This document shows, one piece after another, positions 1 through 64,000 of a stretch of DNA of 64,000 bases; position 1 is the stretch's first letter, and each line of letters begins with the position of its first letter. Under the pieces are notes generated by a model. It saw only the letters and a list, made by a program, of their open reading frames with translations, did not search any database and was not told where the DNA came from. Location of the stretch: contig OZ024750.1 in NCBI GenBank assembly GCA_964016885.1, positions 24,862,001 through 24,926,000 on the forward strand, given 5' to 3'. The DNA is from Eledone cirrhosa (taxonomy: Eukaryota). The position numbers were made by a program, and so were the translations under genes.

Positions 1-792
1 GACAGCTTTCTAGCTATAGTCATACTGTGTGACAGCTTTTTAGCTATTGCCATACTGTGGGACAGACAGCTTTCTAGCTATAGTCATACTGTGGGACAGA
101 CAGCTTTCTAGCTATAGTCATACTGTGGGACAGAGCTTTTTAGCTATTGTCATACTGTGGGACAGACAGCTTTCTAGCTACAGTCATACTGTGGGACAGG
201 GTTTTTAGCTATTGTCATACTGTGGGACAGACAGCTATTTAGCTATTGTCATACTGTGGGACAGAGCTTTTTAGCTATTGTCATACTGTGGGACAGCTTT
301 CTAGCTATTGTCATACTGTGAGACAGAGCTTTTTAGCTATAGTCATACTGTGGGACAGACAGCTTTCTAGCTATTGTCATACCGTGGGACAGAGCTTTTT
401 AGCTATTGTCATACTGTGGGACAGACAGCTTTCTAGCTATAGTCATACTGTGGGCCAGAGCTTTTTAGCTATTGTCACACTGTGTTTACTGTGGGACAGA
501 CAGCTTTTTAGCTAGTGTCATACTGTGTTTACTGTGGGACAGACAGCTTTTTAGCTATTGTCATACTGTTTACTGTGGGACACAGCTCTTTAGCTATTGC
601 CATACTGTGTTTACTGTGGGACGTAGCTTTTTAGCTATTTTGTGGGACAAACAGCTTTTTAACTATAGTCATACTGTGTTTACTGTGGGACAGACAGCTT
701 TTTAGCTATAGTCATACTGTGTTTATTGTGGGACAGACAACTTTTTAGCTAACCTCATAGTGTGTTTATTGTGGGACAAACAGCTTTTTAGC
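1..792. repeat. Minisatellite, ~34-46-bp unit (gacagacagctttYtagctatWgtcatactgtgg)
   Basis: Direct tandem copies; runs off the window start. Confidence 0.95.
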
Positions 793-861
793 TGTTTGTC
801 AACCCATGCTAGAATGGAAACATGGACGTTAAACAGTGATAATGATTATTTGTGTGTGTGA

Positions 862-1350
862 TCATTATTTTACGTCCACTTTTCTATGCTTGCATGGGTT
901 GAACAGGTCCTTTTTCTGCACAGCATCTCTCCATTCATCTCAGTCCTTCATCAACCCTGCAATGAGATGTGATTTGATATCAGCTCTCACCACCTATTCT
1001 TAGGTCTTCCTTTATTGCAGCTTCCTCCCACTAGGATTTCTTGGCATTTCTTCACTCAGCAATCCATCATCATCATCCATACACATCACCTGTCCATACC
1101 AGCAAAGTCATCTCTTCTGCACACTACATCTGATACCTCTTATACCCAGTTTTTTTCTCATTTCATCCATGTTTTGTTGTTCTCGCACATTCACATTACA
1201 CATCCATTGAAGCATGCTTGCTTAATTTTCGCTCCAGCTTTTGTATGTCCTTTAATTTCTCTGTCTCTGTCTCACTACCATGCAGCATCACATTTCACAC
1301 ACAGGTGGCATCATACAGCCGACCTTTCATTTTGTTGTCAACAGAAGTAG
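862..1350 (-). mobile_element. RTE LINE 3' fragment (degenerate)
   Basis: Reverse complement resembles the 18985-19352 fragment and the end of the 61854 ORF (RRLxWYG, KKCQEI, GRPKxxW), plus the aacccatgcaagcat...ggacgtaaaa tail. Confidence 0.7.
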
Positions 1351-1931
1351 TAGTATCACTCTAAACTTCTCCATTCTGTCCTTATTCTTGCTACTATGCT
1401 CTCAGAACATACTCCTCCACTGCTTATTAGATCACCTAGGTAGCAGGAACTATCAACTACTTTCATGCATCCTGAGATTAGAAAAGGTTTATATTTTATC
1501 ACTAATACTCTTACTATCAATTATCCCTGAACATCTGTTTTATACAAAGACTTCCTTTCCTTTTATTTTAGTCTGCTTGCTATCCCACTACACCTTTTGT
1601 GGCTCAAGATTTACATTGTATACATCTAGAAATAATTCTCATACAGTACACAGTAAATATAATACTTGCGGTTGATATAATCATCTAGATACAAGCAATT
1701 GTTTCGTTAAAATATACTTTTTAACAAATGAATGTTTAGATCAATGAATAGGAATAATCACTTACTCACTTGCACTGACCTCCCTAAAAACTACTAGAGA
1801 GGTGTGGAAGAGAGGAGGGATGAGGTGGGGGTTAAGAGAAGAAGTATGAGTGTTTATTATCCAAGAGTGTTTGCTGACAAAATAGCTGTTCACCACTTCA
1901 TGCGCCTATCCTCATTATATCATACAACAAT

Positions 1932-4900
1932 TCACCATTGTCACCACTACTGTCACCATTGTAGTCACCATTGTCACCATTAGAGTCACAACTACAGTCA
2001 CCATTGCCACAACTAGTCACAACAGTCACCATTAGAGTCACAACTACAGTCACCATTGCCACAACAACAGTCACCACAACCACAACAGTCACCATTGCCA
2101 CTACAGTCACCACAACCACTACAGTCACCACAACCACAACAGTCACCACAACCACCACTACAGTCACCACAACCACAACAGTCACCACAACCACCACTAC
2201 AGTCACCACAACCACAACAGTCACCACAACCACCACTACAGCCACCACAACAACAACAGTCACCATTGCCACCACTACAGTCACCACAACCACCACTACA
2301 GCCACCACAACCACAACAGTCACCATTGCCACCAGTACAGTCACCACAACCACCACTACAGCCACCACAACCACAACAGTCACCACAACCACCACTACAG
2401 CCACCACAACCACAACAGTCACCATTGCCACCACTACAGTCACCACAACCACCACTACAGCCACCACAACCACAACAGTCACCATTGCCACCACTACAGT
2501 CACCACAACCACCACTACAGCCACCACAACCACAACAGTCACCACAACCACAACAGTCACCACAACCACCACTACAGTCACCACAACCACAACAGTCACC
2601 ACAACCACCACTACAGTCACCACAACCACAACAGTCACCACAACCACCACTACAGTCACCACAACCACAACAGTCACCACAACCACCACTACAGTCACCA
2701 CACCCACAACAGTCACCACAACCACCACTACAGTCACCACAACCACAACAGTCACCACAACCACCACTACAGTCACCACAACCACAACAGTCACCACAAC
2801 CACCACTACAGTCACCACAACCACAACAGTCACCACAACCACAACTACAGTCACCACAACCACAACAGTCACCACTGCCACCACTACAGTCACCACAACC
2901 ACAACAGTCACCACAACCACCACTACAGTCACCACAACCACAACAGTCACCACAACCACCACTACAGTCACCACAACCACAACAGTCACCACAACCACCA
3001 CTACAGTCACCACAACCACAACAGTCACCACAACCACAACAGTCACCACAACCACCACTACAGTCACCACAACCACAACAGTCACCACAACCACCACTAC
3101 AGTCACCACACCCACAACAGTCACCACAACCACCACTACAGTCACCACAACCACAACAGTCACCACAACCACCACTACAGTCACCACAACCACAACAGTC
3201 ACCACAACCACCACTACAGTCACCACAACCACAACAGTCACCACAACCACCACTACAGTCACCACAACCACAACAGTCACCACTGCCACCACTACAGTCA
3301 CCACAACCACAACAGTCACCACAACCACCACTACAGTCACCACAACCACAACAGTCATCACAACCACCACTACAGTCACCACAACCACAACAGTCACCAC
3401 AACCACCACTACAGTCACCACAACCACAACAGTCACCACAACCACCACTACAGTCACCACAACCACAACAGTCACCACAACCACCACTACAGTCACCACA
3501 ACCACCACTACAGTCACCACAACCACAACAGTCACCACTGCCACCACAGCAGCCACTACAACCACAACAGTCACCACAACCACCACTACAGTCACCACAA
3601 CCACAACAGTCACCACAACCACAACCACAACAGTCACCACAACCACCACTACAGCCATCACAACCACAACAGTCACCACAACCACCACAACCACAACAGT
3701 CACCATTGCCACTACAGTCACCACAACCACCACTACAGTCACCACTGCCACCACAATAGTCACCACAACCACCACTACAGCCACCACAACCACCACTACA
3801 GTCACCATTGCCACCACTACAGTCACCACAACCACCACTACAGCCACCACAACCACAACAGTCACCACAACCACAACAGTCACCACAACCACCACTACAG
3901 TCACCACAACCACAACAGTCACCACTGCCACCACAGCAGCCACCACAACCACAACAGTCACCACAACCACCACTACAGTCACCACAACCACAACAGTCAC
4001 CACAACCACAACCGTCACCACAACCACCACTACAGCCATCACAACCACAACAGTCACCACAACCACCACTACAGTCACCACAACCACAACAGTCACCACA
4101 ACCACAACCACAACAGTCACCACAACCACAACCACAACAGTCACCACAACCACCACTACAGCCATCACAACCACAACAGTCACCACAACCACCACAACAG
4201 TCACCACTGCCACCACAACAGTCACCACAACCACAACAGTCACCATTGCCACTACAGTCACCACAACCACCACTACAGTCACCACTGCCACCACAATAGT
4301 CACCACAACCACCACTACAGCCACCACAACCACAACAGTCACCATTGCCACCACTACAGTCACCACAACCACCACTACAGCCACCACAACCACAACAGTC
4401 ACCACAACCACCACTACAGCCACCACAACCACCACAACAGTCACCATTGCCACCACTACAGTCACCACAACCACCACTACAGCCACCACAACCACAACAG
4501 TCACCACAACCACCACTACAGCCACCACAACCACAACAGTCACCATTGCCACCACTACAGTCACCACAACCACCACTACAGCCACCACAACCACAACAGT
4601 CACCACAACCACAACAGTCACCACAACCACCACTACAGTCACCACAACCACAACAGTCACCACAACCACCACTACAGTCACCACAACCACAACAGTCACC
4701 ACAACCACCACTACAGTCACCACAACCACAACAGTCACCACAACCACCACTACAGTCACCACAACCACAACAGTCACCACAACCACCACTACAGTCACCA
4801 CAACCACAACAGTCACCACAACCACCACTACAGTCACCACAACCACAACAGTCACCACAACCACAACAGTCACCACAACCACCACTACAGCCATCACAAC

Positions 4901-7788
4901 CACAACAGTCACCACAACCACCACAACAGTCACCACTGCCACCACAACCACAACAGTCACCACAACCACAACAGTCACCACAACCACAACAGTCACCACA
5001 ACCACCACTACAGTCACCACAACCACCACAACAGTCACCACAACCACCACTACAGTCACCACAACCACAACAGTCACCACAACCACCACTACAGTCACCA
5101 CAACCACAACAGTCACCACAACCACCACTACAGTCACCACAACCACAACAGTCACCACAACCGCCACTACAGTCACCACAACAGTCACCACAACCACAAC
5201 CACAACAGTCACCACAACCACCACTACAGCCATCACAACCACAACAGTCACCACAACCACAACAGTCACCACAACCACCACTACAGCCATCACAACCACA
5301 ACAGTCACCACAACCACCACAACAGTCACCACTGCCACCACAACAGTCACCACAACCACAACAGTCACCACAACCACCACTACAGTCACCACTGCCACCA
5401 CAACAGTCACCACAACCACAACAGTCACCATTGCCACTACAGTCACCACAACCACAACAGTCACCACAACCACCACTACAGTCACCACAACCACAACAGT
5501 CACCACAACCACAACCACAACAGTCACCACAACCACCACTACAGCCATCACAACCACAACAGTCACCACAACCACCACAACAGTCACCACTGCCACCACA
5601 ACAGTCACCACAACCACAACAGTCACCATTGCCACTACAGTCACCACAACCACTACAGTCACCACAACCACCACTACAGTCACCACTGCCACCACAACAG
5701 TCACCACAACCACTACAGTCACCACAACCACCACTACAGTCACCACAACCACAACAGTCACCACAACCACCACTACAGTCACCACAACCACAACAGTCAC
5801 CACAACCACCACTACAGTCACCACAACCACAACAGTCACCACAACCGCCACTACAGTCACCACAACAGTCACCACAACCACAACCACAACAGTCACCACA
5901 ACCACCACTACAGCCATCACAACCACAACAGTCACCACAACCACAACAGTCACCACAACCACCACTACAGCCATCACAACCACAACAGTCACCACAACCA
6001 CCACAACAGTCACCACTGCCACCACAACAGTCACCACAACCACAACAGTCACCACAACCACCACTACAGTCACCACTGCCACCACAACAGTCACCACAAC
6101 CACAACAGTCACCATTGCCACTACAGTCACCACAACCACAACAGTCACCACAACCACCACTACAGTCACCACAACCACAACAGTCACCACAACCACAACC
6201 ACAACAGTCACCACAACCACCACTACAGCCATCACAACCACAACAGTCACCACAACCACCACAACAGTCACCACTGCCACCACAACAGTCACCACAACCA
6301 CAACAGTCACCATTGCCACTACAGTCACCACAACCACTACAGTCACCACAACCACCACTACAGTCACCACTGCCACCACAACAGTCACCACAACCACTAC
6401 AGTCACCACAACCACCACTACAGCCATCACAACCACAACAGTCAACACGACCACCACAACAGTCACCACTGCCACCACAACAGTCACCACAACCACAACA
6501 GTCACCATTGCCACTACAGTCACCACAACCACCACTACAGCCATCACAACCACAACAGTCACCACAACCACCACAACAGTCACCACTGCCACCACAACAG
6601 TCACCACAACCACCACTACAGTCACCACAACCACAACAGTCACCACTGCCACCACAACAGTCACCACAACCACCACTACAGTCACCACAACCACAACAGT
6701 CACCACAACCACCACTACAGCCATCACAACCACAACAGTCACCACAACCACCACAACAGTCACCACTGCCACCACAACAGTCACCACAACCACAACAGTC
6801 ACCTTTGCCACTACAGTCACCACAACCACAACAGTCACCACAACCACCACAACAGTCACCACTGCCACCACAACAGTCACCACAACCACAACAGTCACCA
6901 TTGCGACTACAGTCACCACAACCACAACAGTCACCACAACCGCCACTACAGTCACCACAACCACAACAGTCACCACAACCACCACAACAGTCACCACAAC
7001 CACCACAACAGTCACCATTGCCACTACAGTCACCACAACCACTACAGTTACCACAACCACCACTACAGTCACCACAACCACAACAGTCACCACTGCCACC
7101 ACAACAGTCACCACTGCCACCACAACAGTCACCACAACCACCACAACCACCACAACAGTCACCACAACCACCACAACAGTCACCACTGCCACCACAACAG
7201 TCACCACAACCACCACAACCACCACAACCGTCACCACTGCCACCACAACAGTCACCACTGCCACCACAACAGTCACCACAACCACCACAACCACCACAAC
7301 AGTCACCACTGCCACCACAACAGTCACCACTGCCACCACAACAGTCACCACAACCACCACAACCACCACAACAGTCACCACAACCACCACAACAGTCACC
7401 ACAACCACCACAACCACAACAGTCACCACTGTCACCACAACAGTCACCACTGCCACCACAACCACAACAGTCACCACTGCCACCACAACAGTCACCACTG
7501 CCACCACTACAGTCACCACAACCACAACAGTCACCATTGCCTCAACTACAGTCACCACAACCACCACAACCACAAGTCACCACTGCCACCACAACAGTCA
7601 CCACTGCCACCACAACCACAAGTCACCACTGCCACCACAAGTCACCACTGTCACCACAACAGTCACCACTGCCACCACAACCACAAGTCACCACTGCCAC
7701 CACAACAGTCACCACTGCCACCACAACAGTCACCACTGCCACCACTACAGTCACCACAACCACAACCACAACAGTCACCACTACAGTG
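1932..7788. repeat. 5.8-kb triplet-based satellite (acagtcaccacaaccacc.. 15/18-bp units)
   Basis: Gives poly-Thr, poly-Val and PQ ORFs in several frames; higher-order duplication of ~684 bp (marker ccgccactac at 5161 and 5845). Confidence 0.95.
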
Positions 7789-7905
7789 CCTCCTAAGGTC
7801 TCAAAAGGATAGAAATCCATCTCTAACCTCCATCAACTTTCTAGATATATCTGTTGTTGCTGATATCACCCAATTCTTTACCACATTTATTATAAACCTC
7901 TAGAC

Positions 7906-8213
7906 CAGTGGGGCACACACACACACACCCCCACAGGGAAAGGAGGGGGGAGGGGCATCTGAAAATGATGTTAATGAGAACAAACCTCAGGTTTTTACTT
8001 TATTACTTTTACACCAAGGCAAATTTTGGTACACAATACTGTCAGAAACTTCCCGCCTCACCTCCTCCATATGTTGTGCATTAGACACCATTTATACACC
8101 GATTTGTTTACACTTTGAAGTTGATCATTACTGTTTTCATGTCAAAGGGGGAGATAACAATTATTTAGATGTTGAGGGGTGTGGCATGGTACACATAAGG
8201 TTGGGAACCACTG
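7906..8213. mobile_element. Degenerate hAT-type MITE
   Basis: cagtgg...ggttgggaaccactg ends; imperfect 8-bp TSD ctctagac/gtcgagac. Confidence 0.5.
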
Positions 8214-8328
8214 GTCGAGACACAATCTTATCTTCACTGTCCTCCTTCAGACCATAAACAGCAAATCTGTGTCAACGAACTTCACTTCAATATCATGTCA
8301 AAGTTCGCTACAATGATAAAGCCATCCT

Positions 8329-9752
8329 CTGGTATACCACACTATTGTTACACCTGTCACCTGGTATACCACACTATTGTTACACCTTTCACCTGGTATA
8401 CCACACTATTGTTACACCTTTCACCTGGTATACCACACTATTGTTACACCTGTCACCTGGTATACCATGCTATTATTAGACATTCTCTCACCTGGTATAC
8501 ACACTATTGTTACACCTTTCACCTGGTATACTACACTATTGTTACACCTGTCACCTGGTATACCACACTATTGTTACACCTGTCACCTGGTATACCATGC
8601 TATTATTAGACATTCTCTCACCTGGTATACACACTATTGTTACACCTTTCACCTGGTATACCACACTATTGTTACACCTTTCACCTGGTATACCACACTA
8701 TTGTTACACCTGTCACCTGGTATACCATGCTATTATTAGACATTCTCTTACCTGGTATACACACTATTGTTACACATTTCACCTGGTATACTACACTATT
8801 GTTACACCTTTCACCTGGTATACCACACTATTGTTACACCTGTCACCTGGTATACCATGCTATTATTAGACATTCTCTCACCTGGTATACACACTATTGT
8901 TACACCTTTTACCTGGTATACCACACTATTGTTACACCTTTCACCTGGTATACCACACTATTTCACACCTGTCACCTGGTATACCATGCTATTATTAGAC
9001 ATTCTCTCACCTGGTATACACACTATTGTTACACCTTTCACCTGGTATACCACACTATTGTTACACCTTTCACCTGGTATACCACACTATTGTTACACCT
9101 GTCACCTGGAATACCATGCTATTATTAGACATTCTCTCACCTGGTATACACACTATTGTTACACCTGTCACCTGGTATACCACACTATTGTTACACCTGT
9201 CACCTGGTATACCACGCTATTATTAGACATTCTCTCACCTGGTATACACACTATTGTTACACCTTTCACCTGGTATACCACACTATTGTTACACCTTTCA
9301 CCTGGTATACCACACTATTGTTACACCTCTCACCTGGTATACCACACTATTGTTACACCTGTTACACCTTTCACCTGGTATACCACACTATTGTTACACC
9401 TTTCTCACCTGGTATACCACATTATTGTTACACCTCTCACCTGGTATACCACATTATTGTTACACCTCTCATCTGGTATACCACACTCTTGCTAGACATT
9501 CTCTCACCTGGTATACCACACTCTTGCTAGACAGTCTCCCACCTGGTATACCACATTGTTACACCTCTCATCTGATATACCACACTATTGTTACACATTC
9601 TCTCACCTGGTATACCACACTCTTGCTAGACAGTCTCTCACCTGGTATACCACACTATTGTTACACATTCTCTCACCTGGTATACCACACTCTTGCTAGA
9701 CAGTCTCTCATCTGGTATACCACACTCTTGCTAGACAGTCTCTCACCTGGTC
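8329..9752. repeat. Minisatellite, ~32-bp unit with 130-bp higher-order period
   Basis: acctggtataccacactattgttacacctttc; near-identical ORF starts at 8377/8507/8637/8767. Confidence 0.95.
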
Positions 9753-10124
9753 ACTAGATTCTCTTTCCCTCTACCTTATTACCTGGCTTCTTCAACACAC
9801 CATCTCCTGAAATTTCCACTGAGAGGTGTAAATCAATGTAAACTGCTAACAACTTTCTTGCTGACCTAGAAACTTTTATGATAGCAAGAAGCAACTTGCC
9901 TCTCATAAAGTCCTATTCACATAAAATAGGAATGGTATGTGGCTATTCATATGTCTTCTAATGTTTACAATAAATCATGACATCAATTGACTGTATGTTA
10001 GTCATTAATGGGGTCTTCCTACCTCTTGTTATTTCCTCTTTTCCTCCTGTCTCAGAAGGTCAAGGTCAAGGAAACATAAAGGTCAGGAGTACTGCCCTAC
10101 ACCCTCCCCGACTAAATGGTGAAA

Positions 10125-10162
<38 letters not shown>

Positions 10163-10164
<2 letters not shown>

Positions 10165-10469
10165 CTTAGTGGTTAGAGTGCTGGGTTTACAATCGTGAGG
10201 TTGTGAGTTTGGTTCTTGGACAGGGCTTTGCATTGTGTGTTCTTGAGCAAAACACTTTATTTCACATTGCTCCAGTTCACTCAGCTGTTGAAATGAGTTG
10301 TTATGTCACTGGTACCAAGCTGTATTGGCATTTGCCTTTCTTTTCGACAACATCAGTGGCATAGAGAGTGGAGACTGTTATGCATGGGTGATTTGTGCCT
10401 CAGAGGGGAACTTTCTTGGTGCAAATCCTTTGGTCATTCATGACCAAAGGAGGCCTTTACCCTTTACCC

Positions 10470-10470
<1 letters not shown>
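10163..10470 (+). mobile_element. SINE A-related copy with an alternative 3' half (similar copy at ~17655-17945)
   Basis: Same head and centre, then ...taccaagctgta...gacaacatc...ggtcatt..accaaagg, shared with the 17.7-kb copy. Confidence 0.7.
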
Positions 10471-10503
<33 letters not shown>

Positions 10504-11659
10504 TTATACTGTACATTATACAAAAATAAATCCAGCCCACACTGTAAAGTGATTGTATAGGTGTCACAACAAAAAGCACCCAGCCCACACTGTAAAGTGA
10601 TCGTATAGGTGCCACAACAAAAAGCACCCAGCACACACTGTAAACGTGGTTGGCATTCTGAAGGACATTCAGCTGTAGAAACCAAGCCAAAATCAGTTCT
10701 GTATGTGCAAGACATGGTCACCCGACCTGGCATTTCTCACAAGAGAACAACTTGTCTAATCCATGCTAGCATGGAAAAATGGACATTAAACAGTGATGAT
10801 GGTGATGATATATATATATATATATACTGTACATTATATATATATATTCACTGTACACTATATATATTGTTAGTACCTTGTGTGTGTGTGTGTGTATGTA
10901 TATATATATATATATATAATATATAGAGAGAGAGAGATATTACACTGTACACTATATATATATCAATAACACATATATTACCAGTAACTTGTGTGTATAT
11001 ATATATATATATAATCATCATCATATGTCTGCTTTTCCCTGCCTGTAAGGGTGGGACAATATATATATATGTGTGTGTGTATATATATATATATATTTAT
11101 ATTCTCATGAATAAATGGCATAACATTTTTGCCCAGATTATATAAGTTGAAAGTATGCAGGCTTATTTTCACATCTTATCTATTCGTGTTATTAAACATG
11201 AAACGAATCACAAGATTTGTTGATAACAAAAGGTTCTGTCAAATTTACCGTGTGACACAAAATTTTTTTTTGCATTTCTAAAATAAAAAAAAAAAAACGA
11301 ACCGCATTTGAGAACAATTGACTATGAAGTAGGTTTTTACTTTATCTTTTGTTTTTAATTCGTCTAGTGTAATTACATGTGATAAAAACATTGCTTAAAA
11401 TTTTATTTTTCTGTTTTATTTGCATTTTTAATCTATACACTTAAATAACTTTTTTATCCTTTTTAACCTTGTGGCAACTTTTCTGAAGTAAATTTCACTC
11501 CACCCTGTTTTGTTCACTAATTTTAGTTTACATCTTTACCATAATACAGTAACTGACATGTGGAACATATTTAGATACTGTTTTATACATTAGTATTTTA
11601 GGTTCTAATCACAACAAAAGCATAATAACACTATTTCACTTACTTATGAGTAACAAATG

Positions 11660-12100
11660 GTTAGTACCAGATACAGACAGTCAATGTGAACAGATGCCAG
11701 TACTAGCACCAAATACAGACAGTCAATGTGAACAGATGCCAGTACTAGGACTAAATTCAGTTAATCTTTAACATGCTAGTAATTTTTATGAGTTGTTTCC
11801 CTTGACACTGCATTGTCTATTAAAGGGAGATTACTCATATGATGTATTTTGTTGCCTGCAGCTTGCTGCAGTTACTGGTACTAGGACTAAATATAGTCAG
11901 TCAATGTTAACAGATACTAGTACTAGGACTAAATACTGTCAATGTTAACAGATACTAGTACTAGGACTAAATACTGTCAATGTTAACAGATACTAGTACT
12001 AGGACTAAATACTGTCAGTCAATGTTAACAGATACTAGTACTAGGACTAGATACAGTCAGTCAATGTTAACAGATACTGGTACTAGGACTAGATACTGAT
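11660..12100. repeat. Minisatellite, ~38-42-bp unit
   Basis: caatgttaacagatactagtactaggactaaatactgt. Confidence 0.9.
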
Positions 12101-13070
12101 CAAGTGGCTGTGTTAGTGGTTCCATCGATGACTCAGGTTAGACAAAGAAAACAATGTTTCCAATGGTCTTTCCATTGTTCATATTATCTACCAATCAGAT
12201 TTCCTGGGGAAAAGACCGTGAAATAAAATAATTTACTGAAAAATATAAAACACCTCACCCTTACCAGAAATCAAACCTATGAACTCAAGATTGTGAGTCT
12301 AACACCCGAAACCACTAGACCACCCACCTTCACTGAATCTCAATCTAAACCACTTGTAAAGCAGTATATTTCTTTGATAAGATAGTTTTAAAGTGACCTT
12401 ATTGTTTGCAGGTCAGCAGACTATAATGTTGTCTAACAGGAATGACTTTCCCAAACAGAAGTGCAACAAATACAAAACAGCTATAATTCAGTTTTGTGTT
12501 TAGAATCTTTTTACAGCAAATATCAAATTAATGAAAGAGAATAAATACTGATGAAAGAGTGAAGAGGAATGAGGGGTAGGTGATGAATTGACTGACTTGT
12601 TAGAGTAGGTCAATAAGACATGTTCAGACTCTCAGGGTTTTAAGTTCAAATCCAACCGAGGGCAACTTTGCTTTTCATCCTTTCGATGACGATAAAATAA
12701 AGTACCCAGTCCAAGATGGTGGACAGGGGAAATTATTAAAGTGTCTGGTGAGATATCTTGCAGTATTTATTCTAGCTGTTTATTTTCTGAGTTCAGATCC
12801 TGTTATAGCCAACATGAATGGTAGATTTAATCTGTTGTCCAGTATAACACCAGCATCTGGTCTTTTCTTGACTTTAGCCATGTCCTCTATGCTGCAAACA
12901 TTCAGGCCTGATCCCCAGTTTGACAATACCTTCCACCCACCTACCAGTCTCAGGAGCCCTGAAATGAGTCATGGACATGGCCATTCTTTGACAAAATAAT
13001 TTGAAATGATAGGTTGATTTGTTTTATGTTATATGTGGCTGTTTGGTTAAGGGATAAACTCCACAACCCC

Positions 13071-13286
13071 TTAACCCTTGAGCATTTACATTACTCTATA
13101 TTTACTATTATATTTTCATGGTAAAGGCTTTACCTCACATAATATTGAATAAATGAGATTTTGATATTATTTATTTTGAAAACAACACCATAACATCAGT
13201 ATGAGTGGCCGGTTACAGCTGGTTTGAACAGAAAGAGGTGAGAGAATTCTGGCCGGATATGGCTGGTTTAAATGCTAAAGGGTTAA
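13071..13286. mobile_element. piggyBac-type non-autonomous element, ~215 bp (copies ~15444-15661, 16351-16703, 24470-24880, 27135-27465, 27604-27788, 47357-47900, 61050-61263)
   Basis: Termini TTAA-CCCTTTAGCATTTA ... TAAATGCTAAAGGG-TTAA (consensus). TTAA duplication is visible at the nested insertion 24563/24760. Confidence 0.8.
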
Positions 13287-14200
13287 ATATGTTATGATTG
13301 GAAGGATATTTGGCTTTTGCTTCTAGAAGGTCAAGTAATCCCACAGTGTCTCCTTTGCGTGATCAAGTTTGTGTCATCTGGTAGCCTGGCTAATCTTATC
13401 AAATGCTGATGTTGATGGAAGAGAGAGAGGTTGTTGTAAAGCAGTAATATAGTCTTACAGATGGATGATATTATCGGGCTGTCACTTGACCTGCAATTGG
13501 TACACATCAGTTGTAGATTCAACTTTATTTTTAAACCCCCTCCACACACACACACACACGCAGTTTCCCTGAAAGATAAAAAGCAAAGTGAACCTCAGCG
13601 AGATTTCAACTGAGAAACTAAATGGTTTCTGATTTAGGCATAAGGCCAGCAAATTTTATTTGCTGAGGAGGGGAAAGTCAAATAAATTGACCCCAGTATG
13701 TAACTGGTATTTTGTTTTGTCGACCCTGTAAGGATGAAAGGCAAAGCTGAACTCAGCTCATAAAGGGCCGTAACTCTACGCAATAAAGCAGGGTGTCTGG
13801 TGCTTGGAACGAAATATTACAAGACATTGCAACAATTCTGCCAATCTGCTGCTTTCAACCAATGTCGACAGAATTAGAGTGGAATTGAAAGAGATCTTTG
13901 TTTAGATTTGTATTATGATATTTGCAAAGAATATTTGTTGGGGAAAGTTCTTAAAAGTGGAGTCCTCACTGTCTCTATAAACAGACTGACAACCTGGCAG
14001 GAAACGTGGGAGAAAATTAAGTCAATGACATGTAGGACAAAAAACTGCTGCAATTGTGGCCTTTAATAAAATATAGGTCAAGGCAATTATTGTACATCAA
14101 CAAAACAATGAATCAAATAACCGGGTCATTTAATATAATTGTTATATATATATATATATCGTCATCATCGTTTAACGTCCATGTTCCACGCTTGCATGGG

Positions 14201-14235
<35 letters not shown>

Positions 14236-14367
14236 AATATATTTATTTTATTATATATATTGATATATTTCTAGTATATATATTATAATATATATATTTA
14301 TTGTAATATATATGTTGTAATATATGTATTATAATATATATCATCATCATCATCATGTAATATATGT

Positions 14368-14417
<50 letters not shown>

Positions 14418-14477
14418 GTAGAACACTGAAGGGTTATATCCGTAGTAGTAGAGCACTCAGTCCATGGGACGAGTTTG

Positions 14478-14623
14478 ATAGAAGTAGTTCCACAACAGTT
14501 AGTTCACCATACTGAGAACAAATGTTTTACCTTATGCGGGTCTTCAGACTGAACTGAAGATCCACATAAGGTGAAACATTTGTTCTCGGTATGGTGAACT
14601 AACTGTTGTGGAACTACTTCTAT
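14478..14623. repeat. Inverted repeat (~70-bp arms, 6-nt loop)
   Basis: atagaagtagttcc...gtcttcag / ctgaagat...ggaactacttctat; four transition mismatches; between (TA)n tracts. Confidence 0.95.
14548..14590 (+). ncRNA. Degenerate hammerhead-like motif inside a hairpin
   Basis: ACUGAA-CUGAAGA-U-CC(ACAUAA)GG-U-GAAA-CAUUUG-UU-CUCGGU; closing pair of stem I mismatched. Confidence 0.45.
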
Positions 14624-15099
14624 ATATATATATATAATAAAATAAATATATTACAATATATATATATATAACCCATGCAAGGTGTTAGGAAGGGCATCCA
14701 GCTGTAGAAAACACACCAGACAGTCCGCACTGTAATGTGGCCGTGTAGGCAACATGGTAAAAACCTCCCAGCCCCACACTGTAAATGTGGTTGGTGTTAG
14801 GAAGGGCATCCAGCTGTAGAAAACCCGCCAGACAGTCCTATGCGAGCAAGACAACCACTCTTGCCTCAAGTGGGAAAACCCCCGTCCAAACCCATGCAAG
14901 CGTGGAACAGGGACGTTAAACGATGATGATGATGATATATATTGTAATATATTTATTATATATTTATTGTAAAATATATATAAGGTGGTCATTCCACCGT
15001 TTTTAGAGATATTTAGGACTGTATCATCTAACATGTCCTTCCTATATTTAAGATGGTTTGCCATATTTTTAGAGCCATTTAGGACTGTGTTATCTAACA

Positions 15100-15359
15100 C
15101 TGTGGTCGCCAACCTTTTGGACCTCAAGGACCACTAAATTCATAAGTTTAAATCCCGCGGACCACTAATATGAATTTTTTTTAAAAGGTTAATACATTTG
15201 TAAAATAATGATCAGAAAACTTCCATTTTATTAATATGAAATGCACTTATTAATTATAACAAAATTATAAATGCTTATGTAATTATAAAATCTTTAAAGT
15301 AAATAATGTCCAAGTTTTTCTGTGGACCACCAAAATTTTCTGTCAGTTGGCAACCACTG
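15100..15359. mobile_element. hAT-type MITE
   Basis: TIRs c(t)gtggtcgccaac / gttggcaaccactg; perfect 8-bp TSD ATCTAACA (15092-15099 and 15360-15367); inserted in a ~60-70-bp tandem repeat. Confidence 0.85.
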
Positions 15360-16999
15360 ATCTAACATGTCCTTACCATATTTAAGATGGTTTGTCATTT
15401 TTTGAAGGTATTTAGGACTGCGTCATCTAAGATCCTTCACATATTAACCCTTTAATGTTCAAACCGGCCAGGATCCTCTACCTCTTTCTGTTCAAACTGG
15501 CTGTAACTGGCCACTCAAACTAATGTTAAGGTTTTGTTCTCAAAATAAATACTTTCAAAATCACATAGTTATCTCACATAATATCGAATCTATGTGAGGT
15601 AAAGCCTTTACTGCAAAAATACTATAGTATATATAGAAAAATGTAAATGCTAAAGGGTTAAGGTGGTTTGGTGTGTCTCTGAAGGAGAATTGGCAGTTAT
15701 TTCTCCCGATGAAAGTGAATTTGAAACAGTTCTGACAGTAAACCAAAGTTCGATCAACTATCAGGTCTTTGAAAACTTTTATCTTTTCTTGCAAAATGCT
15801 CCCCACAAACAGGTTTGGATCTTGGTAACTAATGAAATACCAGTAGTAGCAATATAACTGTTTATAGCACGCAGTAATACAGAGTACCCGACCTCCCATG
15901 GGTACATGCTGAAGCATATAAACAATATGCCCCCACACCCCCCACCGCAAGGTGGTCGTGGAGGTGCCACAGCAAAAAAGCACCCAGCCCACACTGTAAA
16001 GTGGACGTGTAGGCGCCACGAAAAAGCACCCAGCCCACACTGTAAAGTGGACGTGTAGTAGCCACGAAAAAGCACCCAGCACTCACTGTAAATGAGGTTG
16101 GTGTTAGGAAGGGCATCCAGCTGTAGAAATCAAGCCAGAATCAGTTCCTGTATGAGCAAGGCATGGTCAGCCGACCAGACACTGCACACAACAGGACAAC
16201 CCATCTAACCCGTGCTAGCGTGGAAGAACGGACGTAAAACGGTGATGATGATGAAGACTAAATAGAATGGAATGCTTATTGCGTGAAGGACAAATAGTTA
16301 ATTAGGGAGGGGTTTGACATACTGTAATGAGTCCTAAATATCTTAATTAATTAAACCTTTAGTATTTACATTACTCTATATTTTCTATTGTATTTTCATG
16401 GTAAAAGCTTTATTTTACATAATTATCTCACATAATATCGAATCTATGAAATTTTGATATTATTTATTTTGAGTTCAAATCCCGCCGAGGTTAACTTTGC
16501 CTTTCATCCTTACGTGGTCGATAAAATAAAGGACCAGTAATGCACTAGGATTATTGCTGGCCTTGTGCCAAAAGTAGAAACAATTATTTAATATGAGAAC
16601 AATACCTTAACATAAGTATGAGCGGCCAGTTATGGTCGGTTTAAACAGAAAGCAGGGAGTGAATTCTGGCTGGATATGGCCGGTTTAAATGCTAAAGGGT
16701 TAAAGTTTTCTTTGTAGTGAAGAAAAAAACACAGATAGGTTAATTTCCTCTTAACACATTACTTACATTCCAGGCCAACAATAAATGCACTCACAAGACT
16801 GGTAACTTAATCAAAGTTGTCCTCATAGGAATTTATATCCAAATGATAGCAATCCCAACCAAATACTCTTTGAAAAAGCTCATAAGTTTCCGTGACTGTA
16901 TATTCTGGAGTAACAATCCTTTCGTTCTGAACTTCAAACTAATTTGAACAACTGAAATATATTTGATAACTTATCTTCTAATACCTGATAATTCATAAC

Positions 17000-17485
17000 T
17001 CATTTATCTTGAATCCCTTAATCTCTATAACCTCTTTCCAACCTTATCTAATGGCTTATCTAATCCCTTAATCTCTAAAACACCTGTACCTCCTTCCAAT
17101 CTTATCTAGTGACTCACCTAATCCCTTAAACCTTATAACACCTGTACCTCCCTCCAATCATATCTAATCCCTTAAACCTTATAATACCTGTACCTCCCTC
17201 CAATCTTATCTAATCCCTTAAACCTTATAACACCTGTACCTCCCTCCAATCATATCTAATCCCTTAAACCTTATAATACCTGTACCTCCCTCCAATCTTA
17301 TCTAATCCCTTAAACCTTATAACACCTGTACCTCCCTCCAATCATATCTAATCCCTTAAACCTTATAACACCTGTACCTCCCTCCAATATTATCTAATCC
17401 CTTAAACCTTATAACACCTGTACCTCCCTCCAACATTATCTAATCCCTTAAACCTTATAACACCTGTACCTCCCTCCAATCTTAT
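17000..17485. repeat. Minisatellite, ~46-bp unit
   Basis: tatctaatcccttaaaccttataacacctgtacctccctccaatc. Confidence 0.92.
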
Positions 17486-18266
17486 AATAAGGGTGTAAGA
17501 CAAAATGTCCTGAAGTATACATTCCAGTTCTTTGCATTGTGGGGTTGACTTAATCTGTCACCACCTGACCCCTAGGTGGTAGACTTAGTCCACCACCTGG
17601 TATAACACCATTACCATGTCCTATTAACTATTATTTATAGTGATTGATAGAAGTGTTGCGGCTTAGTGGTTAGAAATTTGGTCTTACAATCATGAGTTTC
17701 TGAGTTTGATTCCTGGGCCAGGTGGTGTATTGTATCCTTGAGCAAGACACTTTATTTTATGTTGCTCCAGTTCACACAGCTGTAAAAATGAGTTGCAGCA
17801 TCACTAATACCAAGCTGTATCAGCATTTGCTTTTGCCTTGGACAACATCCGTGGTGGGGAGAGGAAAAATTTGCCTTAGCTTATGCCATGGAGGTGGACT
17901 TTATAGATGCAAACCTAAGGTCATTTGTAACCGAAAGGGAGTCTACAATAATGAAATGATCAACAATTATTATACTTATTTACATTAGGATGACTACATT
18001 TAAAATTTTCCCAGTGTTTCTTAACTCAACTGGATATTCTTAAAGAAATGCTGATTATAATAGAAATATAGTGTAGATGTGAAGTGAAGGAATGGTTAAT
18101 AAGTATTGTTAGAGGTGAAATAACACAAAATCAATGGTTTCGTTTTGATACAAAATTTACTTCACTTCACTTAATAAATGAACAAAGAATAAGTTACTAC
18201 AAGTTATAAAGGTTGATGTTTTTGCTGATATGGTGAAATAGTCTGTGGCCAGAGAAGGTGAGAGCC

Positions 18267-18540
18267 TGTAACACCAGGAGAGAGAGTAAAAGTCTGTAGA
18301 AGTCTGTAGACCCCAAGGGGTCTGTAGAAAGCAAATATTTTACACAGTTATTCTCTCAAGAACTGCTCCGAACTGCCTTTGCTTGGTCTAAGACAGGCTA
18401 TTTATATCTGTCGCTTCCTCTGTCCCCTGCCTCGAGGGATTGCCCATGCATAGGCTTGTTTTTGCCAAAAAGGAGGTAACCCAGAATTTGACAGTTAGGT
18501 GTGGACAGATTTCGCTACAGATGTATTGTAATGGGTTACT
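18267..18540 (-). mobile_element. Possible solo LTR
   Basis: tgtaac...gttac(t) inverted ends, TATAAATA on the - strand at ~18400, higher GC than flanks; no TSD confirmed. Confidence 0.3.
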
Positions 18541-18984
18541 TCAACCCCCAACATTTTATTGACCCTCTACAAAGCTTAAGTTATACTCACTATGGAGTAC
18601 TGCTCCCACAGTGGGGCAGTGCTGCAGTTGCACACATAGACACCCTAGACCGCAAGCAGAGAAAACCCACTTGATTAGTTGGCATAACGTCACTACCAGA
18701 TACACTTCAGCCTCTAGCTGACATACATGCTGTCTCCTCTCTCTATATTTACTGCTACTACAATAGCCTCTGCTCCTAAGAACTGGTTAGTTTCATGCCA
18801 CCTTTACTCAAGCATTCCCATTTCACTTGTCTCTTCTCTTCCTATCATACATGTTGTGCTCAATCCCTAGGCCCAACATGAACAACTGCACCCATTACTT
18901 ATACAACAAGACACTCAGACCAAACCAATCCAGTTTATATAACAAGACAGACACTCAGACCAAACCAAAACCAATCGGGTTTAT

Positions 18985-19352
18985 ACAAGACATACACATG
19001 TGCAATATAAATGTGAGAGAAAGGCAGAGCTTGGACAAACTGCGGAAGAAGTTGGTTTAAGGGGAATTTGAGGTGGTGTGCAGGAGAAAAGACTACATTG
19101 GTATGGACATGTGATGTGCATTGACAATGAGCGGTGGGTGAAAAAATGCCAGGAAATCCCAGTGGAAGGAAGCCGCAGTAGAGGACGACCAAGGAAGACT
19201 TGGGCAGAGGTTGTGAGAGCTGACCTCAAATCACTAAGGCTGGCAGATGAGATAACGAAGGACCGCACACGACAAGTGGAGACATGCCATGCTGAGACGA
19301 CCCGTCCAACCCATGCAAGCATGGAAAAGCGGATGTAAAAACGATAATGATG
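18985..19352 (+). mobile_element. RTE LINE 3' fragment
   Basis: QEKRLHWYGHVMCIDNERWVKKCQEIPVEGSRSRGRPRKTWAEVVRADL followed by the shared aacccatgcaagc...gatgat tail. Confidence 0.85.
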
Positions 19353-20455
19353 ACATTCAGACGAAACCAATCCAGTTTATATTACATTCAACAAAATTCA
19401 AGTTAATTGCAGAGATGTTTAGTAATTACAGTTCCCCTCCTCTCCAGGAATTTCCTGGTTCTTTATTACAAAATAGCCTCCTACGATATAAAAGTACACT
19501 ACTTCCGTCACATTCCACCTTTAATGATTAATAGATTAAGAAGAAATCTTCTCCCCTCTAACCTTTCAACTTGTCATTTGAGGTGATATTATTATATCAT
19601 GGCCTCAATTTTCATAAAACTATTTCAACTCATTAAAGTATTTACTGCTGTTTCTTGTTCAAACTTACTCCAACATTGTCGTGTCTCATTGTTGTATCTC
19701 GTTATTGTCTCGTTACAGCCTCTTCCTCTTTTTTTTTGGGGGGGGGGGGGCTCTTCTTTCCTTTCCTTTGGGTTTTACTACTATTTTATCACAATCTTTC
19801 TGTCTCTCTCCCACTCTCTCTCCCCCTCTCTCTCTCTCCCCCTCTCTCTCTCTCTTCCCCGCTCTTTCTCCCCCTCTCTCATCTCTTTCTCTTCCCCGCT
19901 CTTTCATCCATCTCCACCCTCGCTGTCTTCCCTCTCTCTCTTCCCCTCGCTCTCTCCTTTCTCTTTCTCTCTCTTTCCCCTCTCCTTTTCTCGTCCTCTC
20001 TCTTCCCCTTCTTTCTTCAGTTGCCTCTTCATTTTTCCAACTCTAATCTTCCCCCTTCCTTCTCCACCCTTCTCCCCATCTTCCTCTCCCCCTTCCCATA
20101 CTGCCTCTTCTATCCAGTCTTTAGACGTCGTTGCTTTCTCTTTTCTATATTTTTAATGTTGTAACTTTTCCCCTTCCTCTCTTCTTTAGTTTTCTATTTT
20201 CCTTCTTTTTCAAGCTTTTCTTTATTCTCTCTTTTCTCATTCACTTTTTTTTCACTCATCAAACTTTTCTTGTTCTCCTCATTCATTCCTTTGCCACCTC
20301 TCCCTCCTCCACCTCTCTCATCTTCATTCTTCTTATTTAACTCTTTCTTCCTCATTCTCAATCATTATCACATCTTTTAACCATAATTTACTCCGCCTGC
20401 ACCACATGTACTATTTGGCAGAAAATATAAACTTACTGCACAAAATTAAATTTAG

Positions 20456-21070
20456 AACTACACAAGCAGAGATCAACTACACAAGCAGAGATCAACTACA
20501 CAAGCAGAGATCAACTACACAAGCAGAGATCAACTACACAAGCAGGGATCAACTACACAAGCAGGGATCAACTACACAAGCAGGAGTCAACTGCACAAAG
20601 AGATCAACTACACAAGCCAGGGGTCAGCTGCACAAGCAGGTTCAACTACACAAACAAGAGTCACCTACAAAAGCAGAAGTCAACTGCACAAACCAGAGAT
20701 CAACTGCACAAGCAGAGGTCAACAACACAAACAGGGATCAACTACACAAGCAGAGATCAACTACACAAGCAGAGATCAACTACACAAGCAGAGATCAACT
20801 GCACAAGCAGAGATCAACTGCACAAGCAGAGGTCAACACCATAAGCAGAGGTCAACACCATAAGCAGAGGTCAACACCATAAGCAGAGGTCAACACCATA
20901 AGCAGGTATCAACTACACAAGCAGGAGCCCACTACACAAGCAGGAGTCCACTGCGCAAACAGAGGTCAACAACACAAGCAGGGATCAACTACACAAGCAG
21001 AGATCAACTACACAAGCAGAGATCAACTACACAAGGAAGGGTCAACTACAGAAGCAGGAGTCAACTACAT
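20456..21070. repeat. Minisatellite, 19-bp unit
   Basis: cacaagcagagatcaacta. Confidence 0.92.
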
Positions 21071-21507
21071 ATTAAAATAATCACTGTTCTTCTATATCTC
21101 ATCTCCCTACAGTTTTTCCTATCTTTCCTCTAAATCTATTCTTCTCTCTCCTCTTTTTACCATCTTTTCTTCACTGTCTTTCTTTCTTCCCATCCTTTCT
21201 CTACACCACTCCAACATTAATTTAACTATAAGAAGTGTATAGTTATTGGACCTGCTACAAATCACATCCCAATTTTAAAAGTCTAGTCATATATATATAA
21301 GGGCTTTCCTGATGATTTCCTCCAAATGAAACAGTTCTAGTCCTGTATAAGCCATTTCTATATTAAACATTGTATATATTCTACTATGTATTGAGTACCT
21401 TGCTTACTGTGGTTACCCCCAATTGAACCCGGGATACACACATATATATATGTGTATGTGCTACCCCTGCTGTCATGGAAGATGGACATTAAACGATGAT
21501 GATGATG

Positions 21508-21690
21508 ATTGGCAGTATCGGTAGAGGGTCGGACGCCATGCTTTGCAGCAAAGAGTTACGGCCCTTTATGATCTGAGTTCAAATCCCGCCGAGGTTAACT
21601 TTGCCTTTCATCCTTACGGGGTCGATAAAATAAAGTACCAGTAATACACTGGGATAATTGCTGGCCTTGTGCCAAAAGTAGAAACAATTA
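21508..21690 (+). mobile_element. SINE family B (other copies ~12620-12800+, 13625-13810-, 16470-16588+, 29378-29465-, 37975-38197+, 38858-39050-, 49373-49580-, 53376-53570+)
   Basis: Shared gagttcaaatcccgccgaggttaactttgcctttcatccttacggggtcgataaaataaagtaccag...ccttgtgccaaaagtagaaacaatt(att)n; B-box-like GAGTTCAAATCC. Confidence 0.85.
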
Positions 21691-22036
21691 TATATACATA
21701 CACATATATGTATTTGAACAATAAAAACAGAGGTCAGGTGTAGGTAGAGAGAGTTAGTTCATTGTTTTATGATTGCTTCAGAGGGTCAATTGATCAATGG
21801 AGATTGCTGTATCAACTAGCATGGTAGTGGTTAAGTTACTACCTATTTCTAGTCTCGAAACCCCTGTTCAATCGGCCAGACATCTCCAGAAACACTCTGC
21901 ACAAAACTGGATGTCAGCTCCAATGTCTTCAGCTAAACAACTAACATGTTTACCCTATATTTGTTATCTAATGCTATGTCTTATCATCATTTCACCACCT
22001 CACATTTTCCCATCTATTCACCCCCACTCACCTCAT

Positions 22037-22380
22037 ATCATCATCATCATCATTTAATTTTACGTCCGCTTTTTCCCTGCTTGCAAGGGTGGGACTGGAA
22101 CTGATTCTGGCTTGATTTCTACAGCTGGATGCCCTTCCTAACACCAACCTCATTTACAGTGAGTGCTGGGTGCTTTTTTGCCGTGGCAACCCCATGACCA
22201 CTTTGCAGTGGAATGATATGGACCCCAGTCCCTATCATCTCATTTCTACAGCTGAGTAAACTGGAGCAATGTGAAATAAAGTGTCTTGCTCAAGGAAACA
22301 ACACATCACCCGGTCTGAGAATTGAACTCACAACCTTTCGATTGCAAAGCCAATGCTCTAACCACTAAGCTATGTGCCTC
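22037..22380 (-). mobile_element. SINE family A, full copy
   Basis: Near-identical reverse complement of 47437-47762. Confidence 0.85.
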
Positions 22381-22808
22381 CACATATATATATATATATA
22401 TATAAATCAGGATGGATTCAATTTGAAACTGGTTAGACCATTACTCAAGAGAGTACTCAATACTTAACGTAGTAGAGTATGCTTATATGATAAAGAGTTG
22501 GCAATGGCTGAGCTCTTTATAATATATATATATATATATATATATAGTAATAATAATAAATTTGAAGACTAAAATCCAAAGAGGGCTCGATAAGGATAAA
22601 TATATATCAAATATATAAGAACCGTAGAGCAAATATTTATTAAAATAACAGATTAAAGTTTAAGCAAAGAATCGCTGCTTTCACCCTTAACGGGATCTTC
22701 TGAATAAAAAATATATATATATGTTTATCCTGGGTTCAATCGGGGGAGGTAACCATAGTAAGTAAGGTACTCAATGCATAGCGGAGTATAAATATTTAAT
22801 ATAGAAAT

Positions 22809-22851
22809 GGCTTCTACAACTGTTTCATTCAGGAGAAATCATCAGGAAAGC

Positions 22852-22852
<1 letters not shown>
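22809..22852 (-). ncRNA. Minimal type I hammerhead motif (degenerate paralog at 21302-21353 +)
   Basis: GGCUUUC-CUGAUGA-U-UUC(UCCU)GAA-U-GAAA-CAGUUG-UA-GAAGCC; near-palindromic stem III, GUA site. Confidence 0.6.
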
Positions 22853-22893
<41 letters not shown>

Positions 22894-22981
22894 CAGCCTC
22901 CTTTTCTTATATTAAAACTCTTACTTTCTCTCCTATTTCTTTTAACTTTTCTCTTAGATTTTCTTATCACCTCTCCTGTCA

Positions 22982-23057
<76 letters not shown>

Positions 23058-23329
23058 CTCTCTGTCTCTCTTTCACTCCTCTCTCACTCTGGTCTCTCTC
23101 ACCTTCTCTCTTTCACTCATCTCTCTCTTTCTCTTCATATTTTATCATTACCCTCCACTCACATAGTTTCTTTCCTCAACCCTCTCTCCACACACCTTTA
23201 AATGTTAATAGCTGTCCCCTTCACCCTTTCCACCTCTCCCACCTTATGTGTCCTCATTAGGTCCCTCCACTCTCTCTCCCCACTGCTGTCATCTTCACTC
23301 CACTACTAATAATACTTCACCACCACTAG

Positions 23330-23972
23330 TGATAAATACACCATCACACCATCATCACCAACAGCAACAACCATCACACCATCATCAACAACAACAACCA
23401 TCAACCACCACCACTACCACCATCAACCACTGACCCCCCTCCCCCCACCACCACCACCACAATGATTGCATCACCTCGACACCAATTACAACCATCACCA
23501 TCACTATCCCCACCACCACCATCACCAATGACAACAACCACCATCAACCATCACCTCCACCACCACAACTACCACCACTACCACCACCACAACTACCCCC
23601 ACTACCACCACCACCACAACTACTACCACCACCACAACCACCACCAATGACAACATCAACCATCACCACAATAATAGCCACCACCACCACACCGCCACCA
23701 CCACCACAATAATAACCTCACCACCATCAACTACCACCACAATGATTGCTTCACCTCCACACCAATTACAATCATCAACACCAACAACAACAACCACCTC
23801 AACGATTGCCTCATTCTCTACACCACACTATCACCACAATGATTGCCTCACCACCACACCACCACCGCCACAACCACTACAATGATTGCTTCACCACCAC
23901 CACACCACCACACCAGCACCGCCACAACCCCCACAAACACTGCTTCACCTCCACACCAATTACATCCACCAT
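23330..23972. repeat. (CAC/CAA)n low-complexity tract (similar tracts at 25705-25980 and 48013-48996)
   Basis: Degenerate trinucleotide repeats. Confidence 0.9.
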
Positions 23973-24396
23973 GGTATCAAGTATTTCATACTTTGACATT
24001 TTCTTTTATAAACGTATTCCCTTGTGCTTCTCTTGTAAAATAATTTCACTCTCATTTTACAAAGTAGAAGAAATACAAAAATTAAATAAACATAGAAATA
24101 TCAAAACTGAACGTCTAACATGTCTGATGCCCTGATGTCGTCTGCTGAATGTCTGATGTTTGTGTGTGTCATCTGTTGATAGTATGATGTCTGTGTCTTC
24201 TGCTGAACGTCTGAGAGGTCTGTGTCCTCTGCTGATAATATAGGAACAAAGAAAAGTTTCACAGCCTGAGCAACAAACAAAAAATATTCAAAGGAAACTT
24301 TACAAAACTAAGAACAACGTCCATAATCACAACTTTTGTTATCATTGTAAATTTTAAAAAGCCAAACATTTGAGATAAAGCGTCCCTGCTATTCAA

Positions 24397-24457
24397 ATGA
24401 TGGAAAATTTTATGAGCAGTGGCCGAAATATCTCTTTTAAATCTCAAAATGCAGCAG
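24397..24457 (+). CDS. Probable first coding exon of the Kir gene (MMENFMSSGRNISFKSQNAA+G)
   Basis: ATG at 24397 with an in-frame TAA upstream (24376). Consensus donor CAG|GTAAGT at 24457/24458. Phase 1 matches the phase-1 acceptor at 30284 (G+AT=Asp), giving a 414-aa protein. No homology support seen. Confidence 0.55.
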
Positions 24458-25109
24458 GTAAGTGATATATTAACCCTTTAGCATTTAAACCAGCCATATC
24501 CAGCTAGAACTCTCTCATCCCTTTCTATTCAAACAGGTCATAACCGGCTGCCCATACTGATGTTAACCCATTACTCTATGTATACAATTGTATTTTTATG
24601 GTAAAGACTTTAACATACATAATATCAAACCTATGAGATTTTAATATTATTTATTTTGAGAACAATACTTCAACATAAGTATGACGGCCAGTTACAGCCA
24701 GTTTGAACAGGAAGAGATGAGAATTCTAGCTGGATACGGCTGATTTAAATGCTAAAGGTTTAAGGTATTGTTCTCAAAATAAATAATATCAAAATCTCAT
24801 AGATTCCATATTATGTGAGATAATTATATAAGATAAAGCCTTTACCATGAAAATATATTATATATAGAGAAATGCTAAAGAAGCAAGTTTTCATTTAAAC
24901 ATTGTTATTATTACTATATTCTACAGTTACTTACACAGCTCAAGAAAAATAATACTTTAAATAAACCAACATTTATAAAATAATGGTATATTTTTTATTA
25001 AGTACAAGGACCTACAATGTTAAGGGATATTATAAAAACAGGAAAAACTTCCACACAAATTATTTCAGTTGATTTTGACTGTCCTTGTCATTGGTGTTAT
25101 TATTTAACC

Positions 25110-25342
25110 GCCAGTCAGCTCAGATCTTATTGTTTAACCCTAGCTCATCACATATCTTATTGTTTAACCCTAGGTCATCTCAGATCTTATTGTTTAACCC
25201 TCGGTCATCTCAAATCTTATCATTTAACCCCAGGTCAGTTTGTATCTTGTTATTTAACTCTAGGTCATCTCAGATCTTATTGTTTAACCCTAGGTCAGCT
25301 CATATCTTAATGTTTAACAGTAGGTCAGCTCTTATCTTATAA
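25110..25342. repeat. Minisatellite, 30-bp unit
   Basis: taggtcatctcagatcttattgtttaaccc. Confidence 0.88.
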
Positions 25343-26448
25343 TCAAATACCTTCCAGTCGAGACCATCTCATTGTTTCAAGCAAAGTACATCTAAGACTA
25401 TATTCATTGACTACATATATTATCTAATGTATCCTTCCTTTTTAAGATGGTAGAATTTGGTTTGGGGGACTTTAGCTGCTATTTTAAGCAAGTTAAGCGA
25501 CTACATAGAGGCGCATTCACTGTTTTATTGTTGTTGTTTAGCCCCAGGTCAACCGTGTTCAACCAGTCCTATGATTAAAAACACTCCAGCTGTGACCATT
25601 CAGTTTTTCTATGTATGAAGAGGGGGCTCCAACATGATTAAATGCTTCCTTTTGTAAGACGGGCTGTGATTTGAAGAAATATTGGCTACTGTTTTTAACA
25701 GGTCAAGTGATGGTGGTGGTATTGGTGTTGGTGGCAGTGGTGGTGATGGTCATAGCATTGGTAGTGGTGGCAGTGGTGGTGATGGTAATAGCATTGATAT
25801 TGGTGGCAGTGGTGGTAGCATGTTGATGATGGTTATAGTGGTGTTGGTGGCAGTGGTGGTGGTTGTAGTGGTGTTGGTGGCAGTGGTTGTAGTGGTGTTG
25901 GTAGTGGTGACAGTGCTGGTGCCAGTGATGGTAACATGGTGATGATAGTAGTAGTAGTAGTGGTGGTGGTGGTGGTTGTACTATTATTGTTAGTAATAAC
26001 AGTACAGCAATAACTAAAATCAATGATAATAATCTTGTAACAATATTATGGTTGTTATTGTTGTTATTGATATTTAGAAAGGAAAGAAAAGGAAAGAACA
26101 TTTCTTGTATATTTATACATATTCTCATTTTTTCTTTTTTAAGGATTGGATTTCCTCAAAAGAATTGTGAAAATATGGAAGGTTTATATTTTTTCTCCCT
26201 CTCTCTCTAACTTTTCAACACTTTGCACCTTAGTTTTTTTATGTTTTCTTATCACAGCTTCTTCACTGAAAATATCTCTTCACTCTCACAAATTAGAATT
26301 ATTTAGTTAATGTTTTGTTTTTCGAATAGGCTATGTAGCCGGTAAACCTTAAAGGGACGCAACATACACTTATCACAGCTTCTTCACTGAAAATATCTCT
26401 TCACTCTCACAAATTAGAATTATTTAGTTAATGTTTTGTTTTTCGAAT

Positions 26449-26824
26449 AGGCTATGTAGCCGGTAAACCTTAAAGGGACGCAACATACACTTATCACTAT
26501 AGTGTTTCACCAGCCCTTTCCTACCTTAATCATTCATAGATGTGTGTATTTGTAATAATTATTTTGTATAATGTGTCTATTTATGAATATGTATGAGTAG
26601 ATGTGTGTGTGTATGTATGTATGGGTTTGCACTTCTGTAATCTGTATCTGTTTGTGTTTACGTGAAGATGTGTGTGTATGTAACTAAAGCGTAACGTACG
26701 TTACGAATGGACGACTAAATGATTTTAACTTGTTTTTTAACAATTGATGGGGGAAAAGATTTCAAATTGTCTTAACTCGGGGTGCAACTCATGCTGTCTG
26801 ACACTCTTACCGGCTACATAGCCT
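26449..26824. mobile_element. Unclassified TIR element
   Basis: Perfect 18-bp inverted repeat AGGCTATGTAGCCGGTAA / TTACCGGCTACATAGCCT; no clear TSD. Confidence 0.5.
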
Positions 26825-28148
26825 GGGAGTCTATTTTACTGGGACCAGCTACGTAGCCTCTTTCTTTTCTTTTCTTCTCCTCACCAGTAATGTCATGTGT
26901 CTGTTGTTTATAGTAATGCAACAATGAGATTTACTGTCTAACCCATGCTAGCGTGGAAAATGGACATTAAACGAAGATGATGATGATGATGATGAGATTA
27001 TCATAATTTTAGCTGTGAATGATTTTAGCCATCTTTTGCTGATCTTTGCCATTCTTCTTTTTCTCTCACTTTCTTTAATTGACTCTTATGTAATTCTATT
27101 CCCTTTTAATGTCCACCAATACACCTTGTGTTGTTTAGCCCTTTAGCATTTAAACCAGCCATATCTGGCCAGAATTCTCTCACCTCTTTCTGTTCAAACC
27201 GGCTGTAACCGGCCACTCATAGTGACATTAAAGTATTGTTCTTGAAATAAATAATGGCAAAATCTTATAGATGTGATATGTGAGGTAAAGCATTTACTGT
27301 GAAAATACAATAGTAAATATAGAATAATGTAAATGCTAAAGGGTTAAGGTATTGTTCACAAAATAAATTATAACATCATCAAAATCTTATAGATTCCATA
27401 TTGTGTGAGATACAGCCTTTACTGTGAAAATATAATAATAGAGTAATGTAAATGCGAAATGGTTAAATACAACTGATATTCCATCACTATTTACTATTTT
27501 GTATTATACAAGACAGGCACGCTTAACGCTTTAGCATTTACATTACAGGTTCTGTCCCTTCCATGTAGTTAAAAGATATTTCATCTTGTTCCAGTGCATT
27601 TATTTAACCCTTTACCATTTATATTACCCTATATATAGTATTATATTTTCACAGTAAAGGCTTTACCTCACTTAATTATCTCACATAATAGCAAATCTAT
27701 GAGATTTTGATATTATTTATTCTGAGAACAATACCTTAACATCAGTAAGAGTGGTCAGTTATAGCCAGTTTAAATGCTAAAGGGTTAAAATAATTTTTTT
27801 GCTTGTCCCTAGCTGAACTCTGCAGCATTTCTTGGTGAAAAGGACAGTCTGTTGATGCTTGTGAGTCTGTCTGTCTGTTTCTCGTTTGGCTAAGCCCTTG
27901 TGCACCGTTCTCTCCCTTTGTCAGTTGACACATTTTGGATACTTTACCATCTATAATTTGTGTAATTCATCAAAACACATAACTTGTCCTGTCTTTGTCT
28001 CTACTTGTTTTCTTATCTCTCAATATGCAATGGAATGAATGGTATCAACCTAAAAACACCGAAACCATATTGATTTCCAGAGGTTGACTGAGGAGATGGG
28101 TTCCGTATTTTTTCCATTGTCTTTGTCTGGTGCACCCCTTTATTTTGA

Positions 28149-28186
<38 letters not shown>

Positions 28187-28255
28187 AAAAAGAGATGAAA
28201 TCGAAAATGCAACTGGAGTCTTATTTTTTTTCAAAATATATATATTTATTTGGTT

Positions 28256-28293
28256 CCTTTACCGGTTTCGCAGTTTTTCTGCTTTTCAAAAGG
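28256..28293 (-). ncRNA. Minimal type I hammerhead ribozyme motif (U3-A8 variant)
   Basis: CCUU-UUGAAAA-GCAG(AAAAA)CUGC-GAAA-CCGG-UA-AAGG: stem I 4 bp, stem II 4 bp, palindromic ACCGGU stem III, GUA site. Confidence 0.75.
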
Positions 28294-28370
28294 TGAGTTG
28301 AGATGGAGGGTTTGTGGTTTTTCTCACATCTCAGATATGAGAAAAACCACAGACCCTCCATCTCAACTCA

Positions 28371-28408
28371 CCCTTTGAAAAGCAGAAGAACTGCGAAACC
28401 GGTAAAGG
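28371..28408 (+). ncRNA. Inverted copy of the same hammerhead motif
   Basis: CCCU-UUGAAAA-GCAG(AAGAA)CUGC-GAAA-CCGG-UA-AAGG; one C-A mismatch in stem I. Confidence 0.65.
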
Positions 28409-29195
28409 AACCAAATAAATATATATATTTTTTTTTTAAATAAGACTCCAGTTGCATTTTCGATTTCATCTCTTTTTCTTTATACTTTCACTCGTGTAGG
28501 ACACCTCGGTTATTTTTCATTTTGTAAAAAAAACCTCACTTTCTAATATATATATATATATACACACACACACTTTTATTCTATTATATAAATATACACT
28601 ATATTCTATATATATATATATATATTTGTTCTGCAAGATTCTTGATGTGAAATTGTGTATTCAAACTGATATTGTTATATTTGGGGATGGTCATGTTAGT
28701 ATTGCCAATAGAAAGTAACATACGCACCATTTGAATTTCATTTTCTCTTTATTGCTTGTTATTCATTTGTTTGTCAAAGTTCTTTCATCACACAGTCTGT
28801 GACCTCCACAATGGCTATCCATTCTTTTGTGCCTCCTGTTTTGAAAATGGATAGCAATGGTAAGGAGTGAGAGTATGAGGGGAGAGAAACAGCAATGGTA
28901 GGGAGTGAGACAGCAATGGTAGGGGTGGGAGTATGATGGGAGAGAGATAGTAATAGTTGGGGGCGGGAGTATGATGGGAGAGAGACAGCAATGGTGGGGG
29001 GGGGGGGGTCAGAGTGTGATGGGAGAGAGACAGCAATGGTAGGAATTGGGAGCAAGTGTATAGACAGATTGAAACAACAATTTTCTCAGCCTCTTCACCA
29101 CAAGATATCCAACTGATACAAGATATTATATCTAACATGATATATAAAAAAACCCAGTAGTATTAGGTCAATATGTAACAACAGATTCAAATATA

Positions 29196-30165
29196 CAGTT
29201 GTCCCCTGGTATTCGTGGGAGTTACACTCCTAGAGCATCCGCAAAGAGTGAAAAACCGCGAATATTGGACGTGGTCCATAAAAATGCCTATAAACGTCAA
29301 AACATAACGTAAAACATAGGCCAGCAAATACAGTATGTTGTTATTATTTAGCGTGAAAAAGCGTGAAAAATATATATTTGTTTCTACTTTAGGCACAAGG
29401 CCAGCAATTACCCAGTTCATTACTGGTACTTTATTTTATCGACCCCGTAAGGATGAAAGGCAAATTGCCACGAAAAAAGCCATAGATAAAATGCGGAAGA
29501 TATTTACGACTGTAAATATGCGGTGGTTTCCGTGAATAATTATTAGTTAGGGTCTGAGGAAAATTCCGCGAATGTCAGGACTGTGAATGACCGGGACTGT
29601 GAATGACCGGGACTCCGAATGTTGGGACTATGAATGACCGGGACTGCGAATGACCGGGACTGCGAATGACTGGGACTGCGAATGACCGGGACTGCGAATG
29701 ACTGGGACTGCGAATGACTGGGACTGCGAATGACCGGGACTGTGAATGACCGGGACTATGAATGTTGGGACTGCGAATGACCGGGACTGCGAATGACTGG
29801 GACTGCGAATGACCGGGACTGCGAATGACTGGGACCGCGAATGACTGGGACTGTGAATGACTGGGACCGCGAATGACCGGGACTGTGAATGACTGGGACC
29901 GCGAATGACCGGGACTGTGAATGACCGGGACCGCGGATGACCGGGACCGCGAATGACCGGGACTGCGAATGACCGGGACCGCGAATGACCGGGACTGCGA
30001 ATGACCGGGACTGCGAATGATCCGCGTCTGTGAATGACTGGAACTGCGAATGATCCGCGTCTGTGAATGACCGGGACTGTGAATGACCGGGACTGCGAAT
30101 GATCCGCGTCTGTGAATGACCGGGACTGCGAATGATCTGGGACCGTGAATGCCAGGGGTACACTG
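29196..30165. mobile_element. Tigger/pogo-type MITE with TA TSD, carrying a SINE B fragment and an internal 16-bp minisatellite
   Basis: TA-CAGTTGTCCCCTGGTATTCGTGG ... CCGTGAATGCCAGGGGTACACTG-TA. Confidence 0.75.
29570..30150. repeat. CpG-rich minisatellite, 16-bp unit
   Basis: gggactgcgaatgacc tandem copies inside the Tigger-type MITE. Confidence 0.92.
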
Positions 30166-30283
30166 TATTGTTCTTTTTTTCTGTTATGCAGAGAATAATT
30201 TTTGTCTTTTCTATACAAAATTTACTTGAATATATCACTAATATATTTGTTTTATTTTTCTCTTCTTATTTTTTCACAATCAG

Positions 30284-31467
30284 ATTTATCGAGTGAGTGG
30301 AGCAGAAGTGGCTCACTGGAGATGCGTAATTTCCTCCGACCAGGTAAACAATTTCGATTGGTCAGTCGAGGTGGACATGTAAACATCAAACAGACTGGAA
30401 TCAGCAAACGAAACCAAAAATTTCTCTCAGATTTCTTTACAACCCTCATTGATGTTAAATGGCGCTGGAACCTCCTCATATTTGTTGTATCGTTTATTTC
30501 AGCCTGGTTGGGTTTTGCTGGTTATTTTTATGTTTTGGCTCATTTACATGGAGACTTTGAAGATGATAAGCCTCAAGACTGGGTGCCATGTATAGAAAGT
30601 GTACACTCTTTTACCACTGCTTACTTATTTTCTATTGAAACTATGACAACAATCGGATATGGCTCACGTTATGTATCAGAGGAATGTCCTGGGGCTGTTC
30701 TTGGAGTACTTTTTGAATCTATTCTTGGGGCAGCAATGCAGGCAGCATTCTGTGGCTTGGTTATAGCAAAAGTGAAACGTGGTAAAAAACGTTCTGGCAC
30801 AATATTATTCAGCAAGGTGGCTTGTATCATGGAAGAAGATTTGCAATATAAATTTGTATTTCGTGTTGGAGATATGCGAAAGTCTCATCTCATCACTGCC
30901 AGCGCCCGAGGTTTATTTATTAAGAAAAGTTTTTCAAAATCAGGAAACAACATTCCTGTAGAATATTTTAATGTAAATTTCAAAGCTGAAGATGGACACA
31001 ATAATTTATTTTTAGTTTGGCCAACCAATGTTTACCATGAAATAGATGAAAAATCACCATTTTATAACATTTCACGTGACAGTTTACGTCATGAAAACTT
31101 TGAAGTAGTTGTCATGTTACAAGCTGTAGTGTCAACAACTGGTCGGACTGTCCAAGCTAAAACATCTTACTTACCCTGGGATATCATATGGGGACATCGT
31201 CTGGAACCATTAACAACATCCATTGATAGCAATGGTTCACATATTGTAGATTTTACACACTTTGACACCACATACCCAGTTCCTACACCATGGTGCAGTG
31301 CTCAGACTTTCAATTACATAATAAAATCCGGCCGCTATACACCAGAACTGCTACTAAATAGAGATGATATGGGGGAACTGATCAAAGAAACTGAAAGTAC
31401 ATCAGCTAAAAAGACATACACATTATTTGGATCCATACCAGATCTAACACATCGAAATTGGATGTAG
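30284..31467 (+). CDS. Inward-rectifier potassium channel (Kir family), main coding exon
   Basis: Translation has Kir hallmarks: slide helix/TM1 DFFTTLIDVKWRWNLLIF, CIESVHSFTTAYLFSIETMTTIGYGSRYVSEECP (TIGYG filter, both conserved Cys), KKRSGTILFS, FRVGDMRKSH, HEIDEKSP, SYLPWDIIWGHR. Pyrimidine tract and CAG acceptor end at 30283. In-frame ATG at 30322, stop TAG at 31465-31467. The track's TTG start at 30202 lies in the intron. Confidence 0.96.
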
Positions 31468-31746
31468 AATATATAAATCTAAATCATAACATTGGTAAAT
31501 TTATTCTTCAGTTTCAAGTGAAGAGGATTAGATAGAGTTGTTTCAACCAACCAAACTGACAATCAAAAGAACAAAGTGCATCTCTACCAGTTTTTACTGA
31601 AATTCACTGTTTATTTCACACACTGTAAATATCTAATGTGGCAGTACAGTTTTAAAGAACATAAAACAGACCAGAAAAATTTGTGGACAGAAATAAAATT
31701 TCTGGAATATACAAAAAAGTTCATACCAGAAATTATTTCGGAAATA

Positions 31747-32012
31747 TTTTTTCATGCTCAGAGTTGCTGAAGCATGGAACAAACTACCTGCATCAATTGT
31801 TAACTGTTGGGACACTGCATCCTTCCAGAAATTCACCAACACTAGACCCGATATTTCCCTGCCATACATATACACACGCATGTATGTGTATGTGTGTGTA
31901 TAACATGTACTGTTCACTTTCCTGACATTTGTACATTATTCTATGTACTAAACATGCACCTTTGATGAGTTGTAGTGCAGCTGAGCACTGTACACAGTTT
32001 TCATTATTATAA
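31747..32012 (+). mobile_element. CR1/L2-type LINE 3' fragment just downstream of the Kir stop
   Basis: Homologous to 53100-53657 without the SINE insertion. Confidence 0.7.
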
Positions 32013-33019
32013 TGAGTTGTTAATTAGAAAGCAATTAAGAAAAGAATGATGTATAGAAAGAGAGAGATTATTGCCTCTGTAAAGATACTATTCAGAACTG
32101 GTTATCAGAAGTAAAGGCTATTTGGAATGTAAGCAGCAGTTTGTGTGTGTGAAGGTGACACCTTTATATTTGGAATTATTCAAAGACACAAAGGGACCAA
32201 GCTGTGTTTTTTTTATATAAAACAAAATATGTTTCTATTGTTTAAATTGTTGTAATATAGTTTGTGTATTTTGCATGTGTAAATGGTCTGTTAAAATTCT
32301 GTGAATTGCATTTTTTTCTGAGCTGGTTTCTTTTGCAATCATCTTCACTTAATCAGCGATATTTCACCATCGCTGCTCACACCACTCCCATATTTTCTTG
32401 ATTTATTGATGAGATTGATTCTACTTTGTTGGAAGGTCAGAGTTAAAGACACCATATCAAAGTTTAGTACTAAACTTTGATATACTGTCTTTAATACAGC
32501 TTCTGCTTTGCTGTTGCTTTTGAATGTGCTTGTAATTTGCAATATATTAATTGATATGATATGAACCTCATCTATGGTATGATGTTATCTCTTGTATGTA
32601 TTACTCTTGAAATTTATAAGAATATATAAATACCTGAAGATATGTATGTGTACATATATATATATGTATGTGTACATATATATTGAGAGAGAAAGATAGT
32701 TCAAGGAATCGACAAACAGAGGTACAAAGATCTTATTAGTTTCACGCTTTATATGGAAAAGGGGAAAGAAAGTTTGACGTGTCGGATTTTAGGCCTTCTT
32801 CAGGAGTACAAAAATAGAGACAGGATCACAAAAGATAGATACAGAAAATAAAAGGTAGTCCAAGTAAGAAAAACGAAAATAATGAGTAAACAAGACAAAC
32901 CGTTAGGTAGTCTTGGTAACGATATTGGAACGCAAAGTGAAATGTGTGTATTAGTGTCGATATTATGTGTGAGTGTGCGTTTATACATATATATATGTGT
33001 TTATACATATATATAAATA

Positions 33020-33732
33020 TGTATATGAACAGCAATATTACATGGTAGTGAGACCTGGGTGTTGTATGCAGAAGACTTGCGTAGATTAGAAAGAAATGGA
33101 TGTGTAATAATAGTAATGTACGCAAACGGCAAAGCATAAATGAATTGAGAGAGAGAGACTAAGCATATGGGGTATCAAATGTTGTGTGTAGGAGAGGAGA
33201 TTACGTTGGTATGGACATGTGATGCTTATGATGGACAACAGCTGTATAAAAAAAGTGCAGAGCGATCAAAATTGATGGAAGCTACGGAGTGGGTAGACCA
33301 AGAAAAACCTGAGACAAGGTGATAAAAACTGAACTTGCTCACTTACACCTCTCTAAGACAATGTCATTGTATCAAGATCTATGGCGCTATGCAGTTATAC
33401 GGAAGACCCACCTTCCCTTGCATACAAACCAACAGTCAGTAGGCACCTCTTAACCCAATATACACCCCCTACTCCACCCGTCCACTGTAAAGTGAACATG
33501 TAGGTGACACGACAAAAAGCACCCAGTCCACACTGTAAAGTGGTCGTGTAGCAGACACGGTAAAAAGGCTCCCAGTCCTCACTGTAAATGTGGTTGGTGT
33601 CAGGAAGGGCATCAAGCCATAGAAAACTTGCCAGAAAAAGTTCTGTACAAGGGAGACACTGCTCTCTCCCAACCAATCTTGCCTCAAGTGTGACAAAACC
33701 GTCCAACCCATGCATAGACGTTAAATGATGAG
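33020..33732 (+). mobile_element. RTE LINE 3' fragment, same family as 61854-63470
   Basis: Collinear with 62670-63470, with indels and stops. Confidence 0.85.
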
Positions 33733-34392
33733 GTATATATATATATATATATATAAACAAACATATATATACACATATATATACATATCATCATCATTGT
33801 TTAACGTCTATCTTCCACACTAGCATGGGTTTAGACGGGATTGGTCGTCTCACTCGTATAGGACTGTCTGGCAGGTTTGTTTGTTAATGGCAGCAACATG
33901 TTTATATATATATTTATATCTGTATTTTGGTCTATCAAAGTTCTTTCATCACATACCTGACATTATCAGTGGTACTATTGTTTCCTCCCGTTGTATTGTA
34001 GTGTCTACACCATTTTTATTTTATTTGAAAGAAATATGTATATATACATATATATTTATATAAACATGTTGCTGCCATTAATAAACGAACCCCCAAAACA
34101 ATTAAAATCAGCCACCACTTTAGCCTCAACATTTTTGCTTAATGCTCAAGGCATCAGCCCTTCCACCAATACTAAAAAATGAAAGATCAATTTTCTTGAT
34201 TGGGTTGATGACCATCCTAACCACAACCCATCTCAATCCCCTCTACTTGGAAGCTGAGATGAAAGTGAAGAATTTCAAAGCTATCCAAGCAGATCACGCT
34301 GGCAAAAGAAAGGGCAGGACTGTCATTTTTGTACACATGTATATATATATAACCCATGTTAGCATGGAAGATAGATGTTAAATGATGATGAG

Positions 34393-34571
34393 ATATAATT
34401 ATTCCATTACCAAAGGTTTCAGGAAACTAGACGATCCTAACAGATGTCCAGTACGCTCATCAGATGAAATATTTATGCTATGGATATAATAAGATTTGAA
34501 CCATAAATATTTCATCTGATGAGCATACTGGACATTTCTGTTAAGATTGTCTAGTAATGGAATAATTATAT
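34393..34571. repeat. Inverted repeat (~70-90-bp arms, ~24-nt loop)
   Basis: atataattattccattac...gaaatatttatg / cataaatatttc...gtaatggaataattatat; the right arm lacks a ~16-nt block. Confidence 0.9.
34400..34471 (-). ncRNA. Type I hammerhead ribozyme motif
   Basis: UAUUUCAU-CUGAUGA-[long stem II with ACUGGAC/GUCUAGU, base imperfect]-GAAA-CC(UUU)GG-UA-AUGGAAUA; 8-bp stem I, GUA site. Confidence 0.65.
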
Positions 34572-34731
34572 TGTGTTGTTTATTATGTAAATAAATAGCT
34601 CTGTTCTATACATAGAGCACTCTTCTTTCCTTTACCTTTTCTACGGAAATACATAGCTTATATATATATATATATATACACACAGCCATAAAATAAAAAA
34701 TACAGAAAAACCACATAAAAGTAACAGAAAA

Positions 34732-34781
34732 TTTATTGACAAAAACAAGAAAAGCTTTGAAATAATTATCTTTTATTTATT
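34732..34781 (-). terminator. Candidate polyadenylation signals for ACC (would imply a ~5-kb 3' UTR)
   Basis: Clustered AATAAA on the - strand followed by T/GT-rich sequence; 34.8-38 kb is TE-poor and UTR-like. AATAAA is common in such AT-rich DNA. Confidence 0.3.
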
Positions 34782-37700
34782 TACAAACATGATTGGTCCC
34801 AGTCGGAATAAAGTTTCCAAGATTTACATAACTGTATTTACAATTTAATACAAAAAAAACTAGCTATTTTCATAATAAAGGATATATACCAGTGATATAT
34901 ATACATATAGAGTAACTGGTATGGTACCGATATAATATATATCTAATAGTAACTAGTATGGTACCATCATTGATATAATATATCATTAATAGTAACTAGT
35001 ATGGTACCAATATAATATATTTGCGGTAGTTACTAGTGTAGTACCAATATATACATCACTGATGGTAAGTAGTATGGTACCAATAAATATATATATATAT
35101 GGTAGTAACTAGTATGGTACCGATATATGTCTTAGAAACTGAACCTAAATATTTCAATCAGACACATGTCAATGTCTATAATATTATATATATATATATT
35201 GAAGTAACATTTTTATGTCTACAAAAGAAGAATATACACACATGCAAATGAATAGTTAAGTGTAATAACAGCAGTGTAGATCTTGGAAAAAGAATTTTTC
35301 CTTTTAAACATTAACATCTCAAACAGACCAAACTATAATTTTAATACCTCAGGATAACTTTTATGAGGAAAACATCCAACATCCTTCATTTGGTATGTTA
35401 CAAAAGAAAAAAAAATTGGAGGGGGAGATTCTTTTTTCAACTTTCACTCACTCTTAATATAAACAAAGCTAGGCCTTTTACTAAAATATGTGAGCCCTTT
35501 AATATCAGATAAGAACCCATTAATATAATATTTTTACAGTGTTTTAATTGTCGATTGTCCTATAATTATCAGAGCACAAATAACAGTGTAAAGTATTAAT
35601 GAGAGTTAATTTAGCAATCTCTTTACAGAGAGAACTAGAAAGAAGTCATTATTAAGTTTGTCATGCCAGCTGTGCTGTAGCAGAGCTATAATACATGGGA
35701 GGTAAACCACACATACACTACTATTGTTGAGATAGCCGTTAGTTTTAGACAATTGTTCCAATGACTGAAAATAAATTGAGTATTTCATACATACAGCAAT
35801 TGTACCAAGAGAGAAAGATAACAATTTCTTAACCCTTTTATGATTATACTTCTAATAAAACGAACTGGCTACTTGCTTCAATTAATCTTGAAAATATTCA
35901 AGGTTGCTGAGGTATTTCATAAAATAAATAAATCGAGTGTCTAACTAATATTTTGAATACAATATAATATAATATAATATAAGTGTGTGTGTGTGTACAA
36001 GCCACTTCTTATAGATATATCCTCTGCTTAATCTTATCAGCCAATTATTGTCATCTACAAGTGATCAATAAGCAGCTTCCATTGTGTATGTATATATATA
36101 TATATACACACACAATGGAAACTGCATACATCAGCTGCTTCAAATTGTTGCAATTATTAAGAGAGTAAATTTGCTTTAATTTCTTTTACATGGAAAATTC
36201 CTACTTAAAAGAGATAAAAGTCCATAACCTCTAAATTTAAAGCTCAATATTTTTTTTCTTATTCATTAAGATATCCAAAATCTTGGGCTCCACAATCGAT
36301 ATTATTGCACACAACAGCCATGACTCGGCAATTGTTTTATAACATATCCCTATAACAATTCAAGCTACAAGCTTCTCATTTGTGTGAATATATTTTGAAG
36401 CAAGTAGAGGGAAGTGGGTATGACAAGAAAAGCTAGCAATATTTTACAGATATTTACAACTTCCTGCCTCTATTACTGTCAAAAGATGCTAATATTGTTG
36501 GGGTACAGCTGAACATACACCGGGGTAGAAAGATTGTAACAAATCTATACATCAGATATCACAATAGTTTTCATCAAAGTATATATAATATATACACGTG
36601 TATATATATACATATATATAATTTTTTTAATGAATCTACAATTAATAGCATATCACATGGGATTGTCCAACAAACAAAATAATTATACAATGAAGCTAAT
36701 ACTCATAAACAACTCAGTGGCTATTTCCTATATATGTGTTGGGTTGTTGATGTTTAAGTCTTGTCAGCAGCACTATTATGAGTGTCCTTTATCAAGATGA
36801 AGGCTTTACATTAGCAACAATATTTAGTTGTAGGAGGATAGATTATTCTGGCATTTCATGCAAATATTAATATTTGCTGAGCCATCTACCCAATGTCAGT
36901 AGAGAAACATGTTGAAACATTAACCTTCAGCATCCTAAATTTTTTTTTTATGAATTGTTTCCCTTGACACTGCATTATGTATTAGGGGGGGGGGGTGACT
37001 ATCGGCAACATAATGCACCTAGAGCGTCCAGAAGGTTAAAATAAAATATTTTGAAAGCAGGTTGTAAAATTAGATTAAAACAGAAAAAAGGTGAATATGT
37101 CTTTCTTCTCTAAACAAAGTAATCACATTATGGCACCATTAACAGTGGTTTCATGAGAAGTTCTGCACACCAGAGGGTGTTTTCCACACTGTGGGCTCGT
37201 ATTATTAGTGTAGCAATGATTTGACCCTATCCTGATGTTTAAAGATCAACTCTCAAACAACTCACTATTTCACCATAAAGGTAACATTGCCTACTTCTAC
37301 TACAGCTACTACTATTGTTACTACTACAGTGTGTTTAGAGCAAGTGTTGGTCGCGTAAGCCAAATTAATGCCATTACACACAACACAGCTAGAAGTCAAG
37401 GCACCAAAAGATTATTCCATTGCACAGAAAAACTATTTAATTCATTCTTTTTTCTCCTTTTTTTTTTTTTTAAGTTTTAAGATTCATTTTACTTCAACAA
37501 AATTGTTTCCAGTTTATTTTTTTTCAAAATATATTTTTCTTTCCCATTTGTAATGCCATGATGCATATATTTATTCATAAAGCCTCTAGATATTATATAA
37601 TATCTACAAGAATATAGTTAAGTGATTCTGAACACTTTATTAACAATATTAGATAGAATAAATGAACAGGAGTTTCATCACCAGGCAATTGAAACATTCA

Positions 37701-39922
37701 AGCTGAAATAATTTTACATTGACAGCAAATAATATCACCAGTTATGCATGAGGGACAAGGAATCTGCCATTCTTAGATTGTGTCTCCAAACAATATAGAC
37801 ACACTTCGAATTAAATATTTACAGAAACTCTTTACATATAATCATTTTCATTTTCTTGCAAAGAAAAATAATGTAGTGAGTAAATTGTATCAATTTAAAA
37901 ATATACATACAAACATATTTGAAAGTCAATATTATCATTATTAATAATAGTAGTGATAATATTAGTAGCAGTAAGGCAGTGGACTGGCAGCATTGGTATT
38001 GTGTCAGATAAAATGCTTTGCAGCATAGAGTTACTTCCCTTTACGTTCTAAGTTCAAATTCTGCTGAGGTCAGCTTTGCCTTTCATCTTTACGAGGTTAA
38101 TAAAATAGAGTCCCAGTAATGCACTGGGGTCTATTTAATCAACTTTCCCTTTACCTTAAATTGGTAGCTTTGTGCCATGTGTAGAAACAATCATTATTAG
38201 TAGCAATAGCAGTATTTCATGTTTTTATAAAGACATAAAACCAAAGATTTTAAAAATAAAATTTTGTAATTGTAGCATTGGGAACAGCAATTACATAACG
38301 TCCCAGGGTATAACAGGTATTACCAATTATATCAGCTCCAGATTTGAACTCAAAACAAAAATACCACAGGTTATTAGGTTCAAGGTTCTACCGATTCTGC
38401 CAACATAGGCACAAAGATCCTAATTTTTATAAAAGGAGTAAAGTCGATACTCCGAGTAAAGATTGGCTACTTATTTTATTAATCCCTTGCAAGAAAAAAT
38501 GAAACGCAAAGCAAAGCCCGACAAAATTTGTAACACACAAACACCATAAAATGTCAGAAAAAAACAAAACAATACAAAGCCTTTAGTGTTGCACTCTATG
38601 GTTTTACCATTCCACTACCATACTACTACTAATAATAATAATTACAATAATAAAAATCTAGGTACTATCTCAGAGTTTTCAAGGATGGTTAAAGAACATT
38701 GGACTAAGCCCCTTTTTTGGAACAGGAAGAACCCTCCGATACGTCCTGAATATCTGAATATCCGAGGCTGCAGGTAGCGGCTTGATGTTCATTTGAACAA
38801 ACTTTCCAGTTAAGTAACATCATTGACTGAGACTCCAAGAAAATAATAGTAATAATAATTGTTTCTACTTTTGGCACAAGGCCAGCAATTACCCAGTACA
38901 TTACTGGTACTTTATTTTATCAACCCCCCCCCCCCCCCCCGTAAGGATGAAAGGCAAAGTTAACCTCGACGGGATTTGAACTCAAACCGTAAAGGGACGT
39001 AACTATGCTAGAAAGCATGGCGTCCAACCCTCTACTGATACTGCCAATTAGTAATAATAATGACAAGAACAAGTTAAGCAGTAAAAAAAATTACACTGCA
39101 AAAGATAATACAAAAAATATACAAGAAAGTTAAAAGAAACACGAGAAACAAACAGCAATGAACATATAAATATTATTACGTACAAACCTCTATAAAATTA
39201 GATTTGAACAACGTTTGAAGGTTAATATAAAATTATAGACTGTTGGAAAATGTAGGAAGCAAGACTGGATTACATTTGTTAAATAAACAAAACAGAGTCA
39301 ACTAAGGACTGTAATCTCAAAATAAATAGCTACAAAAGTGGAAATTTAAAATACATATATATATACATACACACACACATATATATAATGCGTGTATATA
39401 TATATATACACATATACATGCATATATATATAAATATATACGTATGCATACACATACATGCATATACATACACAGAAATATATATATATATACATATGTA
39501 CACACATACATGCATATATATACACGTATATACACACATACATATATGTGTGTGTATATATATATATATGTGTGTGTGTATATATATATGTGTGCGTGTG
39601 TATATATATAATAATAAATAAAACAGTGATGACAATTTGGAATAGATAGTAACCCTCCAATAATATTAAACACTGATTGATCATATCTTTTATGATAGAT
39701 CATAGATAATGTCCATGATAGATCATTGCTCACGTCTATGATAAATCACAGATTATATCTATCATAAATCATAGACATGTGACTATGATAGATCGTAACT
39801 CATGCTTCTATGATAGATCATAGCTCATGGGTCTATGATGGATCATAGCTCACATGTGTCTATATAGATCATAGCTCACATGGGTCTAGGATAGATCATA
39901 GCTCACACATGTCTATGATAGA

Positions 39923-40037
39923 TCATGTGTCTATGTTAGCAAAGATGCGGGACACTTCAGCTTTCTGTGTGGAATTCATGTGTTGTTTGATGTGAATAAT
40001 TGAATCCATTGCAACTTCAGGATTGTTCTGGATTAAA
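39923..40037 (-). CDS. ACC: Acetyl-CoA carboxylase last coding exon
   Basis: (S)[37 protein letters not shown]; matches the animal ACC C-terminus ([11 protein letters not shown]); TGA at 39925-39923. Confidence 0.95.
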
Positions 40038-40116
40038 CTGAAATATTCAAAGGATAAATTATTAGAGATTACTACATGTGTAAAGAAGAAAGAAAGACAG
40101 ACATAGAAAACACTGG

Positions 40117-40897
40117 GAAATATAGCTGCCACAGTGCAGATAACTATAGATATTAGTATACCTAAAGACAGAGAAATATAGGTGTGTCACAGTGCAGATA
40201 ACTATAAATAATAGTTGAATTAATCAGGTAAAGTATACCCGAAGACAGAAATATAGCTGCCGCAGTGCAGATAACTATAAATATTAGTATACCTAAAGAC
40301 AGAGAAATATAGGTGTGTCACAGTGCAGATAACTATAAATAATAGTTGAATTAATCAGGTAAAGTATACCCGAAGACAGAAATATAGCTGCCGCAGTGCA
40401 GATAACTATAAATATTAGTATACCTAAAGACAGAGAAATATAGGTGTGTCACAGTGCAGATAACTATAAATAATAGTTGAATTAATCAGGTAAAGTATAC
40501 CCGAAGACAGAAATATAGCTGCCGCAGTGCAGATAACTATAAATATTAGTATACCTAAAGACAGAGAAATATAGGTGTGTCACAGTGCAGATAACTATAA
40601 ATAATAGTTGAATTAATCAGGTAAAGTATACCCGAAGACAGAAATATAGCTGCCGCAGTGCAGATAACTATAAATATTAGTATACCTAAAGACAAAGAAA
40701 TATAGGTGTGTCACAGTGCAGATAACTATAAATAATAGTTGAATTAATCAGGTAAAGTATACCCGAAGACAGAAATATAGCTGCCGCAGCAGTGCAGATA
40801 ACTATTAATAATAGTTGAATTAATCAGGTAAAGTATACCCGAAGACAGAAATATAGCCGCCGCAGCAGTGCAGATAACTATTAATAATAGTTGAATT
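40117..40897. repeat. 131-bp tandem repeat made of two related subunits, in the last ACC intron
   Basis: Marker gaagacaga at 40241, 40372, 40503; both subunits contain cagtgcagataactata. Confidence 0.93.
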
Positions 40898-41107
40898 GGG
40901 TAAAGTACTCTTCAGACCTACCAGTCATCAATATCTTATGTCCCAGAAGACTTGTGAAGTCTATGGGTACTGTCCCTTCCTCCAGACATAACATGTGCCA
41001 AACCAAAGAAACAAATATTTGGTGACACTTTTGAAAACAAACAGACTGATTCAGCAAAAAGACCATTGTAGCAAAACTTATGAAATTTATCTCAAGTAAG
41101 AAATTAC

Positions 41108-41241
41108 CTTCTAATCTGCTGGATGACATGGTCCCTCTGGAGACATTTAATGTTGTCAGCAATAGCGTTGTGGAGACCATCATCATCCATTTGGTCTCGC
41201 AACCATTCAACAACAGCCTTGTCATTATCCCATAGGTAAGC
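41108..41241 (-). CDS. ACC: Acetyl-CoA carboxylase exon
   Basis: AYLWDNDKAVVEWLRDQMDDDGLHNAIADNIKCLQRDHVIQQIR(S); 134 nt. Confidence 0.95.
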
Positions 41242-42548
41242 CTGCAATTAACCACAAAAAAAAAAAAAATTACATAACTAATTTCTTTACAAACAACAAT
41301 TTGGTTTAACAAATACAGATTAATAAAAAATAAAAAAAAAATAAAAATTGAAGAAACTGAGACACAGAAAATAAACTGTAAACACAGTCGATTACTAGAA
41401 ATAATAGCTTAGAAAATTGCCAGACAGCTGTATCTGAAAATATGAAGTTTGATTCCTCATAAGGACTACTGGCCACCTTTTTCTGTTGATAGTAGTATTT
41501 TAAATGATTTTCTGAGCTTTATTTATACAGAGACAGAGGAACTGGGGAGGTTATTGTCTTGCTAATAATTATATTTTTCTCCCCAAAGTACCAAAACATA
41601 TCTAATTGTATATCATCATCATCCCCGTTAACGTCCATTTTTCCATGATTGCATGTGTCAGACTGGTCGTCCACGTCGACACAAGTCTGGTCAGGATTGG
41701 CTACGCCATACCCTTGCTCTGACAGGACTGTCAATTTGGCCAGGGGTTTTTACAGCTGGATGCCCTTCCTAACACCAATCACATGTACAACTCTACAATT
41801 CTTGGTTAATATTTGATAACAACAGCTAAACTAATCACTACAACTAAATTGACCAAATTTGCCCCCCCCCCCTCCAATTCAGAAATGCTTCCACTGCCCC
41901 TGTATAGCAACCAACCGTGTTTACAGTTATCTTCTGTGTCTGAGTTTCCTACATTTTCTATGAATTTGACAAATCCTCAGAACTTCCAAAGTTCAATATT
42001 TTGCTTACAAATACAAGTTCTTATAATAAACTGATTTATTCTGAGTAAAATCATCATCTTCAGTTTGAGGGAGAACTCTACAACTGGATGCACTTCTTTA
42101 TGACAGCTGTTTCTTGTGTTTAATTAAGAGACTTTACAAATTAAACAGCTGAACTGTAGGACATATTGTTTAAGCAGGATATAAACAAATGTCACTGGCT
42201 GCCCAAATGGTGTTAACAATGATAGGATGTAATATGAGGGAAACTTGACTGTTATTTCTAGCAGGTCAAGAGACCATGTTGAGGCTGCTTCATTTACACT
42301 TGTTTCATAGGTGGATCAGTATCGTTAGCAGCAAAAAAGACAAAGACAAAAACAAAGAAAAAAAAACAATGTAACAAAAGCCATTCCCACAATTATCATC
42401 ATCATTGTTTAACGTCCATCTTCCATACTTGCATGGGCTGGACGGTTTTTGTCCCACTTGAGGAGAGAATGGTTGGGAGACTGTGCCTTGCTCGTACAGA
42501 AATGTCTCAATGTTGGTGAAAAACTAAACTAAAAACAAAACAACTTAC

Positions 42549-42719
42549 ATTTACTGTTGATTGGTCTTCAACAAACCATCTACGTAACATGGAGTTTAAC
42601 TGTCCATCTTGGAGATCTTTCGTAAATTGTAACATCTTCATCTTTAACTGACTTTCTAGAAGTCTGCGACGTAAACGCCAATAGAAGAATTCTCGACTTG
42701 TCTTCCATTTCACAATATC
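42549..42719 (-). CDS. ACC: Acetyl-CoA carboxylase exon
   Basis: [57 protein letters not shown]; 171 nt. Confidence 0.96.
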
Positions 42720-42870
42720 CTAAAATTGGAATAAATAAATATATATATTGTTATATTTTGGGAGGGTCATGTTGCCAATAAAAACACACACACACCTGTT
42801 GGTTTTTCACTTCAATTTATTATAAGCTTCTGGTTGGTTGGTTCGATAACCGGAAGGATGTTTATATATT

Positions 42871-42911
42871 GTCAAAGCTCTTTCATCACATTTTGTGACC
42901 TCCTCAGTGAC
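42871..42911 (-). ncRNA. Minimal type I hammerhead-like motif in an ACC intron (sense strand)
   Basis: GUCA-CUGAGGA-G-GUCAC(AAAAU)GUGAU-GAAA-GAGC-UU-UGAC; non-optimal CUU site; decayed relatives at ~28773-28815 and ~33933-33972. Confidence 0.5.
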
Positions 42912-42916
42912 TAGGT

Positions 42917-42981
<65 letters not shown>

Positions 42982-43150
42982 TTGGGACCCCGATTGCTGA
43001 GTTTTTGCCATTTCAACGAGATATATATATATGTATATATATTACCCTACAACATTACCATTTTTTTTTTTGTTATGTCTACTTTTCCATGGTGGCATGA
43101 GTTGGACAAGACCACTTAAGGTTGAGAGAAAGAGAGAGATAGGGGGGAGT

Positions 43151-46100
43151 AGCTACCAACATTTATAATGTCTTTATTTACTATGGCAAGAGGTGAAAGT
43201 AGCTAATATTTATTACTTTATCTACCATGGCAAGAAGAGAGGAGAGACAGTAGCTACTAATATTTATTACTTTATCTACCATGGCAAGAGAGGAGAGACA
43301 GTAGCTACTAATATGTATTACTTTATCTACCATGGCAAGAAGAGAGGAGAGACAGTAGCTACTATTATTTATTACTTTATCTACCATGGCAAGAAGAGAG
43401 GAGAGACAGTAGCTACTAATATTTATTACTTTATCTACCATGGGAAGAGAGGAGAGACAGTAGCTACTAATATTTATTACTTTATCTACCATGGCAAGAA
43501 GAGAGGAGAGACAGTAGCTACTAATATGTATTACTTTATCTACCATGGCAAGAAGAGAGGAGAGACAGTAGCTACTATTATTTATTACTTTATCTACCAT
43601 GGGAAGAGAGGAGAGACAGTAGCTACTAATATGTATTACTTTATCTACCATGGCAAGAGAGGAGAGACAGTAGCTACTAATATGTATTACTTTATCTACC
43701 ATGGCAAGAAGAGAGGAGAGACAGTAGCTACTAATATTTATTACTTTATCTACCATGGCAAGAGAGGAGAGACAGTAGCTACTAATATTTATTACTTTAT
43801 CTACCATGGCAAGAAGAGAGGAGAGACAGTAGCTACTAATATTTATTACTTTATCTACCATGGCAAGAAGAGAGGAGAGACAGTAGCTACTAATATTTAT
43901 TACTTTATCTACCATGGCAAGAGAGAAGAGACAGTAGCTACTAATATTTATTACTTTATCTACCATGGGAAGAGAGGAGAGACAGTAGCTACTAATATTT
44001 ATTACTTTATCTACCATGGCAAGAAGAGAGGAGAGACAGTAGCTACTAATATTTATTACTTTATCTACCATGGCAAGAAGAGAGGAGAGACAGTAGCTAC
44101 TAATATTTATTACTTTATCTACCATGGGAAGAGAGGAGAGACAGTAGCTACTAATATGTATTACTTTATCTACCATGGCAAGAAGAGAGGAGAGACAGTA
44201 GCTACTAATATTTATTACTTTATCTACCATGGCAAGAGAGGAGAGACAGTAGCTACTAATATGTATTACTTTATCTACCATGGGAAGAGAGGAGAGACAG
44301 TAGCTACTAATATTTATTACTTTATCTACCATGGGAAGAAAGGAGAGACAGTAGCTACTAATATGTATTACTTTATCTACCATGGGAAGAGAGGAGAGAC
44401 AGTAGCTACTAATATTTATTACTTTATCTACCATGGCAAGAGAGGAGAGACAGTAGCTACTAATATGTATTACTTTATCTACCATGGCAAGAAGAGAGGA
44501 GAGACAGTAGCTACTAATATTTATTACTTTATCTACCATGGGAAGAGAGGAGAGACAGTAGCTACTATTATTTATTACTTTATCTACCATGGCAAGAGAG
44601 GAGAGACAGTAGCTACTAATATTTATTACTTTATCTACCATGGGAAGAGAGGAGAGACAGTAGCTACTAATATTTATTACTTTATCTACCATGGCAAGAA
44701 GAGAGGAGAGACAGTAGCTACTAATATTTATTACTTTATCTACCATGGCAAGAAGAGAGGAGAGACAGTAGCTACTAATATTTATTACTTTATCTACCAT
44801 GGGAAGAGAGGAGAGACAGTAGCTACTAATATGTATTACTTTATCTACCATGGCAAGAAGAGAGGAGAGACAGTAGCTACTAATATTTATTACTTTATCT
44901 ACCATGGGAAGAGAGGAGAGACAGTAGCTACTAATATTTATTACTTTATCTACCATGGGAAGAGAGGAGAGACAGTAGCTACTAATATTTATTACTTTAT
45001 CTACCATGGGAAGAGAGGAGAGACAATAGCTACTATTATTTATTACTTTATCTACCATGGCAAGAAGAGAGGAGAGACAGTAGCTACTAATATTTATTAC
45101 TTTATCTACCATGGGAAGAGAGGAGAGACAATAGCTACTATTATTTATTACTTTATCTACCATGGCAAGAAGAGAGGAGAGACAGTAGCTACTAATATTT
45201 ATTACTTTATCTACCATGGCAAGAAGAGAGGAGAGACAGTAGCTACTAATATGTATTACTTTATCTACCATGGGAAGAGAGGAGAGACAGTAGCTACTAA
45301 TATGTATTACTTTATCTACCATGGCAAGAGAGGAGAGACAGTAGCTACTAATATTTATTACTTTATCTACCATGGGAAGAGAGGAGAGACAGTAGCTACT
45401 ATTATTTATTACTTTATCTACCATGGCAAGAAGAGAGGAGAGACAGTAGCTACTAATATTTATTACTTTATCTACCATGGCAAGAAGAGAGGAGAGACAG
45501 TAGCTACTATTATTTATTACTTTACCTACCATGGCAAGAAGAGAGGAGAGACAGTAGCTACTATTATTTATTACTTTATCTACCATGGCAAGAAGAGAGG
45601 AGAGACAGTAGCTACTAATATGTATTACTTTATCTACCATGGGAAGAGAGGAGAGACAGTAGCTACTAATATGTATTACTTTATCTACCATGGCAAGAGA
45701 GGAGAGACAGTAGCTACTAATATTTATTACTTTATCTACCATGGGAAGAGAGGAGAGACAGTAGCTACTATTATTTATTACTTTATCTACCATGGCAAGA
45801 AGAGAGGAGAGACAGTAGCTACTAATATTTATTACTTTATCTACCATGGCAAGAAGAGAGGAGAGACAGTAGCTACTATTATTTATTACTTTATCTACCA
45901 TGGCAAGAAGAGAGGAGAGACAGTAGCTACTAATATTTATTACTTTATCTACCATGGCAAGAGAGGAGAGACAGTAGCTACTAATATTTATTACTTTATC
46001 TACCATGGCAAGAAGAGAGGAGGGACAGTAGCTACTAATATTTATTACTTTATCTACCATGGGAAGAGAGGAGAGACAGTAGCTACTAATATTTATTACT

Positions 46101-47030
46101 TTATCTACCATGGCAAGAAGAGAGGAGAGACAGTAGCTACTAATATTTATTACTTTATCTACCATGGCAAGAGAGGAGAGACAGTAGCTACTAATATGTA
46201 TTACTTTATCTACCATGGGAAGAGAGGAGAGACAGTAGCTACTAATATTTATTACTTTATCTACCATGGCAAGAGAGGAGAGACAGTAGCTACTAATATT
46301 TATTACTTTATCTACCATGGCAAGAAGAGAGGAGAGACAGTAGCTACTAATATGTATTACTTTATCTACCATGGCAAGAAGAGAGGAGAGACAGTAGCTA
46401 CTAATATTTATTACTTTATCTACCATGGCAAGAAGAGAGGAGAGACAGTAGCTACTAATATGTATTACTTTATCTACCATGGCAAGAAGAGAGGAGAGAC
46501 AGTAGCTACTATTATTTATTACTTTATCTACCATGGGAAGAGAGGAGAGACAGTAGCTACTAATATTTATTACTTTATCTACCATGGCAAGAAGAGAGGA
46601 GAGACAGTAGCTACTAATATTTATTACTTTATCTACCATGGCAAGAAGAGAGGAGAGACAGTAGCTACTAATATTTATTACTTTATCTACCATGGCAAGA
46701 GAGGAGAGACAGTAGCTACTAATATTTATTACTTTATCTACCATGGCAAGAGAGGAGAGACAGTAGCTACTATTATTTATTACTTTATCTACCATGGCAA
46801 GAAGAGAGGAGGGACAGTAGCTACTAATATTTATTACTTTATCTACCATGGCAAGAAGAGAGGAGAGACAGTAGCTACTAATATTTATTACTTTATCTAC
46901 CATGGCAAGAGAGGAGAGACAGTAGCTACTATTATTTATTACTTTATCTACCATGGCAAGAGAGGAGAGACAGTAGCTACTAATATTTATTACTTTATCT
47001 ACCATGGCAAGAAGAGAAAGAGCAGCTACT
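43151..47030. repeat. 51/54-bp minisatellite (~70 copies) in an ACC intron
   Basis: tactttatctaccatggcaa(gaa)gagaggagagacagtagctactaatatttat. Confidence 0.97.
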
Positions 47031-47033
47031 TAC

Positions 47034-47301
47034 ATTTATAACTTCTTTATCTACCATACGTCCAGCAGTATCATGTAGATCAGCAAAATCTACTGCCACC
47101 TGCTGGTAGATCGGTAATAGGTCATTTTCATAATTGCTCAGCTCCAGTTCCAGCTTACTTTTCTCCTCCTTGGTCAGAGTTGGACAGTTGAGTTGTTCTA
47201 CCAACTTGGGACATTTCGAATCAATACGGCGAATAGCTTTAATAAGATCTTTCCTTCTGAATTTAATCTCCACAGTTCCTTGTGGTTCCAACACACCACC
47301 T
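47034..47301 (-). CDS. ACC: Acetyl-CoA carboxylase exon
   Basis: (R)GGVLEPQGTVEIKFRRKDLIKAIRRID...LLPIYQQVAVDFADLHDTAGRMVDKEVIN; 268 nt; donor GTAAGT. Confidence 0.97.
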
Positions 47302-47436
47302 CTGCAGAATTTAAACAAATAAACACACAACAATATAGTAGGAAGAAAAGAGATTTCACCCTTTAGCATTTTCATTACTCTATATTTACTATTGTATTTT
47401 CACGGTAAACACTTTATCTCACATAAGCTTAGGTAC

Positions 47437-47762
47437 ATGGCTTAGTGGTTAGAGCATTGGTCTTGCAATCGAAAGGTTGTGAGTTCAATTCTCAGACCGG
47501 GTGATGTGTTGTGTCCTTGAGCAAGACACTTTATTTTACATTGCTCCAGTTTACTCAGCTGTAGAAATGAGATGATAGGGACTGGGGTCCATATCATTCC
47601 ACTGCAAAGTGGTCGTGGAGGTGCCACAGCAAAAAAGCACCCAGCACTCACTGTAAATGAGGTTGGTGTTAGGAAGGGCATCCAGCTGTAGAAATCAAGC
47701 CAGAATCAGTTCCCGTCCCACCCTTGCAAGCAGGGAAAAAGCGGACGTAAAATGAAATGAAT
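47437..47762 (+). mobile_element. tRNA-headed SINE family A (CORE-like centre, RTE-like tail), full copy nested in a piggyBac-type MITE
   Basis: A box TGGCTTAGTGG, B box GAGTTCAATT, centre tgtgtccttgagcaagacactt, tail ggaagggcatccagctgtagaaa...ggacgtaaaatga shared with the RTE 3' UTR. Confidence 0.85.
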
Positions 47763-49175
47763 ATCATATCTAAGTGATTTTGATATTTATTTTGAGAACA
47801 ATACCTTAACATAAGTATGAGCAGCTGGTTACAGCTGGTTTGAACAGAGAGATAAGAATATTCTGGTCGGATATGGTTGGTTTAAATGCTAACGGGTTAA
47901 ACAGAATATTTTATCAAATGTAAAACAATGAAAATCAATTTAATGCCATGAAAACTTCTGATGTTGGTTTTATAGCAACTGTGTGAAAATTGGCAGTAAT
48001 GTATACTTGATGCTACTACTACTACTACCATAACACCACCATTACTACTACCACTACTACTGCTGCTGCTACTACCACCACCACCACTACTACAACCACC
48101 ACCACAACTACTGCTGCTACTACCACCACCACCACTACCACAGCTACTGCTGCTACCACCACCACCACCACTACTACTACTACTACTACAACCACCACCA
48201 CAACTACTGCTACTACTACCACCACCACAACCATCACCACTACTACCACACCTACTGCTGCTACTACCAGCACTACAACCACCACCACTACTGCTACTAC
48301 CACCACTACTACCACACCTACTGCTGCTACTACCAGCACTACAACCACCACCACTACTGCTACTACCACCACTACTGCCACTACCACTACCACAACCATC
48401 AACACTACTACCACACCTACTGCTGCTACTACCAGCACCACAACTGCTTCTACCACCACTACAACCATCACCACTACTACCACAGCTACTGCTGCTACTA
48501 CCAGCACCACTACTGCTACCACCACCACCACCACAACCATCACCACTACTACCACAGCTACTGCTGCTACTACCAGCACCACAACCACAACTGCCACCAC
48601 CACAACCATTAACACTACCACAGCTACTGCTGCTACTACCAGCACCACAACCACAACTGCTACTACCACCACCACAACCATCACCACTACTACTACAGCT
48701 ACTGCTGCTACTACCAGCACCACAACCATTAACACTACCACAGCTACTGCTGCTACTACCACCACCACAACCACTATTGCTACTACCACCACCACAACCA
48801 TCAACACTACTACCACAGCTACTGCTGCTACTACCAGCACCACAACCACCACCACCCCTACTGCTACTACCACCACCACAACCACAACCACTACTGCTAC
48901 TACCACCGCCACAACCATCAACACTACTACCACCTCCACTACTACCACCGCCACAACCACCACTGCTACCACAATCACTGCCACCACCACCACCACTTCT
49001 AATACTTCTACATTAATTTACCACAATACCACACAAACCGATACAGCTTCACTTATCACTTCAAATTAATGGTCAACTGTTATTTTTTTATTTTAACGCT
49101 TGCGCCCCCCCCCCCCTTTCCCCCCATACCCTCCTCCCCAGTTCCCAATAAAAAAAAGTAGTAATGTTTACATAC

Positions 49176-49353
49176 CTGGCAAATTCATCAGCAAATATTT
49201 CCATGTGTGTTGGATTAATGGAGGGATCAAGAACCACCCATGCTCCACCTCGTAGTTCAGCATAAGGTGGGATGTAGATCATCACCGGTTGTTTGTAAAC
49301 ACGAAGGGCATCGACGATGTAGGAACCAAACTTGAGGATTTGGTCATACATAT
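49176..49353 (-). CDS. ACC: Acetyl-CoA carboxylase exon
   Basis: (D)[58 protein letters not shown](R); 178 nt. Confidence 0.97.
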
Positions 49354-50010
49354 CTACAATAATAATAAGAAGAATTGTACCTCCTTTAGGCACAAGGCCA
49401 GCAATTTGGGGAGAAGGAAAAATCAATTAAATCGACCCCAGTGTATTGCTGGTGCTTTATTTTATCGATCCCGTAAGGATGAAAGGCAAAGGAGGATTTG
49501 AACTCAGAACATAAAGGGCTGTAACTCTATGCCGTAAAGCATGGTGTCCGGCAGTATCGATACTGCCAATCCATCACCCTAATAATAATAATAACAACAA
49601 TGAAAATACAATAATAATCTTCTTCTTTGACCATTTATTCCTGGAAGAGTTACAGGGGCAGAGTCCTGAAGCCCACCTTCCAACCATTATGCAATTTTCC
49701 CAAAATTGCAGAACCCATAACAATATTTTATGGATAATCTTCACCATCCAATTTTGGATGAAATAAATCTGCTTTCTCTCATATAAATAAATAATAATAA
49801 TAAACAATTTTTTAATTAATTTTCTTAAATACATTTATCTTGTAGAGCACCAACATATTTTTGTGTGGACCCACTTGGGGACTCACTTTAGAAAATTTTG
49901 CCCTGTAATACTTGTTAAATACCTATATCAGAAACCTACGTTTCATTCCACCAGAAAAACCCCTCTCTCTGTAATACATCTAGTTAAATACCTATATCAA
50001 GAAAACCTAC

Positions 50011-50146
50011 CTTTCATTCCACCAGAAAACCCTCTCCAGTTGGCAAAAATCATTAAAGGTAATTCTTCTTGATTAAAATCTTTAATTGTTTGAGCAGTTT
50101 TGTAGGCAGAATCAGGAAACCACACTTGTCCAGCTTGCTGAAGATT
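50011..50146 (-). CDS. ACC: Acetyl-CoA carboxylase exon
   Basis: [45 protein letters not shown](D); 136 nt. Confidence 0.97.
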
Positions 50147-50605
50147 CTGTAGGAGAAAGGAACAGTAACTCAACATTACATACATAAAGCAGGAGAAGAT
50201 AATTCAGTATTTTAAAAGAACGGCATAATAATAAACAAATTTCTAAAAGACCTAAACATTAATCCAAGTCAAATTTTTTTCAAACCTTAAGATTATTAGG
50301 ATATTTATATTTGTGAGTTACCAATAGGACATGAACACGGCATAGAGATAAACAGATTTTTAAGGGAGCTAAACATTTGTGAGAAGTTTTCAAGCTTTTA
50401 AAAGTGAAATTAGATTATATGAGGATATGAATGGATAATATGGATATTGAGTGTTCCACTTGTTCAGTCAATGGAACAGCATACTCACTAATTTGATGTG
50501 TAAGTGACTGAGCACTCCAGACATAAGAAGTGATGAGAAACATTACACAAAACAGAAGATAACGTTATATGGTGTGATGAGAGACAATAGACAAATAAAA
50601 CCTAC

Positions 50606-50702
50606 TTTTGATTCAGAATCAAGGTTCGCTGGATCTGCAGGAATGGTAACTTCCACAGTTCGAGTTTCTACACAAACAACACCAATAGGAATTCCGCCCA
50701 AT
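50606..50702 (-). CDS. ACC: Acetyl-CoA carboxylase exon
   Basis: (R)[32 protein letters not shown]; 97 nt. Confidence 0.97.
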
Positions 50703-50974
50703 CTGATAATTAAAAGAGAAAAAAAAAAAAATCAATAAATTATCACTTATTAATATTCTTATATTTCTAGAAATTAGTTATAAGTGTACAGCATAGAGCT
50801 GAACAAACTCCTTAGTTTAAATTCCAGAAAAAATTATGAAATTACATATGGATCCTAACCAGATACAAAACAGAATGTAAAAACATTACAAATACCATTC
50901 ATATAGATATAATTGGAACTTCTCATTGCCACAAATGGTGAATGTTCTGTAAGTTTCATGTATTTTTTTTTTAT

Positions 50975-51292
50975 TTTCTTTGCCCACTTATTCCTGAGAG
51001 GGTCATGGGGGCAGTGTCCTCAAACACTGCCCCCCCCCCCCCCAGTGGGTCCTGTCAGAAACAACCATCTCCAACTGATCCGGCTGGATCCCCAGGCGTG
51101 ACCAGCCAAGTTCATGGATGTTATCCAACCATCTTGCTCAGGGTCTACCCCTAGGTCTCCTACCTCTTGGTTTTGCCCATAAAATCTGTCCAGCAATTCT
51201 TTCCTGAGACATTCTAACTACACACCAATAGTATCGGAGCTGTGATCTCTCAATTCGGAGAAGTAGCAGCTCTACCTGGAGTGACTCTCTGT
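50975..51292 (-). mobile_element. Second RTE-clade LINE 3' fragment
   Basis: Reverse translation RESLQVELLLLRIERSQLRY..VVRMSQERIAGQILWAKPRGRRPRGRP*ARWLDNI, a typical RTE C-terminus. Confidence 0.75.
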
Positions 51293-51294
51293 TC

Positions 51295-51471
51295 TCAGAG
51301 TTTCATGTTATGATATGTAAATATTATAGCAAACATATCTTTCCTTTTATGATCTCAGAGTTTCATGTTATGATATGTAAATATTATAGCAAACATATCT
51401 TTCCTTTTATGATCTCAGAGTTTCATGTTATGATATGTAAATATTATAGCAAACATATCTTTCCTTTTATC
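51295..51471. repeat. 60-bp unit x3
   Basis: Three identical lines from 51301. Confidence 0.9.
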
Positions 51472-51829
51472 TATTAAAATAAAAGGGAATCTTCCTCGGG
51501 ATTATACACCAAACTATTGCAGAGAAAATATTAGAAGGCATGTGACATTCTTTATAGATTGAGAAACTGGGGTATGTAAAGTCAATGCAATGGATATGAA
51601 CAAAATACACATGAATTGGTATTCCAAAGGTATTTTAATGACTCACCTAGACACAGGTGTACACCATTCTCTCTCTCCCTATCTTTCTGTCTAAAACACA
51701 TCACACACAAACTTATAACAGGACATTGAAATAAATGTTTCTTCTAAACAAATCTTTTCAATTTAAAATTTCAATATTCAAACTAACAGCTGTAAAGCAG
51801 CTCAATCAATTATTTAATTCAGTATTATT

Positions 51830-52866
51830 TATACAAGTCATATATTCAGCTAAATTATACAAGTTCATATATTCAGCTAAATTATACATGTTCATATATT
51901 TAGCTAAATTATACAAGTTCATATATTCAGCTAAATTATACATCTTCATATATTTAGCTAAATTATACAAGTTCATATATTTAGCTAAATTATACAAGTT
52001 CATATATTTAGCTAAATTATACAAGTTCATATATTTAGCTAAATTATACAAGTTCATATATTTAGCTAAATTATACATGTCCAGCTAAATTATACAAGTT
52101 CATATATTTAGCTAAATTATACATGTTCATATATTTAGCTAAATTATACATGTTCATATATTTAGCTAAATTATACAAGTTCATATATTCAGCTAAATTA
52201 TACATCTTCATATATTTAGCTAAATTATACAAGTTCATATATTTAGCTAAATTATACAAGTTCATATATTTAGCTAAATTATACAAGTTCATATATTTAG
52301 CTAAATTATACAAGTTCATATATTTAGCTAAATTATACATGTCCAGCTAAATTATACAAGTTCATATATTTAGCTAAATTATACATGTCCAGCTAAATTA
52401 TACAAGTTCATATATTTAGCTAAATTATACAAGTTCATATATTTAGCTAAATTATACAAGTTCATATATTTAGCTAAATTATACAAGTTCATATATTTAG
52501 CTAAATTATACATGTCCAGCTAAATTATACAAGTTCATATATTTAGCTAAATTATACATGTCCAGCTAAATTATACAAGTTCATATATTTAGCTAAATTA
52601 TACAAGTTCATATATTTAGCTAAATTATACAAGTTCATATATTTAGCTAAATTATACAAGTTCATATATTTAGCTAAATTATACATGTCCAGCTAAATTA
52701 TACAAGTTCATATATTTAGCTAAATTATACAAGTTCATATATTTAGCTAAATTATACAAGTTCATATATTTAGCTAAATTATACATGTTCATATATTTAG
52801 CTAAATTATACATGTTCATATATTTAGCTAAATTATACATGTTCATATATTTAGCGAAATTATATA
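51830..52866. repeat. 27-bp minisatellite (with shorter variants)
   Basis: gttcatatatttagctaaattatacaa; internal palindrome ATTTAGCTAAAT. Confidence 0.95.
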
Positions 52867-52898
52867 AGATAGTGATAAATGTTGTGCGAGATTTTTAC

Positions 52899-52989
52899 CG
52901 TGCACGTCCACAAATAACTGTCTGTGCCCAGGGACGCATTATTTCCATGAAAGAATCACGATCAAAGAAGCCACTGATCCAGTCACCGT
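52899..52989 (-). CDS. ACC: Acetyl-CoA carboxylase exon
   Basis: (N)[29 protein letters not shown](R); 91 nt. Confidence 0.96.
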
Positions 52990-53099
52990 CTGGAAAAAGA
53001 ATTTTAAAATTAGTTGTTTTTTTTTTAAATCTTGTAATGACAATCTGTGGAAATAGCAATAAATATTCTTTTGGTTTATGAAAACACAGCTCCCATGAC

Positions 53100-53657
53100 C
53101 TTTTTCACGCTCAGAGTTGCTGAAACATGGAACAAACTACCTGCATCAGTTATTAGCTGTCGAGAGACTGCATCCTTTAAAACCTCCATGGAACAAACTA
53201 CCTGCATCAGTTGTTAGCTGTCGAGACACTGCATCCTTTAAAACCTCCATGCTTCCTGAAACTCGCCAACACTACACCTGATGTCCCCCCCCCCCTCCAT
53301 ACACGCGTGCATGTGTATTTCATCACTCATACACTGTTCATTTTCCTGACATTTGAACATTATTCTATGTATTATAGGGCAGTGGATTGGCAGTATCAAA
53401 GGAGTATGACGCCATGTTTTTACAGCATAGAGTTACGCCCCTTTATGATCTGAGTTCAAATCCTACTGAGGTTAACTTTGCCTTTCATCCTTACGGGGTC
53501 GATAAAATAAAGTACCAGTAATACACTGGAATAATTGCTGGCCTTGTGCCAAAAAGTAGAAACAATTATTCTATGTACGATCATGCACCTTTGATGAGTT
53601 GTAGTGCACCTGAGCACACTGTACACAATAATTTCATTATTATTATTATTATTATTA
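53100..53657 (+). mobile_element. CR1/L2-type LINE 3' fragment interrupted by a SINE
   Basis: [29 protein letters not shown] (CR1-like C-terminal motif), an internal ~60-bp duplication and an (ATT)n tail; uninterrupted paralog at 31747-32012. Confidence 0.75.
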
Positions 53658-53692
53658 TCCTCATTTATAATACAAGAGAAATATAAAAGACC

Positions 53693-54056
53693 TTTTCTGA
53701 ATTAGTTATAGGCTGCAAAGTGTCTGTCCAAGAATATAACACATGTCAACTAGCAACAGTCATAGAGAGATATATGGAACCACGTAGCTACATCATCAGA
53801 ATGGACGACAGAAGACTAATCAGACACAACAGGCAACACCTGCGGGAGCTATAAAGGCCACAGGAACAGGTGACATTCAGTTTACCGACCCAACAGATGA
53901 CCAGAGGCAATGAACCCTCAGCATCAGCCTTGATAAACGTTAGTGCTCTAGGTCAGTATGTCCAGCTCACACTGCCACATGTCCATACAGACCAGCCACC
54001 AGCAACATTGGGCCGCTCTGTGAGAATAAAAAAATCCCCAGTAAAGCTTAAAGGAC

Positions 54057-54059
<3 letters not shown>
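53693..54059 (+). pseudogene. Ty3/Gypsy integrase C-terminal remnant
   Basis: One frame with a single stop: FSELVIGCKVSVQEYNTCQLATVIERYMEPRSYIIRMDDRRLIRHNRQHLREL*...GRSVRIKKSPVKLKGL. Matches the PRSY...RRNRRHL and RRSxRxxKxPxxL motifs of Gypsy integrase tails. Confidence 0.7.
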
Positions 54060-54102
<43 letters not shown>

Positions 54103-54105
<3 letters not shown>

Positions 54106-54430
54106 CTCCGATGGATGTGTAATAGTAATATACACGAACGGCAAAGCATAAACGAATTGAGAGGGAGACTGAGCATAAGAGGAATCAAATGCTGTGTGGA
54201 GGAGAGGAGGTTGCGTTGGTATGGACATGTGATGCGTATGAAGGATGACAGCTGCATAAAAAGGTGCAGAGCACTAGAAGTCGATGGAAGCCGCAGAGTG
54301 CGAAGATCCAAAAAGACCTGGGATGAGGTGATAAAAGCCGATTGCTTCTGACAGGACCCGCTGGAGGGAGTGTTTGAGGACTCTGCCCCCACGACCCTCT
54401 CAGGAATAAGTGTGCAAAGAAGAAGAGAAG
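54103..54430 (+). mobile_element. RTE LINE fragment with the 3' end of a second RTE family
   Basis: LRWMCNSNIHERQSINELRGRLSIRGIKCCVEERRLRWYGHVMRMKDD matches the 61854 ORF; 54345-54425 matches the reverse complement of ~50976-51062. Confidence 0.8.
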
Positions 54431-54561
54431 AGGAAGTTTTCTCCAACCAGATGTCTTTCCAAGTGTCAAACCATATTAAACGAAAGACTTTATATGATGA
54501 AAACTGGATGATACTTAGAAATTTGTTAAAAAAAAAAAAAAAAATGAACAAATCAACTTAC

Positions 54562-54682
54562 TTGCGTCTCTCCTGCCAGACAACATCATACGAGGATTGT
54601 AACAGGCTTTAGATGGTGTAAATTCAATGGGTCGATCAACTGGATCAAGAGGACGAACAATTGGCAATGGTCCACCGTGAAA
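54562..54682 (-). CDS. ACC: Acetyl-CoA carboxylase exon
   Basis: [40 protein letters not shown](N); 121 nt. Confidence 0.94.
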
Positions 54683-54713
54683 CTAAAGAAAATAATAACA
54701 GTATATTAATCCA

Positions 54714-57700
54714 TTTGTCACTATACACTATCTCTTTGTCACTATACACTATCTGTTTGTCTCAATTTTGTCTCTATACACTATCTCTTTGTCTCAATTT
54801 TGTCTCTATACACTATCTCTTTGTCTCAATTTTGTCTCTATACACTATCTCTTTGTCTCAATTTTGTCTCTATACACTATCTCTTTGTCTCAATTTTGTC
54901 ACTATACACTATCTGTTTGTCTCAATTTTGTCAATATACACTATCTATCTGTTTGTCTCAATTTTGTCACTATACACTATCTGTTTGTCTCAATTTTGTC
55001 TCTATACACTATCTGTTTGTCTCAATTTTGTCTCTATACACTATCTGTGTCTCAATTTTGTCACTATACACTATCTGTTTGTCTCAATTTTGTCTCTATA
55101 CACTATCTGTTTGTCTCAATTTTGTCACTATACACTATCTGTTTGTCTCAATTTTGTCACTATACACTATCTGTTTGTCTCAATTTTGTCTCTATACATT
55201 ATCTGTTTGTCTCAATTTTGTCACTATACACTATCTGTTTGTCTCAATTTTGTCACTATACACTATCTGTTTGTCTCAATTTTGTCACTATACACTATCT
55301 GTTTGTCTCAATTTTGTCACTATACACTATCTCTTTGTCTCAATTTTGTCACTATACACTATCTGTTTGTCTCAATTTTGTCACTATACACTATCTGTTT
55401 GTCTCAATTTTGTCACTATACACTATCTCTTTGTCTCAATTTTGTCACTATACACTATCTGTTTGTCTCAATTTTGTCTCTATACACTATCTGTTTGTCT
55501 CAATTTTGTCACTATACACTATCTCTTTGTCTCAATTTTGTCACTATACACTATCTGTTTGTCTCAATTTTGTCTCTATACACTATCTGTTTGTCTCAAT
55601 TTTGTCACTATACACTATCTCTTTGTCTCAATTTTGTCACTATACACTATCTGTTTGTCTCAATTTTGTCTCTATACACTATCTGTTTGTCTCAATTTTG
55701 TCACTATACACTATCTGTGTCTCAATTTTGTCACTATACACTATCTGTTTGTCTCAATTTTGTCTCTATACACTATCTGTTTGTCTCAATTTTGTCACTA
55801 TACACTATCTCTTTGTCTCAATTTTGTCACTATACACTATCTGTTTGTCTCAATTTTGTCACTAAACACTATCTCTTTGTCTCAATTTTGTCTCTATACA
55901 CTATCTCTTTGTCTCAATTTTGTCAATATACACTATCTGTTTGTCTCAATTTTGTCTCTATACACTATCTGTTTGTCTCAATTTTGTCTCTATACACTAT
56001 CTGTTTGTCTCAATTTTGTCACTATACACTATCTGTTTGTCTCAATTTTGTCTCTATACACTATCTGTTTGTCTCAATTTTGTCACTATACACTATCTCT
56101 TTGTCTCTATACACTATCTCTTTGTCTCAATTTTGTCAATATACACTATCTGTTTGTCTCAATTTTGTCTCTATACATTATCTGTTTGTCTCAATTTTGT
56201 CACTATACACTATCTGTTTGTCTCAATTTTGTCACTATACACTATCTGTTTGTCTCAATTTTGTCACTATACACTATCTCTTTGTCTCAATTTTGTCACT
56301 ATACACTATCTGTTTGTCTCAATTTTGTCACTATACACTATCTGTTTGTCTCAATTTTGTCACTATACACTATCTGTTTGTCTCAATTTTGTCACTATAC
56401 ACTATCTGTTTGTCTCAATTTTGTCACTATACACTATCTGTTTGTCTCAATTTTGTCACTATACACTATCTGTTTGTCTCAATTTTGTCACTATACACTA
56501 TCTGTTTGTCTCAATTTTTTCAATATACACTATCTGTGTCTCAATTTTGTCACTATACACTATCTGTTTGTCTCAATTTTGTCTCTATACACTATCTCTT
56601 TGTCTCAATTTTGTCAATATACACTATCTGTTTGTCTCAATTTTGTCTCTATACATTATCTGTTTGTCTCAATTTTGTCACTATACACTATCTGTTTGTC
56701 TCAATTTTGTCACTATACACTATCTGTTTGTCTCAATTTTGTCACTATACACTATCTCTTTGTCTCAATTTTGTCACTATACACTATCTGTTTGTCTCAA
56801 TTTTGTCACTATACACTATCTGTTTGTCTCAATTTTGTCACTATACACTATCTGTTTGTCTCAATTTTGTCACTATACACTATCTGTTTGTCTCAATTTT
56901 GTCACTATACACTATCTGTTTGTCTCAATTTTGTCACTATACACTATCTGTTTGTCTCAATTTTGTCAATATACACTATCTGTGTCTCAATTTTGTCACT
57001 ATACACTATCTGTTTGTCTCAATTTTGTCTCTATACACTATCTGTTTGTCTCAATTTTGTCACTATACACTATCTCTTTGTCTCAATTTTGCCACTATAC
57101 ACTATCTGTTTGTCTCAATTTTGTCAATATACACTATCTGTTTGTCTCAATTTTGTCAATATACACTATCTGTGTCTCAATTTTGTCACTATACACTAAC
57201 TGTTTGTCTCAATTTTGTCTCTATACACTATCTGTTTGTCTCAATTTTGTCACTATACACTATCTCTTTGTCACTATACACTATCTGTTTGTCTCAATTT
57301 TGTCTCTATACACTATCTGTTTGTCTCAATTTTGTCACTATACACTATCTCTTTGTCTCAATTTTGTCACTATACACTATCTGTTTGTCTCAATTTTGTC
57401 ACTAAACACTATCTCTTTGTCTCAATTTTGTCTCTATACACTATCTCTTTGTCTCAATTTTGTCAATATACACTATCTGTTTGTCTCAATTTTGTCTCTA
57501 TACACTATCTGTTTGTCTCAATTTTGTCTCTATACACTATCTGTTTGTCTCAATTTTGTCACTATACACTATCTGTTTGTCTCAATTTTGTCTCTATACA
57601 CTATCTGTTTGTCTCAATTTTGTCACTATACACTATCTCTTTGTCTCTATACACTATCTCTTTGTCTCAATTTTGTCAATATACACTATCTGTTTGTCTC

Positions 57701-59837
57701 AATTTTGTCTCTATACATTATCTGTTTGTCTCAATTTTGTCACTATACACTATCTGTTTGTCTCAATTTTGTCACTATACACTATCTGTTTGTCTCAATT
57801 TTGTCACTATACACTATCTCTTTGTCTCAATTTTGTCACTATACACTATCTGTTTGTCTCAATTTTGTCACTATACACTATCTGTTTGTCTCAATTTTGT
57901 CACTATACACTATCTGTTTGTCTCAATTTTGTCACTATACACTATCTGTTTGTCTCAATTTTGTCACTATACACTATCTGTTTGTCTCAATTTTGTCACT
58001 ATACACTATCTGTTTGTCTCAATTTTGTCACTATACACTATCTGTTTGTCTCAATTTTTTCAATATACACTATCTGTGTCTCAATTTTGTCACTATACAC
58101 TATCTGTTTGTCTCAATTTTGTCTCTATACACTATCTCTTTGTCTCAATTTTGTCAATATACACTATCTGTTTGTCTCAATTTTGTCTCTATACATTATC
58201 TGTTTGTCTCAATTTTGTCACTATACACTATCTGTTTGTCTCAATTTTGTCACTATACACTATCTGTTTGTCTCAATTTTGTCACTATACACTATCTCTT
58301 TGTCTCAATTTTGTCACTATACACTATCTGTTTGTCTCAATTTTGTCACTATACACTATCTGTTTGTCTCAATTTTGTCACTATACACTATCTGTTTGTC
58401 TCAATTTTGTCACTATACACTATCTGTTTGTCTCAATTTTGTCACTATACACTATCTGTTTGTCTCAATTTTGTCACTATACACTATCTGTTTGTCTCAA
58501 TTTTGTCAATATACACTATCTGTGTCTCAATTTTGTCACTATACACTATCTGTTTGTCTCAATTTTGTCTCTATACACTATCTGTTTGTCTCAATTTTGT
58601 CACTATACACTATCTCTTTGTCTCAATTTTGCCACTATACACTATCTGTTTGTCTCAATTTTGTCAATATACACTATCTGTTTGTCTCAATTTTGTCAAT
58701 ATACACTATCTGTGTCTCAATTTTGTCACTATACACTATCTGTTTGTCTCAATTTTGTCTCTATACACTATCTGTTTGTCTCAATTTTGTCACTATACAC
58801 TATCTCTTTGTCTCTATACACTATCTCTTTGTCTCAATTTTGTCTCTATACACTATCTGTTTGTCTCAATTTTGTCACTATACACTATCTCTTTGTCTCT
58901 ATACACTATCTCTTTGTCTCAATTTTGTCAATATACACTATCTGTTTGTCTCAATTTTGTCTCTATACACTATCTCTTTGTCTCAATTTTGTCAATATAC
59001 ACTATCTGTTTGTCTCAATTTTGTCTCTATACACTATCTGTTTGTCTCAATTTTGTCACTATACACTATCTCTTTGTCTCAATTTTGTCACTATACACTA
59101 TCTCTTTGTCTCAATTTTGTCATTATACACTATCTGTTTGTCTCAATTTTGTCATTATACACTATCTGTTTGTCTCAATTTTGTCACTATACACTATCTG
59201 TTTGTCTCAATTTTGTCACTATACACTATCTGTTTGTCTCAATTTTGTCACTATACACTATCTGTTTGTCTCAATTTTGTCACTATACACTATCTGTTTG
59301 TCTCAATTTTGTCACTATACACTATCTGTTTGTCTCAATTTTGTCACTATACACTATCTGTTTGTCTCAATTTTGTCTCTATACACTATCTGTTTGTCTC
59401 AATTTTGTCAATATACACTATCTGTGTCTCAATTTTATCTCTATACACTATCTGTTTGTCTCAATTTTGTCAATATACACTATCTGTGTCTCAATTTTGT
59501 CACTATACACTATCTGTTTGTCTCAATTTTGTCTCTATACACTATCTGTTTGTCTCAATTTTGTCACTATACACTATCTGTTTGTCTCAATTTTGTCTCT
59601 ATACACTATCTGTTTGTCTCAATTTTGTCAATATACACTATCTGTGTTTCAATTTTGTCACTATACACTATCTGTTTGTCTCAATTTTGTCTCTATACAC
59701 TATCTGTTTGTCTCAATTTTGTCACTATACACTATCTGTTTGTTTCAATTTTTTCACTATACACTATCTGTTTGTCTCAATTTTGTCACTATACACTATC
59801 TGTTTGTCTCAATTTTGTCACTATACACTATCTGTGT
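54714..59837. repeat. 32-bp minisatellite filling almost an entire ACC intron
   Basis: tatacactatctgtttgtctcaattttgtcac; 1540-bp higher-order duplication (marker actaaacact at 55861 and 57401). Confidence 0.97.
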
Positions 59838-59894
59838 ATTGATATATATTTTAGAAAATATAAACATGTATTATTATAAACAATATTGATTTAC

Positions 59895-60038
59895 CTTAGG
59901 CATGTAAGAGAGCCATTTTAATATTTTGTAAACTCCTTCAAAATCATCTGAGGCCACATCATGAGAGACGCCATTATTATGCATAATCTGTATTCCACCC
60001 AACTGAGTATTACTTGTATATACTTCTCGGCCAAGTAC
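59895..60038 (-). CDS. ACC: Acetyl-CoA carboxylase exon
   Basis: [48 protein letters not shown]; 144 nt. Confidence 0.97.
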
Positions 60039-60138
60039 CTGTAAAATAACAAATGAAAGTTTGAAAGGATACCTTTAATAGGTAACAGTATGTAAGGTCT
60101 GCTTGACTAAAATACAACAATATAGAACAATGGCTTAC

Positions 60139-60249
60139 TTTGTTAAGAGCACCAGCACCAGTCAAAATGATATGAGAGTTCTCTACTTGAATAATTCTTT
60201 GGCCAAGTCTCACAAGATAAGCACCAATACCAATAGCTCGGCAAGTCAC
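60139..60249 (-). CDS. ACC: Acetyl-CoA carboxylase exon
   Basis: [37 protein letters not shown]; 111 nt; canonical splice sites. Confidence 0.97.
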
Positions 60250-61366
60250 CTGAAAAGATACAACAGAATACACTGCAGAACTAATGAGATTTTCAGCACT
60301 TACACCAGAAATATGAAAAAACAAATTTTAGTTATCAAGTATGATAGAGCAAGACAACAATAAAAGAGATAGATACATTGATGACTCATGTTTCAGTTGT
60401 ATTAGACCTCCTCAGGAAAGTATAATGTATTTTTAAGAATAAACAGAGTTAGCATAGTCTAACTTTAATCGTTAGACTATGCTAACAGTTAGACAACAAA
60501 AGTATACAGTTGTTGTCATGTTGCTAAATACCAAACTCACCATCGTATCTCATAAATAATTAAAATTTTCGAATTTTGATATTTGAAATGTTTTAAGTGT
60601 GGTTTAGAGATTCTAGTTTTTGTATCACAATTCCATTAGGTAATGATTTTTTACCTATTTCCGACCATTTTGAAGGTTGTATTCATTCAACACATATCAA
60701 AAACAATAAGAAATACAAAATTATATGTCAATATTGAAACTGGTATAATATTCACCCACAAAGGGAAAATATTTTAGCATATCATTTATGTAGAATTTTG
60801 AAGTTGATGAAAACTGGCAAAATATTGACTTTGAATATAAGCCAACCCCACTATTTTACCATCATTTTTTTGTGACATATTTCTCAGCTTATATATGAGT
60901 ATGTATGGTATATATTTTACAATATAATGTTATGTAGTAAATATATCTTGGTGATGTACCAATATTTTACAATATATTCAATCGGCACATATATAATAGC
61001 CCCACCCGTAACAAAAATTGGCTTTTGCCAAGTTAGATAAGACGAAGATTAACAATTTAGCATTCACATTACTCTATATATACTATTATATTTTCATGGT
61101 AAAGGCTTTATCTCACATAATATCGAATCTATGAGATCTTGAAAGTATTTATTTTGAGAACAATACCTTAACATCAGTTTGAGCGACCAGTTACAGCCAG
61201 TTCCAACAGAAAGGGGTAGAGAATTCTGGCCGGTTTGGGCCGGTTTGAACATTAAAGGGTTAAAGGTGATTATGTGGGGTAGCAATGAATACATAGTTGA
61301 AGAAATGGAACCTTACCATTATTATATTAATCAGAACTGTTAAGTATAAGAGAGAAGAAAACTTAC

Positions 61367-61464
61367 CAAACTTATTGTAACTATTTCATCATAAGCTTGA
61401 GATGTCTCGCCTGCAATCATACCAGAACCTCTTAAGTTTTCAACACCAATTCCATCTTCTTTAC
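61367..61464 (-). CDS. ACC: Acetyl-CoA carboxylase exon
   Basis: (G)[32 protein letters not shown]; 98 nt; phases fit both neighbours. Confidence 0.96.
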
Positions 61465-61619
61465 CTGGATCAGAAAATATTTTTAAATTAATTCAAACGA
61501 GAAAAAACAAACAAATATTAAGAAATATTTCATTGTCAATATTACCTCAGAGTATATGTGAGTGTATATACATATATATATATATACATACCACATATTA
61601 TCAACATTACCTCAGTATA

Positions 61620-61758
61620 TATATTTGAAAAAAGGAAAAGAATGACTTCACTTGTAGTTCTAAACAATTTGATTTAATTTTATAATAATATATTATAAAA
61701 TTAAATCAAATTGTTTAGAACTACAAGTGAAGTCATTCTTTTCCTTTTTTCAAATATA
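61620..61758. repeat. Perfect palindrome (68-bp arms, 3-nt loop)
   Basis: tatatttgaaaaaagg...ttttataata-ata-tattataaaa...ccttttttcaaatata. Confidence 0.95.
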
Positions 61759-61853
61759 CCTAACTGTACCAAGGATTTCACACATTTTCCAATATATATA
61801 TATACACCACATGTTGTCAACATTAACTCAGTATATATATATATATATATACC

Positions 61854-63470
61854 GACTTGGAGAAAGCCTTCGACAGAGTCCCCCGTTCCATTATCTGGTG
61901 GGCTCTTAGAAAACTAGGTGTTGATGAATGGCTTGTGAGAGCTATACAAGCCATGTATAAAGAAACAGTCAGCAAGGTTAGAATTAACAACGAATATAGT
62001 GAAGAGTTTAGCGTAAAAGTTGGTGTTCATCAGGGCTCTGTTCTTAGCCCCCTACTATTTATTATTGCCCTTCAGGCTATAACAGTGGAGTTCAAGACCA
62101 GCTGCCCATGGGAACTCCTATACGCAGATGATCTAACGTTCATAGCTGAATCAATGGCCGAGCTAGAGAAGAAATTCCAAACATGGAAGCACGGCCTAGA
62201 ATCAAAAGGCCTTAAAATTAACCTGGCTAAAACTAAAGTTCTAGTTTGTAAGAAAGAAAATAAGGCGGCGGTCCCCTCCGGGAAGTGGCCATGCTCAGTG
62301 TGTAGGAAAGGCGTAGGTAGAAACTCCATTTTGTGTCCCAAATGCAAAGTATGGGTGCATAAAAGATGTAGTGGGATCACAGGTAAGCTAACTAAGAACA
62401 TAGATTTTACATGTGGCCGGTGCTCTGGGGCAATAAGTAGCAGCAAGTGCCCACAGAATACTAGCTCTTTCAACTGCGCAGAGGGTTCTATAGAAATAGT
62501 GGACAGCTTCTGTTACCTGGGTGACAAAATCAGCAGTGGGGGAGGGTGCTCTGAAAGTACAGTAGCTAGAGTCAGAACTGGATGGAAAAAGTTCAGAGAG
62601 CTTATACCGCTATTAGCCGCTAAAGGGTTCTCCCTAAAAATGAAAGGCAGGTTGTATGATGCCTGCATACGAACAGCAATGTTGCATGGCAGTGATACCT
62701 GGGCATTGTGTGCAGAGGATATAAGCAGACTAGAGAGAAACGAAGCTTGCATGCTCCGCTGGATGTGTAATAGTAATATACGTGAACGGCAAAGCATAAA
62801 CGAACTAAGGAAAAAATTAGAAATAAGAGGGATCAGATGTTGTTTACTCGAGAGAAGGCTACGTTGGTATGATCACGTGATGCGCATGAAGGACGATAGC
62901 TGTATAACAAAGTGCAGTGCAATAAAGATAGACGGTAGCCACGGAATAGGCAGACCCAGAAAAACCTGGGACGAGCTGATAAATTCCGGCCTCACACACT
63001 TACACCTCACCAAGACAATGTCACTGGACCGAGACCTTTGGCGGTACTCAGTAATAGAGAAGACTCGCCTTACCTAAGTACAAAGTAAAACCTACTACAG
63101 TCAGTAGGCATCTCTAACAAAATACACCCCCGTCCCACCACCCCCACCCCATCCACACCGCCCCTTTCAATGTAAAGTTATGTTGGTGCCACAACATCCA
63201 GGCCGAAACAAATGAGATCGTGTAGGTGTCACGTCAAAAAAACACACAGTTCACGCTGTAATGTGGCCGTGTAGGCAACACGGTAAAAACCTCCCAGCCC
63301 CACACTGTAAATGTGGTTGGTTTTAGGAAGGGCATCCAGCTGTAGAAAACCCGCCAGATAGTCCTATGCGAGCAAGATAACCACTCTTGCCTCAAGTGGG
63401 AAAACCCCCGTCCAAACCCATGCAAGCGTGGAACACGGACGTTAAACGATGATGATGATGATGATGATGA
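61854..63470 (+). mobile_element. 5'-truncated RTE-clade LINE (RT C-terminal part, uninterrupted ORF to 63077, 3' UTR and (GAT)n tail), antisense in an ACC intron
   Basis: DLEKAFDRV, GVHQGSVLSPLLF, LLYADDL, GLKINLAKTKV, FCYLG, RRLRWYDHVMRM, GRPRKTW. Begins in a (TA)n tract and ends in (GAT)n. Confidence 0.93.
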
Positions 63471-63564
63471 CCACATATTATTTATTTAATAATTACTGCG
63501 GTGTCTAATTAATAATTCCATAAAAGGCAAACATTAATAACAGCATCAGTAAGCTGGGTTTTAC

Positions 63565-63685
63565 CTATGACATCTGTAATCTTATAACGAGCCTCTCCAT
63601 CATCATCTATCAGTTCAGCACGGACAGAATTGGCAGCACTAACTTTCTTGAAATCATCAGGTCGAAGATAGAGATATTTGAAACC
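63565..63685 (-). CDS. ACC: Acetyl-CoA carboxylase exon (first in window; gene continues beyond the window end)
   Basis: [40 protein letters not shown](G); AG/GT bounded, 121 nt; matches the ACC carboxyltransferase domain. Confidence 0.95.
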
Positions 63686-63837
63686 CTAAAGACAAATGAT
63701 AAACAGAATCATACAATATAATGTTAAATAAATATTCAACAAATAAAGAGAAAAATATATAAAAGTTAAAAGACTGTGCTATATCTTGTGAAATACAAAT
63801 CAGTTTTTTCACAGAAACTCATTGATTTTCCAAAGTA

Positions 63838-64000
63838 TCATCATCATCATTTCATTTTACGCCCGCTTCTTCCCTGCTTGCAAGGGTGGGATGGGAACTG
63901 ATTCTGGCTTGAATTCTACAGCTGGATGCCCTTCCTAACACCAACCTCATTTACAGTGAGTGCTGGGTGCTTTTTTGCCGTGGCACCTCCACGACCACTT
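63838..64000 (-). mobile_element. SINE family A, 3' part (runs off the window)
   Basis: Matches ~22040-22204. Confidence 0.8.

What the first reader, a model, noticed from the sequence alone, without database searches (positions are those of the whole stretch)
28180..28545. 300-bp fold-back in the Kir intron with two opposed hammerheads showing U3-A8 covariation
Seen: ~152-bp arms centred on 28332, then a ~60-bp unpaired tail, with (TA)n on both sides. The minus copy reads CCUU UUGAAAA GCAG-aaaaa-CUGC GAAA CCGG UA AAGG. UUGAAAA replaces CUGANGA with both C3->U and G8->A, preserving the established 3-8 tertiary pair, and stem III is the self-complementary ACCGGU needed for dimeric folding. Inference: a real ribozyme lineage rather than chance. 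The sense (+) copy has a stem I mismatch and would be locked in duplex with its antisense arm, which could neutralise it in Kir pre-mRNA.
Basis: partly seen in the sequence, partly recalled or inferred. Interest (0 to 1): 0.75.

Follow-up and report, generated by a model that had tools for sequence, protein, structure and literature searches.

The report
Mirror-image Penelope retrotransposon end
This fold-back is one of more than 1,600 near-identical mirror-image leftovers of a Penelope-type jumping gene in this genome; it sits in a potassium-channel intron, and its two self-cutting-RNA motifs are an already described variant that is predicted to be locked up by base pairing, so the site itself is ordinary.

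Summary
It is the end (pLTR) of a young Penelope-like element (PLE). The core occurs 10,997 times in the genome, the fold-back centre at 1,671 sites, and longer copies run into an RT + C-terminal GIY-YIG ORF. The U3-A8 variant, opposed pairs, tails and (TA)n targeting are all published for PLEs. There is no covariation inside this family: 0 C3-G8 copies, 42 and 15 single changes. The stem I mismatch of the + copy is a sporadic change (56 against 6,239 copies), not a Kir-specific device. Of 100 consecutive copies, 51 begin at one spot 30 nt below a TATA box and 89 end at two TA-matching sites. I infer two cDNAs primed from both sides of a cut (TA)n target on uncut RNA and joined head to head. 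Cleavage is untested; U3 can pair with A17, which would inhibit it. Ordinary; low interest.

The parts
28154..28183 (.). Left (TA)n target microsatellite; its last 4 nt are also the TA-matching end of the left arm
28180..28331 (-). Inverted, tail-less pLTR copy (element positions q1-152; q1 = 28333 on the right arm, 28331 on the left)
28256..28293 (-). Minimal type I hammerhead motif, U3-A8 core, 4-bp stem I, A17; predicted cut 28260/28259
28326..28338 (.). Head-to-head junction at the family's 5'-end hotspot, the inferred transcription start of the parent
28332..28484 (+). Direct pLTR copy (q0-152), paired with the left arm
28371..28408 (+). Second hammerhead motif, sense to Kir; sporadic stem I mismatch at 28373; predicted cut 28404/28405
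28485..28552 (+). PLE tail (61 nt plus up to 7 nt shared with the TA target); in tandem parent copies it continues into the ORF1 start 29 nt further on
28546..28562 (.). Right (AT)n target microsatellite
26182..30283 (+). Host intron of the inward-rectifier K+ channel gene (phase 1)
26144..26181 (+). Upstream Kir coding exon (an alternative one lies at 24400-24457)
30284..31467 (+). Main Kir coding exon

Best explanation
The fold-back is a 5'-truncated insertion of a young Penelope-like retroelement, made of one inverted tail-less end and one direct end with its tail, and it was likely written by the element's own enzyme priming two short cDNAs from both sides of a cut (TA)n target and joining them head to head. 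Shown: family membership, copy number, the parent ORF, the fixed ends. Inferred: (1) the parent RNA starts at q1, 30 nt below a TATA box; (2) the GIY-YIG domain cuts (TA)n on both strands; (3) each target end pairs with one of two AU-rich sites 152 and 213-220 nt into the RNA and is extended to the RNA's 5' end; (4) the two cDNA ends are joined through short homologies; (5) the template was mostly uncut, so each arm carries a whole hammerhead motif as a passenger. In Kir pre-mRNA the + motif is predicted to be captured by the antisense arm transcribed just before it, and no transcript of the minus strand is known, so neither motif would cut here. In the parent, the motif likely works as a slow, dimer- or protein-gated ribozyme, held back by a U3-A17 pair.
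For: 213-nt arm matches 40 of 40 scored copies at 96-100% out of 951 candidates. Exact core 5,547 + 5,450 times, control 0. Longer copies L032, L033, L035, L039 carry the same end on an ORF with RVT_1 (E 5e-7, 1e-6) and C-terminal GIY-YIG (E 8e-5, 4e-6), DKG motif and, in L035, a C-x4-C-xx-C linker. Of 100 consecutive copies on contig C1 picked by a 3' anchor: 51 start at q0-9, 62 end at q217-220, 27 at q152, 78 have (TA)3 right after the 3' end. TATA box 30 nt before q1, ATG at q242. Of 48 head-to-head pairs among the loci held, 45 have one tailed and one tail-less arm, and 41 share the same subfamily state. In long insertions (L026, L033, L035, L036) the inverted arm joins element-internal sequence at a non-palindromic junction, which simple snap-back does not give. 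A purified lizard PLE protein cuts and extends both strands, starts at two internal RNA sites that define the tail, and inserts uncut RNA (PMC11167929). Long hairpin prediction; U3-A17 pair in the lowest-energy fold, analogous to the inhibitory C3-G17 pair (PMC3884650).
Against: No RNA data: the start site, the splice and any cleavage rest on sequence alone. D. virilis Penelope uses an internal, TATA-less promoter (PMC2377424), so short copies are not proven silent. Short fold-backs fit snap-back self-priming equally well (proposed in PMC3846280), and rare variants shared by both arms (2 of 16 pairs; 24 shared changes in 48 pairs) fit snap-back or arm-to-arm conversion too. In the lizard element priming sites are not homologous to the target, whereas here they match it. 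A weak excess of copies starting at the predicted cut (21 of the first 100 listed, hand count) suggests that some templates were cut. The 48 pairs are not a random sample: some loci were picked as best hits or as known pairs.
Confidence: 0.88

Rival explanations
1. Same element, but the mirror image arises by snap-back: one cDNA primed at the tail runs to the RNA's 5' end, folds back on itself and copies itself to the second TA-matching site.
For: Explains one tailed plus one tail-less arm (45 of 48) and shared subfamily state (41 of 48), and rare variants present in both arms. Self-priming was proposed for rotifer PLE palindromes (PMC3846280).
Against: Long insertions join an inverted arm that includes sequence upstream of q1 to a body truncated inside the ORF, with no palindrome at the joint (L026, L033). 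The purified lizard enzyme extends both target strands.
Confidence: 0.25
2. The 213-nt unit is an independent non-autonomous element (SINE or retrozyme) that is transcribed, self-cleaved and copied by itself.
For: Sharp shared ends and very high copy number; animal retrozymes are argued to derive from PLE pLTRs (10.64898/2026.07.22.740005).
Against: The unit is 96-98% identical to the ends of full-length copies and shares their subfamily states; 5' ends sit 72 nt upstream of the cut, with 3 of 100 at q73-77; the TATA box is not part of the unit; no head-to-tail array of the unit was seen in the loci printed, though arrays were not searched for genome-wide.
Confidence: 0.08
3. A domesticated ribozyme module that controls Kir pre-mRNA, with the sense copy deliberately neutralised.
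For: It lies in a real Kir intron; the sense copy has a stem I mismatch and is predicted to be duplexed.
Against: At least 1,671 such fold-backs exist; the mismatch is at about background frequency (56 against 6,239; compare 42 U3C copies); arms differ at 3 of 106 scored sites, like the mean of other pairs (3.2%); it lies 2.0 kb from the donor and 1.7 kb from the acceptor.
Confidence: 0.03
4. Assembly artefact (chimeric fold-back read).
For: Perfect palindromes are a known long-read artefact (recalled); no laid record was shown to span this junction.
Against: The arms differ (93%), have different biological ends, and the same architecture recurs in 45 of 48 pairs.
Confidence: 0.01

Closest known systems
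Minimal hammerheads of metazoan Penelope-like elements, including the U3-A8 variant of Schistosoma mansoni Cercyon elements (Cervera and de la Pena 2014, PMC4209133; parts 1-2 of 4 read, supplements not seen)
   Same: Type I minimal motif in the pLTR, short stem I, G10.1-C11.1 pair, palindromic positions 15-16 for dimer folding, U3-A8 core, thousands of mostly truncated copies, opposed pairs 100-700 bp apart.
   Different: Stem II is 4 bp with no extra nucleotide after A9, against 7-8 bp in the schistosome families; about 11,000 near-identical copies of one motif instead of many diverse families; whether the schistosome U3-A8 variant also has A17 could not be seen (figure and supplement not available).
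Neptune / Nematis clades of endonuclease-containing PLEs (Craig et al. 2021, PMC8557442; passages read)
   Same: C-terminal GIY-YIG, CX2-5CxxC linker, DKG motif, inverted 5'-truncated copy, tail at one end only, (TA)n targets, upstream ORF1 that can be separated by a frameshift.
   Different: Tail is 61 nt against the 30-40 bp described; the clade (Neptune or Nematis) was not resolved, no tree was built.
Poseidon element of the green anole, in vitro (Frangieh et al. 2024, PMC11167929; parts 1-2 of 4 read)
   Same: Two internal priming sites that define the tail; AT-rich targets cut on both strands; uncut RNA is the main template; hammerhead inactive alone and protein-assisted.
   Different: Here both sites lie before the ATG and match the (TA)n target, while in the anole element they lie 111-118 nt inside the ORF and are not homologous to the target; core is U3-A8, not C3-G8.
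Metazoan non-LTR retrozymes (10.64898/2026.07.22.740005; part 1 of 5 read)
   Same: Non-coding, hammerhead-bearing, PLE-related repeats of high copy number.
   Different: Retrozymes are head-to-tail arrays with a hammerhead in each unit; this is a head-to-head pair nearly identical to the end of an autonomous element.

Membership tests
Penelope-like elements (EN+) | Telomerase-like RT plus GIY-YIG endonuclease on the parent | tested here: met
   RVT_1 and GIY-YIG Pfam hits on L033 and L035; DKG, GTAMG, YLDD motifs. Telomerase-like placement itself not tested by a tree.
Penelope-like elements (EN+) | pLTRs in direct or inverted arrangement, 5' truncation | tested here: met
   Direct pair in L032 and L039, inverted in L033, L035, L036; truncation map
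Penelope-like elements (EN+) | Optional tail at one end only | tested here: met
   45 of 48 head-to-head pairs have one tailed arm; length 61 nt, longer than published
Neptune / Nematis clades | C-terminal EN with CX2-5CxxC linker and microsatellite targeting | tested here: met
   Linker intact in L035, one Cys changed in L033; 78 of 100 copies followed by (TA)3
Neptune / Nematis clades | Position in the RT phylogeny | not tested
   No reference RT set was at hand
Minimal type I hammerhead of PLEs | Conserved core with a Watson-Crick 3-8 pair, stems I and II, H17 | tested here: met
   Minus copy passes the descriptor, 0 hits in shuffles; + copy has a stem I mismatch
Minimal type I hammerhead of PLEs | Palindromic helix III allowing a dimer | tested here: met
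   ACCGGU self-duplex -8.3 kcal/mol; co-folding of two copies forms it, but with U3 paired to A17
Minimal type I hammerhead of PLEs | 3-8 covariation among relatives | tested here: not met
   Within the family 0 C3-G8, 42 C3-A8, 15 U3-G8 exact copies against about 11,000 U3-A8; the double change exists only relative to other families (4 C3-G8 motifs in other repeats)
Minimal type I hammerhead of PLEs | Self-cleavage after H17 | not testable with these tools
   Genomic footprint inconclusive: 21 of 100 at the cut, 6-7 of 100 and no peak (hand counts)
Non-LTR retrozymes | Head-to-tail tandem units, each with a hammerhead | tested here: not met
   This locus is head-to-head; none seen in the loci printed

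The most novel reading that the evidence does not exclude
The family is a 12,000-copy fossil record of the PLE insertion reaction: RNA starting at a TATA-driven start, both strands of a (TA)n break priming at two target-matching internal sites, head-to-head joining, and a U3-A8/A17 hammerhead kept shut by a U3-A17 pair until the element's protein or a second copy opens it, with about 1% of insertions copied from RNA already cut after A17. That would be genomic evidence that a metazoan PLE hammerhead cuts in vivo, which the papers read here do not show.
Probability: 0.25. Interest if true: 0.5.

Novelty: new member of a known kind. Interest (0 to 1): 0.2.

Why it matters
For Kir, probably little: it is one random insertion among thousands. 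For PLE biology the family is a convenient test bed. Sharp 5' and 3' ends in thousands of young copies, near-intact parents and a self-inhibiting core let one test twin priming against snap-back, target-matched priming, and whether the hammerhead ever cuts in vivo. At least 1,671 fold-backs of about 150 bp would also add double-stranded RNA where they fall in introns, a likely substrate for RNA editing (inference; untested).

Tried and rejected
Rfam gathering scan: no hammerhead hit. Nesting inside the acetyl-CoA carboxylase gene, which would make the minus copy sense: rejected, its lowest exon found is 39926-40039, with about 30 C-terminal residues of the longest query unplaced. A Kir exon at 28026-28083 that I first predicted from an in-frame splice: rejected, it lies in an interspersed repeat and matches no homolog N-terminus. 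Reading the stem I mismatch as an inherited subfamily mark because many best hits share it: rejected, those hits were selected by likeness to the query; 0 of 83 anchor-picked copies have it. Cleavage footprint in 5' ends: inconclusive (hand counts of the first 100 listed matches; AT-rich short homologies confound it). Two-ORF parent with a -1 overlap as a novelty: already described for PLEs. Expression: no RNA holder listed. An empty site in a relative: one organism-B contig puts the 27907-28098 repeat about 90 nt from the Kir exon region, but that stretch is a repeat, so orthology is not secure. Laying reads on the junction showed mostly other family copies. Lunse et al. 2017 on PLE hammerhead variants cleaving as dimers is not held; only its title was seen in a reference list, and it may already cover U3-A8/A17 activity.

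Full report
Observation. The repeat finder gives arms at 28180-28331 and 28333-28484, 152 nt, 93% complementary, one base apart. A 61-nt unpaired stretch follows (28485-28545), and both sides are (TA)n. A minimal-hammerhead descriptor finds only this copy in the window and nothing in 20 shuffled windows. The + copy has C for U at 28373 in stem I. Rfam reports no hammerhead. Below, q is the position in the right arm, q1 = 28333; the cut falls after q72.

Host gene. The ORF at 30199-31467 is an inward-rectifier K+ channel, 97% identical to annotated octopus proteins, so the genome is octopus-like. Their alternative N-termini map to 26144-26181 and 24400-24457 and splice in frame onto 30284. The element therefore lies in intron 26182-30283, 2.0 kb from the donor. 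The splice is inferred from homology, not from RNA. The acetyl-CoA carboxylase gene on the minus strand has its lowest exon found at 39926, so it gives no known antisense transcript here.

What it is. The right arm with tail matches 40 of 40 scored copies at 96-100%, from 951 candidates. The exact core occurs 5,547 + 5,450 times, control 0; a 3' anchor 12,012 times; the head-to-head centre at 1,671 sites. [quoted passage not shown] In tandem copies L032 and L039 the tail runs on into ORF1. This is an endonuclease-containing Penelope-like element of Neptune or Nematis type (features from passages of PMC8557442); the clade was not resolved.

Anatomy of the family. I took the first 100 anchor matches on contig C1 and mapped their ends against one real copy. 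51 of 100 start at q0-9, 15 run past the 330-nt reference limit, 10 start at the internal TA run (q83-87), 3 at q73-77. 62 end at q217-220 and 27 at q152; both sites end in TA-matching letters that are part of the element, and 78 of 100 are followed by (TA)3. A TATA box starts exactly 30 nt before q1 and the ATG is at q242, so q1 is likely the transcription start. Among 48 head-to-head pairs in the loci held (not a random set; duplicates of six loci were dropped first), 45 have one tailed and one tail-less arm, 41 share the subfamily state at q38-39, and arms differ by 3.2% on average; this locus has 3 differences in 106 sites.

Mechanism. The likely route is: RNA from q1; both strands of a (TA)n target cut; each end primes at one of the two AU-rich sites and is copied to the RNA's 5' end; the two cDNAs are joined by short homologies. 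This matches in vitro work on the anole Poseidon element, which cuts and extends both strands, starts at two internal sites that define the tail, and uses uncut RNA (PMC11167929, parts 1-2 of 4). Snap-back self-priming (PMC3846280, passages) explains short fold-backs equally well, but not the long insertions whose inverted arm joins ORF-internal sequence without a palindrome. Short copies lack the TATA box; Drosophila Penelope has an internal promoter (PMC2377424, passages), so their silence is not proven.

The ribozyme claim. U3-A8 minimal hammerheads, their palindromic helix III, their low activity even as dimers, and opposed pairs 100-700 bp apart were reported for PLEs (PMC4209133, parts 1-2 of 4; supplements not seen and may bear on position 17). 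In this family U3, A8 and A17 are each present in 82 of 83 copies that cover them. Genome-wide there are 42 C3-A8, 15 U3-G8 and 0 C3-G8 exact copies: no internal covariation. The lowest-energy folds pair U3 with A17, as monomer and as dimer, the analogue of the inhibitory C3-G17 pair (PMC3884650, passages), so activity is likely low or gated. About 51 of 83 copies have a different stem I with an internal A-G mismatch. The + copy's mismatch occurs in 56 copies against 6,239 and on one arm only in 14 of 16 paired cases among 28 loci examined. A Kir transcript is predicted to fold the whole element into one hairpin, which would trap the + motif; the same holds for the minus motif in any antisense RNA.

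Is there a footprint of cutting? Hand counts of the first 100 listed matches: among fold-back junctions with one arm starting at q50-76, 6-7 start at q73, with no peak (180 matches in all). Among AT-flanked starts at q64-76, 21 are at q73, 17 at q75, 13 at q74, 10 at q72, 9 each at q71 and q76, and 21 over q64-70 (224 matches, control 37). In one search, 7-8 of about 37 distinct loci start at q73. The mode is at the cut, but A/T-rich short homologies favour the same region, so this is a hint only; such copies are about 1% of the family at most.

Print and earlier notes. A search for octopus + Penelope + hammerhead gave 5 papers (4 listed), none about this family by title or abstract start; U3-A8 terms gave PMC4209133 as the only relevant one. 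Lunse et al. 2017 could not be read. PMC6765202 (passages) reviews PLE hammerheads; the retrozyme preprint was read in part 1 of 5; editing papers were seen as a listing only. Earlier scan notes on other repeats in this genome describe the same two-armed footprint; they are unchecked AI notes and not counted as support. Their lead on editing scars was not borne out in this family: 0 of 236 arms.

Verdict. Observation confirmed; interpretation partly supported. A new member of a known kind: a truncated PLE end with a known hammerhead variant, with no sign of a Kir-specific role. Interest 0.2; the value lies in the family as a record of the insertion reaction.

Noticed in passing
L137, L032, L033, L039 (ORF1/ORF2 overlap): The parent has a 397-aa ORF1 (intact in L137) overlapping the RT ORF in the -1 frame; a U-rich slippery heptamer context is present in 29 of 30 copies and an A-rich one in 28 of 30. 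Frameshifted ORF1 is known in PLEs; frameshifting itself untested.
   Followed up: partly
window 39926-63685 (minus), continuing beyond the window: Multi-exon acetyl-CoA carboxylase gene converging on Kir; its last roughly 30 residues were not placed.
   Followed up: partly
window 24400-24457 and 26144-26181: Two alternative upstream Kir coding exons matching octopus isoform N-termini.
   Followed up: yes
window 27134-27790: A second, more diverged inverted-repeat element (arms 79-88%) in the same intron, very high copy in laid runs; MITE-like, not examined.
   Followed up: no
window 27956-28100: Older interspersed repeat (copies about 80-85% alike) next to the insertion; mimics an in-frame exon.
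   Followed up: partly
window 29562-30169: 16-bp minisatellite just upstream of the Kir acceptor.
   Followed up: no
window 47432-47499: Weak tRNA-like match (30.5 bits), probably the head of a tRNA-derived SINE inside a carboxylase intron.
   Followed up: no
window 61827-63077: Reverse-transcriptase fragment with a PHD finger, antisense inside a carboxylase intron.
   Followed up: no
other repeats within fetched loci L001-L162: Four minimal hammerheads with the canonical C3-G8 core and palindromic helix III in unrelated repeats; L034 also holds GIY-YIG ORFs of other PLE families.
   Followed up: no
G000:C22:8519585-8519730; C4:262303138-262303265; C3:54822288-54822422: Rare core or stem variants occur in both arms of single fold-backs, pointing to one template per insertion or to arm-to-arm conversion.
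   Followed up: partly
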